Assembly (NCBI GenBank): GCA_004764695.1
Contig: SMSO01000037.1
Location: 658,747-722,746 of the forward strand
Direction: 5' to 3'
Source: Schizochytrium sp. TIO01
Taxonomy: Eukaryota; Protista; Bigyra: Labyrinthulomycetes
Length of the DNA stretch: 64,000 nt
Part shown: piece after piece, positions 1-64,000 of the stretch
Layout: each line of letters begins with the position of its first letter
Numbering within the stretch: position 1 is the stretch's first letter
Position numbers and translations under genes: made by a program
Notes under the pieces: generated by a model
Database searches by the model: none
Seen by the model: only the letters and a program-made list of their open reading frames with translations
What the model was told of the DNA's origin: nothing

Positions 1-2
1 AT

Positions 3-725
3 GATATTGGTGGACTTGAAGATACTAAGCAAGCGTTGCGTGAGATGATTGTTTGGCCTACTCTCTTCAAAGACACTTTTGACACTCTCGGTGTTTCACC
101 CCCTGGTGGCGTGCTCTTCTACGGACCTCCAGGTACGGGTAAGACCTTGCTTGCAAGCGCTGTGGCGAAAGAAACGCATGCTAGTCTCCTTTCTGTCTCA
201 ATCAGCGATGTGGTTCGTGGTCACGTAGGTGAAAGCGAGCGTATGATTGCAACCATTTTTGCTATGGCCCGCCGTGCGGCGCCGTGTGTGCTATTCTTTG
301 ATGAGTTCCAGGCAATGTTTGGCTCACGAGCCTCCTCAGGAGAGCTAGGTCGTAAAATGATTGCTCAATTTCTTCAAGAAACCGATACTCGTGTGCCAGG
401 CTTAGTCATTATGGCATCTACAAATGTGCCTGAAGCTATTGATCCGGCACTTCTTAGACCTGGTCGGTTCGATCGGAAGTTGTATGTTCCACTTCCCGAC
501 AAAGCTGGTCGTGAGGTCATCTTGCAGCGACGACAGGAGAAAATGCAATCATGGAATTCAGACGTTGACCTTACAGCCCTTGTCGATCGCACCACAGGCT
601 GGTCTGGGGCTGAACTGGTGTCTCTTTGTGACCGAGCTGCCTTGGAGGCTCTTAGACGCAACGGGCAGGATGTTGTTCAGGCTGATTTCGATGCTGTAAT
701 TCAACGCGTACAGCAGACGCATTAA
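3..725 (+). CDS. AAA+ ATPase of the CDC48/AFG2(SPATA5)-like group; C-terminal domain only, 5' end lies outside the window
   Basis: The frame is open from base 3 (DIGGLEDTKQALREMIVWP). Walker A GPPGTGKT, Walker B LFFDE and second region of homology ASTNVPEAIDPALLRPGRFDR are present. Confidence 0.9.
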   Translation, partial: DIGGLEDTKQALREMIVWPTLFKDTFDTLGVSPPGGVLFYGPPGTGKTLLASAVAKETHASLLSVSISDVVRGHVGESERMIATIFAMARRAAPCVLFFDEFQAMFGSRASSGELGRKMIAQFLQETDTRVPGLVIMASTNVPEAIDPALLRPGRFDRKLYVPLPDKAGREVILQRRQEKMQSWNSDVDLTALVDRTTGWSGAELVSLCDRAALEALRRNGQDVVQADFDAVIQRVQQTH

Positions 726-1320
726 GACCAACTTCACAAGAAATAGAAGGAGAGAATAAACTCTTTTTTAATCGACATTCCTACAGCTACATGTAACGTT
801 TCCCTTGTGCCATTCTCATACCAGGAAAGCTATGTTTAGCAAGGTGCAGAATATCTTTTGTGTTTTACATGTACTGCATCAGCTACAATTCGTTCTATTC
901 GGTCAGGATTTAGGATATGTTGTACGACTCCGCATGATGCTTCATTTTAATATTTTTTTTCGTAGTAATGGGTGAACTAGCGTGTCATATGTTTCTAAAA
1001 GAAGGTAATAATATATGGTTGTAATTTACGTAGAAAAATGTTTGATTCGTAGTGACAAGAGTAGGCAAAGGTTAAGGTGAGGTGGGTCTCTCTGTAGGCA
1101 ACTACGTCACACCTGTAAAACTTGATATATATTGCAATTTCTCTCAAAGGCCACGCTCTCCTCTTCTCTCTTTTTCGCAGAACGTTAAGGTCAAACATTG
1201 TATTTTAACGCGTCTTACAGAAAACAAAAAGGAAAAATCTATAAACGCTAATGGGTACGATTCTGATTGTAAAATTCAGCATTGCCCATTTTTCACACAA
1301 ACAAACACAAAGATGAAACA

Positions 1321-2775
1321 CTAATATTTATCTGCAGAGCGCCCCTCTGGTGAGGCAGCCTTCTGATCACGTTCGTCTTTCTCGTTGTAACCAAATTCAT
1401 CGAATGAAGGCTTCCATCGCTTGAGTACGTAGCTCTTCATGGGCTCTGGTACTGGCGTGAAATTATTTTTCTTGAAGGTTCCAAGAGAAGCAAGATAGCT
1501 TTTGAGACGGGGTTCAGCAGAATCCCAGGTCTTCCAGCCAAATTTCTCATATATTCCATGGAGAGTTTGCAAGGGGTTATCATCCAACTGATCATAAGAG
1601 ACAACTGCGAATTGCTCACTCGGGATCATGGATCTCGCAGCCTGGTACTCCTTGAATAAAGTTTCGTATTGGCTAAGAATGAATTCAGTTACCATTTCAT
1701 CAGTGGGTTTGGCTAAGTAAGTATGCCAGTACGTGGTATCAGCCATATGCGCTGCGCTTTTCCAAACTGTGAAAGGGTTGCGGTGAATGTAAATAAACTG
1801 CGCTTTGGGAAACAGCTGGTAGAACAAGCGTGCTCGTGCAACATGACACGGACTTTTGAAAATCATACGGTTTGTTTTTGCGCCTCGTGCAATATAGTCA
1901 GCTGTCACACGACGCATAAACTCGAAGAAACCAGCAACCCATCGAGTTCGTTCTTCTTCCGTGGCATCCTCAAAAGTGAAGAAGCGACGAAACTCTGGCT
2001 CACGGTTCATAAACATCAATGGCATGTACGGTGATGTCCCTGCGGTGATAACATTGATACCAAGCTCATCTTCTTGTGGGGCATCAAATGTGAGTTTTAC
2101 ATTATCCATAGGCCTCGTATCGCTCAGCGCTCCCTGGAAAAGGAAGGTCTTGTTTCCTAAAAGCTGGATTGCATTAGCGAATCCACACTGAAATGTATTT
2201 GGATAAATAAACTGATCATCATCCAAGGAGAGAAGGTTGAATAAGTGAGTGGTGCCTGTACGAGGATGACCAAGAATAAAGACCGGTTCTTCATTCAATT
2301 TAACATTGGCAACAGACTTGCCATACAGAAAATGTTCAAAGCTGGAAAGTACCGAATTAAATGTAGCCATTCCAGTTAAAAAGAAAACACGAAATCCATA
2401 TATCCGCCAATCCACATGTCTCCAGCGATTTCGCAAAATTTCGAGCCACTGCCCTAACGTAATTCCTGTCAAGATGTTGCATTGTGTGGAAAACTGAGAC
2501 TTGAAGGTGAACTTATAGGCGACGTCTGGGGTGTCTTTCGCAGAGCGGTAATAAGCCTGGTTGCCGAAAGCCAAAAGCAGACTATATGCAAAAAGCAAGG
2601 TGGCCAACACGAGCCATGTAGGCATCCAGTACAAGCTCACAAGAGCACCCACAGCTCCAAGTGCGACCACTTTTGGCACTGTGATTTCATGATACTCTGG
2701 TCTCCAGGCAGAAAGCATTTCCTTTTTTAGCTCTCGACCCTTTGACTCTGTGCTTGTTCGCTCAGTGTCAGCCAT
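1321..2775 (-). CDS. PAPS-dependent sulfotransferase (Sulfotransfer_3/Stf3-like) with N-terminal membrane anchor
   Basis: 484-aa ATG ORF. It has the 5'-PSB loop PVFILGHPRTGTTHL, the KSPCH and FIYIHRNP motifs, and a hydrophobic segment at about aa 35-70. Confidence 0.85.
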   Translation of the reverse strand: MADTERTSTESKGRELKKEMLSAWRPEYHEITVPKVVALGAVGALVSLYWMPTWLVLATLLFAYSLLLAFGNQAYYRSAKDTPDVAYKFTFKSQFSTQCNILTGITLGQWLEILRNRWRHVDWRIYGFRVFFLTGMATFNSVLSSFEHFLYGKSVANVKLNEEPVFILGHPRTGTTHLFNLLSLDDDQFIYPNTFQCGFANAIQLLGNKTFLFQGALSDTRPMDNVKLTFDAPQEDELGINVITAGTSPYMPLMFMNREPEFRRFFTFEDATEEERTRWVAGFFEFMRRVTADYIARGAKTNRMIFKSPCHVARARLFYQLFPKAQFIYIHRNPFTVWKSAAHMADTTYWHTYLAKPTDEMVTEFILSQYETLFKEYQAARSMIPSEQFAVVSYDQLDDNPLQTLHGIYEKFGWKTWDSAEPRLKSYLASLGTFKKNNFTPVPEPMKSYVLKRWKPSFDEFGYNEKDERDQKAASPEGRSADKY

Positions 2776-3882
2776 GGAATCCTTCTGTCGCCTTTCAACT
2801 CTTCTAGCGTGCTAAACACAAGTAATGTCGATGCCAACCTCCCCTACGACGATGAGTCGGCTGCTCTGGTCACTTGTAGATAAGATACTAGACACGTGTG
2901 GTAAGAAGCACGTTGAGTTCACAATTGTCAGCAATTGTTCCTTCCCGCTCACTGTACTACCATAGAATGCATAACACTACGCGCAGCGGTGTGATGCTTT
3001 GCGCTTTGATTTATCCTTTTTCTGTATTGCGTCATCATACCATTATTACCTTCATGATGTAAGAGACTTAAGCAGCACCTTATGTGATATCTATTTAGTA
3101 CGTACTGAATAGGAGTAGGTTGTGCTATTGCTAACGAAGGTACTCAGCACTTCTACAACCCTCTATACTTTGCCATGTCATTTCATTTTATCTCTTAGGT
3201 GCAAGGAATCAGTAATTTGTTGTGACCTAAAGTTTCACGCAGGTAAAGGATCAAGAAGAGAAGCCTATGACTTGCGCGACTGCTTATGCCGCCCCAAGTC
3301 ATGTTAGTATTGTGTATTGATGTTACCCGCTAATTGCAGCTTGTGAAGTTGAAATTTTTGACTTCCACAGCGAGGACTTATTTTTCCAAGACTTGCTAGT
3401 TTCAAGAATTGAGAACATACTGCACTACGGGTAGATAAAATATGAGCGTCTCATTTAGCAGCGCAATTAGATCAATTGTTCTTGAATTTGCTACCCCCAT
3501 AGTTAATGCATAAACATGCTGCCCTCCGAAATTGACCAATCTTGACCGAGAGCAAAAAGGCTCGCCACATCATAAGCAAGAGAAGCGGATGCAAGGTGAT
3601 AATGAAAGCAAAAGCTCAAAGTAAGATGCTTTGCCTCAAGTCAAAACAAAATAAGAGATTGAAATAGGAAAAAAAAAAAAAGCTCACTCACAAGGTTAGC
3701 TATTGCCTGTGGAGGTAATAACTAAAATCATGATTTGGAAAGTCTCTTTGAATGGATGAGCTAATATACGTCTACTAGGTATATTTGCAACGCCAGCCAT
3801 ACTGGATGGTACATGCACAAATGGAGACGCGAACCCTACACGAAATTTGCCGATTCCACAATGACATACAAGAAACCTCTGA

Positions 3883-5583
3883 TTAATTGAAGGTGCCTTC
3901 CTCACTAGGGCTTAGAGGAGAACCCATGTGGCCAGCGGCATTGTTGTTCGAGTTCTCTAGTGTTGGCACATGCGCCTGTGGCGGGTAAAGGCCTGGCGAC
4001 GTGCTTGGGGGGGTGTTTCCAGAGTTATTTGCTGTCGGCGGTGTAGGGGAGGCACCAGAAGATGGTCGAGGGACTTGAACTGCTTGAGGCTGAAAAGGAG
4101 CAGGTCTCGAAATTCCAAGAGATGATGTATTTTGAGGAGATGGTGCAGACTGCTGTTGCTGCTGGAAGGGTTGGTGCGGTTGGTAAGGTTGTTGCGGCTG
4201 CTGAGGAGACGGGGCACTGCCTCCGAGACTCATGTTTTGCATCGCAGCCACAGGTGTAAAAACCTGCACATTGGGACCACCAAATGAGCTCGGAGGTGCT
4301 GAGTGAGATGGACCAGCACTAGGACTGTTATATGCCACCGGAGCAGACGTATTGTTTCCAGCATGGTACGAGACATAACGACCCTGTGCAAAGGGCGACT
4401 TCCTGGCCATGGCAGGATTATACGTAGGAGGAGCCGCGGGACCTGCAGAAGTTGGTGCTTCGTATCCCACATCGGTATAGGAGGATTTGTTTCCGTATTT
4501 GGCAGCCAGGGTAGGGTTTCCGACAGTTGTAACAAAACCATCATCGTGGAGCATAAAGGGCCTGGAAGAATCGCTGCGGCGATTTGGGTCCGTATAAGAA
4601 GAATGGACCGAAGTTGGTGGCACAGCACTCCCCATGGAGGGTGGAGCATTAGATGACATCTGCGAAGTAGTCGACTGGAACGGTGAAGAAGGCGGCTGAT
4701 GTTGCACACCGGGCTGCTGTAAGTGGGATTGTTGAGGGTTTTGGGGCGGCGTAGGCGGTGTAGAAGGCGAAGGCGAGGGTGGGTTCTGAGCGGTACTCGG
4801 GTTGAACGGCATAGCTGGCATGCTACTGCCAGGTCCAGATGCATTCTGGGTCTGCGTGGGCTCAGGTGTAGACATGGCCGAAGCAGGGTTAAAAGGCGTT
4901 GAGGCTTGGGTCTGAGGAATAGCAGGAGGCTGCTGTGGAATTGAATTGTTGCCCTGCTGAACACCAGGAGGTGCCATCATTGCCTGCATTTGAGCATCAA
5001 GGGCTCCGGACTGGGAGTCAAGATTTTGATGGCCACTGTAAGCTTCTCCCATCTTGGGCGGAGGTGCAAGGTTAGCAAGCCGAGCTTTGTGGGCTTCTGG
5101 GTCAATGGTGGCACCCACAATCTGCGGCGCAGTGCCAGTGCGTTGCTCTTCTTCGAACATGATAGGCATGAGATACTGGCGTAAACCAAATCCCTGGGCA
5201 ACATCATAGCCGTTTTTGCCCTTGTCATTTTTCTCAAGAATGCTAATACCATATGCAAGGAACTTCTTGACCAATTCGGTGTGTCCCTTGGCAGCAGCAA
5301 AGTGCAGACAGCTATTGTTACCTTGGCCTTTGGCACGGAAGTCAGCTCCGCGCTGGATTAAGTAGTCCACAATATGGGCTTGGCCGTTAAAGCATGCCAC
5401 ATGCAGAGGGGTGTTGCCATTTTGATTACGCCAATTCACATCATACCCGCGGCGCTCGATAAAATCCTGTACGGTAGCAAGATCGCCACTTGCAATCGCT
5501 GAAAGAAACCTTTCTTCGTCTGTCGGCTCCGGAGCGAGTACCTTGTACAGCTCATTCACCTTGTCCTCGAAAAAACCAAACAT
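3883..5583 (-). CDS. Ankyrin-repeat protein with long Pro/Ser/Gln-rich disordered tail
   Basis: 566-aa ATG ORF. Ankyrin repeats GNTPLHVACFNGQAHIVDYLIQRGAD and NNSCLHFAAAKGHTELVKKFLAYG are followed by a low-complexity C-terminus. Confidence 0.88.
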   Translation of the reverse strand: MFGFFEDKVNELYKVLAPEPTDEERFLSAIASGDLATVQDFIERRGYDVNWRNQNGNTPLHVACFNGQAHIVDYLIQRGADFRAKGQGNNSCLHFAAAKGHTELVKKFLAYGISILEKNDKGKNGYDVAQGFGLRQYLMPIMFEEEQRTGTAPQIVGATIDPEAHKARLANLAPPPKMGEAYSGHQNLDSQSGALDAQMQAMMAPPGVQQGNNSIPQQPPAIPQTQASTPFNPASAMSTPEPTQTQNASGPGSSMPAMPFNPSTAQNPPSPSPSTPPTPPQNPQQSHLQQPGVQHQPPSSPFQSTTSQMSSNAPPSMGSAVPPTSVHSSYTDPNRRSDSSRPFMLHDDGFVTTVGNPTLAAKYGNKSSYTDVGYEAPTSAGPAAPPTYNPAMARKSPFAQGRYVSYHAGNNTSAPVAYNSPSAGPSHSAPPSSFGGPNVQVFTPVAAMQNMSLGGSAPSPQQPQQPYQPHQPFQQQQQSAPSPQNTSSLGISRPAPFQPQAVQVPRPSSGASPTPPTANNSGNTPPSTSPGLYPPQAHVPTLENSNNNAAGHMGSPLSPSEEGTFN

Positions 5584-6387
5584 GATGCACGGATGTCCCT
5601 AACGATGCGCTTTTTCTTTTTTGATGTTGGCCTCCCTCAATTTGCACAATCCTACCCGATAAGTTATATAGGACTGAGGGGAAATTCGCGCTCTTCTCTT
5701 ACGGCTAGAAGCTCCACGTCCTCTCTTCTAACTGTCGAAGATCACTCTAGACAACAGAAGTGGAGATTCGCAGACACTTACAGGTCCAGGTCCAACTTTA
5801 TATAGGTGTGTACGTCTATAAAGATGAACGAGAAGATGACTCTAGCCAGATGGATTGGCGCTGGCCTTCTCAGCCTCGTCACCGTCTGACGGTTCTTGCG
5901 CAGCAACTCAGCGCTGCTTTGGCAAGACAGAGGTTTGGCTCTAGCCTCAGGAAAGATGTCCTTCCACCGAGGGACAGCTGACGCCTCAGCTGCGTCACGA
6001 GCCTCGTTCGGATTTCCTGCTCTGCGGTTGTCTGTGCCAATGTTCGTTCGTCTGTTTATTCTTTATATCTGTTTGACGTGTCTTTCTTTCTCTTCTCATA
6101 GAGGTGAACTCAATTGCACAATCGTTAATTTGCATTATATTATACCAACTCCTCAACCATGACTGACTGGGCGTCGCAGGTACTCAAAACGAGAGAGATG
6201 ATCTTCTTATTCGAATCTCTTTGAGCTTTTTGTCGAGCTCTAACAGCGCCACTTTGATCAAAAGTCGAGGCCGAAATCAACTTGAACAAGTTCGTCACGG
6301 TTGAAGTTGTTCTAAACTACTTCTCAGTACCTGTGTAGTAGCTACTACTAACACGTCCTCGCTTCAGCTTCGCTTCCAATCTTCATT

Positions 6388-6578
6388 TTAAAACCCACTT
6401 GCACTTCAGAATAGCCCACTTGCAAGAGCCTATAACTCACTTTCCGTCGCTATAATCCACTGTGGCGTGCAATTTCCCTTCGCCGCACTCATGTGGGCTC
6501 GCACAGTGGGTTATAGAGGCTGCAAGAAGGCTATAGAACTGATAAAGTCGGTTTTAGGGTGGCACAAGTAGGTTATAG
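6388..6578. repeat. Dyad-symmetric array: 4 direct plus 4 inverted copies of a 13-bp motif (consensus CTATAACCCACTT) at 20-21 bp period
   Basis: Direct copies start at 6388, 6409, 6430 and 6450. Inverted copies end at 6516, 6536, 6557 and 6578. All four pairs share the axis at 6483. Confidence 0.85.
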
Positions 6579-6654
6579 AAAGTCAACATAGGCACAATGA
6601 GTTTGGTCGCAAAACGAGATTGATCAATAATTCAACCTTGGCGCTGCGAGCACG

Positions 6655-9600
6655 ATGCTGCGTGGGGCGAGCTCAGTGAGGGTGCCTCGCGTGGACGCGG
6701 GTCCATTGGGGGCCTCGGCCCAACAAGGGTCTGTTGCTGCGTCGGATTCGCGAAATATGCAACAACAGCAACAGCAACAGCAGAAGCTTGCCATGGAGAA
6801 GGAGAAGAACCCTTTCACAGCACAGATACAAGAGCATCGAAAATTAGAAAAATCCGAAGAAGATATGTCTGAACAAGATCATAAACATGCAGTGGACAAC
6901 GGGGTCAAAACTATTCCAGAGGAAATCAACGTGGCGCCAAATTTAGGAGTTGTCGATGTTTGCAGAAATGATGAATGTGGAAACTTCGGAAATGGTGTCG
7001 GCATGCCAGAATCAGCGGGGTTGCAGAATACTGAGGATGACGACATTAACGCCAAGAGCTGCGAACCTGCGAGTGTACCTCGTGCTGGGTTGATACAATC
7101 TGGTATGGTTACGAATATGACGGTATCGGCTGCTGCATCAAGCTATGGTAAGGACTCGAGCGTGTGGCTGGCTTTTGCTGTGGAGAAGCGCTCGATTCAT
7201 GTTGCAGAAATCACCGCTCCGCAAAATACTTCAGGAGAAAAGGCCGGGGAACCAATGTTCAGTGAAAACGCTCTTCAAGAAGCTCCTATTGCGAAAATGT
7301 GGAGGGTAGCAAATCTGAAAGGTCTTCAAGCGTTGCGATTTGTTGGGTCTCATGAATCCACCTGTCTCGTTGCTGGGTATGCCAATGGACTTATCCGAGT
7401 CATTCCTGTTAGCGAAGAAACAACGATAACAAGTCGGGAGTATGTTCTCCATGGTGCTCCTGTGCAGGATATTGCTTATACATTTGATCTTGATAATCAG
7501 GATACACAAAGGTTTGGTCATGAGGAGTTTTTCGAAGCTGAGAATATGGCATCAGAAAGCAGCTATAGCGGTGAGGATGACTCTCATCGCGACGAAGATA
7601 GTTCTGAAAGTGAGGACAACAACATTGTTCAAGGACTTGTTTGGCTCTTATATGAGGACCGGACTATTGTATGCGTTACGCTAAACGAGCTCGTCACATG
7701 CCCAAGTTGGTCAGAACCGGAATCCATGCGCATTTGGAAACTTAAACAACAGCGCGATGTTCAAGCGTTTGCTCCATTTCGTTGGAACCCCTCATACTAT
7801 GCACCAGAAGCCCTCCTTTGGGACCAGTCAACAATAGAATCTTGCAATGCTTACGCAATTCTTACAGTAGGCGTGCGTCCTGCATGGGCAGTTCATGTGA
7901 CTGAGCAATATGACCCGCACCATATCCATGCAGCATCACACTCCAATGGAGCTTCGTCACTTGTTCGTAGTGTTGTTTCATCAGTTGCAACCTCACTAGG
8001 TAACCGCGTATTCTCTATGGCTAGGATGTGGGGTTATGGTGGTGGAAGCTCGGCCACACCAGAGAATGAAAATGAGTCATCGCCATCGAGGTCTCCGAGT
8101 ACGTCTAATGCTAATGAAGAAGCTCCTGATGGCCTTGCCGAAGAAGATGATCGGAGGAGCCAAGGATCTTTGGAGGATGAGCAGACATCGCGACCTCCCA
8201 AACTGAATATGAAAGAACGAGCGGTTGATGCTCGCTCGAGTCGAGGACTTTTAACCAATCTTTCTGCTAGGCATGCAATTTTTGATTCGGTAAACCGTGT
8301 TATTAGCGGCCATTTAAATGGATTTGACCCGTCTCAGCGCTATGGAATCACAGTGGACTCTTTAGGTCGCGTCACGTTGCTGGACACATGCGGACTGAGA
8401 CTCCTACGGGTCTGGAAAGGTTATCGGGATGCCCAGACGGGATGGTTAACAAGAAGTGAACAATGGAAAAGTTCTGCTACAGCTGCTGCAGATGATGATG
8501 ATGCCGATGATGGCAGCGATGGCAAAAACAAACATAGAGATGTGAATGCTGGTAGTATTGATCAAAACATGGAGAGAGAATCACTTGATCAAGATACGGA
8601 TATACCACATGGACAATATCTTGTGATTCTTGCACCGTGGCGTGAAACAGTACAGATTTGGCGGGTTCCGGGGTGTGTGCTTGTAGCAAGTCTTCGTTTG
8701 CCAGAGTGCAGGGTAGGTGGCGCGCAGCTCGTAACTCAAGTGAATGGGGTGACAGGTGAAGCTCGGTGCTTTCTCGTCCGCGATGGAGCAGAGGATGACC
8801 TTCTTGATGTGCAAGAAATCATAGCTTCACGGAAGAATCTGGAACGTCTTATGACACACTTGAGTAAGGGAAAGAATCAGCAAGCTGGGTTTATGACTCA
8901 TCAATTCAGACAGGCTCTCGTGAATGGTCGTTTGAAGCAAGCCGAAACCGTATTCCTGGAAACCTCCCAAGCAGATGTAGTGTGGCGATTATTACTGGCT
9001 ATGGATACGGATATGACTGGTGACTCTCTCCCACCAGCTGTAGTACATTTGCGACTTATCAAGCATGCCCAAAAGGTAATCAGCGACATGAATCAAGATG
9101 CAGCTTGCGAGCGCCTTGCAAAGCTACTTGTGGCAAGAGAGAAACTTGTTAGATTGTACAAATCATTATCTAGTAAACGGAAGATCAACAATGTCTTATC
9201 GAGAGTTGGCAGTACAATTGACGACGTAGACATTGATACTTCGGTTATTCCATATACAGCTGATTCTCTGTTACCGTTTTTCCAATCTGAGAATCTCGAG
9301 CAAGTAGTAGACGCAATCAGTGAGCATGATTTTCTTCTAAATTTTCAAGCGCTCGTGATGCGGGACATGGATGATCTCTGTTGGACCGATCCATCAAATG
9401 TACAACCAAGTGTATCGGAGGCATGGGTTCATCTGAATGATGGTCCCTCTTCAGCATTGTTCGCTGCGTGGTTATTCGAGCCTCTCCTCATTGATGTATT
9501 TCAATATTCAGTTGTACTAGAGACTATGACAGCATTAGGTGGAGTGAGGCTTAGATTTTTGGAGCTCTTCATCGACTGGTGGTTTAAACTTCCCTTATTG

Positions 9601-11469
9601 CGTGTTTTGGATGCTCTCAGTAATACATCAAGTGTGCTTGTCCGCGCACTGAACCATTTTCTTTCTGACCAGGTTTCTGAAAAAAGCACTGGCGATGAAA
9701 CTTTGGATGATGTAGATAAGGCTGACAACGACAGCGCGGGTGATACCAATGCTGATTGTGGCGAGACAGAAGTTGATACTTCTTCTTCTTCTGATAATAG
9801 CACAAGGGGTATTTTGATGATAACGAAGAAAGCTCAAGCTAACACAAGGGTGTGCCACGCACTTGTTCTGGTACGTCTAGCACTTCGTGCGCGTCCCGAT
9901 GAGGAGATTTTCGAAACAGCAGTTGATCGATTAGAAGATGTACTATGTATATGTTGTAATACTTGTCGGAGCGACTTGAGTGTTGATATGCTGGCTGATG
10001 TTTCCCAAGCTCCATTCACGAAAGTTGTCGCCAAGGCCTTAACGGAGCAAATAGATATATCAGGAATCCTGGATCGCTTTCCTTTGCATTTGCAGCTGGG
10101 TGATGATTTAGTTCGTTTTCACCAATCAATGTATTTGTGCGCAGCAGGTGATCTCTCAAGGATTATCAACATCGTAGAAGGAATAAAAAACAGCGGGGTG
10201 GCTCAGGGTATCGCGTGCCAAGTTCGAGAGAAGGCAGTTCTTCCCCGTTTGCACAACATTGCATTGGACGAAGAGTTTTGCGAAGCTGCAATGCGTTTAC
10301 TGTACTTGATGCTTCCAGCTGATAAACGGGATGGGCTTTTGCCAAGTCAACCTCAAAACGATTATAAATCTACACAAGCAGATATAGTGAGCGAGAATGA
10401 AGACTCCAAAAAGAACAACACGGTTGTGGAGTTTCCTCCGCTTGATGATGGCGTGCGCGAAGAAATGTATCATATCTCTGCTCGTGTTGCACCAGACTAT
10501 GTCCAGCGCGAGTATGTGGCTTTTCAAGCCTTGAAAGGTTTACTACGTGTTTCAGGTCCCGGTTCTCCAGACGGTCCATCTCCCGTAAGGTTGGTGCAAA
10601 GTTTGTTTACGCGAAGTCCTGAATTGTTTAGCGCGAGATCAATCTATCAAGAGGAAGAGTTTCAGCAGGGAAATACGGCTTCTACTCCATTAGGCTCGCT
10701 TTCTGATGATGCAGCCAGGGGATTAATTAACGAAGAAGTAATTGCTCAAGCCTATCAGAAGGATCATTCGGAGGAAGCAAGTTCTTCTCGAGATAGTGAA
10801 GAAGCACAAATCATATCGCGTCGTATCAACCTTGTACAACGTGTTCTACGTTCTAACCTGGATGATCCTAAGTATGCCTTTGAGCTCGCAAGGGCGCTTG
10901 AGGTATCTGAAGATAAAGTGAATGTTGAACTTGCCTATGGGCTTTATGCACGTGGTCAAGATGACGCAGGTAAGGCGATTGCTGAACGCGTATCCGATCA
11001 AGAAGCTCTTGCGTTGTTACTCCTTTCAGTTGCTCGGCAGCGAATGGCTTCTGTGTTGCAGGTACTGGAGGATCTTCCACAGTACAGGCACTTGCTAGCT
11101 GTAATTTCTGCCGACACCTCGAGATGGATTAGAGCTGCTGCTATCAACAGGTCTCACTCTACACAACAACGATATCCACAAGATGGAGCCAATTCAACAA
11201 CTTCACGATCGGGTTCTCCAGCGGCAGTGTCTCTGGAATCGACTGGGACGTCTACATCTGACTCATCATCAATATCAAGCCAACAACACCAGCACCAACA
11301 ATCCGCAGTAAAGGTTGGGGCACAGACTTCGGCATTGTCGTCAACCTTGGTACTTTTGCACCAGATTCTTATGCATCTTTCAGGTTCTCCATCAGCTCAG
11401 CGCCGGGCATCGCAGATGGCAACAGCTGCTGATGCTCTATTTCGTCGCGTTCAGGATGCCCTTCGATAG
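6655..11469 (+). CDS. RAB3GAP2: Rab3 GTPase-activating protein non-catalytic subunit-like
   Basis: 1604-aa ORF with family signatures DSLGRVTLLD..RLLRVWKGYRDAQTGW and YLVILAPWRETVQIW. The true start may be a later ATG (6757 or 6793). Confidence 0.8.
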   Translation: MLRGASSVRVPRVDAGPLGASAQQGSVAASDSRNMQQQQQQQQKLAMEKEKNPFTAQIQEHRKLEKSEEDMSEQDHKHAVDNGVKTIPEEINVAPNLGVVDVCRNDECGNFGNGVGMPESAGLQNTEDDDINAKSCEPASVPRAGLIQSGMVTNMTVSAAASSYGKDSSVWLAFAVEKRSIHVAEITAPQNTSGEKAGEPMFSENALQEAPIAKMWRVANLKGLQALRFVGSHESTCLVAGYANGLIRVIPVSEETTITSREYVLHGAPVQDIAYTFDLDNQDTQRFGHEEFFEAENMASESSYSGEDDSHRDEDSSESEDNNIVQGLVWLLYEDRTIVCVTLNELVTCPSWSEPESMRIWKLKQQRDVQAFAPFRWNPSYYAPEALLWDQSTIESCNAYAILTVGVRPAWAVHVTEQYDPHHIHAASHSNGASSLVRSVVSSVATSLGNRVFSMARMWGYGGGSSATPENENESSPSRSPSTSNANEEAPDGLAEEDDRRSQGSLEDEQTSRPPKLNMKERAVDARSSRGLLTNLSARHAIFDSVNRVISGHLNGFDPSQRYGITVDSLGRVTLLDTCGLRLLRVWKGYRDAQTGWLTRSEQWKSSATAAADDDDADDGSDGKNKHRDVNAGSIDQNMERESLDQDTDIPHGQYLVILAPWRETVQIWRVPGCVLVASLRLPECRVGGAQLVTQVNGVTGEARCFLVRDGAEDDLLDVQEIIASRKNLERLMTHLSKGKNQQAGFMTHQFRQALVNGRLKQAETVFLETSQADVVWRLLLAMDTDMTGDSLPPAVVHLRLIKHAQKVISDMNQDAACERLAKLLVAREKLVRLYKSLSSKRKINNVLSRVGSTIDDVDIDTSVIPYTADSLLPFFQSENLEQVVDAISEHDFLLNFQALVMRDMDDLCWTDPSNVQPSVSEAWVHLNDGPSSALFAAWLFEPLLIDVFQYSVVLETMTALGGVRLRFLELFIDWWFKLPLLRVLDALSNTSSVLVRALNHFLSDQVSEKSTGDETLDDVDKADNDSAGDTNADCGETEVDTSSSSDNSTRGILMITKKAQANTRVCHALVLVRLALRARPDEEIFETAVDRLEDVLCICCNTCRSDLSVDMLADVSQAPFTKVVAKALTEQIDISGILDRFPLHLQLGDDLVRFHQSMYLCAAGDLSRIINIVEGIKNSGVAQGIACQVREKAVLPRLHNIALDEEFCEAAMRLLYLMLPADKRDGLLPSQPQNDYKSTQADIVSENEDSKKNNTVVEFPPLDDGVREEMYHISARVAPDYVQREYVAFQALKGLLRVSGPGSPDGPSPVRLVQSLFTRSPELFSARSIYQEEEFQQGNTASTPLGSLSDDAARGLINEEVIAQAYQKDHSEEASSSRDSEEAQIISRRINLVQRVLRSNLDDPKYAFELARALEVSEDKVNVELAYGLYARGQDDAGKAIAERVSDQEALALLLLSVARQRMASVLQVLEDLPQYRHLLAVISADTSRWIRAAAINRSHSTQQRYPQDGANSTTSRSGSPAAVSLESTGTSTSDSSSISSQQHQHQQSAVKVGAQTSALSSTLVLLHQILMHLSGSPSAQRRASQMATAADALFRRVQDALR

Positions 11470-11581
11470 ATGTGACCATTATTCTTGATTTTTGTTTTGT
11501 TTTGTTTTGTTTTGTTCTTTAATTAAGTGAGAGAAAGGGTCACATTTTGTTTCTTTGTACTGATCTCATCGAGCTCACTCC

Positions 11582-11860
11582 TCATAAATCTTCTCAATTA
11601 TATCGCAAATTTGGAGAGCGACTGACTGTTCGCGATTCAACTTTCAGCGAGCCATCTGTCGTGTAGCTAGAGACGCCTAGGCCTGCCTACTCTGAGAGTT
11701 TCTATTCACCCTTACCGGTCAGGGTATCAGATCAAATTTGTCATAAATTCCCCAATGATATCGCAAATTTGGAGAACGACTGACTGTTCGGGATTTCCAC
11801 TCTTAGCGAGCCCTCTGTCGTGTACCTAAAGACGCCTAGGCCTGCCTACTCTGAGAGTTT
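11582..11860. repeat. Tandem duplication of an ~120-bp unit (11582-11701 and 11741-11860)
   Basis: Both copies contain TATCGCAAATTTGGAGA..GACTGACTGTTCG..AGCGAGCC.TCTGTCGTGTA..AGACGCCTAGGCCTGCCTACTCTGAGAGTTT. Confidence 0.9.
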
Positions 11861-13143
11861 GTTTCTATATACTCTTGCGTAACTCATTAAGTTTGTCTGG
11901 ACTTGGGTAAAACAACAAAAGCTCATACAATCAATCACCAATTGCTCTACAGCAGGTACTACGCTCGGTAGTAGACATAGCTAGCTACCTCCAGCTAGAA
12001 AACTCATCATCGCGTAACGGGTGATTGCTTTTGCTTTGCCCAACTTGGAGAAAGATTCTAACTTATTAACTTCGACCAAAGAGAGTCGAGTGTCTTTGCG
12101 TCTGTTCAGTATCAGTTAAAACGAAAACACTGTTACAGCACCCTATAGGTCGCGGGGACTACTAACTGCTTCTTTCTTGTAGGCGACGTTGCAATTTTGT
12201 CTCTACTGCATATGCGATTCTACATCCTCTAGAGGTACACCTCTAGAGGTAGCTCGTTAGCTCTAGCTAGCTCCTATTTCTTCCCTGTAAATTCGCCCAC
12301 ATGCATCCCTGGCGGTTTCCTCGATGTGCATTTCATCTAGAACTTTTTTGCGTATCGGTCAGTTGCATGGTTATTGTGCCACTGCTTGTCAGTCACGAGA
12401 TTGGTTTTATCTTACGCGAGCCAAGCCAAGGACGACCTGCAACTAGGTTGCTTTAATCACCTCTTCGAGCCAGCGAACATGAGACGAGATCGATTTTCCA
12501 AAGTTCAATTTAGTTGAAGAAAAAAAAGAAAAGAAAAAAGAAATAAGTTAATGACAAGACATAATAATCAAAATAAACATCGAGCTGGATACCCGTATGC
12601 ATCCGTAGCAGCTTCTACTCATAAGTTCTTTGGCGCGGTTGCCGATTACATATCACAATTGAAATTTATCTCCCATCCAACAACCACTCACTTCTAAACT
12701 AGTGCTTATTAGGCAGTTTTACTCAACAAATAAGCCCACATCTCATTGATTCATTGATTCATTCGCTTATTTATCTGCAATAACCACGTACTACGCAAAT
12801 GCATCACAAATTCGCCAATCATTCATTCATTGATTCATTCATTCATTCATTCATTCGTTACTTTATTTGCAGTACCTTTATAACCAAATAACTGCACAAA
12901 TGCATCAGCGAATACGTCAATCTACACATGGAGGCGCGGTCTTCACCTCGTACTCTACCAGGTCGTAGATTTCTGTTTGCGCCGCCAACGCACGAGCGAA
13001 AGCATCAAAGGCGATCTGCTTAATTAATTATTAATTCATCCATCCATTTATCCTTTCAATTATCCTTTCGCTCCTCCATATGCACGGCAGTGCAGACCTT
13101 TAGATATTACCCTTCTCTATCTCCTCCTCCATTTTCGTGCTTC

Positions 13144-13144
<1 letters not shown>

Positions 13145-13186
<42 letters not shown>
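13145..13186. repeat. (CTG)14 microsatellite
   Basis: Directly visible. Confidence 0.95.
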
Positions 13187-13187
<1 letters not shown>

Positions 13188-13390
13188 GTCGCAGAATGAA
13201 TGAATGCACCAGCCGTCCCATCTTCTTAGAGGGTGCTACGGCTCCTATCGAAACACGGAGCTGATGGGAGGGCGGCCATCGATCTTTTGTGTCTGTGGAG
13301 CTTGCTTGCTCTGTGGCGCGGCCTCGAGGCTCGACTCAATGCCGGCCAGAGCGAAGAAATGCCGGCCAGCACGAGGAATTTGAGACGGCA

Positions 13391-13442
<52 letters not shown>
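13391..13442. repeat. (CTTT)n microsatellite
   Basis: Directly visible. Confidence 0.9.
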
Positions 13443-13444
<2 letters not shown>

Positions 13445-14854
13445 CTTTTGTTGTTGTTTCTTTCTTTTGTTGTTGTTGTTTCTTTCTTTTTCCCTTTCTT
13501 TTCCTTTGTTTTGGTCTTTCTTGAGACGATCGATTACCGTTTGTAAAGGAGGTGGGGTTCTCTGGCTCGCCTGGAAATGCGGTTCGATGCAGCGACCACG
13601 GTCCGTCGCGAGCGGCGCGTCCGTGGGCAATCAAAGTCGCGGCCAAGTGCGCCACCATCCGTTGCAACGCATGGAATCGCATGATATTGCATGTTTCCTT
13701 TCTAAACTCGAAGTTATTATCTATCATTATTATTGTCATTAATTAAAATTAAAATTGGAAAACGATTTTAACAAAATAACAAAATAACAAGATGGAAAAC
13801 TTCTTGACAGCAGGTACGTAGCAATACTGCGCTGGTTCATGAGCTGCTCTAAGTGGTCAGAGCGAGAGGCGGCCATTACTCGTAGTAGGTTCAAAAGCAG
13901 GGAACAGTTCGCAGCAGTGGTCGTCGCAGCAGCAGAGTGAGAGTACTCGAGCCTGTTTTGCGATTTCCTTCCTCGCGCGTCAAGACCCTCTTTCCTTTTA
14001 AAGTTAAAAAGGACGGGAATGAATGAAAGAACCTCATCGAAATCGAATCGAAATCGAAATCGAAATCGAAATCAAAGAAGAAGAAGAAGACGCAATTGAT
14101 ATTTGATCGATAAATTTTCATTTAAAATATAATTGAATAAAAATATACCAAGTGCCATCTCCTCGCTCCTTCACTGCCCGTCCATCCATGCACTCACTGG
14201 CTGGTCCCTCCGTTGGCTTCGCAGCCCTCTCTCCACGACCTCGCGCCCTGAGACTGCGCAGCAGAGCAGAGTTTGCAAACTTATCATCATCATCAGGCAG
14301 GTCTGTCAGAACCAACCTCAACAGAAAGGAAAGTATTCCTTCTGCCCAAGTGCAATTGATCCTTTGTGCGGAGGAGTTTTATTTTCTTCCAAAGCAGTAA
14401 GTGCAGTCTACCCAGATAGTGAGGGGAAAAACCTCCGCCTGCTAGGCCTGTATAGCGCCTTTCCTAGGCCACCGCATGTGAACATGCGGAGATCTGTTTA
14501 TTTTCTGCGACAGTGTGGCCCTCAGAAAGAAGGCTGTTCGCTTTGGCCTTTTCTTTGTTGTTTCAGGCAAGTTGATTGATTGACAGGCTGACGGATCGAC
14601 TGACTGACTGACTGACTGACTGGTTAACCAAGAGAGCACCAGCGAAAGACAGAAATCTGCCCTATCGCTCGGGATTCCCTGTCCAGCACACCTGGTCAAC
14701 AAGGAGGGTTTATATAGTTTCACAATTAAGAATTATTTTCGGTCGGGTTTTATCTTCGGCTCCTTCCGCTACCTACCTATGCGGGGCATAGCTGACTCCT
14801 AAGCGCCTAGAGATCTACTTTAGTCAATTCGTGCTGTATTTTTGTAGAACACAC

Positions 14855-14856
<2 letters not shown>

Positions 14857-14888
<32 letters not shown>
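14857..14888. repeat. Poly-T tract (32 nt)
   Basis: Directly visible. Confidence 0.9.
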
Positions 14889-14890
<2 letters not shown>

Positions 14891-16422
14891 TATTTAAATT
14901 ATTATAATTAAATAATAATCAAAGGGACAAAAATATCTCTCTTTTGATTAACAATGCTAAATAAATAGAATCAAAGATAGAAAAGGAAAGAACAAAGCTT
15001 CAGATTGCAAGCTGGTGCCTACCTACCTACCTACCTACGTACCTACCTACCTATATAGCCAGCTATCCTGGAGAAAGGAAGGGTTTTCTCGTTTCTCTCT
15101 CGTGTATTTTGCTTCTGTTTCTTTGATTGTTCGTCTGTTTTGAGGTAAGGGGTTGAAATGAATTGGAACGCTGCCTAGCGCGCAAGCTAGAACGTCTTAG
15201 CGGAAGGACTGCTAGAAGGTAGATAGATACACCTAAATATCACATAAAGTAGGTAGCTCATAACAATACCTACTAGTAGACGGTAGCTGGGCGACATTCT
15301 TGGTTTCCGCTGTGTTAAGGAAAGTATGAGTGATGCGACGATGCTGTGATGAGGAGCATCAGGACGTGTCGGGGTATATCCTGTCCTCAAGTACTAGCAC
15401 TACCAGCGGCGGGCGAGGAGGCTTTTCAAGCAACCATTAGACATTGTAACGCTTCGACAATTGCGAGAAACCTGTTTTTCTTCTCGTCTCCTTCTCTTCC
15501 ATTTTCTAGAGCTAAAAAGCAACAAAAAAACGAGTTGGAATTCCAAACATTGAAATGAAAACCGAAACTAGGCTCAAGAAAAAACCATCGTATACCCAGG
15601 CAGACATATAACAGTAGGTAGGTAGTAGGTAGATAGTAGGTAGGTAGTGTCAGGCGCCTTAGTGTCTGCAAGGAATTAAAGATCACAGACGGATAGCTAA
15701 GCTACTTAGCCTACTAGTGGTAGAAGGTACCTCCTATCGGTTTTCCCTTTATCCATCCTTTTGAACAGCACTCGCTCATTATTGGGGTGGCGAGCAAAGA
15801 AAGCTTCGAGGGAGGTAGTGATTTCTCAAAGTTCAAGCAAAATTCCTTGAGCTTCTCCTTTCGGGTTCCGGGTTTCTTCTCTTCTTTCTCAATGAGGCTC
15901 GGTCTGAGAGGAAAGAGAGGAAGAGGGCACTCGGAGAGGTAGAAGCTGAAGGCTGCCAGCGTCTGTCGATTTGTCGCCCTCCACGCCGCCTTGGGAGGGC
16001 AGAAAACCGCACGCTTTGATTCCACGGAGCGGTTCTACCGCACATTGGTGGAAGGGGATGCCCTCCTCCCCACACTGCGGTGATAAACTGTGGGAACCTC
16101 TCTGAGCGGCGCACGGCTCCACTGCTCCACACAGCCAATCGAACGCACGGAGGGAGACTCTTCTTCTCCTCCTCCCCTCGCCTCCTTCCTGCGCCTCTCT
16201 GCAGCCGCCCTCGGTGGCTGGCTGGTCACCGTCCATCAGCCGGCAGTCAGGCGCTCAAGAGGGGCGGTCAGCGGCATGGATGGGCCTGTGTACCACTCCA
16301 GCTCTCAGTTTGACTGGCTCATTGACCTATCTATAACAGTAAAAAAACAAAAACAAAAACAAAAAAACAGGTTGCTTGGGCTAATGGACTAACTAATAAA
16401 GAGATTCTGCGCTTTATTTTAG

Positions 16423-16458
<36 letters not shown>

Positions 16459-17547
16459 CATTTAATTTATTTATTTTTAAATCTTTCGCTTCACTCGTAC
16501 ACATATTATGTATATAACATAACATATATTTATTCGTATACTGGAGAAAAAGGAGGAGAAGCATGGACAATTCGAGGGTTTCATACGATGATTCGTTGTT
16601 TGCGGCGAATGCGCTTTTGCCTGCGCATGGAGGTCCGCAGGTACGTACTCCATCTGCTAACCGTGCGAGGGGGAAACAGAAACACAAACCGCCGGTACTT
16701 GTATGTCCCGACGCAGTGACTTGAGTACGGGACTGGTTTGGAGGAGGGAGCAGCGAATAGCCGTCTGCCTAGCACCATTTACGCCTCCAGAGGGCAAGCA
16801 AGAAAGACAATCCGTTCGTTCGTTCGTTCGTCCGTTCACCCAAATGGCCAAAGAAAAATGTATGTCATCAGAGCGCGTACATCACATGCATGCATATGTA
16901 TCGTTAACTCTGCTTTAGTTTATGATAATAAATCAAACAGATAAAGCAGCGCTGCAAAGGTAAAAACGTTGATCAACTCCAAAGTCGCGAGGGGGGCTGT
17001 TCTTAGATATTCGGTAGATACGCATGGATGAATTTCGAGGAATAGCCTGAAATAAAAACCACCATCGATCAGGAAATTAAACAAGAGAATGCAAATGCGC
17101 CAGAAAAAGGAAATTCGAGCAGGCTTCGAAACTGCCCTGCAAGGCAAGGCCTACTGCCCTCGATCTCTCTCCTCAGCAGCGTAGCTTATCGAGCTTCTTC
17201 TTACGCGAATGCAGCGCGCTAAAGACAAAGTTCGTCGTGTGGCAACAGTAATACTGATGTGCCCTATCGGTTGTAAAAGCGAGACGAGGCGAATCCGCTG
17301 CTTACGCTTGTTAATATGAAGAAGGCCCTCGCAGGGAAAATAGTTTTTTCTGCTCTTTTTTTACTTTCTTTTTTTCCTTGTAGTTACAGCCGCTGTTGTT
17401 TTGCGAGCGCCAAAAGGTCTCTTACTTGCCTAGAAGCGCGCAGTGAGGTCGAGAAGCTGTTACTAGTTGGCGCGTCCCTGTGGTGGTTTTGCGGGATCGT
17501 GCGCCCGCGCCGGCAAAAAAGGGGCTATCGAAGCACCTTTCTATATG

Positions 17548-17579
<32 letters not shown>

Positions 17580-17591
17580 TTATTCATTCAT

Positions 17592-17631
<40 letters not shown>

Positions 17632-18300
17632 ATAAGTGAAGTAATTTTAACAATTTGAAAGAAATACCTAATTGTACTGTTTAAAATTTAAAAAAATAAA
17701 AAATGTTATGTGTAAACGAGGCATTTATAATAAATGATAGATAATAGATAAATAATGATGGAAACGAGTGCTCGAAGTAACGAAAGGCCGGGAGAATCAA
17801 GGATCAGATGATATATATATATCTATACACCTGACAATGGTCGAAGAGCTGTAGTTTCTGCGAGTTCAATGAAAGTATGCGAGTTACAAAGTTATGCCAA
17901 GAAAGACCTGAGTTCTTCTCGCGAAGCAGGCACCTCGAAAGGCATGTTTGATGGACCTCAAAGCAGCAGCAGAGAATGAGAGAGAGAGAGAGAGAGAGAG
18001 CAGTTGTCTATATCTGCCTTCGGTAGAGAAGAGAAGAGGCACGGCCGCCGCGCTTAGCACTCCCTGCGATGGCTAGGCTCGAGGCCAAGCTGAAGCGGGA
18101 GTTCTTGTAATCGATGCTCTATTCACATCAAATCGCCGGTTGAGCGATCGTTCCGAGAGAGACTGAGCCTTCTTTTCATCAAGTTACTTCCTAACCAAGG
18201 TGTTCTTACCTACAGCACTGTTACTGTTACCTCTGTATTTTCCCCTATTATCACTCTGTTTTCATTTCATTTTCCAAATTTTAAATAATTCATTTAACCT

Positions 18301-18427
18301 TGAATCAAACCAACTTATCTCCTAGATTTTAAACTACAAAATTTGCAAAACTTGCATTTCATAGAAGGAGCTAAGACTCCATCACGAGCTAGTTAGACTA
18401 ACCCGCGACTCAATGAAATGATTTTTT
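18301..18427 (-). ncRNA. Predicted Fanzor2 omegaRNA (scaffold to 18321, guide about 18320-18301)
   Basis: 12-bp stem with three G-U pairs (18408-18382), GGAG/CUCC hairpin around CUUAG (18380-18367), UGCAA/UUGCA hairpin, and CUUAG pairing with the terminal CUAGG. These blocks recur in the second copy at 44397-44495. The 5' end is unknown. Confidence 0.75.
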
Positions 18428-20281
18428 TTAAATCATGTCCTTGGATAGGTAGCGTAAAAGGATGCCTCTGGCGGCATGGACATCACGGTCTGCTACATGG
18501 TTGCACTTGGGATTAGGGCATTGGAAAATCTTGGATGCCCCGAGGTTATGGTGGAGGGTACCACACTCATTGCATGTTTTGGAAGTGTAACTTTCTTGGC
18601 AAAGAACAAGCTTGCACCACGGGAACATCTCAGCCTTATGAATGAGAGCCTGGCGGAACCCAAAATGGGACCAACGACACATCATTCGAACAGACTTCTT
18701 GGAGATCCGTCGCTCCATCCTCCTGCTCATCTTAGAGGTTTCGAATTTGGGCAAGAGAACAACACGATAGTTTTCACAAAGCCAAAGCGCGAGCTTGCGG
18801 TGAATCTCAGTGATCTTGTTCTTGATCTTGAGTTGGGCGCGATAGAAGGCGCGCTTCAAGGGGGTGTTGAAATTGTCTTTATCACTGGATGCAGTTTTCT
18901 TTTTATCAATGCTGCTTTGGATCTTATCAACGCGGCGACAGAGATAGAATATGGTTCTAAAATCTTTCCCTGTGCCCCATTCAATGGCGCGGCCATCGGC
19001 GTCATACATCGTCTGAAACGAGCGAACACCCGGGTCTAGAGCAATGACACCATGGTGCGCCTTGGGTGCCTGGTCCATTGGACGCTTTTTTTCTTCTCGT
19101 AAGAAGCAGAAGTAGACATGCCCAAGGCGATTCATTTGCACACGCATGGCGTTCGAAATCTGGTCGGGGAACTTTTCTTTACGTGTTCGGAATTTTTTAA
19201 GAAAGTCGGAGGTCTTTGATTTCTTCAAATTCCAGGTACGTGCATTCACTTCGAAAATCTGTGATTCATCACGCTTGGTCCGAAACTTATAAAAAGATTG
19301 CTCATGAACTTTCTTTTGTACAGCGAGTTCTTCGTTTTTGGCTCGTCCCAAGTTAATAGCCTTGAAGAAATCCAGAATCCCGGAATCACGGATAGCCTGT
19401 GGGACCTCGAGAACCCATTCAGGAGCACCATTCCTTTCTTTAGATCGAACGGCTTTCTTTTCTCCATAGAGGGTACCATACGTTTGGGGATTCCCATCTT
19501 CATCTACTAAAACCTGCTTCGTCTTGGAATCCTTTTTGATGCACGCTTCTTGATGCAATTTGATGGCTTCTTTCTCGCCCTTCGCCACATCTCGATGAAA
19601 CGCAACGCCAGTATTGTAGGCTCTTCTAGTGACACCAAACCATTTAAGCAACTGTGTACGCTGATCTTTAGTAGGGTATACCCTGACCTTTCTGGCACGG
19701 ACAAGGTCATATTCTTTCTTGGAGGTCTTGCGCGCCTTCATGCGGGCTCGCTTCTTCCTCGCTGCGTCGTCGCCGTCTATTTTGCGCTGCTCGTTTTCCG
19801 TGATGCGATGCCACAAAGACGGTGATAATTCCGAGAAGGTCTTTGGTGAAGGTGTCTGAGTCTCCGGTATGTGCATCTTGGCCGTGTACCACGAGTTTGA
19901 CATTTTTTCTTTCGAAAAGGTGTTCCAGGAGGTCGACTGCGATTCGCGCAAGTCGGTCGCGGTGCATGACCACAACTTGGCCGATTCCGCCGCGGTCACA
20001 GGCGTCCAGTAGGGAGCACAGGCCTTGGCGTTTGAAATTGACCCCACTACCGATGTCTTTGTAGACGGCGGAAGCATCTGGGTAGGCGCGCTGGAGATCG
20101 CCAACCTGGCGTTCGAGGTCCTCCTTTTGCTTGGCCGAGGACACTCTGGCGTAGATAACGGTACATCCAGAGCTGCGTTGCTCGCGGCCGATGGAACCGC
20201 AATCAAAGATGCGCTCAACATCGTCACTGGCATAGACGCGCTTGCCTCCGGGGAAGCGCGCGAAGCGCACGCGTCCGCCAT
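18428..20281 (-). CDS. tnpB: Fanzor2 (eukaryotic IS607 TnpB-type RNA-guided endonuclease)
   Basis: Motifs: RKVRVYPTKDQR..WFGVTRRAYN, RuvC-I ALDPGVRSF, rearranged RuvC-II VLLPKFE, zinc finger TSKTCNECG..CPNPKC, RuvC-III DRDVHAARGI, and basic NLS-like RKKRARMKARK. The first in-frame ATG is at 20281 (617 aa); the ORF-track start at 20365 is a GTG. The real start is uncertain. Confidence 0.93.
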   Translation of the reverse strand: MADACASRASPEASASMPVTMLSASLIAVPSAASNAALDVPLSTPECPRPSKRRTSNARLAISSAPTQMLPPSTKTSVVGSISNAKACAPYWTPVTAAESAKLWSCTATDLRESQSTSWNTFSKEKMSNSWYTAKMHIPETQTPSPKTFSELSPSLWHRITENEQRKIDGDDAARKKRARMKARKTSKKEYDLVRARKVRVYPTKDQRTQLLKWFGVTRRAYNTGVAFHRDVAKGEKEAIKLHQEACIKKDSKTKQVLVDEDGNPQTYGTLYGEKKAVRSKERNGAPEWVLEVPQAIRDSGILDFFKAINLGRAKNEELAVQKKVHEQSFYKFRTKRDESQIFEVNARTWNLKKSKTSDFLKKFRTRKEKFPDQISNAMRVQMNRLGHVYFCFLREEKKRPMDQAPKAHHGVIALDPGVRSFQTMYDADGRAIEWGTGKDFRTIFYLCRRVDKIQSSIDKKKTASSDKDNFNTPLKRAFYRAQLKIKNKITEIHRKLALWLCENYRVVLLPKFETSKMSRRMERRISKKSVRMMCRWSHFGFRQALIHKAEMFPWCKLVLCQESYTSKTCNECGTLHHNLGASKIFQCPNPKCNHVADRDVHAARGILLRYLSKDMI

Positions 20282-20405
20282 CGGCCCAGCCCCGAAGGGC
20301 GCTTGCTGAGACCCCAAACTTCCGGTGAAAGAACTTTGCTGGTTTGTATTCGAGCTTTGCTCCACTTGCAGTGTTTGGAGCTTGGCGGTTCCTTGGCCTC
20401 CCCAT
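19707..20405 (-). CDS. tnpA: IS607-family serine recombinase/transposase
   Basis: 232 aa. N-terminal MerR-like wHTH (FGVSASALRGWADGGRV..PGGKRVY), catalytic VIYARVSSAKQKEDLERQ, DIGSGVNFKRQGL, DRLAR, and C-terminal DLLGIITVFVASHHGKR. Confidence 0.95.
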   Translation of the reverse strand: MGRPRNRQAPNTASGAKLEYKPAKFFHRKFGVSASALRGWADGGRVRFARFPGGKRVYASDDVERIFDCGSIGREQRSSGCTVIYARVSSAKQKEDLERQVGDLQRAYPDASAVYKDIGSGVNFKRQGLCSLLDACDRGGIGQVVVMHRDRLARIAVDLLEHLFERKNVKLVVHGQDAHTGDSDTFTKDLLGIITVFVASHHGKRAAQNRRRRRSEEEASPHEGAQDLQERI

Positions 20406-23400
20406 TTTCTTACCTAACCTCCACTTCTTATTAAAGATCTAACTAAGTATAATATATGATTAATATGAAACAAGCACATCGAAATATAAGTTATCGAAAT
20501 TTTAACGGTTTTTGTCATACTGCATATTTCGACCTATGGCGGACTTATAGATAAATTGTAGAAACACATAGATTACCTCAAGTGCTGTAAGAGACAAAGC
20601 CTTTCTTCCCTCACGGGCTTCTTGGCTTGCCATCTGCATTGAGAGGGAGGGACGGGCAGTCCTCTCCTCCGCCCCCCTCCCGCCTTGCCGCTGCTTCCTC
20701 CTCGCTCTCTGGCTCCCTCCCTCCCTTCCTCGCTTGCATGCCTGCTCGCTTGCTTGCTTGCCTGCTTGCTTACTCGCTTCTGGCTAGAACAGGCCCGAAT
20801 CAAACGCTAGAGAGCCTCGTCCTCTCTGCCTTGACACGTCCCCGCAGCTGCGGTGTTCTTGTGGAAGGAAGTGCATCGCCAACTCCCTCTCCCTCTCTGC
20901 TGCTCTGCTCTGTTTATGTGTCTCTATTACTCACTCGCTCACTCACCTATGAGGGGAAAAGGCAAAAAGGCCCTTTCGCCCTCTCAGTTTCGAAGATGGT
21001 CTCCCTGCGCAAATAAACTCACGCGTGGGTTCTTTCTTCTTGCTCTTCTCGTCCTCCTCGCCGCCATTGTCTTCGTCGTTGTCGCTGTCGTCGTTGCCGT
21101 TGTCGCTGTCGGTGTCGGTGTCGGTGTCGTCGTCGAAGCTGGAGCGAGCGGCTTCGTTTCACTGACTTTGGGGGCGGCTATAGCAGAAGCAGTACTAGCA
21201 GCAGCGGCTTTGCCAGGCCAGAGCGCTTCGGCGTTGGCAGGGGCCTCGGTACTGCCTGGCTTCCACCGTGCTCGGGAGTGGGGGAGGGGAGCGAAACGCA
21301 GCTGCCTGTTTGCTGACGGGGCGGGTTTGGCGGAGCTAGATGGAGGCCAGCGGAGGATGGCGCTGGAATCGTCTTCGTTCTTGTTCAAGACGAGCTTTGA
21401 GCGAGCGAAAGTTTCGTATAAATAAAAGCGCAGTGTGTGTGCCCGAATGCGCTGCTTTTTTCTTTTCTTTTCTTTTCTTTTTGTTTCGTTTCTTTTCGTT
21501 CCTTTCTCTTTGGCGTCTTCGTTTCATGGCTCTTGGTAGTCGGATTGCCATCGGTAGTGATAGACTCGAAGCTTCTTCTACTCAGATATCCATTTTAGCT
21601 ACCTGTCTTTTGTTTTGTTTTTGTTTGGTTTGTTTGTTTGTTGGTTGGTTGGTTGGTTGGTTTTATCGGGTCTTGCCGTGGAAATTTAGATTTCCTGGCA
21701 ACCCTGGAGCATAATGGGAAATCGAGTTTGGTCGGTCGGAGGGAGCTGAGGAGCAATTTGTTGCTATAGAGCCTCTAGCTGCCTACTGACTTGCGCTGTG
21801 TATATCCTCCATCATCTGGTGTATATTCTACTTCGGTCTGGACGCTCTCTCCTTTGTATTTTATCTTCTCTCGCTCAGTCTTCGGAGTCCTTTGTTGTAT
21901 TTTAATTCTATTGTGGCCTATATCTATGTAATTAAATAAATCCAATTAAATCAAATTATATATGCGTAATAATAATAGTAATTTAATAATCATAAAATAG
22001 CAACATAACACAATACTATAAACTTTCAAGTACGTAGAGACATGATAATGATAGATAATGCAGAAATCAAAGTGACAGCGATAGATAAAGAAAGACGAGA
22101 GCAGCCTTCGCCACAATAAAAAGCTTATCAACCACCTAGTCTCTTGATCTATCTACCAGCTAATCTTTCTTTAACTTGTAAGGGGTCGAATTTCGGGAAT
22201 ATGAATGTGACAGTGGAGGAGGCCCGACTTGCCCTCCTCGTGCCCTCTGGCGCCTTCCCCTTCAAATTGCCTCCTCAAGGCTTCTCCGCCTCGAGGCTGC
22301 TCTGAGAGAGAAAGAAGCAAGAATAAGAAGAACAGAACAGAACAACACAAACAACAACAAACGAGTTTTCTGTCACCTCTTTGTTGAGCAAGCACGCTTG
22401 CTGGCAAACCTTGCGCGCCTCCCTCCACACAGCGAAAAAGCACTTCCCAGCCGAGGGAGATATTGCTACGCTGATTTCACTCAGCATGAGAAGCACTTAT
22501 ACAGAGGCAGTGGAGCTCAGTAAAGAAACTTGAAACAACCAGCGAAATAAAGGAGTAGTTTTACAGTGCAGCATAGAGGGGGGAGGCGAATTTTGAGAGG
22601 AACGCTGCGGGAGCTTCACGAAAGGACCACAGTGAAGAAAAAAATGAAATGACACTTGGAGCTGAGCAGAGGAGATGGAAGGGATTCCAGTCCTGCAGCA
22701 AAGCACTGGTCTTTCCTTTTGAGGGGTGATGATTTTTTTAATTTATTTTTTTCTCTTTCCTTTCTTTCTTTCTTTCTTTCTTTCTTAGTTTATAAAACCC
22801 TCCTTTTCAAACTTTTATTCGCGTGAAAAAAAATAATGATCAAATGAAAAGGACCCCGAAACTCGAAGTTGAAGCAAGAAAGACAAAATTTTGCGGTGCT
22901 CGCGAAGACCTGAGAAAACGACCTGCCTGTGGATTGGGGGTGGGGAGGGAATCCACGGCGCTGGGTTAGCGTAGCCTATAATTTCCTCGAGGTGAGCGAC
23001 GCCCAAGTCGCCGTCCTCCACGCGCAACCGTCGGAGCTGTGGCGATGAATGAAGGAATGAATGAATGAATGACCTCCCCGAGAGATTTAGATTGGCAGAA
23101 ACAAATAAAGAAAAGGAAAACGATTTCCTTTCATCTCCGGCACCCCGCTCTCTTTCATTGATAACGAATAAGTACCTCACTAGCCAGCCCAACCACGGAG
23201 CGGCGGCAGGTTTTGAGATCGAGGAGAGCGTATATAGAATAGATCCATTTACAGAGAAGAAGCAATACCGATCGCGGCTTACTTCAAGTTTGCAGGAGTA
23301 ATACAAATGGTAAAGACCAAATAAAACTCGCCGCTTCTGGGAAACTGCGTGCAAGCCGCCATTGACAGTAGACGGAAAAGCCAAATTTTGTACTCTTGTA

Positions 23401-26400
23401 GGTGACTAGATTGCCTTACCAAATGACCTCCATCTTCTTCAACCCCTCCATTTCGCCTCTAGAGTAGCCCTGACTGAAATGTCTCCAGCGAGGAATTTGT
23501 TCAATTTCTAGCCAAGCAAATCTTTTGTAGTACTTGCTTTATAAAGTTCTTTTATGAAATATTTTAACTCAATTTAAAAAAGAAAGGGAAAAAAGTAACA
23601 ATTATAATTATAGTTGTTTTATAAAATAGTCGGTAGAGAGAGACATTCCATAGAGAGTACATAGAACAGATGCAGCCTTTTGACATCAATCATCAAACCA
23701 ACCAATCAACCACTCGTCAACCAACGGCCGAGGATGGTTTATAGTCAGCTATTCGAGCCAAGGCCGAGCGAGGCGTAGACAAACGGCCCTCAAGCCCACT
23801 CAGGAGGCCTGTTTTTGAGTGGAAACGCGGTGTATTTATATACCACCTCCCTCCCAAACGAACTACGTTCAATAGACAAATCGAGCGAATATATAATAGT
23901 AGCAGTGGGATGTTCTTTGTGAGGGAGCGGCCCCTCACTACAGCAAATCCCTCTCCTGTTGTATGGTGTAATAGCAGTAGTCCTTCCTTCAGAGCAATCG
24001 GAAAATTATGCTCTTTACTGATACAAGTATTCCGATTTGCCTCCCTCCTCTTCGTGCTCCACGAACTGTGCTCAGTCAGAGCGGGAGTTCCCGCGACGAA
24101 GAGACTTAGCAGCTGCAGCCTGGCACGGTGCTGCGGTGGTTGATTGATTCTTCGCCGACGCTTTGACTCTCCCCAGACTCACTCACCGCCGTTCATTGAC
24201 GAACTCGAACTCTGTTTTGGTACACAAATCGATCGATCTCTCCGTGTGTTCATCAATTATGCATCACAGCTCAACTGCAACGGACCAAAAATACTTCATT
24301 TATTTTATTTTTAAGTAATATCATATGATACACAAATATATATATATAAACTTATCTTTAGAGTGCTATAATCAGCTAGCACCCACTAACGGTTCCTGAG
24401 CTCTTTCGTTTCGCCTCGGAGGCCTACCCAGGTATCGAAATCGCCTCAAGACAGCAGCATCACACTGAGCACCGAGACCTGCTACTCGCTGCTGGCGCCG
24501 ACGAGGCTGCGCGGACCTCCAAACTCCGTGGGCTAGTTAGCTGCCGCTTCGTGCGTCTAGACCTTCACGAGGCAGGCACCGGCGGCCGTCTCGATTTGAA
24601 GACGATGGATGATGCTTCAACCCGGGTTCTTCTCCAGGCTCTGCTTGCCTTTTCTGCAGAACCCCACGAGGGTCGAGCTCGCGCGTGAGCGAATGACCGT
24701 ACAACGGCACCCTTTGGCGTCTCTTTGTGTAGGGCAGTATACCACCAGCGACAGCTTCTTCTGCTCCACCTCGGCTTTGAGTGCTGCATGAGCGAGCCTC
24801 ATCTACCTCGTGTAAGCTACCTATGGCGCTCGGTCTCCGCCATTGCCACACCCGCTGTAGCGGTGGAGAGAGATTGCGGGCGAGAGCGAGTTCTAGTTGA
24901 CGCTAGTTCTCAGTCGCCCTCGCTCTTTGCCTGCCATCTCATGATATCGTGTGCTCCGCGCACGAGGGATGGTCGCTTTGAGGCCAATTCTAATTGAAGA
25001 ACTCCGGCTCATAGACGGCAGAGCCGACAGTCTGAGGTCTTCAACGAAGGCTCTGGGGCCAGCCACGAACGGCACCCAGCTTGAAGCAAAGCTCTACTAG
25101 CTCGATTGAAAAAACAACACCAAATGGTCGTCGGGAGCGAGTTCTTCGAGTTCTTCGAAGTTCGCAGCCAGCGGCGATGCAGTATCTAAGTTAGCGCTTG
25201 CCAGCAATGCTCGCTCTCACCTTGGGTTGGGCCAGTGAAGCAGCCGGTGCTTCTCGAAGCAAATTTACGTAGGGGACACGGCGTGGAGCTGTTAGTCCCT
25301 GATCTGGCTGAGGGCATTTGTACGCAAGCGAAGAGCTTTGGCTCTAGGGCGTGCTAAACGAGCAAGCGAAAACCTCCTACGCAGGCTTTGGGCTGTAGAC
25401 AAGTCTGGCCAGAGAAGGGTTCCATTTAATTATCGAAAAAGAAAGAAATAATGTAGAATGTCACAAAATGTTTGCTCTGCAAAATAAAATAATAATTACT
25501 TTCATTACATTGTAAGTTGTTTTAATCAATAATAATTATAATAAACAGACAGAAAGAAAGGAAGAAAGAAAGAAAGAATGCCAGAATCTGCCTCGGAAGA
25601 GGGAAATCAAGAGCTTATGTACTCAAGCTTGGGGTAGCTGGAGCTCGGGAAGCCAGGGGCGCTCAAGGGCGCCCAAGCTACGCGAGCATACAGAGAGTGT
25701 GAAGTCGGGAGCAGACTTTGGGCTACGCGTATTTCAGGCGCATCGAGTATTCCATCAAAGTCTGTTGAAAACTTTGGGAAGAACGTTTCTTATTCTCTGT
25801 TTACCCTATGGTCAATTGTGATGTCGCGGTATACATACATACAGACAGACATACATACATACCTCTGTTCGACTGCCATAGCCGTACTTAGCATCATCGT
25901 TTCAATTAGGTACCCACAGTACCATTTACTTACCTAGCACGCTATGTATGGATGGCAGTTTGAGAAGGAGAAAAGAAGAAGAGAAAAGGAAAAGAAAAAG
26001 GAGAGAGAAGGAAAGAACTTTGAAAGAAAGAGAGGCTTTGCCAAATTGGTGACCGCGATGATGAATCTCAACAACAAAATATTGCGTTGGAGTCCGCATT
26101 ACAGCGCCAAGCGAGTCCAGGAAACCTTCGTGAAGACGGGAGGAAGGCACATGCCCTGGAGAAGAATCAAAGAGAGGCATAATATAGTAACACGCCGAGG
26201 GCGGCCCGGAGCCCTCGGAAGCCTCTGAGTCCCGGCGAAAAACGCTCGCCGATGATGGTCCTATCAAGTCGGAGGTGCGCGTTGAAAATCTTGGATGTGC
26301 TTTCCACAATTGAGGTTATTTGTGTGGAGAGAGATTCCCACAACAGTGCTTCCCCCGATAGAAAATTGAACGACTTCTTACAGCACACGCCCGGCCATAA

Positions 26401-27108
26401 TTTCTTTAACCCGGGTTCACAGCGTAGGCCTGGCTGCCCCTCACATCACGAATCAAACTCTCTCCCGGAGAGACTCTCCAGTACTTTTAATACCTGCACA
26501 CTCTTGTTGTGAGGGGCGAATCCCAAAAATGCCCCGCAGAGATTTTCGTGACTGAAGATACTTGGCAACGCACCTCGCTCGATGCGGGGAGATGAATCGA
26601 GCTGCGGTAGAGGACTGCGGTGAAGCGATTAGGCTTTGCGGGGCACTTGTTGTGAGGAGAGTCAAAAGTCCTTTTGGTCGCCGCAGCGTATCAACAGCAG
26701 CAAACCAAAAGGTGCCTCACGACAGCGCTAAACAGAGCTCTCAGCGCCTTCGCAAGCGAGTTTCTTCACCGCAAAAGAAACTGGAAGCCGCAGTGATCCT
26801 CTCATCGTCGCGTATATATCAAGCAATGCTTCGATTGCCCAAGATTTGTTCATCGAAGCAAAGCTTTCTTCCGTTCCATCAATCGGTCTCATCGATCAAT
26901 CAATCAATCAATCAATCAATCAGCCAATCGATCTATGAATTCTATTTTCGGCCAATTTATACCTAGCTACTTCTTAGGCTCCCAAGCGATCATCCACCAA
27001 GCGAGCAATAGTTGACTGCGCCCTTTGGCTTCTTTCTTTCTTGAGCTTGAATTCATTCGCCTATCGTCACGCTGATCAGCGGATCAAAAAAAGAAAAAAA
27101 AAAAAAAT

Positions 27109-27149
<41 letters not shown>

Positions 27150-27210
27150 TCAGAAGGAGCGAGTCTTCGCAAACACTTCGGCCTCGCACGCAGAGAGGGC
27201 AAGGCCCAGG

Positions 27211-27265
27211 CCAAGCCAAGCCAAGCCAAGCCAAGCCAAGCCAAGCCAAGCCAAGCCAAGCCAAG
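27211..27265. repeat. (CCAAG)11 microsatellite, close to an (AG)n tract at about 27108-27146
   Basis: Directly visible. Confidence 0.92.
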
Positions 27266-28793
27266 AGAGCGGAGCTGGAGGCTTCGGAGGGAGAAAGGAC
27301 GCATGAAGGCGCCCATCGCAGGCTTTTCTCTCTTTTATTTTCATCGCTCGCGTCCCTGAAAAATCTTTTGTTTTGCCCTTTCTCGTTTCTTTCTTCTTTC
27401 TCGATCTGAAAAGAAAGAAAGAGAAGGGAAGAGAAGAGAAGAACGCAACTGTAACTAATAAACTAACTAACTAACTAACTAACTGGCGAACTTGCCAAGC
27501 AAAAACAATCAGCAAACCGAAATTGCCCATCGCAGCGGCGCCAGGAGGCAGCAGGAGGCAACGGGAGGCAGCGGCGCGTAGGGTCGCGAAGAGAAGAGCG
27601 GGAAAGAGCAGGAACAGGTATTCATTCGCTCACTCGCGCGACGAATCAGCCCTCGTCTTGGACTTGGGGCCTGTTTTCCTTCTCTTTCCACTCCATTTCT
27701 TCGTCTTTCCTTTTAGAGTCCTCTATTTCCTCTTTCTTTCTCCTTTTCTTTCTCCTTTTCTTCTTCGCTCTCCCTCTGTGAGATAGTGATTGTCTGTCTG
27801 TTTGTTTATTTGTTTATTTGGTTGGTTGGCTTTTTGTTTGGTTTGCTTTCATATTCTTCGCTGTCCACACTCATTTTCCCAACAACAACATAGACAGAAG
27901 AAGACAACAAACATCGCGGCAGACCAGACAGCGAAGAAGGGGCGCCGCCAAAACCCTTTCTCGCTCTGAGAGGTGCTCCTGGAGATTCTCCGGAGAGATT
28001 CATCTATCTCTATCTATCTGTCTGCCTGTCTCCTTGTACGCAGTAGCTGCAAGCAGGCTCTGCAGGGATCAACAATACGAAAGAAGCAAAGAATCAGCTC
28101 AGAAACTTACACTCAGATAGAATTGAAAGCTTCCTTTCGTTCATAAGTTGTTTTATTTTGTTTTTCTTTTTTTAATTTATTCTAATCTCTTTTTTAAATA
28201 TAGAACATATAGTAAATAATTGAGGGAAAAAAGAATAGAAAGAAAAAAAAAAAAAAAAGAGTTAAAAGGAAACAATAACACAACAGCAGCACAAAACAAA
28301 ACAATAAAGAAACAGAAACAAACAAACAAACAAACAAACAATTAATTGATCGATCGATCGATCAATCGATCAATCGAAGAAGGCACCGCCAGCGACTACT
28401 GCTTCGAAGCAGCGCCGCGGCACTCACTCCGGCGGCCAGGCAGCAGCGCAGCGCAACACAGCGCAGCGGCGAAGACCCCTTCGAGCAGCAGGAAGCGGCA
28501 GCGGCAGCGCAGCGACTCCCGAGCCGTGGTCTCCTTCAGCTTGCTTGTGCTTTGGCCGCTTGCTTTCTCTGCCTCCAGACTCAACATCAAGGCGCATCAC
28601 CCCCCGCCACACCTGCTGGTGGAGGAGGAGTGCGACCAAGACGGAAGACAGCCTCGCTCGCTAGGCGCAGCACCGCTGCGGAGGGCGAGGGCGGCCACAC
28701 CAGCTTGCTCACCCCTCCGCCACGGGCGCGAGCCCCGGTGATAGTAGTGGCAGAGTTAAGCAGCACTCGCTCGCTCGTATAGAGCGTATATAA

Positions 28794-28848
28794 TACATAC
28801 ATACATACATACATACATACATACATACATACATACATACATACATAC
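28794..28848. repeat. (CATA)n microsatellite
   Basis: Directly visible. Confidence 0.92.
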
Positions 28849-29269
28849 GTACGATATATAGACATTAGAGATATCTTCTATCTGTCTGTCTGTACCTGTC
28901 GGTGGCAGCACTTTGGCATCTGACTGAGTAGGTCGCAAAGGGGCATATCGGGTCGATTGACGAGCCTGAGCTGAGCAGGCCGCGGCACTAGTTGAGAAGA
29001 GCTCAAGCCGGAAAACTTGAGCTTTTGACTTATTTAGGTGTGCCTCTCTCTTTTCTTTTCCTTTCTTATTTTTTATTCCTTCTTCCCCCTTTGTGTGTAC
29101 ATTGTTGAGGTCTAGCGAGGACCTCCTGGCGAAAACAAGCGAGTAAGCAAGCAAAAGGTCGCAGATTGGCGTTTATTTTTGTACATTGTGGTCTTCAGTC
29201 GTCTCGGATGACGATTTGAGAAACGACAAATCATTTTAGCAAATCACATTGAATGCCAATAAGCGCAGA

Positions 29270-29347
29270 ATGCAGAATAGGAACTCACAGGAAGGACATC
29301 CAGACCAGAGCTTAAGTCTTCGACATTTTAAACAATTGCAGGAACTT

Positions 29348-29379
<32 letters not shown>

Positions 29380-31510
29380 AAGAGAAGAGCAGCAAAAGCA
29401 ACTTCAGCGACTCCAAGAAGAACAGCGCCGCCAGCGCGAAGAAGGGCAACAGTCCAGCTCCCAGGAACAACAGCAGGTATATTACCAACAACAGACTGCA
29501 CACGTCTCCAACCAAAACATGATGAATCAGAACTTCTCGCAGCAACCACAACAGCAACCGCAATTCCAAACCCAGCAACAAATGGACCAGAACCAACAGG
29601 GCCAGCAGCAACAGATGATGCAGCAACCACAGCAGCAGCCCATGAATTATGGTGGCTTCTTTCCCGCCTATGGTGTCTACATGGGAGCCCCAGGTAATCC
29701 CCAAGGCACAATGATGCAGGGAAACACACCACAACCTTATATTTACTACGGTGCATACCCTATGGGAATGCAACAGCAACAGCCACAACAACTTCAGCAA
29801 CAGCCCCAACAGCTTCAGCAGCAACAACAGCAACAGCAGCCAAACCTTTCGCCACAATTACAATCTCAACAACAGAGTAGTAACGGAATGACACAACACA
29901 AACCGGAAAATAAGTCAACCTTCTCCTCATCGTCATCAATACCCAGCACATTTCAAGACTCGAATCAAAAATCATCAAACCGTCAGTCCCTCACGAACCA
30001 GAAAAACCAATTGCAACAGCTTTTGCAGAACCTGTCATCCTCACAACCGCAGCAGCAGCAGCAACAACAACAACAAAACAACCCGGCATCTCATGGAATG
30101 CCAATGTCATCGTTTACCGGACCTACCATTCGCGAGTTCGGCTCGTCGTCGGGATCTAGCAGTGGAAGCAGCGGTGGAAGCTCAAGTGATGAAGAAAGCA
30201 GTAGCAACAGCAGCAAGAGCGAGAAGAACGCCTTGACATCCGCACGCGGTATGTCTTCTTCAAGCCCCTCCTTCAATCCCAACACATCCAACAATGGTAA
30301 TTCCTCATCCCCTTCCAACGCATCACCAAACTTCAACAACGGCAACATGATCAACCACTCCGGAACACCTCCTCCAAACATGGCGTACCCGCAGCAGCAG
30401 CAACAACAACAGATGCAATTCCCCGGCATGCCAATGGGCCAACAGGCCTTTCCAATGAACTTTGTCATGCAGCCCCAGCCGCCCTATCAAGGTTACCAAG
30501 TCGATAATCAACAGAACGGTAATGATGGAAATAATGGCAAGTATGGACCAGGATTTGTCTTTGCTCCAAATAATGCTTTTCAGTCATTTGCACCTGGCTA
30601 CCCAATGTTCTACAGCCAGCCGCAAAATATGCAGCCAGGACATGTATTCATGATGCCTGGTATGCGTGCGTACGAGGAAGACCTCAACGCGCGAAGGCAG
30701 AAAAGCAATAGCTCTAAATATCGAGGAGTATCTTGGCATAAACGAGGCAAAAAGTGGATTGCGCGAATCTGGATCAACGGGAGAAGCGAACATCTCGGTG
30801 TCTACTCATCTGAGATTCAAGCAGCTCTGGCTGTCGATGAACGCCTAGTGGAACTCGGGGAGAGTGGCCACTCGTTGAACTTTCCAGATATTGAAATCCG
30901 CAAGCAGCTTGCTGAGTCGTACAAAAAGGGCGCTCGTAAAATCAATGGTTCCTCATCATCGTCTTCTTCAAATCGAGGTGGTGCTGAGCAAAATAACTCT
31001 GACTCTAACTCTAGCGATAAGAATTCCAGCACCGGTTCCACAGATAAGGACACATTATCCCAAGACCCTGGTGAAGATGGCCAAAACTTGGCAAGGAGGG
31101 CACGCTCAACCTCTTCGCATGTTTCATCCCACTCGCGCCACCATCACCACCATCACCACCGTGCGCCTTCGTCCATTACAAGTTTGCCGCAAGATCCACA
31201 AAACATTTTGTCACGAGTAGTTTCTGGATCTCAAGGTTTGAAGCGTCGTGCTCTTGACTCTTCCAATGATGAACTGACCCCTGATGTCCCTAGTGGTTCT
31301 TCCCGCTCAAGCGGTTCTGGATCCAATGGCTCGCCTGAAAAACGAAAGTCCTCGGACGAAGAAGATAACCTCGACAGTGGCGAAAACAATGGATCCCACG
31401 CGTCTCGTATCAAAGCTTCCTCGACGTCTTCAATGAAGAGCTCTTCAAGCTCAACCTCCAAACACAGTGGCACCACATCCACAACCCTCGGAAAGAGGAA
31501 ACACCCCTGA
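29270..31510 (+). CDS. AP2/ERF-domain transcription factor with polyQ and Ser-rich regions
   Basis: AP2 domain SSKYRGVSWHKRGKKWIARIWINGRSEHLGVYSSEIQAALAVD..LNFP. First in-frame ATG at 29270. Gln-rich activation-type regions and a C-terminal KRK are present. Confidence 0.9.
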
Positions 31511-31991
31511 ATTTTTTTCTCCCCCTGATTTGCATATGTTTTATTCCCATCTACAAGTCATTTTTGATCATCATATTTTAGTGTCCTATTTTCAGTCGCA
31601 ACTGCAATTTCCCAGGATCTTGCGATCCCCCCAATTTTTTTTGCCATCTATTACCTAGGTAGAAAATGTGTGATGCCACTCAGGCCAATGTGTTACTTAA
31701 ATAAATCCAAAGGTAAAGGGGATTTTAGAATGGCCTCTGCTGATGATCGTGCACCGCAATTCAATTACAGCACTTCTTCGGTAGTCTTTCTATTAATAAT
31801 CCATATATATTTATATACATAATTATAAAACTCAAGCTTCTAAATCATCTAGAGTCCCAACCTTCAAGATTTCGCAATCTTCCGGTGCTCCTAGTTACTA
31901 AATCTATTGCCAGTATCTTTCACCCATCGCTACCGCGCTTTTTGGGCAAAAGCTCACTCATTACATCGTTCCAATGTCGTAGCGTAGGCCC

Positions 31992-32090
31992 ACATACATA
32001 CATACATACATACATACATACATACATACATACATACATACATACATACATACATACATACATACATACATACATACATACATACATACA
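31992..32090. repeat. (CATA)n microsatellite, about 25 units
   Basis: Directly visible. Confidence 0.93.
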
Positions 32091-33199
32091 TGCATACATG
32101 AGTGCATGCATCCATTCTTACTTACCTTCATCATCGTCGCTATCCAGCTGTGGCTACAATGCCTGCGTCGTCAAACGGAGATGGAAAATGGAAAACACGG
32201 GCCTCCATCTTCAGCTTGAGTCACTCGTTGTTGGGCTCGAGACCTTGAATTTCACCCATCCTGCGAGGGGAGGTAGTGTACCACCATCTCCACGGTCGCA
32301 TTGCTCTCGCGGTCGCAGACGTCGTCGTCATCCTCGAAGCGATGAATAGGCCTAAGCAGTGCGTACAAAAGTAGAATAAAATACGCGCACTCTCAGTAAC
32401 AAATGCCTGAGCTCAATACTGGGGGTGCATATATAGGATATATATGCCATAAAATACGTGGGCTGGATATGCTGGTGAGTTTTCCTAAGAAAGCAATATG
32501 AGAGAAAGGAAAAGAAGAGTCAGAATCCAACTTTGAGATCGCAAGGGAGACTTGACAAATACAACTCTGTGCAAACCTGCATCTTCGGAGCGAGTTACGC
32601 CATACCACTCTCGCGCTGGAACCCGAGGCTCCCGCCGCGTGTGACCACGCAGAGTGGTCTGCCTTTGCGTGGCGAAGGCGTGAGAAAGACGCCCGGAGAT
32701 TCAAGGGACGAAGACCTCGCAAAGAATACCGCAGAAACAGCGGCAGCCAGTACCTAAAGAGCGAGAGCATATACTAGGGAGCCACACATCTCCGTGCGAG
32801 AACGGCAAGAAGAACTCGAAGTTGTGGCTGGGCCCACTTGCGAAGTCTATCTTGCTTGTGAGCACTTCTTCACAAGCAAGATTCACTAAGTTCTGTGGTT
32901 CATATAAAGTTTATTTGCAATCCTCGAAGGATAGAGGTTTTTAGTTACTGAAGGTCCTGCAGGAATCTCACAGGCGGAAATTAAAGGGCCCTCCAACGTG
33001 CAGAAAAAGAAAAATAAAAACTTGCAACCCTTGCTGTGATCCCTTCTCTCCAGGTAGATGAAAACAGCAGAGCAGGTTAGAGCGGTCGAAATTCTGCAAA
33101 TCTGCTCCATCTTAAGACCTCTACGGTAAACTCCGGTCTTGACATTTCTTTTGTTCGTAAACAAAATCACATACAGCAAATCTAGGGACGGTGACGAAC

Positions 33200-35366
33200 A
33201 TGGAGGCTGCACGCACGCTTATTTTACGCGACGTACAGGATCTCCAGCTGCCAGAAGGCGTACGGCTAGACCCGGTCGCTGGCACATTCGGCCTTTGTTG
33301 GCGAGTACGATTTGCTCTAAATGACTTTAATTGTGCCAATTTTGAGTCAGATTTGCTACTACGCTTTAGTCGAAGACATCCACATGAACCGCCGCGAGTC
33401 TTTGTGCCGTGGCGTAGCTCCACAGCCAGACCAAAGTTCGAGCTAGAATGGGCTAAATCTGCACAGTTTCATGAACTCCAGGAGGTTTTTGTAAGAGCAT
33501 TTGCTTTGGACAGCTGGACACCAATTATGTCCGTAGGAAATGTCGTTGAGGAGCTCTTGCGCACGGTTCGCGAGACACCTTCAACGCCACAGCCTAATTC
33601 TTCAAATTTTCTCACAAACGAATTGCTCACCGATATTTTAACATTTCTCTCAGCGCGCGAGGTGCGGCGCCTGGCAACCGTTTCCCAAGCATTTGCAGAA
33701 GTCTGTGAGTCAGAAGTTCTATGGGCAAGACTTTTCTTCATGCAACCCCCGATCTCTGATACACTGGCGTCTTGGGGTGCAGGTATTGGCCCGTCACGTA
33801 TTTGGGTTGGACCAGGCAAATGGGAATGGGATGGCGCTCGATTTGCGTATCGCCGAGCTATGGAAATGAAATCCTCCCTTCACAGCCTCTCACTTCTTGT
33901 AACCTCTGGTGAGCGACTCGAACAAGATGCAAAAGAAGCATTTAGTGCCATATTGAAACTTCGACTTCTCTGTACAGCACCTAATAACTCCGATAGCCTC
34001 TTGAATTTTGATATGCGAAACGTTGCAAGCACAATGACAGGAGTTATTGATTCTGTGCTCACAAGGAGGCTTAGAAGTGGTGCTGACTATTTGCGTGTCG
34101 TTTCTGAAAGCTTGCGTTCGCACATCTCAGAAAGCCAGCTTATTCGTCTCATCAAGTACTTAGAATCAAAGCACTCTGCATCAGTTAGAGCATCTTCTTT
34201 TGATGAAGACACTGGCCTTGCTGCTCCCTTGACTGTCACGGAGCTCAACAAAGTAAGCAACCTACTCCGTTGCTCCTCAAAGAAGTCTGCTTGCGCCCAT
34301 GATCGCGCTTTCAAAGCATATCACGAGACAAAACAACCTTGTGGAGTAAATCAGAGTTCCTTGCGCGAAGAAGTCCAAATAAGTCCATTTCAAACCAATG
34401 CTCGTAGGTCACACCCCAATGCACATGCGGCAGCTCTTAATCATTCTTTACCATTCGACCCTGAGGAGAGTGAATTGAGATTGGAAAGGCAACATGCATC
34501 GCAATATCATTTTCAACAAGTTCAGCAGCGGCAAGAACCAGCACCACAATCACAACAGCAACAGCAGCAGCAGCAGCAGCAACAACAACAACAACGTCAA
34601 AACGCAAATGAAGAACTTCTCAATACCGTGCCTAACTTTCTTCAACGTTCAGTTGACTTTTACTTTGGTAATCCGGAAGGGCTTCGAGATGCTGAGAACC
34701 AGGGTCTGCTCCCCCAAGAATCGCAAGAAGTGGGAATCTCAAATCCATCCCGTCGACGCCATTTGGGAGATTTGTATCAAGGGAACAATGGGCCTACGCT
34801 TAGTAGCACTGGAGCAGTTGGCGCCTCTGCACGCAGAAATCGGGGGACATCTCATACTGGACTATTATCATCAGCCGCAGCACCCAACAATGGTCCCGCA
34901 AACCAGCATCTTGGAAGCCCTCGGTTTCCTGAACCAGGATCCATAGAGGCGGAACGGGACCAAATAGTGGGCACCGGGGAAGTTGCTGGTTTGACAGCTC
35001 ATGGGCCAATCGCGGAAGGTCCAGATCGATGGCTCCCCTTTGAAGGAGCAGCAAATTCTCTACAAAGTGAACATTTAGCCACTTTGGCTGATTTGTCATC
35101 TACTGTTGACCAAGGGACTGAAGATGATACCGAGGTCATATCTCAACTTCGTGATGTTTGGCGTCACTCTTTCCCAACGCTTAGACAACAGCGCAACCGC
35201 GAAATATCCAGTTCTAACCCCGCAGCTCAGTCTTTAGGAGCGGCGCAGTCCATGCATGCTGGCGAACACTTGGAGGCACGAAGGAGTAGTGTGTTAGAAG
35301 AATTCGCCTCATTCCTAACCCCTCGCATTCCCGTGCTTGAGATTTATCATCAGCAGCAACAGCAAC

Positions 35367-35426
<60 letters not shown>

Positions 35427-36924
35427 ATTTCAACGAGAGGAAGGTAATGAAGATGTTCCTATGAATGATCATAGTGATGATGACATACAAGCTACCCCGA
35501 GAACCTCGTTGTCCGTCATCCGCCATTTGCTCGTCCAGCATATGGCCCGTACTTTCAGGATGGGAGATTCGCGTGTTTCTTTCGTTCTATCTTTGGCTTA
35601 CAAAAAGCTAACTCTTTACTTGCGACTTCTGGAAAGGCAGATTGCTGGTGAATCCACCCCAGTCGAAAAGCTTGTTCTGGGAAACATTGTGCGCATGAAG
35701 CTGGGAAACCTCTTTATGTCAAACCTTTCACATGGAATGCGAGTAGATATGAAGGATACTCGCGGCGATTGGTATGCTGGCCGGCTCACTCGTAGTGTAA
35801 ATAGTACGCCAGAAGTTGATTGGCCTGCAAACACGCCACAGTGGGTCATTCGATTTGACGGATATTCTAATCGTTGGAATGAACTTGTTCCTCGACATGT
35901 GAGTGCCTTGGAGAGGCTCGCGCCTCTCCGAAGTCATACCACCTCAAATGAATATGGTACAGGTCTACACGAGGACTATCGTGAAACATTGTCGAAGTCT
36001 GTTCTCTTGCGGAAAAGCAAGCGTCAAAGGCGCGCCATCATTGAAGGTCTGCACAACGCAGCTTTTGTACTTGCCCCATCATCGCGTAATACTACATCAT
36101 CAAATGGCAATTCGGTGGCTAATAGTGCAGGTATATTTCCCATAGCTCATCTTGAAAGCAAAACTATTTCACAACCAGGTTCGGACATGGCATACGCTGA
36201 CGATAAACCGTTTGTGATCAAATTATGTGCTTTAGGGCAGCCCCTTATCTCATTTTGCACTGATCGACACCAACCGCTCTGCGAAATCGTAGACGAATAT
36301 CTCTTAGTAGTTGCTTCCTTCTGTCAGGATTCATCAAAGAATATGACTTTATCCGCGTCTGATGCTGTTGTCGTGCACTTGCCACGCCGTTCATCGTCTG
36401 AAGCATCGCTCGCCTTACGCTACTTTCAAACTAATATATTTGGAAGTCCAGTAGATGGGGATCCATCCAGGATTGCACGTGGTCGCGGAGAAGAGCATCT
36501 ACAACGCTACTTTGATATGGAATGCCACTTGCTGACGCATTTGAGCCAAGTCTTTTCTTTGTATGAGAATGCTCTGGTGACTCACGCTGATTTTGAATCT
36601 ACGCGGAATCATTTTGTGCACCCACCTACCATGGCAAACCTACCGAACGAATTTGCTGATCCCCAATTCGTATTTCTTGCATCGGAATCCCCAGATCTGC
36701 CTCGAAACGATTCTCACGCTTCTGATTGCGCTACAAGGCCCAGTCACTCTCCAAAGTTCGGTAAAACTACTTCTCAGCTTAACAGACCAAGCATCACGAA
36801 AGCCAATGCAGTTGATCAAATCCAGTCTTTGTTTGGTGACGATGCAAGAGTACTCGATATCTCCAAATCTCCCGCCGAACTCGGGCTTGAATCAGAAACT
36901 TTGCTTGATGTGGCTACTCTATAA
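33200..36924 (+). CDS. Multidomain ubiquitin-system protein (UBC/UEV-like, F-box, polyQ, Tudor/Agenet-like, SUMO-like), split by a 1-nt frameshift at about 35366
   Basis: ORFs 33191-35464 and 35461-36924 join if one A is restored in the CAGCAA repeat. F-box LTNELLTDILTFLSAREVRRLATVSQAF..LW; UBC-like RFSRRHPHEPPRV..WTPIMSVGNVV; barrel motif GMRVDMKDTRGDWY..IRFDGYSNRWNE. Confidence 0.75.
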
Positions 36925-38259
36925 ATCCAAGAATTGCAACTTTCCTACTTTGTGAAAACTGCGGTTCATGGTCATATGGACTCAAAACAATTGCAATTTT
37001 TTTAGCCCTTCTCATTATCAGGTCGTCCCTTATTTATCACAGGAAAAATATGCTTAAAAATTAGGGATATCATAGTGTAGTTAACTTCTTTCCAGCAAAT
37101 ACCCACGATATCCATCAGCCGCCCCTTCTTTCGAACAGCTGTAAGTATTTATTTAAAAAAACTCATATGTATATATAACTTGTTTTCGATAATTGAGGTA
37201 CTGCCATAGTATGTTACTTCTATAACTTAAATGATTGGCATCCTTTTCTAAATCTGTCCACTTTCTTTTCAAACGAGCATTCGGATTATTTCGTTTATTG
37301 TTAGCGGGTGCGCACTTCGAGCGAATAGTTTGACTTGGCGAGGTATAATTAAGCCCAGAGTTTTCGTATGGTGTAATCCGCTAATCGTTATACCTTAACA
37401 ATATGAATGCCAATTCTCATCTTGCGATTGCTCACCGACAGCTGTGAGTGAGCTGAACTGGGAAGTTACTTCTCAACCCACGAAATTTGTTCCATTTGAC
37501 TCTTCTCAGCTTCTTTAACAACAAGCCAACAACTTTTCTGTTGTCCTCTTTACCGTCCAACGAGCGCTCGTTTTCGCTATAGTGAACTGCAGCTGGTACT
37601 GTTTCCATTTAGAATAACCCCCCGTTTCCTTTTGACCCATCGTTCTCCCCTTCTGGTACACTCATGCAACAAGACGTCAAAAGAGCCGTTGGGCCTTTTC
37701 TTAAGCCTTATTTTTGGGGGGGGGAGAGGCGGTCAGTCATTTTGAAACAGCTTGAATTTCACACAACAAGCATGACGTTGATTCTGTGTAACTAGTGCAA
37801 GTAAGCCTCCGTTTCAGTCCCGGTTCCCTTCCTGGTTTCTGTACATGCATGGCGCAAGTGTTGTATTGTTCATCTCTGATTAATCTTTTTGGCTCTAGAA
37901 AGCCATGGCATGATTCCGAAAAAGAAGATACTACTAGCAGTTGCGTATAAAGGGGAAGCAAGCGCTACCAGTTTCGACTTGAGCAGGAAGCTCCAAATCG
38001 CTCTTTGTTTTACCTCAGAGTGCACCAAGGTCATACTTTGGTTTGATTTGGTTGGATGGTTGGTAACCACATTATAATACTGTTACTACTTAATGAAGAA
38101 CAGTTCACGTCGCCAGCATCAAAGCCCTATTACTGAGCAGCGTGGAGAAGCAAGAGCGCGTGGTGCGCTGCCACCCGCCCTTGGCGTGGCGCTCAGCCTA
38201 TAGGTAGGCTGGGCGACCATCGAAGGCCTCGGTGTTAAAAGTGAAACCAAGCTGCGAAG

Positions 38260-41200
38260 ATGAGTACATCTTTGCTCACGGGGCGCACAGAGAATGCGAC
38301 CAGTGTGAGTATTGACGCCATTCTCGTCTTCAAGAAGTGGATATTTGTTGGATTTTATGAAATATGGAAACTTGAGATCGTTGGAAAGCTGTTCTTTCGA
38401 ATCTCAACCTATGTTCAAACGCTTCAATTGATGTACCTCACTTTCGTATTCAACAAACCTGGGTACTGGTTAAATGGAGTGTCCAGCGTCATGATCAAAA
38501 TGCTTCAACCCCTAGGAGAAGTAATTGATGTAACAAATAGCTTCAATAGTTTCATCTGTGGCATTGTTGGAGTAGGAACATGTATCTGGTTCACATTTAT
38601 CGCTTTTAATGTCATCGCCCAAGATCATACACGAAAGCGCCCTCCCAAAAAGCATTTGATTACCGGAGTGGCTTGGCTTCTACGGTTGCAGCAAACTATC
38701 TTACTCCAGCCATTTCTAACTATCTTATTGCGCTCATGGGGGTGCCCAGATATTGCCACAGATATTTTTACTTGTGGCTCGCCACAGACAATACTCAAGA
38801 ACGGAGTTATTGCCACCTCTATTCTTATTCTGGTTGGCTTTTTCCCACTTAATGCATTGTTCATCATTCAAATTGCCCCCACATCGATTCACTCAGGACG
38901 TACTCAATCGCAAGGATTCCGTGCTCCGCATGGTCGTGTCGAATATGCAACAACTATGCTTCGAGCAATTGCAACCCTGGTTATTATTAGCCTTGAGGTG
39001 AGCAGCGCAACTTTTGCTTCGTTTATGGAAATTGTAGGCATTGGCACCTTAATTGCTGCTGGTATTGGCCTCGTTGGTGCTTACTGGTGGTATCTGCCTT
39101 TCTATGACATGTCTTGGAACTTGATAGGTGCAGTTACATACTCAATTTTTCTTTGGACGACAATCGCACTAGCGTGCGCACATGCAGTTAGAGACGTAAA
39201 TGATTATAGTTCTCTTTTGATATGGATTACAGGAATGCCATTTCTGCTTTATTCCACCAGTGCACAAGTTTACCAGCGCATACTGTATCTCGGGCGTTCA
39301 AAGGCTCCACTTTCCTTGAGTCCTTATGTTGCTGAGTTGCAGCTCCGGCTACGGCACATTACCCCATTAGTGAAAACTGGGATGAGACTTCCGCAAGTCG
39401 AGGAATTTTGTATGGAAGGAAACGTTTTTTCAAGTTATCGGGAGGCATTGGATGAGTTTGCCGATTGTTCATATTTTCAGCTTCTTGTAGCAACTCTAGT
39501 TTTTGTTTCCGGGAAAAAAATGGTGTTTGGATTAAATAGAATCAAATGTGCACGAGAGCTTCCTCGGCAAATCGATCTCGAATTTTCACTGTTTTGCTTG
39601 AATATGAACATTCGTGAGAAGCAAGCTACCACTGCAGGTGCCATGTCATATATGGAGTTTGATAAGCATCTACATAAATCTCGAGAGCTTATTGTAAGAT
39701 GCCTCAAACTTATGCACAATTTTTGGTTTCGAGTGATGAATGGAGGTCGTATGGATGAACTGATTCAGTCTGGACGAGCAATAAGTCAAGCCTCCAATGA
39801 GTGTCGCAAAACGATTCGTAGGCTTCTCAAAATTTCTGATTCTTCTTCTGTAGCCCTACGATGGCACGCAACCTATGTGGCGTATGTCCTGAACGATATT
39901 CCTACAGCTGTTAATATAATTTCACGCTGTCGAGCAGAAACAATGGAAAACGAAAGAGCAGGTTATGCGGTTTGTATTATTAGTGCTGATCTCGCCAGTC
40001 TAGGCAAGATTCTCGAGGTAACAGAGGCCACATGTGATCTGTTCGGGTATGAGCGTGTTGAGCTCCTGGGTCGAAATGTAAAAATGTTATGCCCCGAGCC
40101 CTTTGATGCTGTGCATGATAATTTCATTCGTCACTTTCTTGATGAAGACAGCGACTTCAGCACAAAAACACGGCGCATTTATGGCCTTCATCATTCAGGC
40201 TATCTGATTCCCGTCGACTTCGTTATCACTCCGAGCACAAATGCCAGTGGAGATTTGATTCTCATTGGAACTTTTATTGAAAGACCTTTGCCAGGTGACA
40301 CGCATCTTTTGCTTGTAAATGCATTGAATTTTATAGTTACATCAGCAAGTGAAGATAGTGTAGTGGCTCTCGGACTGAACCCCGATGAACTTTTCTCAAT
40401 GAGTCTTCGAATCACTGATGTGCTTCCTAACTTTCTTCAGCGGGATAGTAGCCTATATTATTCGACGGAACGTACAATTCTCGTTGGCGGGGTGCCGTAC
40501 GGCGTACGAGCTCGCAAAATGGAGTTCCAATCCCCGCACGATGCTAAAACGAACTTTCACATTGCAACGTTTATAGTCATCTTTACTCGGAAAGAAAAGC
40601 TTACAGAGGAAGAAGAGACTATGCTCACAATACCTCGTGTTCGCAGTAATAGATTTTCCTTCTCTAAACGCAATTCAATGAAGATGGGAGCAAGCCGTCG
40701 TGGTACTTTGAGGGCTGATACACGAGATATCATTGGTTTGAAGGCTAGTCCAAGCGCTGGGCAAATGACAGTCAAAACAGGAGCTCGTAAACGAAGCCGT
40801 CAGAGCTTTTTAGGGCTTGACTCTGGGCCTGATGGAGAAAGTCAAACCTCATCTATGCAGGACGGTTTGATCCCACTAACACGGCAGATCGAGATTCTGC
40901 GTCGCAGGTTAGCTCTTAATCTCCGTACGCAAGATCCCATCGTTGCTGCGTTTAGCCGTTTTTCTATCTATTTCAATATCACATGTTTTTTAACTGCGGT
41001 TTTGAATGCTTTTCTCGCAGTTAGATGCTATCGTGATTTTGAAGATGAAGTCAATAGCATGGCAAGAGTAATGGAAGAAGGACGTTTATTTGCACTTGTA
41101 CCGAGTTACCTTTTTCATGCTGAAAATTATCCCTTTCCAAGTGTCTTAACAATGCTATCTGAGGCCGCATCTAGCCTTTTTCAGTTACACCTTGACGTGA

Positions 41201-43051
41201 TTGATACTGCGCACTCAACATCTGTGTCAAAGCTTAATGAGTACTTGTATGCACCTAACCTAGAAATGCCGTGGCCTGTGGGCGAGAGCCTTATTGACCA
41301 GACTAGCTTTCATATGAGCGTACTTTCAGCATTGAATTACATGGATGATATTCTTGAAGACGCCAGTAATGGCACCTTGCAATGCGAGACTGAGAGGTGC
41401 GAGGCAGTCAACTCATTGATCAAAATGGAGCCCATTGTAAAGGCCCAACAGATTGCGGACTTTTATTCTGCAAGAGCTCAAAACTTGCTGCACGAGCAAG
41501 AAATCATTGATGCGATGTATTTGGGCTTAACATGTGTTATTCTAGTCTTCGCTTTTTTCATTGGCTATTTACCTCTTATGACAAATGTTAGCAACCAACG
41601 GGCTAATGTTAGGCAAGCATTTCTCAGCATTCCTTCTCACATGTGTTCATATTTAAAGCAAAAGGCCCTTGAACGTCTAAGATCTATCAAAGAAGGACGT
41701 CTTCCCACAGCAGCTCGTTTGCAAAATGATCAGAATGAGCTTAAAACAGACAGCATAAAGTTTTCTGGAGGCATCGGAGCTGCGAAAGGTGACCATATGG
41801 ATGCTAACGATGCATTTCTAACAGGAGCAGTAAGCACTGACAGTGGGACGTGGGCAACACAATTTCGAAGTCGAAAACGAATGCAAGGACCTGGGCGTCG
41901 AACAAGTAGTGGCTCAGGACCAGGTAGTAAGGCATCAAGTAAGGTTGCGCCAATGCAAGAGGTAGTCAATGAGGCTGCTATACCTCCGCCTAGCAACCAA
42001 GCAGATGATATTCAGAGAGCTCACTCAACATCATCTGCCCTTAGTCGTAAGTCGTCTGTGCGGTCTGCAGCTCATCTTTTGGAACGCATGTCGACTGTTA
42101 TCTCCATGGCCACAGATGTTAGACATACACGTCCTGACCGAGAAACTTTAGAAATCGCAGAGGAATATATTTTGATAATGTCAGCCAGGATAGTTAAGCG
42201 CTGCAAAGCCGCCTTTCGCATTGGATTTACCTATTGGTGTATGTTGGCGCAATTCTGGTTCGTCAGGGTACGAGACAGTGAACATCTTGAAGCGATGCCT
42301 AGTATGGCGTCTGCTGTCCAAGTTGCAGGCTTGCGCTATGTACATATACATGCAGTCATGTTTTGGGCTGTGCAGCCTGCTTCTGAAGAGGCCAATTTGC
42401 AGCTTAAAGAAAATATTGAAAAGGCATTGCTTTATCATCAGGCTCTTACATTCGGCAATGAAACTCTTGGAGTGAAACCCTTTAGCTCAACCGAAGGAAG
42501 TCTGTTTGAACTTTTATTTACTGATGCATGCGACGCTAACTGTACAATCTATAGCTCAAGTGTTGAAGACTTTCGAAAGGATTCCGACGTATATGTTGAA
42601 CAATGTCTTGCAACAAACTTGAAGCTTGGTTTATCGTTTGCTCTTAACGATTTTATAGGAAAAGCTTCAAATGTCCAGATAGCTCTAGATGCGTACTTGC
42701 TAGCTGAAGATATTGCAATAGAAGAGCAACTATATGTCAAATTTGAGTTGGCCCAAGCAGAACTTCTTGACTTCCGTTCGCAGATTTTCATGGGCGAGCA
42801 AATTGATCAAGCTATGCAGATATATACTAATGCTATCGAGTCTAGGGTGGCAGAGATTTTTTGGGAAAAACTCACAAGCCTTAAGTATCCTAGCTGGGTT
42901 ATTGCTGGTTGGGCGCTCAATATCACAACGAGTTTTCAAAGAATTAGATCAAGAACTAAGCAATATTAAAAGCTTAGTCCTTGGACTGCCAACTGAAGTG
43001 TTTGTTCAGGTTCCACCAATGCTTGAGATCCTAAAGATGGACAAGTCCTAA
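38260..43051 (+). CDS. TmcB/TmcC-like multi-pass membrane protein with PAS domain; probable frameshift near the 3' end
   Basis: 1569-aa ORF with many N-terminal TM helices, PHGRVE, YLPFY, and PAS LFGYERVELLGRNVKMLCPEPFDAVHDNFI. A family-like tail (ELDQELSNIKSLVLGLPTEV) is in the +1 frame and ends at 43051. Confidence 0.78.
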
Positions 43052-43584
43052 GCAACTTGGGTGATCCTTAGTTAAAAATAAAATATATTGTTTCAAATCT
43101 ATGTCATAAGATTCATCTCATATAATTCATCCCGTAAGAGCGTAATTATAATAGCAACTATGCATTACATAACTCTGGCTTCTAGTCGGCTACGTTAAAT
43201 GGAGCTCGCAGATGAATCCTCTCTCTTAGTACTGTCTATTTAGTTTTCCGGGCGTTGTTATATGGTACTAGTTGCACGCGATCTAGTCGAGGCAACCTGT
43301 GTAAAATGTCGCCTGCTTATACACATACACATATACAAATATACAAATTATCATTACAATGCTAGTTTCGCTTGAGTTTACCCAAGTGCATGGATTGCTA
43401 GAGATATCCTCTTATTAATAAAAGGTATGCTTCGTGCACAAATTCATCTTTACACATATCTTAGCCCATATGTTTCCAGCTGCGCCCGATCTTTGTTGAC
43501 AGGCTCTGTTCGGGAGAGCTTTTCTGCCTCTACTGTACTTACGGAAAAAGTAGAACTTCTCTAACCTCCAAACGGTAGTGTATA

Positions 43585-44495
43585 TTCCATATAAACGATA
43601 TGTCATAATTATTTAGGTCTCTGTCGTTTGTTAAGAAGTGGAAGTTAGGTAAGAAAATGGCATGACCAAGGAATCAACAAGCTCTAAACACTATAAGTGA
43701 AGCACATATACAGTACAAGCTAGTGAAGTACTTCAACCAGAATTTTTGTGTCTCAGCGAGTGCCCTTCGGTCACTTTCCCAGAGGCAATCGCTTGTACGC
43801 AAGTGACGATATTAAGCCCATCTATGGCTGCGTTTTGTTCCGGCGGCCGCGAACAAGGCAGAACCCATTTTCTACACCAGAGACCTCTACCAAGTCCAAA
43901 GAGGATTTTCCAATGTTAGATTGGTGGCCCCCAGCGTGCTTATCCAGACACCTCCGCCGTCTACAAACACATCGGTAGAGAGATAAGCTTTAAAAGGCCT
44001 GGCTTACGCGCCCTACTGGACTAACGAGATTCATCGCAAGCTTCCACTTTGGGCTCTGTGAAAACTAGGGTGGAATCCTTTTGCAAACCTCAACAATTTA
44101 ACAAGACGGATCAAAACCAAGACCACTCGAACAATGTGTCTTTGGCTTCCGCCAAACGCTCATTCACAAAGCCGAGCTTTTCCCTTGCCAGTGGTGTAAA
44201 ACTAGTTTTTTGCCGAGAGGATTGCACTCTAAAGCCATGTAATGGATGCGGTACCATCCACAACAAGCTTGGAACATCCAAGGTTTGTAAATGTCCCCGA
44301 AAATTGCAAACACGTAGCCGATCGCAATATCGACGCCGCCGGAGACATCCTTTGGGGCTACCTATCCATCCAAGGGCACGCTTCAAGAATTACCTTTGAG
44401 TCGCGGCTTAGTTTTAAACCTGCAATTGGGCCTTAGACCCACGTTGTTATCATAGAAAATGCAAGTTTTGCAAGTTTTACAGGTTAAGCTCTAAG
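43585..44495 (+). mobile_element. Degenerate, internally deleted relative of the IS607-Fanzor2 element
   Basis: Aligns with the intact leader (TAAGAAGTGGA.GTTAGGTAAGAAAATGG, ATG at 43657) and 5' tnpA up to CCCTACTGGAC (44021). It then jumps to the Fanzor C-terminus (GAGATTCA.CGCAAGCT, zinc finger CNGCG) and the right end. It carries stops and frameshifts, and its left boundary is uncertain. Confidence 0.88.
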
Positions 44496-44515
44496 TGTTT
44501 GCCTTCATTTCTTTA
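44397..44515 (+). ncRNA. omegaRNA-like scaffold of the degenerate copy (putative guide 44496-44515)
   Basis: TTGAGTCGCGG.TTAG block, TGGG/CCCA hairpin enclosing CTTAGA (exact complement of the terminal TCTAAG), and AAATGCAAGTTTTGCAA block. Confidence 0.55.
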
Positions 44516-44879
44516 TGATTAAAAATAATAATAAAATAGAAACATTAGCCTAGCTACCTAGACACCAACTACTAGTCCATATGTGATACATATAATAGTC
44601 AACACAGTCACGTCTGACCGTGCGGGTGCGCACGAAAAAGGTGTGTGCTCCGCGCCATGATGCCGTTTACATAAAGGCAGAAGCGGAGGAAGAGGTTTCT
44701 GAGCTCTTGATTAACAAACAATGGCTTGCATGCTTGAAGGAAAGAGGCAAAGGATCCAAGACAGATCTCTTGCGTTAAGCGTTAAGTTTGGCCTTCTGGC
44801 GCTTCGGACGTGGATAGCTGGCTGGGTAGATAGCTGGCTAACCTCTTCTGTGCTTTGCGGTCGTTTAGGTTATCTCACC

Positions 44880-45883
44880 ATGGGACCACCAGCAGCAGAG
44901 ATAGCTGCAGATGTGCGCTCTTTCCTTGCTGAGCTTGAGCGCGACGATACATTGGTCCCCTCGGCATCCAATGGATCTTTGCCTTCACCTACAGCAAACC
45001 GCCTGTCACTCTCACGCGCGGCGTACTCCCATGGTGCACTACTTGGAGGAAATGACCCACAAAAACTTAGGAAAGCAGATATGAAACGTATCGAGAATCT
45101 CGCCCGACCAAGGCGAGGACCAGGGAGTGCTCATTATACCCCTGGGGAAGTGAAACCATTGGTGAAGGGTAGACATGGTCCGAGCAAAGCATGGCTTGAA
45201 CAGCGTGCTCAACCTCGTAAAACAAGAACTAGAGATGATAATGATTACGAACCGGCAATTTACTTGCATGACCGTGGTGCTTGGAGTCAGCCCTGTGGAG
45301 GAAAGTTCAATGAATCACGGCCTAAGTCATGGATTGATTGGAACATTTATCTTTCTCGTAGCATTCCAGGGCCAGCTACATATGCACCCCACCTTGCGCC
45401 AAACCTACCAAAGGTAAGTTATCCAATATCTTTCGTTAATATAGAAAATCCGAACCAAGCTTTTACTAACCTCATTACACTTTGGATCGTTTCTTTACTT
45501 CCCTGGGACCGGACCGCTAGGGTGGCAAATTTAATGCTGCAAGAACACCATCTGCACTCGACATGGCCATTATGCGTGCACGAGATCTACCTGGACCAGT
45601 CTCTGCCTCAGGCCAGATCCCATCTACATTAGGAACATCTGGTGTGGGTAAAATTAATATGAAGCGAGGAAAGACTCACATTGATTGGGAGATCATTCGC
45701 GCTCGAGACCTCCCAGGCCCTGGCGAGTATAGTCGCCCCATGCCACCCACCAGCGGTGGTGGTGTTCGTTTTGGTAGCCACAATCCAAAATCGGAACTAG
45801 ACCGTATCATCTATAACGCTCGAGAGATTCCTGGTCCTTCAGAGTACTATCCAGAGCGTTCATATCTTGGCCGGCGTCTCTAA
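44880..45883 (+). CDS. SHIPPO/PGP-repeat (ODF3/STPG-like) flagellar protein; exons 44880-45413 and 45521-45883
   Basis: Four repeats of G.KF...KS.IDW.I..AR.LPGP..Y. The phase-0 intron 45414-45520 (AAG|GTAAGT, ACTAAC branch point, TAG|) joins the two ORFs in frame, giving 298 aa. Confidence 0.85.
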
Positions 45884-47496
45884 ATGATCCTCACCGCTTG
45901 CTCATGATGTCTGATGCTACACTTTTAGTAGCTGTAGCAGCAAAGACATTGTGTGTGCATAGGATCCAACCCTTGCGAGTAATGTTGTCTGATTAAATCA
46001 AAGAATCATAAGAATGACCAAGTTGATATCACTCGTAGAAACTGTTCTCCACGGAAAGGCTTTCACAGTCTAGTACAAAATGAAGCGCTGGCTCATGTTT
46101 GCTTGTGATCATAGTTGCACTTTGTGCCGAATTCAATAATTTCCACTTGCAAGTGCATAATTACTTTGCACTTTTTATCCTTTTATCTCCTTTCACCTAG
46201 GCTGTCTAGTTTTAAAGGGTATACGTGAGCTTGATATCCTCTCCTATTTGCACCATCTTGCTTCCTGATATGATTTACAGTATAATGATTTATTCTATTG
46301 TTATTCTCCTAATCTCTCTTATATTCAAATACTAATTCCCTATATTTATATCCTGTTGCTTTGCTTGAAAAAAAATGAAAGATGAGTGCGCAGGGATGCA
46401 AGCTCACGATTTGTGTCCCATTTCTTGAGATTACACTATATACAATCCACTGAATGTACGTATCTCCAAGTGTCTCTTCAATTGGCAAGAGGTAAATTCG
46501 TCAGCATCACCTGTGGATTTCTTCGGACCACACTCAAGATGCAAGGCTGCTTGCGTGCTAGGTTTAAACACCCAAAGGACCTGCTTTTTCCGACGGAAGC
46601 TCCTTTATTGTTTTCATCGTAGCCTGACTCAATGGTCACATCAAACTACCCCATTAAGTAGGTAGTATGTACCTAAAGCAATATTTCTTGCTTTTCTGCT
46701 TGCCTAGCTTGCTTGCTCTCTGGGCAAATTTCACAAGCCCATCCTATCACTAATTTCCATCCTCGTTTGTAAAAAAGTCGCGCTCGAGCTTCAAGTATCG
46801 ATTGAGACATTGATGTGCATATCATTCTATCCTGTTATGGGATTTAATCCTTCTCCTTACACCCCGTTACCTCTTAGTCTTATCTACCTATTTGCTACTG
46901 TCTGTACCTGGCAGCGAAGAGCCCCAACGCTACCAATAGTATCAATCAATTAAGCTCCACTCTTGCACTGGATATATATTCCCACATATCTTCCACTCAT
47001 CCTTTGCACCCCTTCGCAGTTTGTATGCTGTTTATGCTATCGATCCAAGCCACATCCACGTTTCCGTCAACTTCAGTCTCTCGAAGAGCTGCATTCAATG
47101 GCTTTAATCCACGAATCATTCACTCATTCACTCATTTATCAATCATCCAATCGCTGCTTGGGTTCTTCATCGCTTGGGGCTGAGCTACAGCTTTGCCTGA
47201 CGTACCCGTAGACTCTTGAGGACGCTGTACTCTGCGTTGTTGAACACGAGAGCACTGGAAAGCGAAGCCATCGTCTCATTTCCTCCAATAAGGAAAAAAG
47301 GTGGCGACTAACAAAACCAAATACAAATACATCTTTCAATCGCCAAGAAACAAGAAACGCTGCTTCGTCCGTCCTCGCCACTCAAGCCACAAACTTCTCT
47401 CTCCCACAAACTAAACACCCGCGGCAATGGCTTGTCTGCACTCCACTCTCACACGAGCCGTGGCGCAGTACTCCTCCAACGATCCATGCCACGATG

Positions 47497-47629
47497 GCGA
47501 AATGCAAATGTAGTGCAATGCAATGTAGTGCAATGAAATGCAATGCAATGCAATGCAATGAAATGCAATGCAATGCAATGCAATGAAATGCAATGCAATG
47601 CAATGCAATGAAATGCAATGCAATGCAAT
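47497..47629. repeat. (CAATG)n pentamer array with a 25-bp higher-order unit (AAATG + 4x CAATG)
   Basis: Directly visible. Confidence 0.9.
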
Positions 47630-48030
47630 CTTAACTTGTGCGTTCTAAGTGTAATGCGATGTAATTCAATGCACATCATTAATGAAGACACAGATCCAGT
47701 GGTAGTGCCTCCATAGGCAGTCCTAGCGGTGCTGATTGATTCTTGGAATGAATGAGTGAATGTTATTAATGATCAACTCGGAAAATAAAGAGAGAAATCA
47801 TTGGAACGAATAGATAGCGCCTGGTAGGCAGTAGTAGCGGCTAGCGAGGTCCTAGCAAATGAGGGGATCAATGCACATGAAGGAATAAGAGCAAACAACT
47901 TGAAAGGAAAAGAAATAAAGAAATGAATGATTGATTGATTGCCAAGAACAACGAGAGTTGGCTCTGCAGCGCTAGCTCGATCCGATCGAGCTGGCAGAAC
48001 CTCTCTACGTGGCTTTCGACTGGAACCACG

Positions 48031-51024
48031 ATGCTCTCGAGGATTGTTCGGGTTGGGGCCCGTCGTGGCCCTCCCGCGCTGCTGGCACGACCTGCTCCGT
48101 CGCCTCTGCTGGCGCTCTCGCACCAGACAGGGCTGCCATGGCCACCCATGATCAGGTCCAGGACCTTGGCCATCTCGCGTAATACCAACGGGGGCGCCAA
48201 TAGAGGCGGCCGAGGTGGATCTCAGCAGCAGTCGCAGCGCCGCACCAACAACAACAATAACAACGGCAATAACAACGGCAACAATAACAATAACAACAGA
48301 GGCGGTGGCGGCAACCATTATGGAGGCCAGCGCCGCAACAACAACAATAATGGTAATAATACCAGCAGCAACAACAGCAACAACAACAACAACAACAACA
48401 ACAATCGAGGAGGCAACGGCCCAATGCAGCGTCGCGTGAACAACGGAGGCAACAACAACAACCGCAGCAATGGTGGCAACAATGGCGGTAACAACAACAA
48501 TCGCAGCAATGGTGGCAACAATGGCGGTAACAACAACAATCGCAACTATGCTGGCAACAACAACAACAACAACCGCAACAACGGCAACAACAACCGCGGA
48601 GGGAACAACAATCGTGGCGGAAGCAACAACAACAACAACAGCAACAACAGGAACTTGAACGCCATGGCAGCACGTGCCGGAGCCAACAGGAGTGCAGGTG
48701 GCGGTAATGCTGGCGCCGCAGCAGCCAATGAGCTCAATTATGCCAACGAAGTAGACAATGCTGAATATCAAGACTCTTATGATGATATGGAGTCACAGGA
48801 TGACTTCGACTCCTCGGACTCTGAAGTAACGAAAAACAAATTCACCAAGAAGAAGCGCTTCCAGAGAGAATATACGAAGAAATACGATGAAGAGGAAGCC
48901 TCCAAAGCTATCAAGGAGGAAGGCCGCAAGACTGCCAAAGTTCAGCGTAAGAAGGCTAAAGCTGCAGCAGCACCTAAGCCAACCACTGTAAAGGTGGTTG
49001 TGAACCTCCCTGAGAACCTTACTGTGCGCGAATTGTCGCTTCGTAGTGGAATTCAAACGCGCCAGATTATCACGAAGTTGGTTGAAATTGGAGGCCTTGA
49101 GAGTGATGGATCTGCAACTACCCAGGATGAAAAAGACTCTGGTGTCAAAGTAAGAACGAAGATCTCTGGGTACATGCTTCGTCAGCTCAAGTTTGAGCAA
49201 AAAAGCGGACGTCGCAAGTCTCGTATTGCTCAGCAAGAAGTCTCAGCCGTCGCTGAGGCCCTCACCATCAACACTGACGTGGCAGAGCTCCTCATGATGG
49301 AGTTTGGCGTGGAGACCAAGCGCGAATCAAACCGAATCAAGGATGAGGTTCGCACAGATCCAGATGTGGCTGCCCTTGAAAAGAATGTCAAGCTTGAGCC
49401 GCGCAGCCCCATCGTTACTGTTATGGGCCATGTCGATCACGGTAAGACCTCGCTCCTTGATGCTTTGCGTAACACCGATGTGGCCAAGGGTGAAGCTGGT
49501 GGAATTACTCAGAGTGTCGGTGCCTTCAAATTCAACATTCAAGATCAATCTATTGTGTTTCTTGATACCCCTGGTCATGAAGCCTTCACAAGTATGCGTC
49601 GTTGTGGTACCCTCCTGACTGATGTGGTTGTCCTTGTGATTGCAGCTACCGATGGTGTGAGGCCACAAACTCTCGAGTCCATCGAAATGGCCCGTGCTGC
49701 TGGAGTACCCATGATTATTGCGGTCTCCAAGGTTGACATGCCAGGCATCAACGAGGAAGATTCGCTTTCCCGTATTTCAAGTGAGTTGACAGGACACGAT
49801 GTCTTTACAGAATTACACGGTGGTTCTGTTCAGATTATTCCTATCGCTGCGCCATCTGGCCGTGGCCTGGGCGATTTGTCAGAAGCAATTCTTTTACAGG
49901 CTTCTGAAATGAACCTTATGGCAGACACGAAGAGCCGTGGCGAAGCTGTTGTTCTTGAGTCACGTATTGACCAGGGAATGGGTGGCGTCGCAGATGTGGT
50001 TACACGCTGGGGTACCCTTAAGGTCGGAGACCACGTTGTCTGTGGCGAGCAGAGTGCTCGTGTGCGTCAATTACTGGACACTGTGACTGCTGCCCCGTTG
50101 AAGGCTGCTCCGCCAGCAACTCCGGTACGACTGATTGGCTTCAAAGAACCTCCCGCACCTGCGTCTGATATTCTTGTGGTACCGAACGCGAAGCGTGCTC
50201 GTGAAGTTGTGGAACTTCGTGCCAAACGGCGCAAGGATATTGAGGCCGAGGCTATGGACAGGGCCAACTTTGAGGCTGCACAGAGTTCTCAGGCAGCTCA
50301 TTCTCGCGGTAAATCGGGTGATGCTGATGAGAAATCTGACGAAAAGCCTGACATTACTGTAAAGGTTGTGCCGATCATTCTTAAGGCTGATACTGATGGT
50401 TCATTGGAGGCTCTTCGTTACTCTGTGGAGGGTATGTCATTGGAGTTTATTCAAGCTCTTGAGGAGCGTGGTGTGGTCGTTTCCGATGCTAACGAAGCTG
50501 GCCTCAAGGTTATTCGTCGCGGTGTTGGTCCTATTACTGCGTCCGACGTGGAGTTGGCCAAGACCTTTGATGCTCACATCTTTGCCTTCAACGTTCGTGC
50601 ACCAAACTCGGTGATGCGAGAGGCAGAGAGTGCGAATGTTCAGGTGAACACACAGTCTGTTATTTACCATCTTATGGACGATATGAAGAAGCTCGTCGAT
50701 GAGGAGTTGACGAGTGGTTCAACGATCAAGGTGCTTGGTTCTGCCAAGGTGCTTCAGATCTTCAAGATGAACCCGCGCAATAGGCGCGAAGGCGAATGGC
50801 TTGTGGCCGGTTGCAGCGTCGAAAGTGGAGAGATTGCGAAGTCAAGTCGTCTGCGTGTGCGCAGAGGTGAGGACATTATCCACGTTGGTGGTCTTGATTC
50901 GCTGCGCCACTTCAAGGATGATGTTGGCAAGGTGAAACAAGGCCAGGAGTGCGGTATTACCTTGTCTGCCTTCCAAGACTTCAAGGAAGGTGATATTATT
51001 GAGGCCTATGTTGAAGAAAAGTAA
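48031..51024 (+). CDS. MTIF2: Mitochondrial translation initiation factor IF-2
   Basis: The ATG at 48031 starts an Arg-rich, acid-free presequence. G-domain MGHVDHGKTSLLD, GGITQ and DTPGHEAF; ILKADTDGSLEAL; C-terminal SLRHFKDDV..V..GQECGI. Confidence 0.93.
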   Translation: MLSRIVRVGARRGPPALLARPAPSPLLALSHQTGLPWPPMIRSRTLAISRNTNGGANRGGRGGSQQQSQRRTNNNNNNGNNNGNNNNNNRGGGGNHYGGQRRNNNNNGNNTSSNNSNNNNNNNNNRGGNGPMQRRVNNGGNNNNRSNGGNNGGNNNNRSNGGNNGGNNNNRNYAGNNNNNNRNNGNNNRGGNNNRGGSNNNNNSNNRNLNAMAARAGANRSAGGGNAGAAAANELNYANEVDNAEYQDSYDDMESQDDFDSSDSEVTKNKFTKKKRFQREYTKKYDEEEASKAIKEEGRKTAKVQRKKAKAAAAPKPTTVKVVVNLPENLTVRELSLRSGIQTRQIITKLVEIGGLESDGSATTQDEKDSGVKVRTKISGYMLRQLKFEQKSGRRKSRIAQQEVSAVAEALTINTDVAELLMMEFGVETKRESNRIKDEVRTDPDVAALEKNVKLEPRSPIVTVMGHVDHGKTSLLDALRNTDVAKGEAGGITQSVGAFKFNIQDQSIVFLDTPGHEAFTSMRRCGTLLTDVVVLVIAATDGVRPQTLESIEMARAAGVPMIIAVSKVDMPGINEEDSLSRISSELTGHDVFTELHGGSVQIIPIAAPSGRGLGDLSEAILLQASEMNLMADTKSRGEAVVLESRIDQGMGGVADVVTRWGTLKVGDHVVCGEQSARVRQLLDTVTAAPLKAAPPATPVRLIGFKEPPAPASDILVVPNAKRAREVVELRAKRRKDIEAEAMDRANFEAAQSSQAAHSRGKSGDADEKSDEKPDITVKVVPIILKADTDGSLEALRYSVEGMSLEFIQALEERGVVVSDANEAGLKVIRRGVGPITASDVELAKTFDAHIFAFNVRAPNSVMREAESANVQVNTQSVIYHLMDDMKKLVDEELTSGSTIKVLGSAKVLQIFKMNPRNRREGEWLVAGCSVESGEIAKSSRLRVRRGEDIIHVGGLDSLRHFKDDVGKVKQGQECGITLSAFQDFKEGDIIEAYVEEK

Positions 51025-51989
51025 ATCTTGTACTGATTGAATGGCCGCACATCATTGCTTCTTCTTGAATACATGTATTCGGCTACCCTTACACCCACTG
51101 TGCTCTCTATCTGAGGTGCTCGCGTTCCCGTCCAAAGTTATGTTGCTGTTGTATACCAACGTTAGAGAGCTTTGCTTGCAAGTTAGCAGAATGTTTTTAA
51201 AGACCGACTCTTAAAAAAGATATATCCATTTTTTTGAAACCAAAGTAAAAGCAAAGGTTATCTATCTATCTCTTCCCTGTTCTCAACCAGCGCGCAAACA
51301 AGATCTGTTTTCACGTCCTTAGCTGTATTTTTTTTATGAAGCAATTGCACTGTAATCTATATGACGATAATTTCCATGTATTTCTGATCCGTGGTACTTT
51401 TGCAGGTCTACTGTAATGAAATGCACTTCATCTTGAGGATAGATCTCAACAAAGACGACGTTGTTGAGAAAGAAAGAACACCATTCTTGAACAAGGCATG
51501 TAACAAAAATAGTGTTGATTTATCAGAGAAAGATTTTTAGAAAGATTGTATGTGTAGAGTTTATGTTTTTGTCATGTCGTCTTTATGATGTGGATAGTTG
51601 GTTGGATTTCGTTGATTAGTATGAAATCTGTCCATGCGAAGATGCGATTTTCTTTTTGAAATACAACGTTTAGAGTGCAATCTGTTGTTGGGACCATTCG
51701 CCATTTTTGGTTTTTGTTTTGTTTGCCTTTTACGTTGCAAGTCCTAGTGCGCCCACTCTTACATGGGTGAGAATGACACTTATAGGAAAGCGAAAGAGAA
51801 AGAGAAGAAGAATAGCAACAACATCAACATAAGAAGTGTGATAATTATGTTGCGCAAATCCCGTCAATTGCACGTTTTTACTCGCGCTCGCAAGCCCATT
51901 TATACCAGGCCGGTGCGCTGTGGGTAGAGTCGTTTAATGTTGAGTAGTTGTGAAGAGATTTTTGTCCGGCGAAATTGTGTCGAGCTTCT

Positions 51990-52991
51990 TTAAAAGAGGA
52001 TACCATCAGAGCCGTTCCATGTGTCCATGTACTTACAAAGCATTGGGCTGACGACACCTCCATAGGGTGTGCACTTGTCTCTGACGGGGCATCCTCCACA
52101 CGGTGTTTCTGTAGTGAACTGGTTCGCTCTGATGGGCGGGGGTGTTTGCCAGCGGATAGAGTCAAAGGTAAACTCTGTGAGAGGGCGCATTTCCTGGCGG
52201 TGCAACTCAATCTTTCCATCCCAGTACAGAGTTTGGAGAACGCTTCGCAGATCACTGATTTCCAATTCTTGCTTGGTTGCCTGGAGGTCCATGAGTGTCT
52301 GATGCAGCTCGATCAGCGATGCTCCGCCATCATTCTCCTTACGTTGAATCAGATGCCTCAAGGCACTGGAGACTTGCTCCACAAATGCAGAATCAAATTC
52401 CTGTTCCTCGTACCAGGGTCCTCCAGTGTGTTCTCTGAGCGGCGTCACGTCATAAGTTACATACAAGTTCATTGTCTTGCTTGCAATCGTCTTGACAGCT
52501 TTAACCAATTTACGCGTTTCTAGAGATCTCAAGGCTCTTGTGAGAGCACCCTGTACAATTCCTGTGGATCTCTTGAGGTCCTTTTTATAGATTCCCTTTT
52601 GGCCAGCTTTACGAACCTCTTGGAAAACGAGCAGCTGTTCTTGCGTGGCCCCTTCGAGGGCCCTTGCTTCTTCGGGATTCCGCTTCACCCAGAGGACTTC
52701 TCCAGAGGCAGGCAAGGTCAGCATCACCAAGTAATGGTTTTCTTGAAAGAAGTTACAAGCCTCGATGACCTGTGCCTCCATTCCAACGTTTCCTTCAGCT
52801 TCATTTGCGCCAAATTTGGCCTTGATGTCCGCGAGCGAAATGCGATGATCTTGCGGGAGGCTGTCCAGCCACTCCGCCACAAGGCGTTGTTCAGGCGTCT
52901 GCGCCACAGCCTGCAGGGAGTGCCCATGACCGAGTGGGTTTGACGATGCAGAAGCACCGAGGCCGGCCATGCCCATGCCTGAAGACATCAT
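51990..52991 (-). CDS. POLR3F: RNA polymerase III subunit RPC6 (C34/RPC39)
   Basis: Winged-helix region AGQKGIYKKDLK..LETRKLVKAVK, TGGPWY..EFD motif, and C-terminal Fe-S cysteines PCGGCPVRDKC..SPMLCKY. First ATG at 52991. Confidence 0.92.
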   Translation of the reverse strand: MMSSGMGMAGLGASASSNPLGHGHSLQAVAQTPEQRLVAEWLDSLPQDHRISLADIKAKFGANEAEGNVGMEAQVIEACNFFQENHYLVMLTLPASGEVLWVKRNPEEARALEGATQEQLLVFQEVRKAGQKGIYKKDLKRSTGIVQGALTRALRSLETRKLVKAVKTIASKTMNLYVTYDVTPLREHTGGPWYEEQEFDSAFVEQVSSALRHLIQRKENDGGASLIELHQTLMDLQATKQELEISDLRSVLQTLYWDGKIELHRQEMRPLTEFTFDSIRWQTPPPIRANQFTTETPCGGCPVRDKCTPYGGVVSPMLCKYMDTWNGSDGILF

Positions 52992-54299
52992 CTTGCAGCA
53001 GCAGTTGAAGGCCAACGACCGCACGCACGGTCAATGGCGCAAGGAATGGGCTTTTGGATGCCCAATCAATGACGATCAATCAATCAATCAATTCATCATC
53101 GATACTCAATCAACTTCTAGTGCCTATTATGTGTATTTACTAATAGTCCACGTTGAACCCAGTAGTCAAGCAATTTAGCATAGTTTTATGCGTTATTGCC
53201 TGGTCCACTGTTTTCTCTAGGTACTACTATTAACTATTGCGTACCTAGGCACAGTAATTAAAATAAGCTATTTTGCAAACTTTAGAAAGTTAATCTCGAA
53301 CTGTTAAGAGTTGGTGCAGCATTTGATGTTTTGACGCTTGATAGGAAGGCTAAAGAATATGGAAAGGACTTACTAGGAGAAACATGATGGCCATGCTTTA
53401 CTGATAAAGTTTGAAAACCCATTGAAGATATAGAAACTTATCACTTTGGGTGTAGGTGAATGTGGTATCGAATTGAATACTAGCATGCGAGCGAGGCGAT
53501 GCAGTTTTAACTTGCAGAAATCAATGGAAACAAAAACGATTCTCCTTGAGATGTCATGTAGGGGAGGTAGTAGGGGAGGTGATAGCATACGGTCTGGGAG
53601 AGACAGTAGAAATTCGTTGAAGGTGTCTGCATACTGCAATAAAATGCTTACATAAGGTTGCTTACCTTAATACTTAGATGTTCACTTTCATGTTTGCCGA
53701 TGCATAAACTAATTACTCTTTATTAATGAAATTGAGCCTGCGATCGAGCCTCAAAATCAGCGGTGCAGATCAAATTAAACTTCTCCTATTTAGTCCAGTG
53801 TTATATGCTTCAGACCCTTACAAGATCAAGTATCATCAAGCATATTTTACCAAATCACTCCACAATGCAGGCATGCTTACCAACACAGTGATTCACTCTC
53901 CAATTTTATTATAGGACATACCCTTTTGGTTGCTAGATGCGCAATACGATTCGCACCCGCATCCGCATCCTATTCGTCACCTGTTAATCAGAAATGCTCG
54001 ATATGTTTAATAACAGCTACCTTGTAACATCTGCAATTGCCTAGCCTTGGGTTATTTGAGATCAGACTGCTTCGCAAACAAATTGTTGTATGCTGTCTTT
54101 GGAGCCATGCTAGTAGGCTAGTGTTGATTGCCATACAAATTTGTCCATGGAAGCCTCAAGTAGCCGATGTGTCCACACTCTCAGTGCTTAACCCTTCTTT
54201 GTAAAGTGCTGGCGGGTGCATCTCGAACATGCATGAGAGATTGTCTTGAGCCAAAACGCATACTTTTTCAGGCGTTCATGAGGCCCCGCATCTCGGCAC

Positions 54300-55490
54300 G
54301 TGGCCGCTGTAGCCCTCAAGGTACAGAGTCTGCACTACCTAGCGCCTGTGTCCTCGCTGTCACAAATCGTATTTCTCAGTTATCGTATATGCCTTGCGCA
54401 GTCTGTATCCCGATCTCTTCAGGTCATCATTGGTCTCCTTCTCTCTAGCTCCTGCAGTTGTCGCCCGCAACCTGCAGAATTATAACAACTGTAAGCGCAG
54501 GCTTTGTGCGATCTTCAACCTCATCAAAACCATCTTAGTCGACGTCACAACCCTTGAGAATCAGGCCGAAGCCAGTTCCTGCTCCAATCGCCATGTCGGT
54601 AAGACGATTTCGAGCGGCACCTGAAGCACGCGCCGTTGTACGATCATGATGTCTGTCGCGTCGGTTCGTGCGAAGGGCTCTGTCTCAACTAATTTCTGGT
54701 GCTCCATCGCCGTTCCATATCGAACCCAAACAATTCAGATCGCAGCAATTGCAAACGTGCAAACGGAGAGACGTCGCTGGGCCTACGAAGCGTCTGGCTT
54801 CGAGCGACACCGATGCCCGAGCGGTGATTGACATTGGAAGCACCCTCAGTGCAGGTTAGGTTCTCTTGACGGGCTTCACCGTGTCTCGCCTTGCAGCACA
54901 GCACGGCACAGGACAGCACAGCATTCCACAGATTGCTGGTGACTTCGGGGCCAAAGGATCGGCCAAGCTCCTGGCCACGATCTTGGAGTTTGGGGACAGC
55001 GACGGCGATAGCTGGTTGTTGTTGGTGTTGTTGTTGGTGTTGTTGTTGTTGGTGGTGTTGTCGTTGCTGTTGTCGTTGCTGTTGTCGTCCTCCTCCTTCG
55101 CATCGTCGTCCGCGTAGTCGCCCAGTCCAGCCTGAGGATATCGCGATAACCTGCACCAGGCCCGACTTCGGGTTGAGTTGAGCTCGATCTCCGGTCGTCG
55201 CGGTGTCCACGTAGATCAGCGACTTGAAGCCATCGATCTAAGCAGCCTCTCTAGAGAATTCGAGAGGCGACTCTCGCATCGTGGCCAGTGCTGTGTGGTA
55301 ACGATAGCTGAGGGAGGACCTTGGCAGCATCAGCCGTTGTTCGTGATCTTGGACGAGATGGTCGCCTATGAGGATCGACGAAATGCCGTTCCTGATCAAT
55401 CGAGTCCCAGCCAATCCATCGATGGTGTCCTGTAAATCCAACGGCAGCGAGGGGTTTTCGAGGATGTAGTCATCGTGGCCATCGTTCGCT
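54300..55490 (-). pseudogene. Decayed coding-like segment; part resembles the dynein heavy chain AAA5 region
   Basis: GC-richer, protein-like translation broken by stops and frameshifts. YILENPSLPLDLQDTIDGLAGTRLIRNGISSILIGDHLVQDHEQRLML resembles the dynein LIEN..D..LG..I.IGDK.V...FRL.L pattern, by eye only. Confidence 0.3.
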
Positions 55491-58400
55491 TCTCTGTCTG
55501 TACCAAGATCTGTTCGAGTTGACTAAAGGAACGGGTCTTTGAGAGAACGGGTTCTTGGCAGGAAAGACTTACGAGTTCCTCTCATCTCTCTTGTAGTTCA
55601 AGTTTTAACCAAATTTAATTCGGGTTTTCTAGTCAAATAGCAGGCCTATACTTTTTATTTTATTTAAATATTAATTTTAAATTAAAATATCACATGATAG
55701 GTACTTTAAAAAACATTTTTTAAAAAATTAAAATAAAAGCAGTTTATTTAAAATAAAACATGATTATTATATTTTTTAGTTAAAAATAAATAAATAAATA
55801 AATCTAATAAAAAGAAAACCTCCTCTTTGCCGAAAGGGACCTTTTACTGTTAAAACATTTAGATTAACATAATCTGTCTGTAAAAGAGAAGTGGATTTAA
55901 TTTCGAAAGAGGAGGAGAAACCAGAAACTTGGAAGAAGAGTGGATGAGATTATTTTCGACAGAGGAGGCTGTGTTTTCCTCCTCGTCTAGGTACCTTCAC
56001 TACGCTCCCTAGCTTCTACTACTGTAGTGTCGCTGGACGATCTCGTGCTGCCGTGAGGATTTCTTGCGATCTGCAGATTGGCGATCACCCTCCCTTGGCG
56101 GCGTAGCATCATTGGCTGCTGCGTGAGCATTGGTCTGCAGCGGTTGCTTTTTTGCAGCTGGTGGAGACAGCTTATGGCTACTGTCGGTGTGACCTCAGAA
56201 TACCCGCGAGTGCACCGTTCATACCAAGCACCTAGAAGATACGTACCTAAATTTACCAGTGCCAAGAATACACCAACCAGTGGCAGCCTGAGAGATGGTG
56301 CTGAGTTGAGCACAAAACTTGCGTAGATCTTCTCTGGCTGCTTCCGATTACCTTGATCGTCTCCGTCTCTCCGCCCTGTAAGGGCTCCGACTGGTTGTGA
56401 GGGAGGAAGCAGCTTATCCCCATCCACACACGAGAGAACATTATGCGAGTTTAACCTATTGACCATTCTCAAGTTTCTGCTGCTGTTACTGTCATTTACT
56501 CATTCTATCCAGCACATTTGCAGCTTCCTAATACCAGTCTCTACATATCATAGTCTCTGTATATGTTAAAACAGGTCCGACAGGGGTGCACTTACGACAG
56601 CACGCCACCATGGTAGTATGATACGAGGAAGTTCACGGCTTAAATAATCAAGACTTTCATTTTCATTCTCAATTTACAAATCCGCAAATCCGGTTTTCTC
56701 GGTGCCGACCGTAGCGTATCTTCTACGACGTGTCTTGATAAGATCAAGGAGCCGCCTCAGCCACAGGCTATCAAGTGCGGACGAAAGCTGTGACTTTTGC
56801 CGATGCGGGTTCAGTTGTGTCTCGTGGGTATTGCTTCTGTCAGGGAACTTGTAATCTCTAACTTGAGATGAATAGCTAAGCAAAGCTGATGCAAGCGATT
56901 TCTATTGGGACTTGCCCGCGTAAAAGCCGGGAACAAACTCTTTTGTTATTGTGCAAAAATATATACATAGTCGATGTATCGCAGGCAGGCATATGAATTC
57001 ACTGGCGAGACAGATTTTATCAGAAATTATCCCTGTCAAGTTGATCATGAGCTATCTACTAAGTCCTTTTAAATAGAAATTAAATTTTCTTTTGCCGAGG
57101 TGATCGACAGTGGAAACGTCTTGCCAAAGAAAATGGCATGCATAGAACATTTTGTACTTCTCAGTAGGTACCTCCAATATTACCGTCCTCAACCTACCTC
57201 CAGCTAATTTCAAGTGCATGAAAATCGTGATTTTATCAGACCAACTGTTTACTACGCCTTGCTACACATTTGATCATTCAGAGTCGACATTCAATCAATA
57301 AAAAACTACGAAATTGGTGTTTTCGTAGAAACTGTTCATTCATTGTTGAGGTTCTTCGAAGTCCATGTCGACAATTTGTAAAAATGTATGTTTCGTAGCA
57401 AGGTCAATACATCAGAGCCTCGTACCTTCTCAACGCCATTGGGCATTGCAGCAGCACAACTGCGGAGAACATAAGCAATTAGTTACAACGCACTATACGA
57501 GTTAAATCTAAATGATTTGTTCTCCAAACAATACCTTCAAATGAAGACAGCATTCATGATTGGATCGAAGTGTACCAGCAGAGATGTCGTTTAAGGTTGA
57601 GCCGTTTTCCTTTTCTTTTCTTTTACATGTGATTTGAAGTTTGCGTGCGCATCATTCGTGTGCTGACATTGGTGGGTGAAGAGCCTGTTGGAGGGACCGC
57701 TGGCTCAAATTTGCCGTTGTAGTGTCGTTCATCAAATCCTGGACCGGCAGTGTTTTGCTAAATACACGATCTAGGGACGTTCATCCACTTTCGCTCCTAC
57801 TGCTGCATCACATCATTTTACGCGCTTACCGAGATGTCAGCATGGCGAGCCGAGCAAGTCCAAGGCCAAAGCAATTCTGGATAAAATTCAATTCATTCAG
57901 AAAAGAAAGCAGTCATTCGCGTGTTTACATCCGCTCGGTTTATGGATAGGTTCTTCTTTATCTATGTTATCTATTACTCGCGCAACGATTGGGCTGCGTT
58001 CGTGAAACACTGCTTAAACCTAAAGAGTGAGTGGGCAAGGAATAAATTTTCATAATAGTAAAATTGCTGTAGAACAAGCTAAGCAGGAGCTAGCTGGTGC
58101 GCCAATGCCAGTCACTGCCAGATGGAAAAATAGATATTTTGCTCTAGCTAGTGTCTCTAATATGACAGCAGAGTATACTCTCCCCTTTTCTTGACAATAA
58201 TGATCAACATGCGAAGCACCTGTTTCCAATTTCAAGATGGCTAATAAGAATAGCAAAACAGAGGCATTTGATCAATGAGCCTAAATTCCAAAATGCAGCG
58301 AGTGCGAGTGCGGCATGGACTAGCTGCTAAAGCCACTTCGTTTTAGGTTGCTCGCAATAAGTGCTTTTGGAATTCCTCAGTACAGGCGACACCCTGTGTT

Positions 58401-58887
58401 GCTCGCGAGCGGGATGTATCATTTGCGCGATTCGTTACTAGGTAGTAGTTTGGTATTAATGTTTCACTCAAAACCTAAGTAAGTGACGAGCCCAAAATTT
58501 TGCCTAATCCAGCCAAATCCAGCCAACTAGATCCACTTTCAATTGTTTCACCAACCGCCGCAGCAGCAGTAGTGGAGGATCAAGCCGCTACGCTTCCAGC
58601 ACATCAGTGAATTCCCATTCCAGTTTACCTTCAAGTTCTCCTCGAGCGAGCGAGTGGGCGATTACATGCAAACAATTGATCGCCGCCATGAATGGAGTGC
58701 GACGGCACGAGCCCAAGTTCTGCTCTGTCCCCTAGTCCCATCCTACATGTTACCCTAGGCCTCCCCAAATACCTTCGAAAATGCGCTCTCGGCAAGACAC
58801 GTGCCGGATCCCCCGGCTTTGCATGGCCAGCAAGAAATCAGGGCACGATCAGCCTGGGCTGAAGTGTCATCGTGCCGTTGCAGCAGT

Positions 58888-58919
<32 letters not shown>

Positions 58920-59216
58920 CAGGGCGAGGCTGGCTGTGAGAGGGCGTCTGCGTGTTTGACTCCTCCCTTCGTTTCGTGGTTTCCATCATGCTTATTGGTC
59001 TCTGCTCTTGGCGTAGCTATTCTGCCACTCGTTCCTCTCTGTGAAACGAGGAATGAAACAGGCAAAAAGAACAGAACATCGATCGATCAGACAGAACACA
59101 AAAGAGGCCGCCAGCTGCTACTGAGTCCTGCAGTTCACGCTAGGAGCGCGCAATTTCAGGGCGTCGCCTCACTTTCCACGGCAAAAAAGGGGCGAAAAGC
59201 AGTCCTGACGGAGCTC

Positions 59217-59252
<36 letters not shown>

Positions 59253-59836
59253 TCATTCCTTCATTATGATACAAGTGAGTGAATCGACAATGTCCAAGTT
59301 AACCAATCACATCGGCATTCTGGGTTCTTCAGGGTTCTTTCCCCGAAGCTTCGCGCTTTTCGCATTTGTGCCGCAAACTTCGAGGCGCTCGCACCTCTCT
59401 ACCCTAACTTTAGGTTTGGTTTTGACTTCGAAGAGGCGCATTTCCATCACAGTCATTTGCTTTCTTTTTCCCCCTCTCTTCTCACTGAAAGAAAGGCGTA
59501 ACAGGAAAAAGCCCAAATCGAAGCAAACTTAAAGGTCAAAGGTCGAAGGTTAAAGGTTAAAGGTTAAAGGTTAAAGCAGAATAACAGCGTGGATAAGAAG
59601 AAAGAGGAGAGAGCAAAACAAAAGAAAGAGACCGCCGCCAATAACAAAAATAGACAATAGAAAGGAAACGAACAAACGCTCAGTTCAGTTTTTGCGTTTG
59701 CGAAGTATCGTAACGAGCGCTGCTCAAGACTCCTCTGAAGCGCGGATGCGTGGCTCCAGAGCCGCCTCCGCCCTTCGCCTTGCCTCGAGCTGGCCTTTGG
59801 ACGTCGCCGTCGTGCGTGTCGCGTCGCGTCGCATCA

Positions 59837-59892
<56 letters not shown>
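59837..59892. repeat. (GCTT)14 microsatellite
   Basis: Directly visible. Confidence 0.93.
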
Positions 59893-59893
<1 letters not shown>

Positions 59894-61850
59894 GCAGGTT
59901 GACTGGTTTCTTTGATTCATTCTGCGCAATCTCTTCGAGGCCATTGCCACAAATCTTATTAGAACATAAGAACATGAGAACTTAAGAACATGAGAACTTG
60001 AACATGAATACATAAATACATAAATACATCGATAGATAGATAGATAGATAGATAGACCCCTGCTTAGTCTGTGGACTCCGCAGATCTCGCGAACCTCCAT
60101 AAAAGCACTGTCAGGCCCCGGCCCACCGCGAGCTGGCTGGCTTCTCGTTCATTCTTCGCCGCACCCATCTCTGTTGGAGCTGTCAGAGGGTACATAGTCC
60201 ATAGTGTGCCAGCTCCTGAATCATTTTTTGCCCTTCTTTGTTTGTTTGTTCATTACTGCTAATGTTTGGAAAGTTGTCATCGTCGAATTGATTATTATTA
60301 TTTTTTAAAATTAAAAAAAGTAAAGATCAGAGATAAATATTGAAGACCTTCTTTAGGACAGTGATATTGAAAACATTTTTTAAAATTTTCTTTTAATTTT
60401 TTTAAATAACTAAATAAAAGGTTGGAATAGTAAATCATTGATGTAGCGGAAGTTAAATAAAGGCAGATGGAGTATACAAGGTGGAAGAGCAGTCGGTAAA
60501 TAGAAACAAAGGCCTTCTGTCTGAGTGAAAGGAGAGAGAAAGAAGAAGTGAAGGTTGATAGTAGGCAGTATGGTGGCAAGATTTCTTCGCTTGGCGATCA
60601 GTGACACGACAGGTGCATGGTGGTACCTTTTTCTTTTTTTCCTTTTCTTCTTTTTTTAACTGTATGTTTATTCCTATCTACTATTTTGTTCTATGCAAAA
60701 GAAAAGGAAGAGAAGAATCGAAAACAAAAGGATTCGAAAGGGAGAGAGCGAAGGTTTCAAATTCTGGCGCTGTGCTTCGGAAAGAGCTGCATTTTACACA
60801 CGCAGAGGCATTTTATCTATGCATACGCGTGCTTTGTGCGGAACCATCGCTCCGCACATCGCAGCTCTTGAAAAGCTGCGAACCTGTCGCTTTCTGTTGC
60901 TCGGAAACTCGCTGGCTGAGGGTCGCTCGCTTTCCCTCCTCTCAGAGACTCGGTTCGACTCCACGCGACGCGACTTTCTTTGTCCACTCGGCGTTCTGCT
61001 TCTTCTCCTCCTCAAACTTAAGCCCGTTCTGTTCTTCCCTGGTTCCCTCCCCTTCAACCACCGCTGTTCCGTTTTGTTTCTCTCTTCTTCTTCTTCTTCT
61101 CCTTCTTGTTATTGCAAAAAAGACAACGAAGCGCGATGGGTGTTCTATGTCCTTTGGAGGTCTTGCTTACTGGCACTACTACTAGTAGCTAGGGGATGCT
61201 CTGTGGCGTTCTTCTCCGCTTCCTCGCATTTCCTCCTTAGCTGCCTCTTGAAACTAAGAAAGAACAGGCCAGATGTCGAAATGTGGCACAATCTTCTTTC
61301 AACAAATCAATCAATCAATCGATCGATCTGATCTATCAATCAATCGATCAATCTGATCTATCAATCAATCAATCGTTCATACAAACAAGCAAACAAACGA
61401 ACAAAACGCAAGGAAGGCAAAGCCAGAAGACGAAGGATCTTGAACGACGCTGATTCCGCCGTTTCCTTGCGATCATCGTAAACTCATTGTGACTTCGAGC
61501 GCAGTTCTCACGCTCTCTCTCTCATTCTCTCTTCTGTATCTGTCCTTCGAATCAGGGCTTAGATTAGATTTTAAAATGTTGTATGACCGGTAGAACCCTC
61601 AATCGACGAGGAGGGAGCCCGTCTGGTTTTGCCTTGCTTGAGCTTGAAGCTCGAAGGAAAGATGTTCTAAGTTTAGAAACAAACCTCATGGATGCTGTAT
61701 TTGTGATGGTCTCACGTTCCCTCCCCTGTTCTCGCTCCCTTCTTCAAGCAGCGTTTTCGAAAATTGGTTGATTTCCAGCGCTTGAATGTTATAAGTTTTA
61801 TTTTCTTAATTCCTTAATTTCTTAAAATAAATAGTATTAAACAAAAACTA

Positions 61851-62136
61851 AAAGAAACTAAAAGAAACTAAAAGAAACTAAAAGAAACTAAAAGAAACTA
61901 AAAGAAACTAAAAGAAACTAAAAGAAACTAAAAGAAACTAAAAGAAACTAAAAGAAACTAAAAGAAACTAAAAGAAACTAAAAGAAACTAAAAGAAACTA
62001 AAAGAAACTAAAAGAAACTAAAAGAAACTAAAAGAAACTAAAAGAAACTAAAAGAAACTAAAAGAAACTAAAAGAAACTAAAAGAAACTAAAAGAAACTA
62101 AAAGAAACTAAAAGAAACTAAAAGAAACTAAAAGAA
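61851..62136. repeat. Minisatellite (AAAGAAACTA)28, perfect copies
   Basis: 28 identical 10-mers at 61851-62130 plus a partial unit. Confidence 0.96.
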
Positions 62137-62849
62137 GCTCGACTACCTATTTTTAAAAGTTAAAGCTTAGAGGAGAAGAAAGAGGTTTCCTGCGGCGCCG
62201 AATCCGCAGCAGAGGTCACCCCGCTCTTGAAAAGATAAACATAGCTATTAATATACGAAATCATAACTTAGCGAAGCAAGTTACTAACTTAAAAAAAGTG
62301 CCGGCGGCGCCTCGAAACAGAACATGAAGAAGCCTCAGGTTCGACTTCCTTTGCAGAGCCTTGCGAATGCTTTGGACTCCGTGACGAGGGCACTTCAACG
62401 CAGCATACGCTGTCCATCCGCCCACGCATTCCTCCGTTTGTCCGCGTATCCATAAAGTAAACTCGCGAGCCATCGAGGCGAAAGAGGAGTCCGCAAAAGG
62501 GTTCTCACTGCTAGCCAGGCCCGTAGGCCCTGCTACGGTGATGCACGCGTGCTTTTCCCAGCTATGTTCAGACTTCTCTTTTTATTTTATTTAAAACAAG
62601 TTTTTCTTTCTAAACTTTGTTTTTTAAAGCGTTAAAACATTGGTTGTTATTCTGGATCTTTCTCTCTTTATAAAGAGAGAAAAGCCTGTGGCGAAAGAGG
62701 AGGAAAAGAGGGCTTTCAGTTCGCCTGTCCATCGTTTCGAATGATTCGATGGCGTCATGGACGCCCAAACGAGCAATTCAGAGCGCCGCGAGAGGAAAAG
62801 GACGCCTTGCTTTCTTTATTTCTTTCTTGCTCTCTTGCTCTCTCCACGC

Positions 62850-62884
<35 letters not shown>

Positions 62885-63740
62885 TGCTTTGACAAAGAGG
62901 CCGCGCGTATCCAGCCTCGCAAAGGAGCGAGCGTTTGGAGCGAGCGTTGCGGAGCCCATCTGTAGGTAGGAATCCTTTCTTTTCTAAACTTTCTACTAAA
63001 TGGATGGTGACATTCTTTCGTTGTCTCGCTTACTCTTTCATTTGACTCCGGGCTGCCTACGAGCTTGCTAGCTGGCACTAGGGGCGCTTCGCTCACTTTC
63101 ATCTTCTTGCACTATGTGGAGCTAGCTGGCTGTGAAAACTTCTTTCAGAAGCAGTGAACGTTTTAAAGTGCGTAGGGCCACATAGGAGGCGCTAGCGAAG
63201 AGAGGTCGCAAGAGAAGTACCAAGTTGGCACACGGGCATCCTTTTAGGGCTCTTGGCACTTTCAACTAAAAGAATACAAAGGTCAAATCAAAACAATTAT
63301 AATCAAATAAGTTTATTTAAAACCAAAAGTTTTGAAAAGAGTTCAAAGTTTTGGGGAAACCAACCGATTTTTTAGGTGGTAATACAGCAAAACCAACCTA
63401 TCGTAGGCGCTCATTCTCTTCATCTCGAAGAGCGCTGAAAGAGCAAATGCCAAAGACCGACGAGTTGCTTCGAGTCTACGTGCAGGTCTGCTTATAATGA
63501 TCACCGTGGTATATGGACAGGCACCATCGCCATTGACGCAAGCGCATTGCGGAGCCAAGGCAGGGCAAGTGCGGCCTCGTGAACGTTATCAGAGGGTACC
63601 TCAGTGACACGTGACGGTGCAAGTGCCATTGGCGCTTCCTTCTTCTTGGCCAATATCGCGAAGATCTGACTTGAGCTGAGGACGACTCGATATCAGAGCG
63701 ACGCTTCGGGTCAGTGAAACCGACCGTTCGCAGACCGATT

Positions 63741-63896
63741 GTTTGTTTGTTTGTTTGTTTGTTTGTTTGTTTGTTTGTTTGTTTGTTTGTTTGTTTGTTT
63801 GTTTGTTTGTTTGTTTGTTTGTTTGTTTGTTTGTTTGTTTGTTTGTTTGTTTGTTTGTTTGTTTGTTTGTTTGTTTGTTTGTTTGTTTGTTTGTTT
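63741..63896. repeat. (GTTT)39 microsatellite
   Basis: Directly visible. Confidence 0.95.
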
Positions 63897-64000
63897 GGCC
63901 TCAAAGAAAAGATCATTCATTACCTGCAAGGCTGACAAAGCGAAGAAATCGAGGCAACGCTCTGCAATCCCGTCTGTCGCGCTGATTGACCTGCCATAGC

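Follow-up and report, generated by a model that had tools for sequence, protein, structure and literature searches.

An intact, recently mobile IS607-Fanzor2 element from a young multi-copy family in a thraustochytrid protist

The window analysed here, a stretch of 64,000 nucleotides from Schizochytrium sp. TIO01, raises the question of whether a serine transposase gene and a TnpB-type nuclease gene found together in a eukaryotic genome still form a mobile unit, and which protein the nuclease gene encodes. Both genes belong to an IS607-type element of about 2.2 kb on the minus strand (window 18319-20521), which ends in a structured 3' region. Alignment of 14 copies with an empty site placed the ends at 18319/18321 and 20519/20521. 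An element is thus present where the first-pass annotation had put one (18321-20536), but that extent overshoots one side by about 15 nt.

18319..20521, minus strand: complete IS607-type element, made up of the 2201-bp insertion and a single AG crossover dinucleotide (14 aligned copies and the empty site).
20520..20522, minus strand: CAG at the left junction; the AG is the crossover core, found also at the right end, and the preceding C is a candidate third TAM/target base.
20406..20519, minus strand: left-end non-coding region, presumed to hold the promoter and TnpA binding sites.

Neither terminal inverted repeats nor a target-site duplication was found at the element ends in the 14 copies compared. 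The empty site comes from a contig of run X5 (a related strain), where 18320 is joined to the left flank with a single AG (...ATATGC-AG-ATAAGTTG...), whereas the occupied site, whose junction is present in run X4, has AG at both junctions (...ATATGC AG TATGAC...CTAGG AG ATAAG). This exact empty site indicates a two-base AG crossover without duplication. Crossover at a short identical dinucleotide, with neither inverted repeats nor duplication, is the mark of an IS607 element, and it is what the empty and occupied sites and the 14 copies display. The left end is preceded by C-AG in 11 of the 16 informative copies, and diversity along the element peaks in the left-end non-coding region (9.8%). 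Classical bacterial IS607 and ISXfa1 likewise combine a serine recombinase with an N-terminal HTH, a crossover dinucleotide at both ends without inverted repeats or duplications, and a guide beyond the right end (predicted here); in both cases the right junction is one base off the TAM (CGG versus GGG there, GAG versus the candidate CAG here). Their core is GG and their TAM G-rich (GGG), whereas the core is AG here.

19707..20405, minus strand: tnpA, a 232-aa IS607 serine recombinase (NF033518, PF00239, YARVSS).

The transposase had been described as uninterrupted and bearing YARVSS, and it is. It scores 144.2 bits against NF033518, the equivalog profile for IS607 transposases (cutoff 110), its resolvase catalytic domain (PF00239, E = 3e-20) spans residues 83-217, a weak MerR/HTH_17 match indicates a MerR-like HTH at residues 28-66, and the catalytic Ser89 of YARVSS is encoded at 20139-20141. 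By analogy with the IS607 family, TnpA would excise and insert the double-stranded element through an excised circular intermediate, crossing over at AG, usually in a C-AG context, without duplication.

We then looked at the element across the genome, as the first-pass annotation had proposed. At least 20 near-full copies, 95-97% identical, were found in the 64-Mb assembly (37 contigs), and they lie on at least 13 contigs; together with an independent run in which the left end again abuts this flank, this speaks for a eukaryotic nuclear locus, as first supposed, and not a contaminant. The tnpA gene is intact in 9 of the 14 full copies examined, as are both ORFs together. Two ORFs of the MMETSP eukaryotic transcriptomes (601 and 617 aa), both poly(A)-derived, are 95% identical to the Fanzor2 ORF of the window, which is nested with tnpA. 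The only certain RNA-seq run, X19, gave one contig of 331 nt at a depth of 2.9; the runs were compared as contigs, from which transcript ends and levels are not readable. One could argue that the family is now immobile, its copies being recent segmental duplications or relics and its Fanzor gene decaying or domesticated by the host. Copies with premature tnpA stops (L003, L004, L014) or with a 294-bp insertion within tnpA (L015-L017, L020) would fit this, as would older broken families in the genome at 65-90% identity and a within-family dN/dS of only about 0.54 in the Fanzor core. Yet each copy has different flanks and the same sharp ends, the empty site in the related strain is precise with its single AG, stops would be expected at about 4% divergence and yet both ORFs survive in nine copies, the Fanzor core has fewer nonsynonymous substitutions than expected (87 versus 105.5) and more synonymous ones (64 versus 41.7), and transcripts exist; we therefore give immobility very little chance. 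The element is an intact, recently mobile IS607-Fanzor2 copy in a thraustochytrid protist, from a young multi-copy family, and the earlier suggestion of an autonomous, possibly active copy is upheld by the many intact copies, the empty site and the two transcriptome ORFs.

18428..20281, minus strand: Fanzor2 gene, long form (617 aa), starting at the element's second ATG, in the +1 frame of tnpA.
19034-19036 (D416), 18593-18595 (E563) and 18482-18484 (D600), minus strand: Fanzor2 catalytic codons (RuvC triad).
Residues 570, 573, 588 and 593, minus strand: cysteines of the Fanzor2 four-Cys zinc finger.

The TnpB-type ORF ending at 18428 matches PF07282 and PF12323, so that both genes meet family profiles in the profile search suggested earlier, and scores 88.6 bits against the guided_TnpB profile, below its 100-bit cutoff. 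The DPG and DRD aspartates, the four cysteines and the basic NLS-like stretches listed in the first-pass annotation are all present, and the Fanzor2 core would supply D416, the shifted E563 and D600 around the zinc finger. D416 (in ALDPGVR), E563 (in QESYTSKTC) and D600 align with Asp324, Glu467 and Asp501 of the mimivirus nuclease ApmFz2, and all three are invariant in 45 relatives. E563 stands six residues before the zinc finger, and a RuvC-II glutamate moved C-terminally to this position is the signature of Fanzor2 (Yoon et al. 2023, PMC10711439; PMC11832414); in canonical TnpB, which has no N-terminal domain, it is about 50 residues upstream of the finger. The displaced glutamate had first been read in PKFE, but that residue, E514, which occupies the canonical position, varies among relatives. 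The best PDB sequence match of the protein is 9b0l_P (E = 2.5e-19), which is also the top Foldseek match (E = 3e-18) of its AF2 model (pLDDT 79.8, pTM 0.75). VIA-align superposed model residues 88-617 on 9b0l_P 53-518 with a Z of 22.6 over 431 residues, including 88-190. With the DPG, the shifted Glu and the IS607 TnpA, these matches to mimivirus Fanzor2 (PDB 9B0L) support the proposed Fanzor2 membership.

19739..19741, minus strand: Met181 ATG, start of a 437-aa TnpB-sized ORF in the window copy; ACG (Thr) elsewhere.
19707..20281, minus strand: dual-coding stretch (575 nt); frame 0 reads tnpA, frame +1 the N-terminal region of Fanzor2.
19712..20020, minus strand: Fanzor2 N-terminal domain (residues 88-190), predicted folded; its counterparts in the NTD of mimivirus Fanzor2 are the RuvC-R and thumb parts.

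Where does the nuclease begin? In the window copy an ATG at 19741 (Met181), placed shortly before the tnpA stop as it is in many IS607 elements of bacteria, would give a TnpB-sized protein of 437 aa and leave the open frame upstream as a by-product of tnpA codon usage. Bacterial TnpB structures align to the model only from residue 191 onward, and the stop-free test on a single copy (0 stops versus 3.3-3.9 expected in the +1 frame of the dual-coding stretch) by itself gives only P of about 0.01 (0.0075-0.013). However, codon 181 is ACG in 13 of the 14 copies and Thr in both transcript ORFs, and we rejected the 437-aa ORF as the nuclease; an ATG farther upstream in the Fanzor frame, at 20281 in the window copy and there 124 nt downstream of the tnpA AUG, is kept in every copy, with no other ATG between it and that of tnpA. 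Other evidence also counts against the shorter protein. The upstream region is conserved as protein in the 45 relatives, with an N-terminal motif PFW..LW..SWF whose W131 is invariant in 45 of 45; at locus L043 the Fanzor2 N-terminal domain is kept in the absence of any tnpA; residues 88-190 are predicted to fold like the ApmFz2 NTD (pLDDT 65-92); and the cross-lineage dual-coding test of the overlap gives z = 9.1, the alternative-frame identity being 28.4% versus a null of 21.2 +/- 0.8% (0 of 2000 shuffles). The TnpB-sized reading is thus left with hardly any chance at all. Within the family, nucleotide diversity is 1.6% in the dual-coding stretch versus 4.3% in the Fanzor core, and no departure from expectation was seen in how substitutions in the overlap fall between the two frames (39 sites). 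The conserved predicted product is 617 aa, nested over the transposase gene and longer than a TnpB-sized gene, and the description "compact nuclease" is misleading.

The model predicts a disordered head (residues 1-87) with basic NLS-like runs and then a folded N-terminal domain made up of RuvC-R and thumb, as in Fanzor2. In the mimivirus enzyme the RuvC fold is completed by this NTD, which also contacts the omegaRNA and grips the target DNA next to the TAM (PMC11832414). The 617-aa ORF begins with the element's second AUG (20281), and its first 575 nt overlap tnpA in +1; this overlapping stretch probably encodes the basic head and the Fanzor2-specific domain.

Such an overlap recurs in giant-virus and cyanobacterial relatives, and in bacterial loci the +1 frame over tnpA is stop-free in 40 of 60. 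In the cyanobacterial relatives about 10 nt separate the two start sites, which leaves the whole of tnpA nested there. We found no published description of this overlap of Fanzor2 with tnpA. On balance we lean towards the view that, across the pro-Fanzor/Fanzor2 branch of IS607, the nuclease N-terminal region (NLS, RuvC-R, thumb) overprints tnpA in +1, so that a functional domain coexists with it there and was maybe born there, and that a dual-coding mRNA couples transposase and nuclease output, with starts about 10 nt apart in cyanobacteria and at the first and second AUG here.

Both TnpA and Fanzor2 would come from one unspliced mRNA by leaky scanning. The tnpA AUG context is strong (aaaAUGg), and leaky scanning should therefore be inefficient, which favours alternative splicing or separate promoters, in which case the overlap would be regulatory and decide which of the two proteins, transposase or nuclease, is made. 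In no run compared, however, was a joint seen within the element, the breaks at 20323/20324 being the 294-bp insertion of other copies; both transcriptome ORFs are colinear with the DNA, and bacteria have the same overlap with no splicing involved. We regard this second arrangement as unlikely, if less so than the two discounted above.

18319..18439, minus strand: omegaRNA-like scaffold in the 3' untranslated region, four hairpins then a single-stranded tail that stops at the right end (...CTAGGAG).
18299..18318, minus strand: predicted guide segment, the flank beyond the right end, ATAAGTTGGTTTGATTCAAG, as expected from the TnpB/Fanzor2 mechanism (PMC10530073, PMC11832414).

The structured 3' non-coding end noted in the first-pass annotation is borne out by its fold (MFE -65.7 kcal/mol, z = -3.74) and by covariation: with model R1 and alignment A5, which was fitted to the model, 96.6% of cells are paired and 12 compensatory pairs are counted versus 2.5 +/- 1.3 in shuffles (0 of 500). 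The scaffold has no Rfam match and may reach upstream into the ORF. A read-through transcript of this end would yield an omegaRNA guided by the flanking bases past the right end, and that flank is different at every copy. By analogy with characterised enzymes, this Fanzor2 would carry out omegaRNA-guided, TAM-dependent double-strand DNA cleavage; the RNP would cut empty C-AG sites bearing that flank, and repair would then put the element back, as homing or retention. The element itself would escape cleavage through the GAG of its occupied right junction. Altogether, an autonomous IS607 transposon with a 617-aa Fanzor2 overlapping tnpA, leaky scanning and omegaRNA-guided retention is, in our judgement, probably the correct explanation.

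The closest known system is ApmFz2 (L79; PDB 9B0L), from an IS607 element of Acanthamoeba polyphaga mimivirus. The two share the DPG aspartate, the Glu six residues before the zinc finger, the DRD aspartate, a basic, disordered head ahead of a folded N-terminal domain (both predicted here) that is absent from bacterial TnpB structures (PMC11832414), the serine TnpA partner and a structured 3' RNA. The proteins are only about 18-20% identical, however, and the element studied here lives in a cellular eukaryote, where its family numbers at least 20 copies. Its nuclease has a longer N-terminal region (190 versus 130 residues), and its junctions show an AG core within C-AG, in place of the GGG TAM reported for ApmFz2. 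The cyanobacterial "pro-Fanzor" IS607 TnpBs (Yoon et al., NAR 2023, PMC10711439) have the DPG and shifted Glu, the IS607 TnpA, the PFW..LW..SWF motif and a nuclease frame open over tnpA in +1, but they are 26-30% identical, their ORFs start much closer together than here, and being bacterial they need neither an NLS nor a eukaryotic translation strategy. In a quick tree, built without the published reference set of Fanzor1, Fanzor2 and TnpB, the window protein stood beside eukaryote and metagenome proteins, including one from Durusdinium, and apart from the cyanobacterial clade and that of giant-virus MAGs. Fanzor1 (for example Spizellomyces punctatus SpuFz1, PDB 8GKH) is likewise an RNA-guided nuclease of eukaryotes that derives from TnpB and has its RuvC site rearranged; its fold match is much weaker (Foldseek E = 4e-5 versus 3e-18), and Fanzor1 is carried by eukaryotic transposons (Mariner, hAT or Helitron, for example), not IS607.

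IS607 with Fanzor2 is a known kind of element, to which the window adds a member family; "new" nuclease, as first proposed, was thus overstated, the kind being already published. What is added is a Fanzor2 family that is young, multi-copy and apparently autonomous, in a protist that can be cultured and transformed, and with the exact empty site known it offers a practical system for the role of a Fanzor for its transposon in a native eukaryotic host. The junctions point to a C-AG target, in contrast to the G-rich GGG of characterised IS607 TnpB/Fanzor2 enzymes, and if confirmed this would widen the TAM range. The part of Fanzor2 called essential in structural work shares its DNA with the transposase gene, read in a different frame, in cyanobacteria, giant viruses and a thraustochytrid. 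This affects the annotation and cloning of such ORFs, because a TnpB-sized construct would lack the N-terminal domain; if overprinting is branch-wide, many "TnpB"/Fanzor2 ORFs of the branch are annotated too short in databases. The overlap also bears on the balance of transposase versus nuclease expression and on the origin of new protein domains.

Two long open frames overlap on the minus strand:

19707-20405, minus strand, tnpA, an ORF of 232 aa
18428-20365, minus strand, open nuclease frame of 645 codons, running through tnpA in another frame

The 232-aa protein matched NF033518 with 144.2 bits (cutoff 110), which identifies it as an IS607 transposase. Its Pfam resolvase domain extends over residues 83-217, with Ser89 lying within the motif YARVSS, and the matches to MerR-type HTH profiles at residues 28-66 were weak. 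The long nuclease frame matched both PF12323 and PF07282, and its score against the NCBIfam model guided_TnpB (88.6 bits) was slightly below the 100-bit cutoff. The pairing of a serine transposase with a TnpB-type nuclease, which the first-pass annotation had placed close to this position, is therefore real, as indicated by the ORFs and the profile matches.

The closest solved relative of the nuclease by sequence was ApmFz2, the mimivirus 'TnpB-like protein L79' (9b0l_P, E = 2.5e-19). An AlphaFold2 model built from a 45-sequence alignment (mean pLDDT 79.8, pTM 0.75) gave the same protein as top rank in Foldseek (E = 3.3e-18), and VIA-align superposed the two over 431 residues with a Z score of 22.6 and an rmsd of 4.3 Å, ISDra2 TnpB scoring lower (Z 19.8). 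The catalytic triad of ApmFz2 consists of Asp324, Glu467 and Asp501, with Glu467 moved about 50 residues towards the C-terminus (PMC11832414). In the HMMER alignment the equivalents of these residues are D416 (ALDPGVR), E563 (LCQESYTSKTC) and D600 (ADRD) in the numbering of the 617-aa ORF, and none of the three varies among the 45 aligned sequences; the catalytic geometry is based on alignment to 9B0L and not on measured distances. According to Yoon et al. (NAR 2023, PMC10711439), the Fanzor signature is DPG together with a glutamate six residues ahead of the zinc finger, and in sequence E563 matches this glutamate exactly. The choice of the PKFE motif as catalytic glutamate, made at first pass, was wrong: its glutamate, E514, occupies the canonical TnpB position but is unconserved, with Q, G and others there in relatives, whereas E563 aligns with Glu467 of ApmFz2. 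The window nuclease is thus, by homology, a Fanzor2, and its putative catalytic residues are assigned on the same basis.

A quick tree, with SH-aLRT values only, placed the window protein with metagenome and eukaryote proteins, a dinoflagellate protein among them, and the cyanobacterial and giant-virus-MAG clades lay apart from this group. Two elements carried by short contigs of bacterial MAGs, L057 (Hydrogenophaga, 2.1 kb) and L058 (Bacteroidetes, 2.0 kb, paired with P0069), also fell inside the eukaryote/metagenome Fanzor2 group of this tree; these contigs are probably mis-binned eukaryotic or viral DNA.

We then looked at where the nuclease starts. Within the window, a TnpB-sized ORF of 437 aa could begin at Met181 (19739-19741), and the long form of 617 aa at 20281. 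The ATG of Met181 is unique to the window copy, all the other aligned copies (13/13) having ACG, and Thr is found at position 181 in both of the MMETSP transcriptome ORFs present in the protein database, which are marked complete (601 and 617 aa). The 617-aa MMETSP ORF, aligned over its full length, is colinear with the window's 617-aa translation, with 95% identity. Every copy has kept a nuclease-frame ATG in at least one of two positions, the equivalent of 20281 and a codon 16 further downstream (about 20233): copies with ACG at one of them have ATG at the other. From the tnpA ATG (20405) to the first ATG of the nuclease frame (20281 equivalent), no copy has another ATG in any frame. The nearest relatives elsewhere, among them a Durusdinium trenchii protein, are 41-49% identical and mostly 580-710 aa long, and share the N-terminal module STS..C.PFW...S..LWSCT.TDL...W......NSWFTV...SPKT...SLW..ITENE, in which W131 is invariant (45/45 sequences). 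In the model, residues 1-87 are disordered and residues 88-190 are folded (pLDDT 65-92); the latter superpose on ApmFz2 from its residue 53, and with bacterial TnpB structures the alignment does not begin until residue 191. This is the same region as the NTD of ApmFz2 (residues 53-130), which follows a disordered NLS and has two parts: RuvC-R makes the RuvC fold complete and touches the omegaRNA, and a basic thumb clasps the target DNA beside the TAM (PMC11832414). Altogether, the sequence comparisons and the predicted fold show that the real nuclease ORF begins far upstream, inside tnpA; the 437-aa product would be without the whole predicted NTD and the NLS region.

The 617-aa ORF consequently overlaps tnpA over 575 nt (19707-20281), the nuclease being in the +1 frame. 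In the window copy this frame contains no stop, when 3.3-3.9 are expected from synonymous reshuffling of the tnpA codons (P = 0.0075-0.013). Diversity between copies was 1.6% in the overlap and 4.3% over the remainder of the nuclease gene, and the third-position diversity of tnpA was 0.023 versus 0.057. Within the family, the split of substitution classes at 39 sites of the overlap was no different from expectation. Overlapping tnpA and long nuclease frames, with the nuclease always in +1, were found on metagenome and giant-virus-MAG contigs (L033, which is the same as L054; L034/L036/L048; L035; L038/L039). Across five lineages the +1 translations are 28.4% identical, compared with 21.2 ± 0.8% in shuffles that keep the TnpA protein and codon usage (z = 9.1, 0/2000), the TnpA proteins themselves being only 40% identical. 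Moreover, a 103-kb contig (L043) carries a long nuclease with the N-terminal motif and no tnpA in any other frame, meaning that this motif is maintained as protein in its own right. In two of these loci, L033 (giant-virus MAG, 2248-2952) and L035 (2302-2910), a conserved, open tnpA frame lacks an ATG near its start, and the nuclease ATG is embedded in the tnpA codons Tyr-Gly (TATGG).

Searching bacterial genomes for related loci returned 80 of them, mostly from cyanobacteria such as Microcoleus, Oscillatoria and Moorena; these are the pro-Fanzor hosts described by Yoon et al. In 76 of the 80, tnpA and the nuclease share a strand and the nuclease frame is +1, the overlap reaching 500-700 nt in most of these 76, and the PFW..LW..SWF motif was found in bacterial loci as well. 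In cyanobacterial loci the two starts often lie within about 10 nt of each other (about 4-22 nt in L064, L069, L072, L079, L110 and others), so that the entire tnpA, of about 205 codons, falls within a tnpB of about 565 codons, in its +1 frame. We also picked 60 bacterial loci on tnpA alone and scored stops across the aligned tnpA: the +1 frame was free of stops in 40 of the 60, with 4.1 expected by reshuffling, and the +2 frame averaged 10.5. Since the bacterial loci overlap in +1 too, the arrangement is, as judged from these sequences, ancestral to the clade and not a eukaryotic novelty. The overlap is not described in the open-access literature that we searched, and may have been described elsewhere; the NAR pro-Fanzor paper does not mention overlap, N-terminal or extension, and the ApmFz2 structure paper does not mention TnpA.

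We next examined the mobility of the element. Searching the assembly that contains the window (64 Mb, 37 contigs) at the DNA level returned at least 20 near-full-length copies with 95-97% identity, spread across many contigs, as well as older families at 65-90% identity and many fragments. In 14 copies aligned with their flanks, the ends are sharp and common, (C)AG-TATGACAAAAA on the left and ...TTTAAAATCTAAG-AG on the right, without inverted repeat or duplication, and the flanks are unrelated between copies. A C precedes the left AG in 11 of 16 informative copies. We then mapped four public sequencing runs, as contigs, onto window 17000-22500. One run (X5, organism C) provided a single-copy-depth contig of 879 nt that fuses window position 18320 straight to the left flank; the 16 bases intervening at the join are window bases 20522-20537. 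In the element's direction, the empty site thus reads ...GAAATATGC-AG-ATAAGTTG... and the occupied site ...ATATGC AG TATGAC...[2201 bp]...CTAGG AG ATAAGTTG... The empty site has one AG and the occupied site an AG at either junction, the pattern left when an IS607 serine recombinase transposes at matching dinucleotides (Yoon et al.). A crossover core TAGG was rejected, since the right-end consensus of the family is CTAAGAG and only AG is in common with the empty site. In another run (X4, organism B), a single-copy-depth contig runs from the same left flank into the left end of the element, and that strain therefore carries the insertion. Taken together, the empty site in X5 and the occupied junction in X4 show that the insertion is polymorphic between related strains, and they rule out contamination or misassembly, a possibility raised at first pass. 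Summed contig depth over the element was 100-400 times that of the flank in X4 and X5 (labelled 'DNA?'), which exceeds the copy number of this assembly and could reflect summed variant contigs or more copies in those strains.

Both the 232-aa TnpA and the full nuclease ORF are intact in 9 of 14 full-length copies, and in three others tnpA has a premature stop with the nuclease still intact. In the nuclease core we counted 87 nonsynonymous changes (105.5 expected) and 64 synonymous changes (41.7 expected), a ratio of about 0.54, as expected of a family partly selected and partly decaying after insertion. In five copies (L015, L016 at 1207-1500, L017, L020 and G000:C13:5455965) the 5' part of tnpA is interrupted by a 294-bp insertion, at the equivalent of window 20323/20324. 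The insert includes a telomere-like (CCTAA)n tract and is a member of a separate dispersed repeat family, which occupies at least 40 sites in this genome. As it is 99-100% alike in the five copies, copies with a broken tnpA still multiplied, either by mobilisation in trans or by segmental duplication. Two further copies, L002 and L003 (G000:C13:3963201-3965397, plus strand, and 3978540-3980740, minus strand), lie 13 kb apart in opposite orientation, and older-family fragments adjoin one of them (C13:3962520-3963114); this region may represent a nest of elements or a favoured area for insertion.

The structured 3' non-coding end proposed at first pass was confirmed by folding and by paired changes. 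The 242 nt leading up to the right end fold with -65.7 kcal/mol (z = -3.74), more stably than 200 of 200 shuffles, into four hairpins past the stop codon and then a single-stranded tail finishing in ...CUAGGAG. With a plain MAFFT alignment as input, the RNAalifold consensus was weak (-12.75 kcal/mol, one compensatory pair) because a variable hairpin was misaligned; alignment to a covariance model, trained on 11 young copies, resolved it. This model picked up right ends of the older families and one diverged right end in the window (44375-44498, plus strand; 30.2 bits, E = 1e-4), which ends in CTAAGTG as the old families do. In the resulting 27-sequence alignment, which is biased toward structure by being fitted to the model, 96.6% of the cells pair, and in 12 of the 40 pairs both partners have changed, compared with 2.5 ± 1.3 in shuffles (0/500) and 3-7 in slid controls. 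In helices two and four, the raw sequences show A-U replaced by G-C, and G-C by C-G. No Rfam family matched the 3' end. Its conserved structure fits an omegaRNA scaffold that would take its guide from the flank.

By analogy with described systems (PMC10530073, PMC11832414, Yoon et al.), TnpA would excise the element and insert it at C-AG, and a read-through transcript would be processed into an omegaRNA with the right flank as guide. The basic head would take the Fanzor2 RNP into the nucleus, where it would cut element-free copies of the site, and homologous repair would restore the element. The right junction is G-AG and not C-AG, and the occupied site is thus predicted to be protected; a parallel difference, CGG versus GGG, has been shown for ISXfa1 (Yoon et al.). 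As to expression, transcriptome-assembly ORFs cover the entire long frame, and the run contigs, on which transcript ends, levels and rare spliced forms are invisible, contain no splice joint inside the element; a recurrent break at 20323/20324 was rejected as such a joint, being the 294-bp repeat inserted in other copies. Both proteins may be made from one mRNA by leaky scanning beyond the tnpA AUG. The strong context of this AUG (aaaAUGg) is a difficulty for such scanning.

That protists and giant viruses harbour IS607-borne Fanzor2 elements has been known since the work of Bao and Jurka (2013); the activity of these elements became known in 2023. What goes beyond this knowledge is direct evidence of recent mobility, a junction at C-AG that is not G-rich and, above all, the predicted dual coding of tnpA and the nuclease NTD across the clade.
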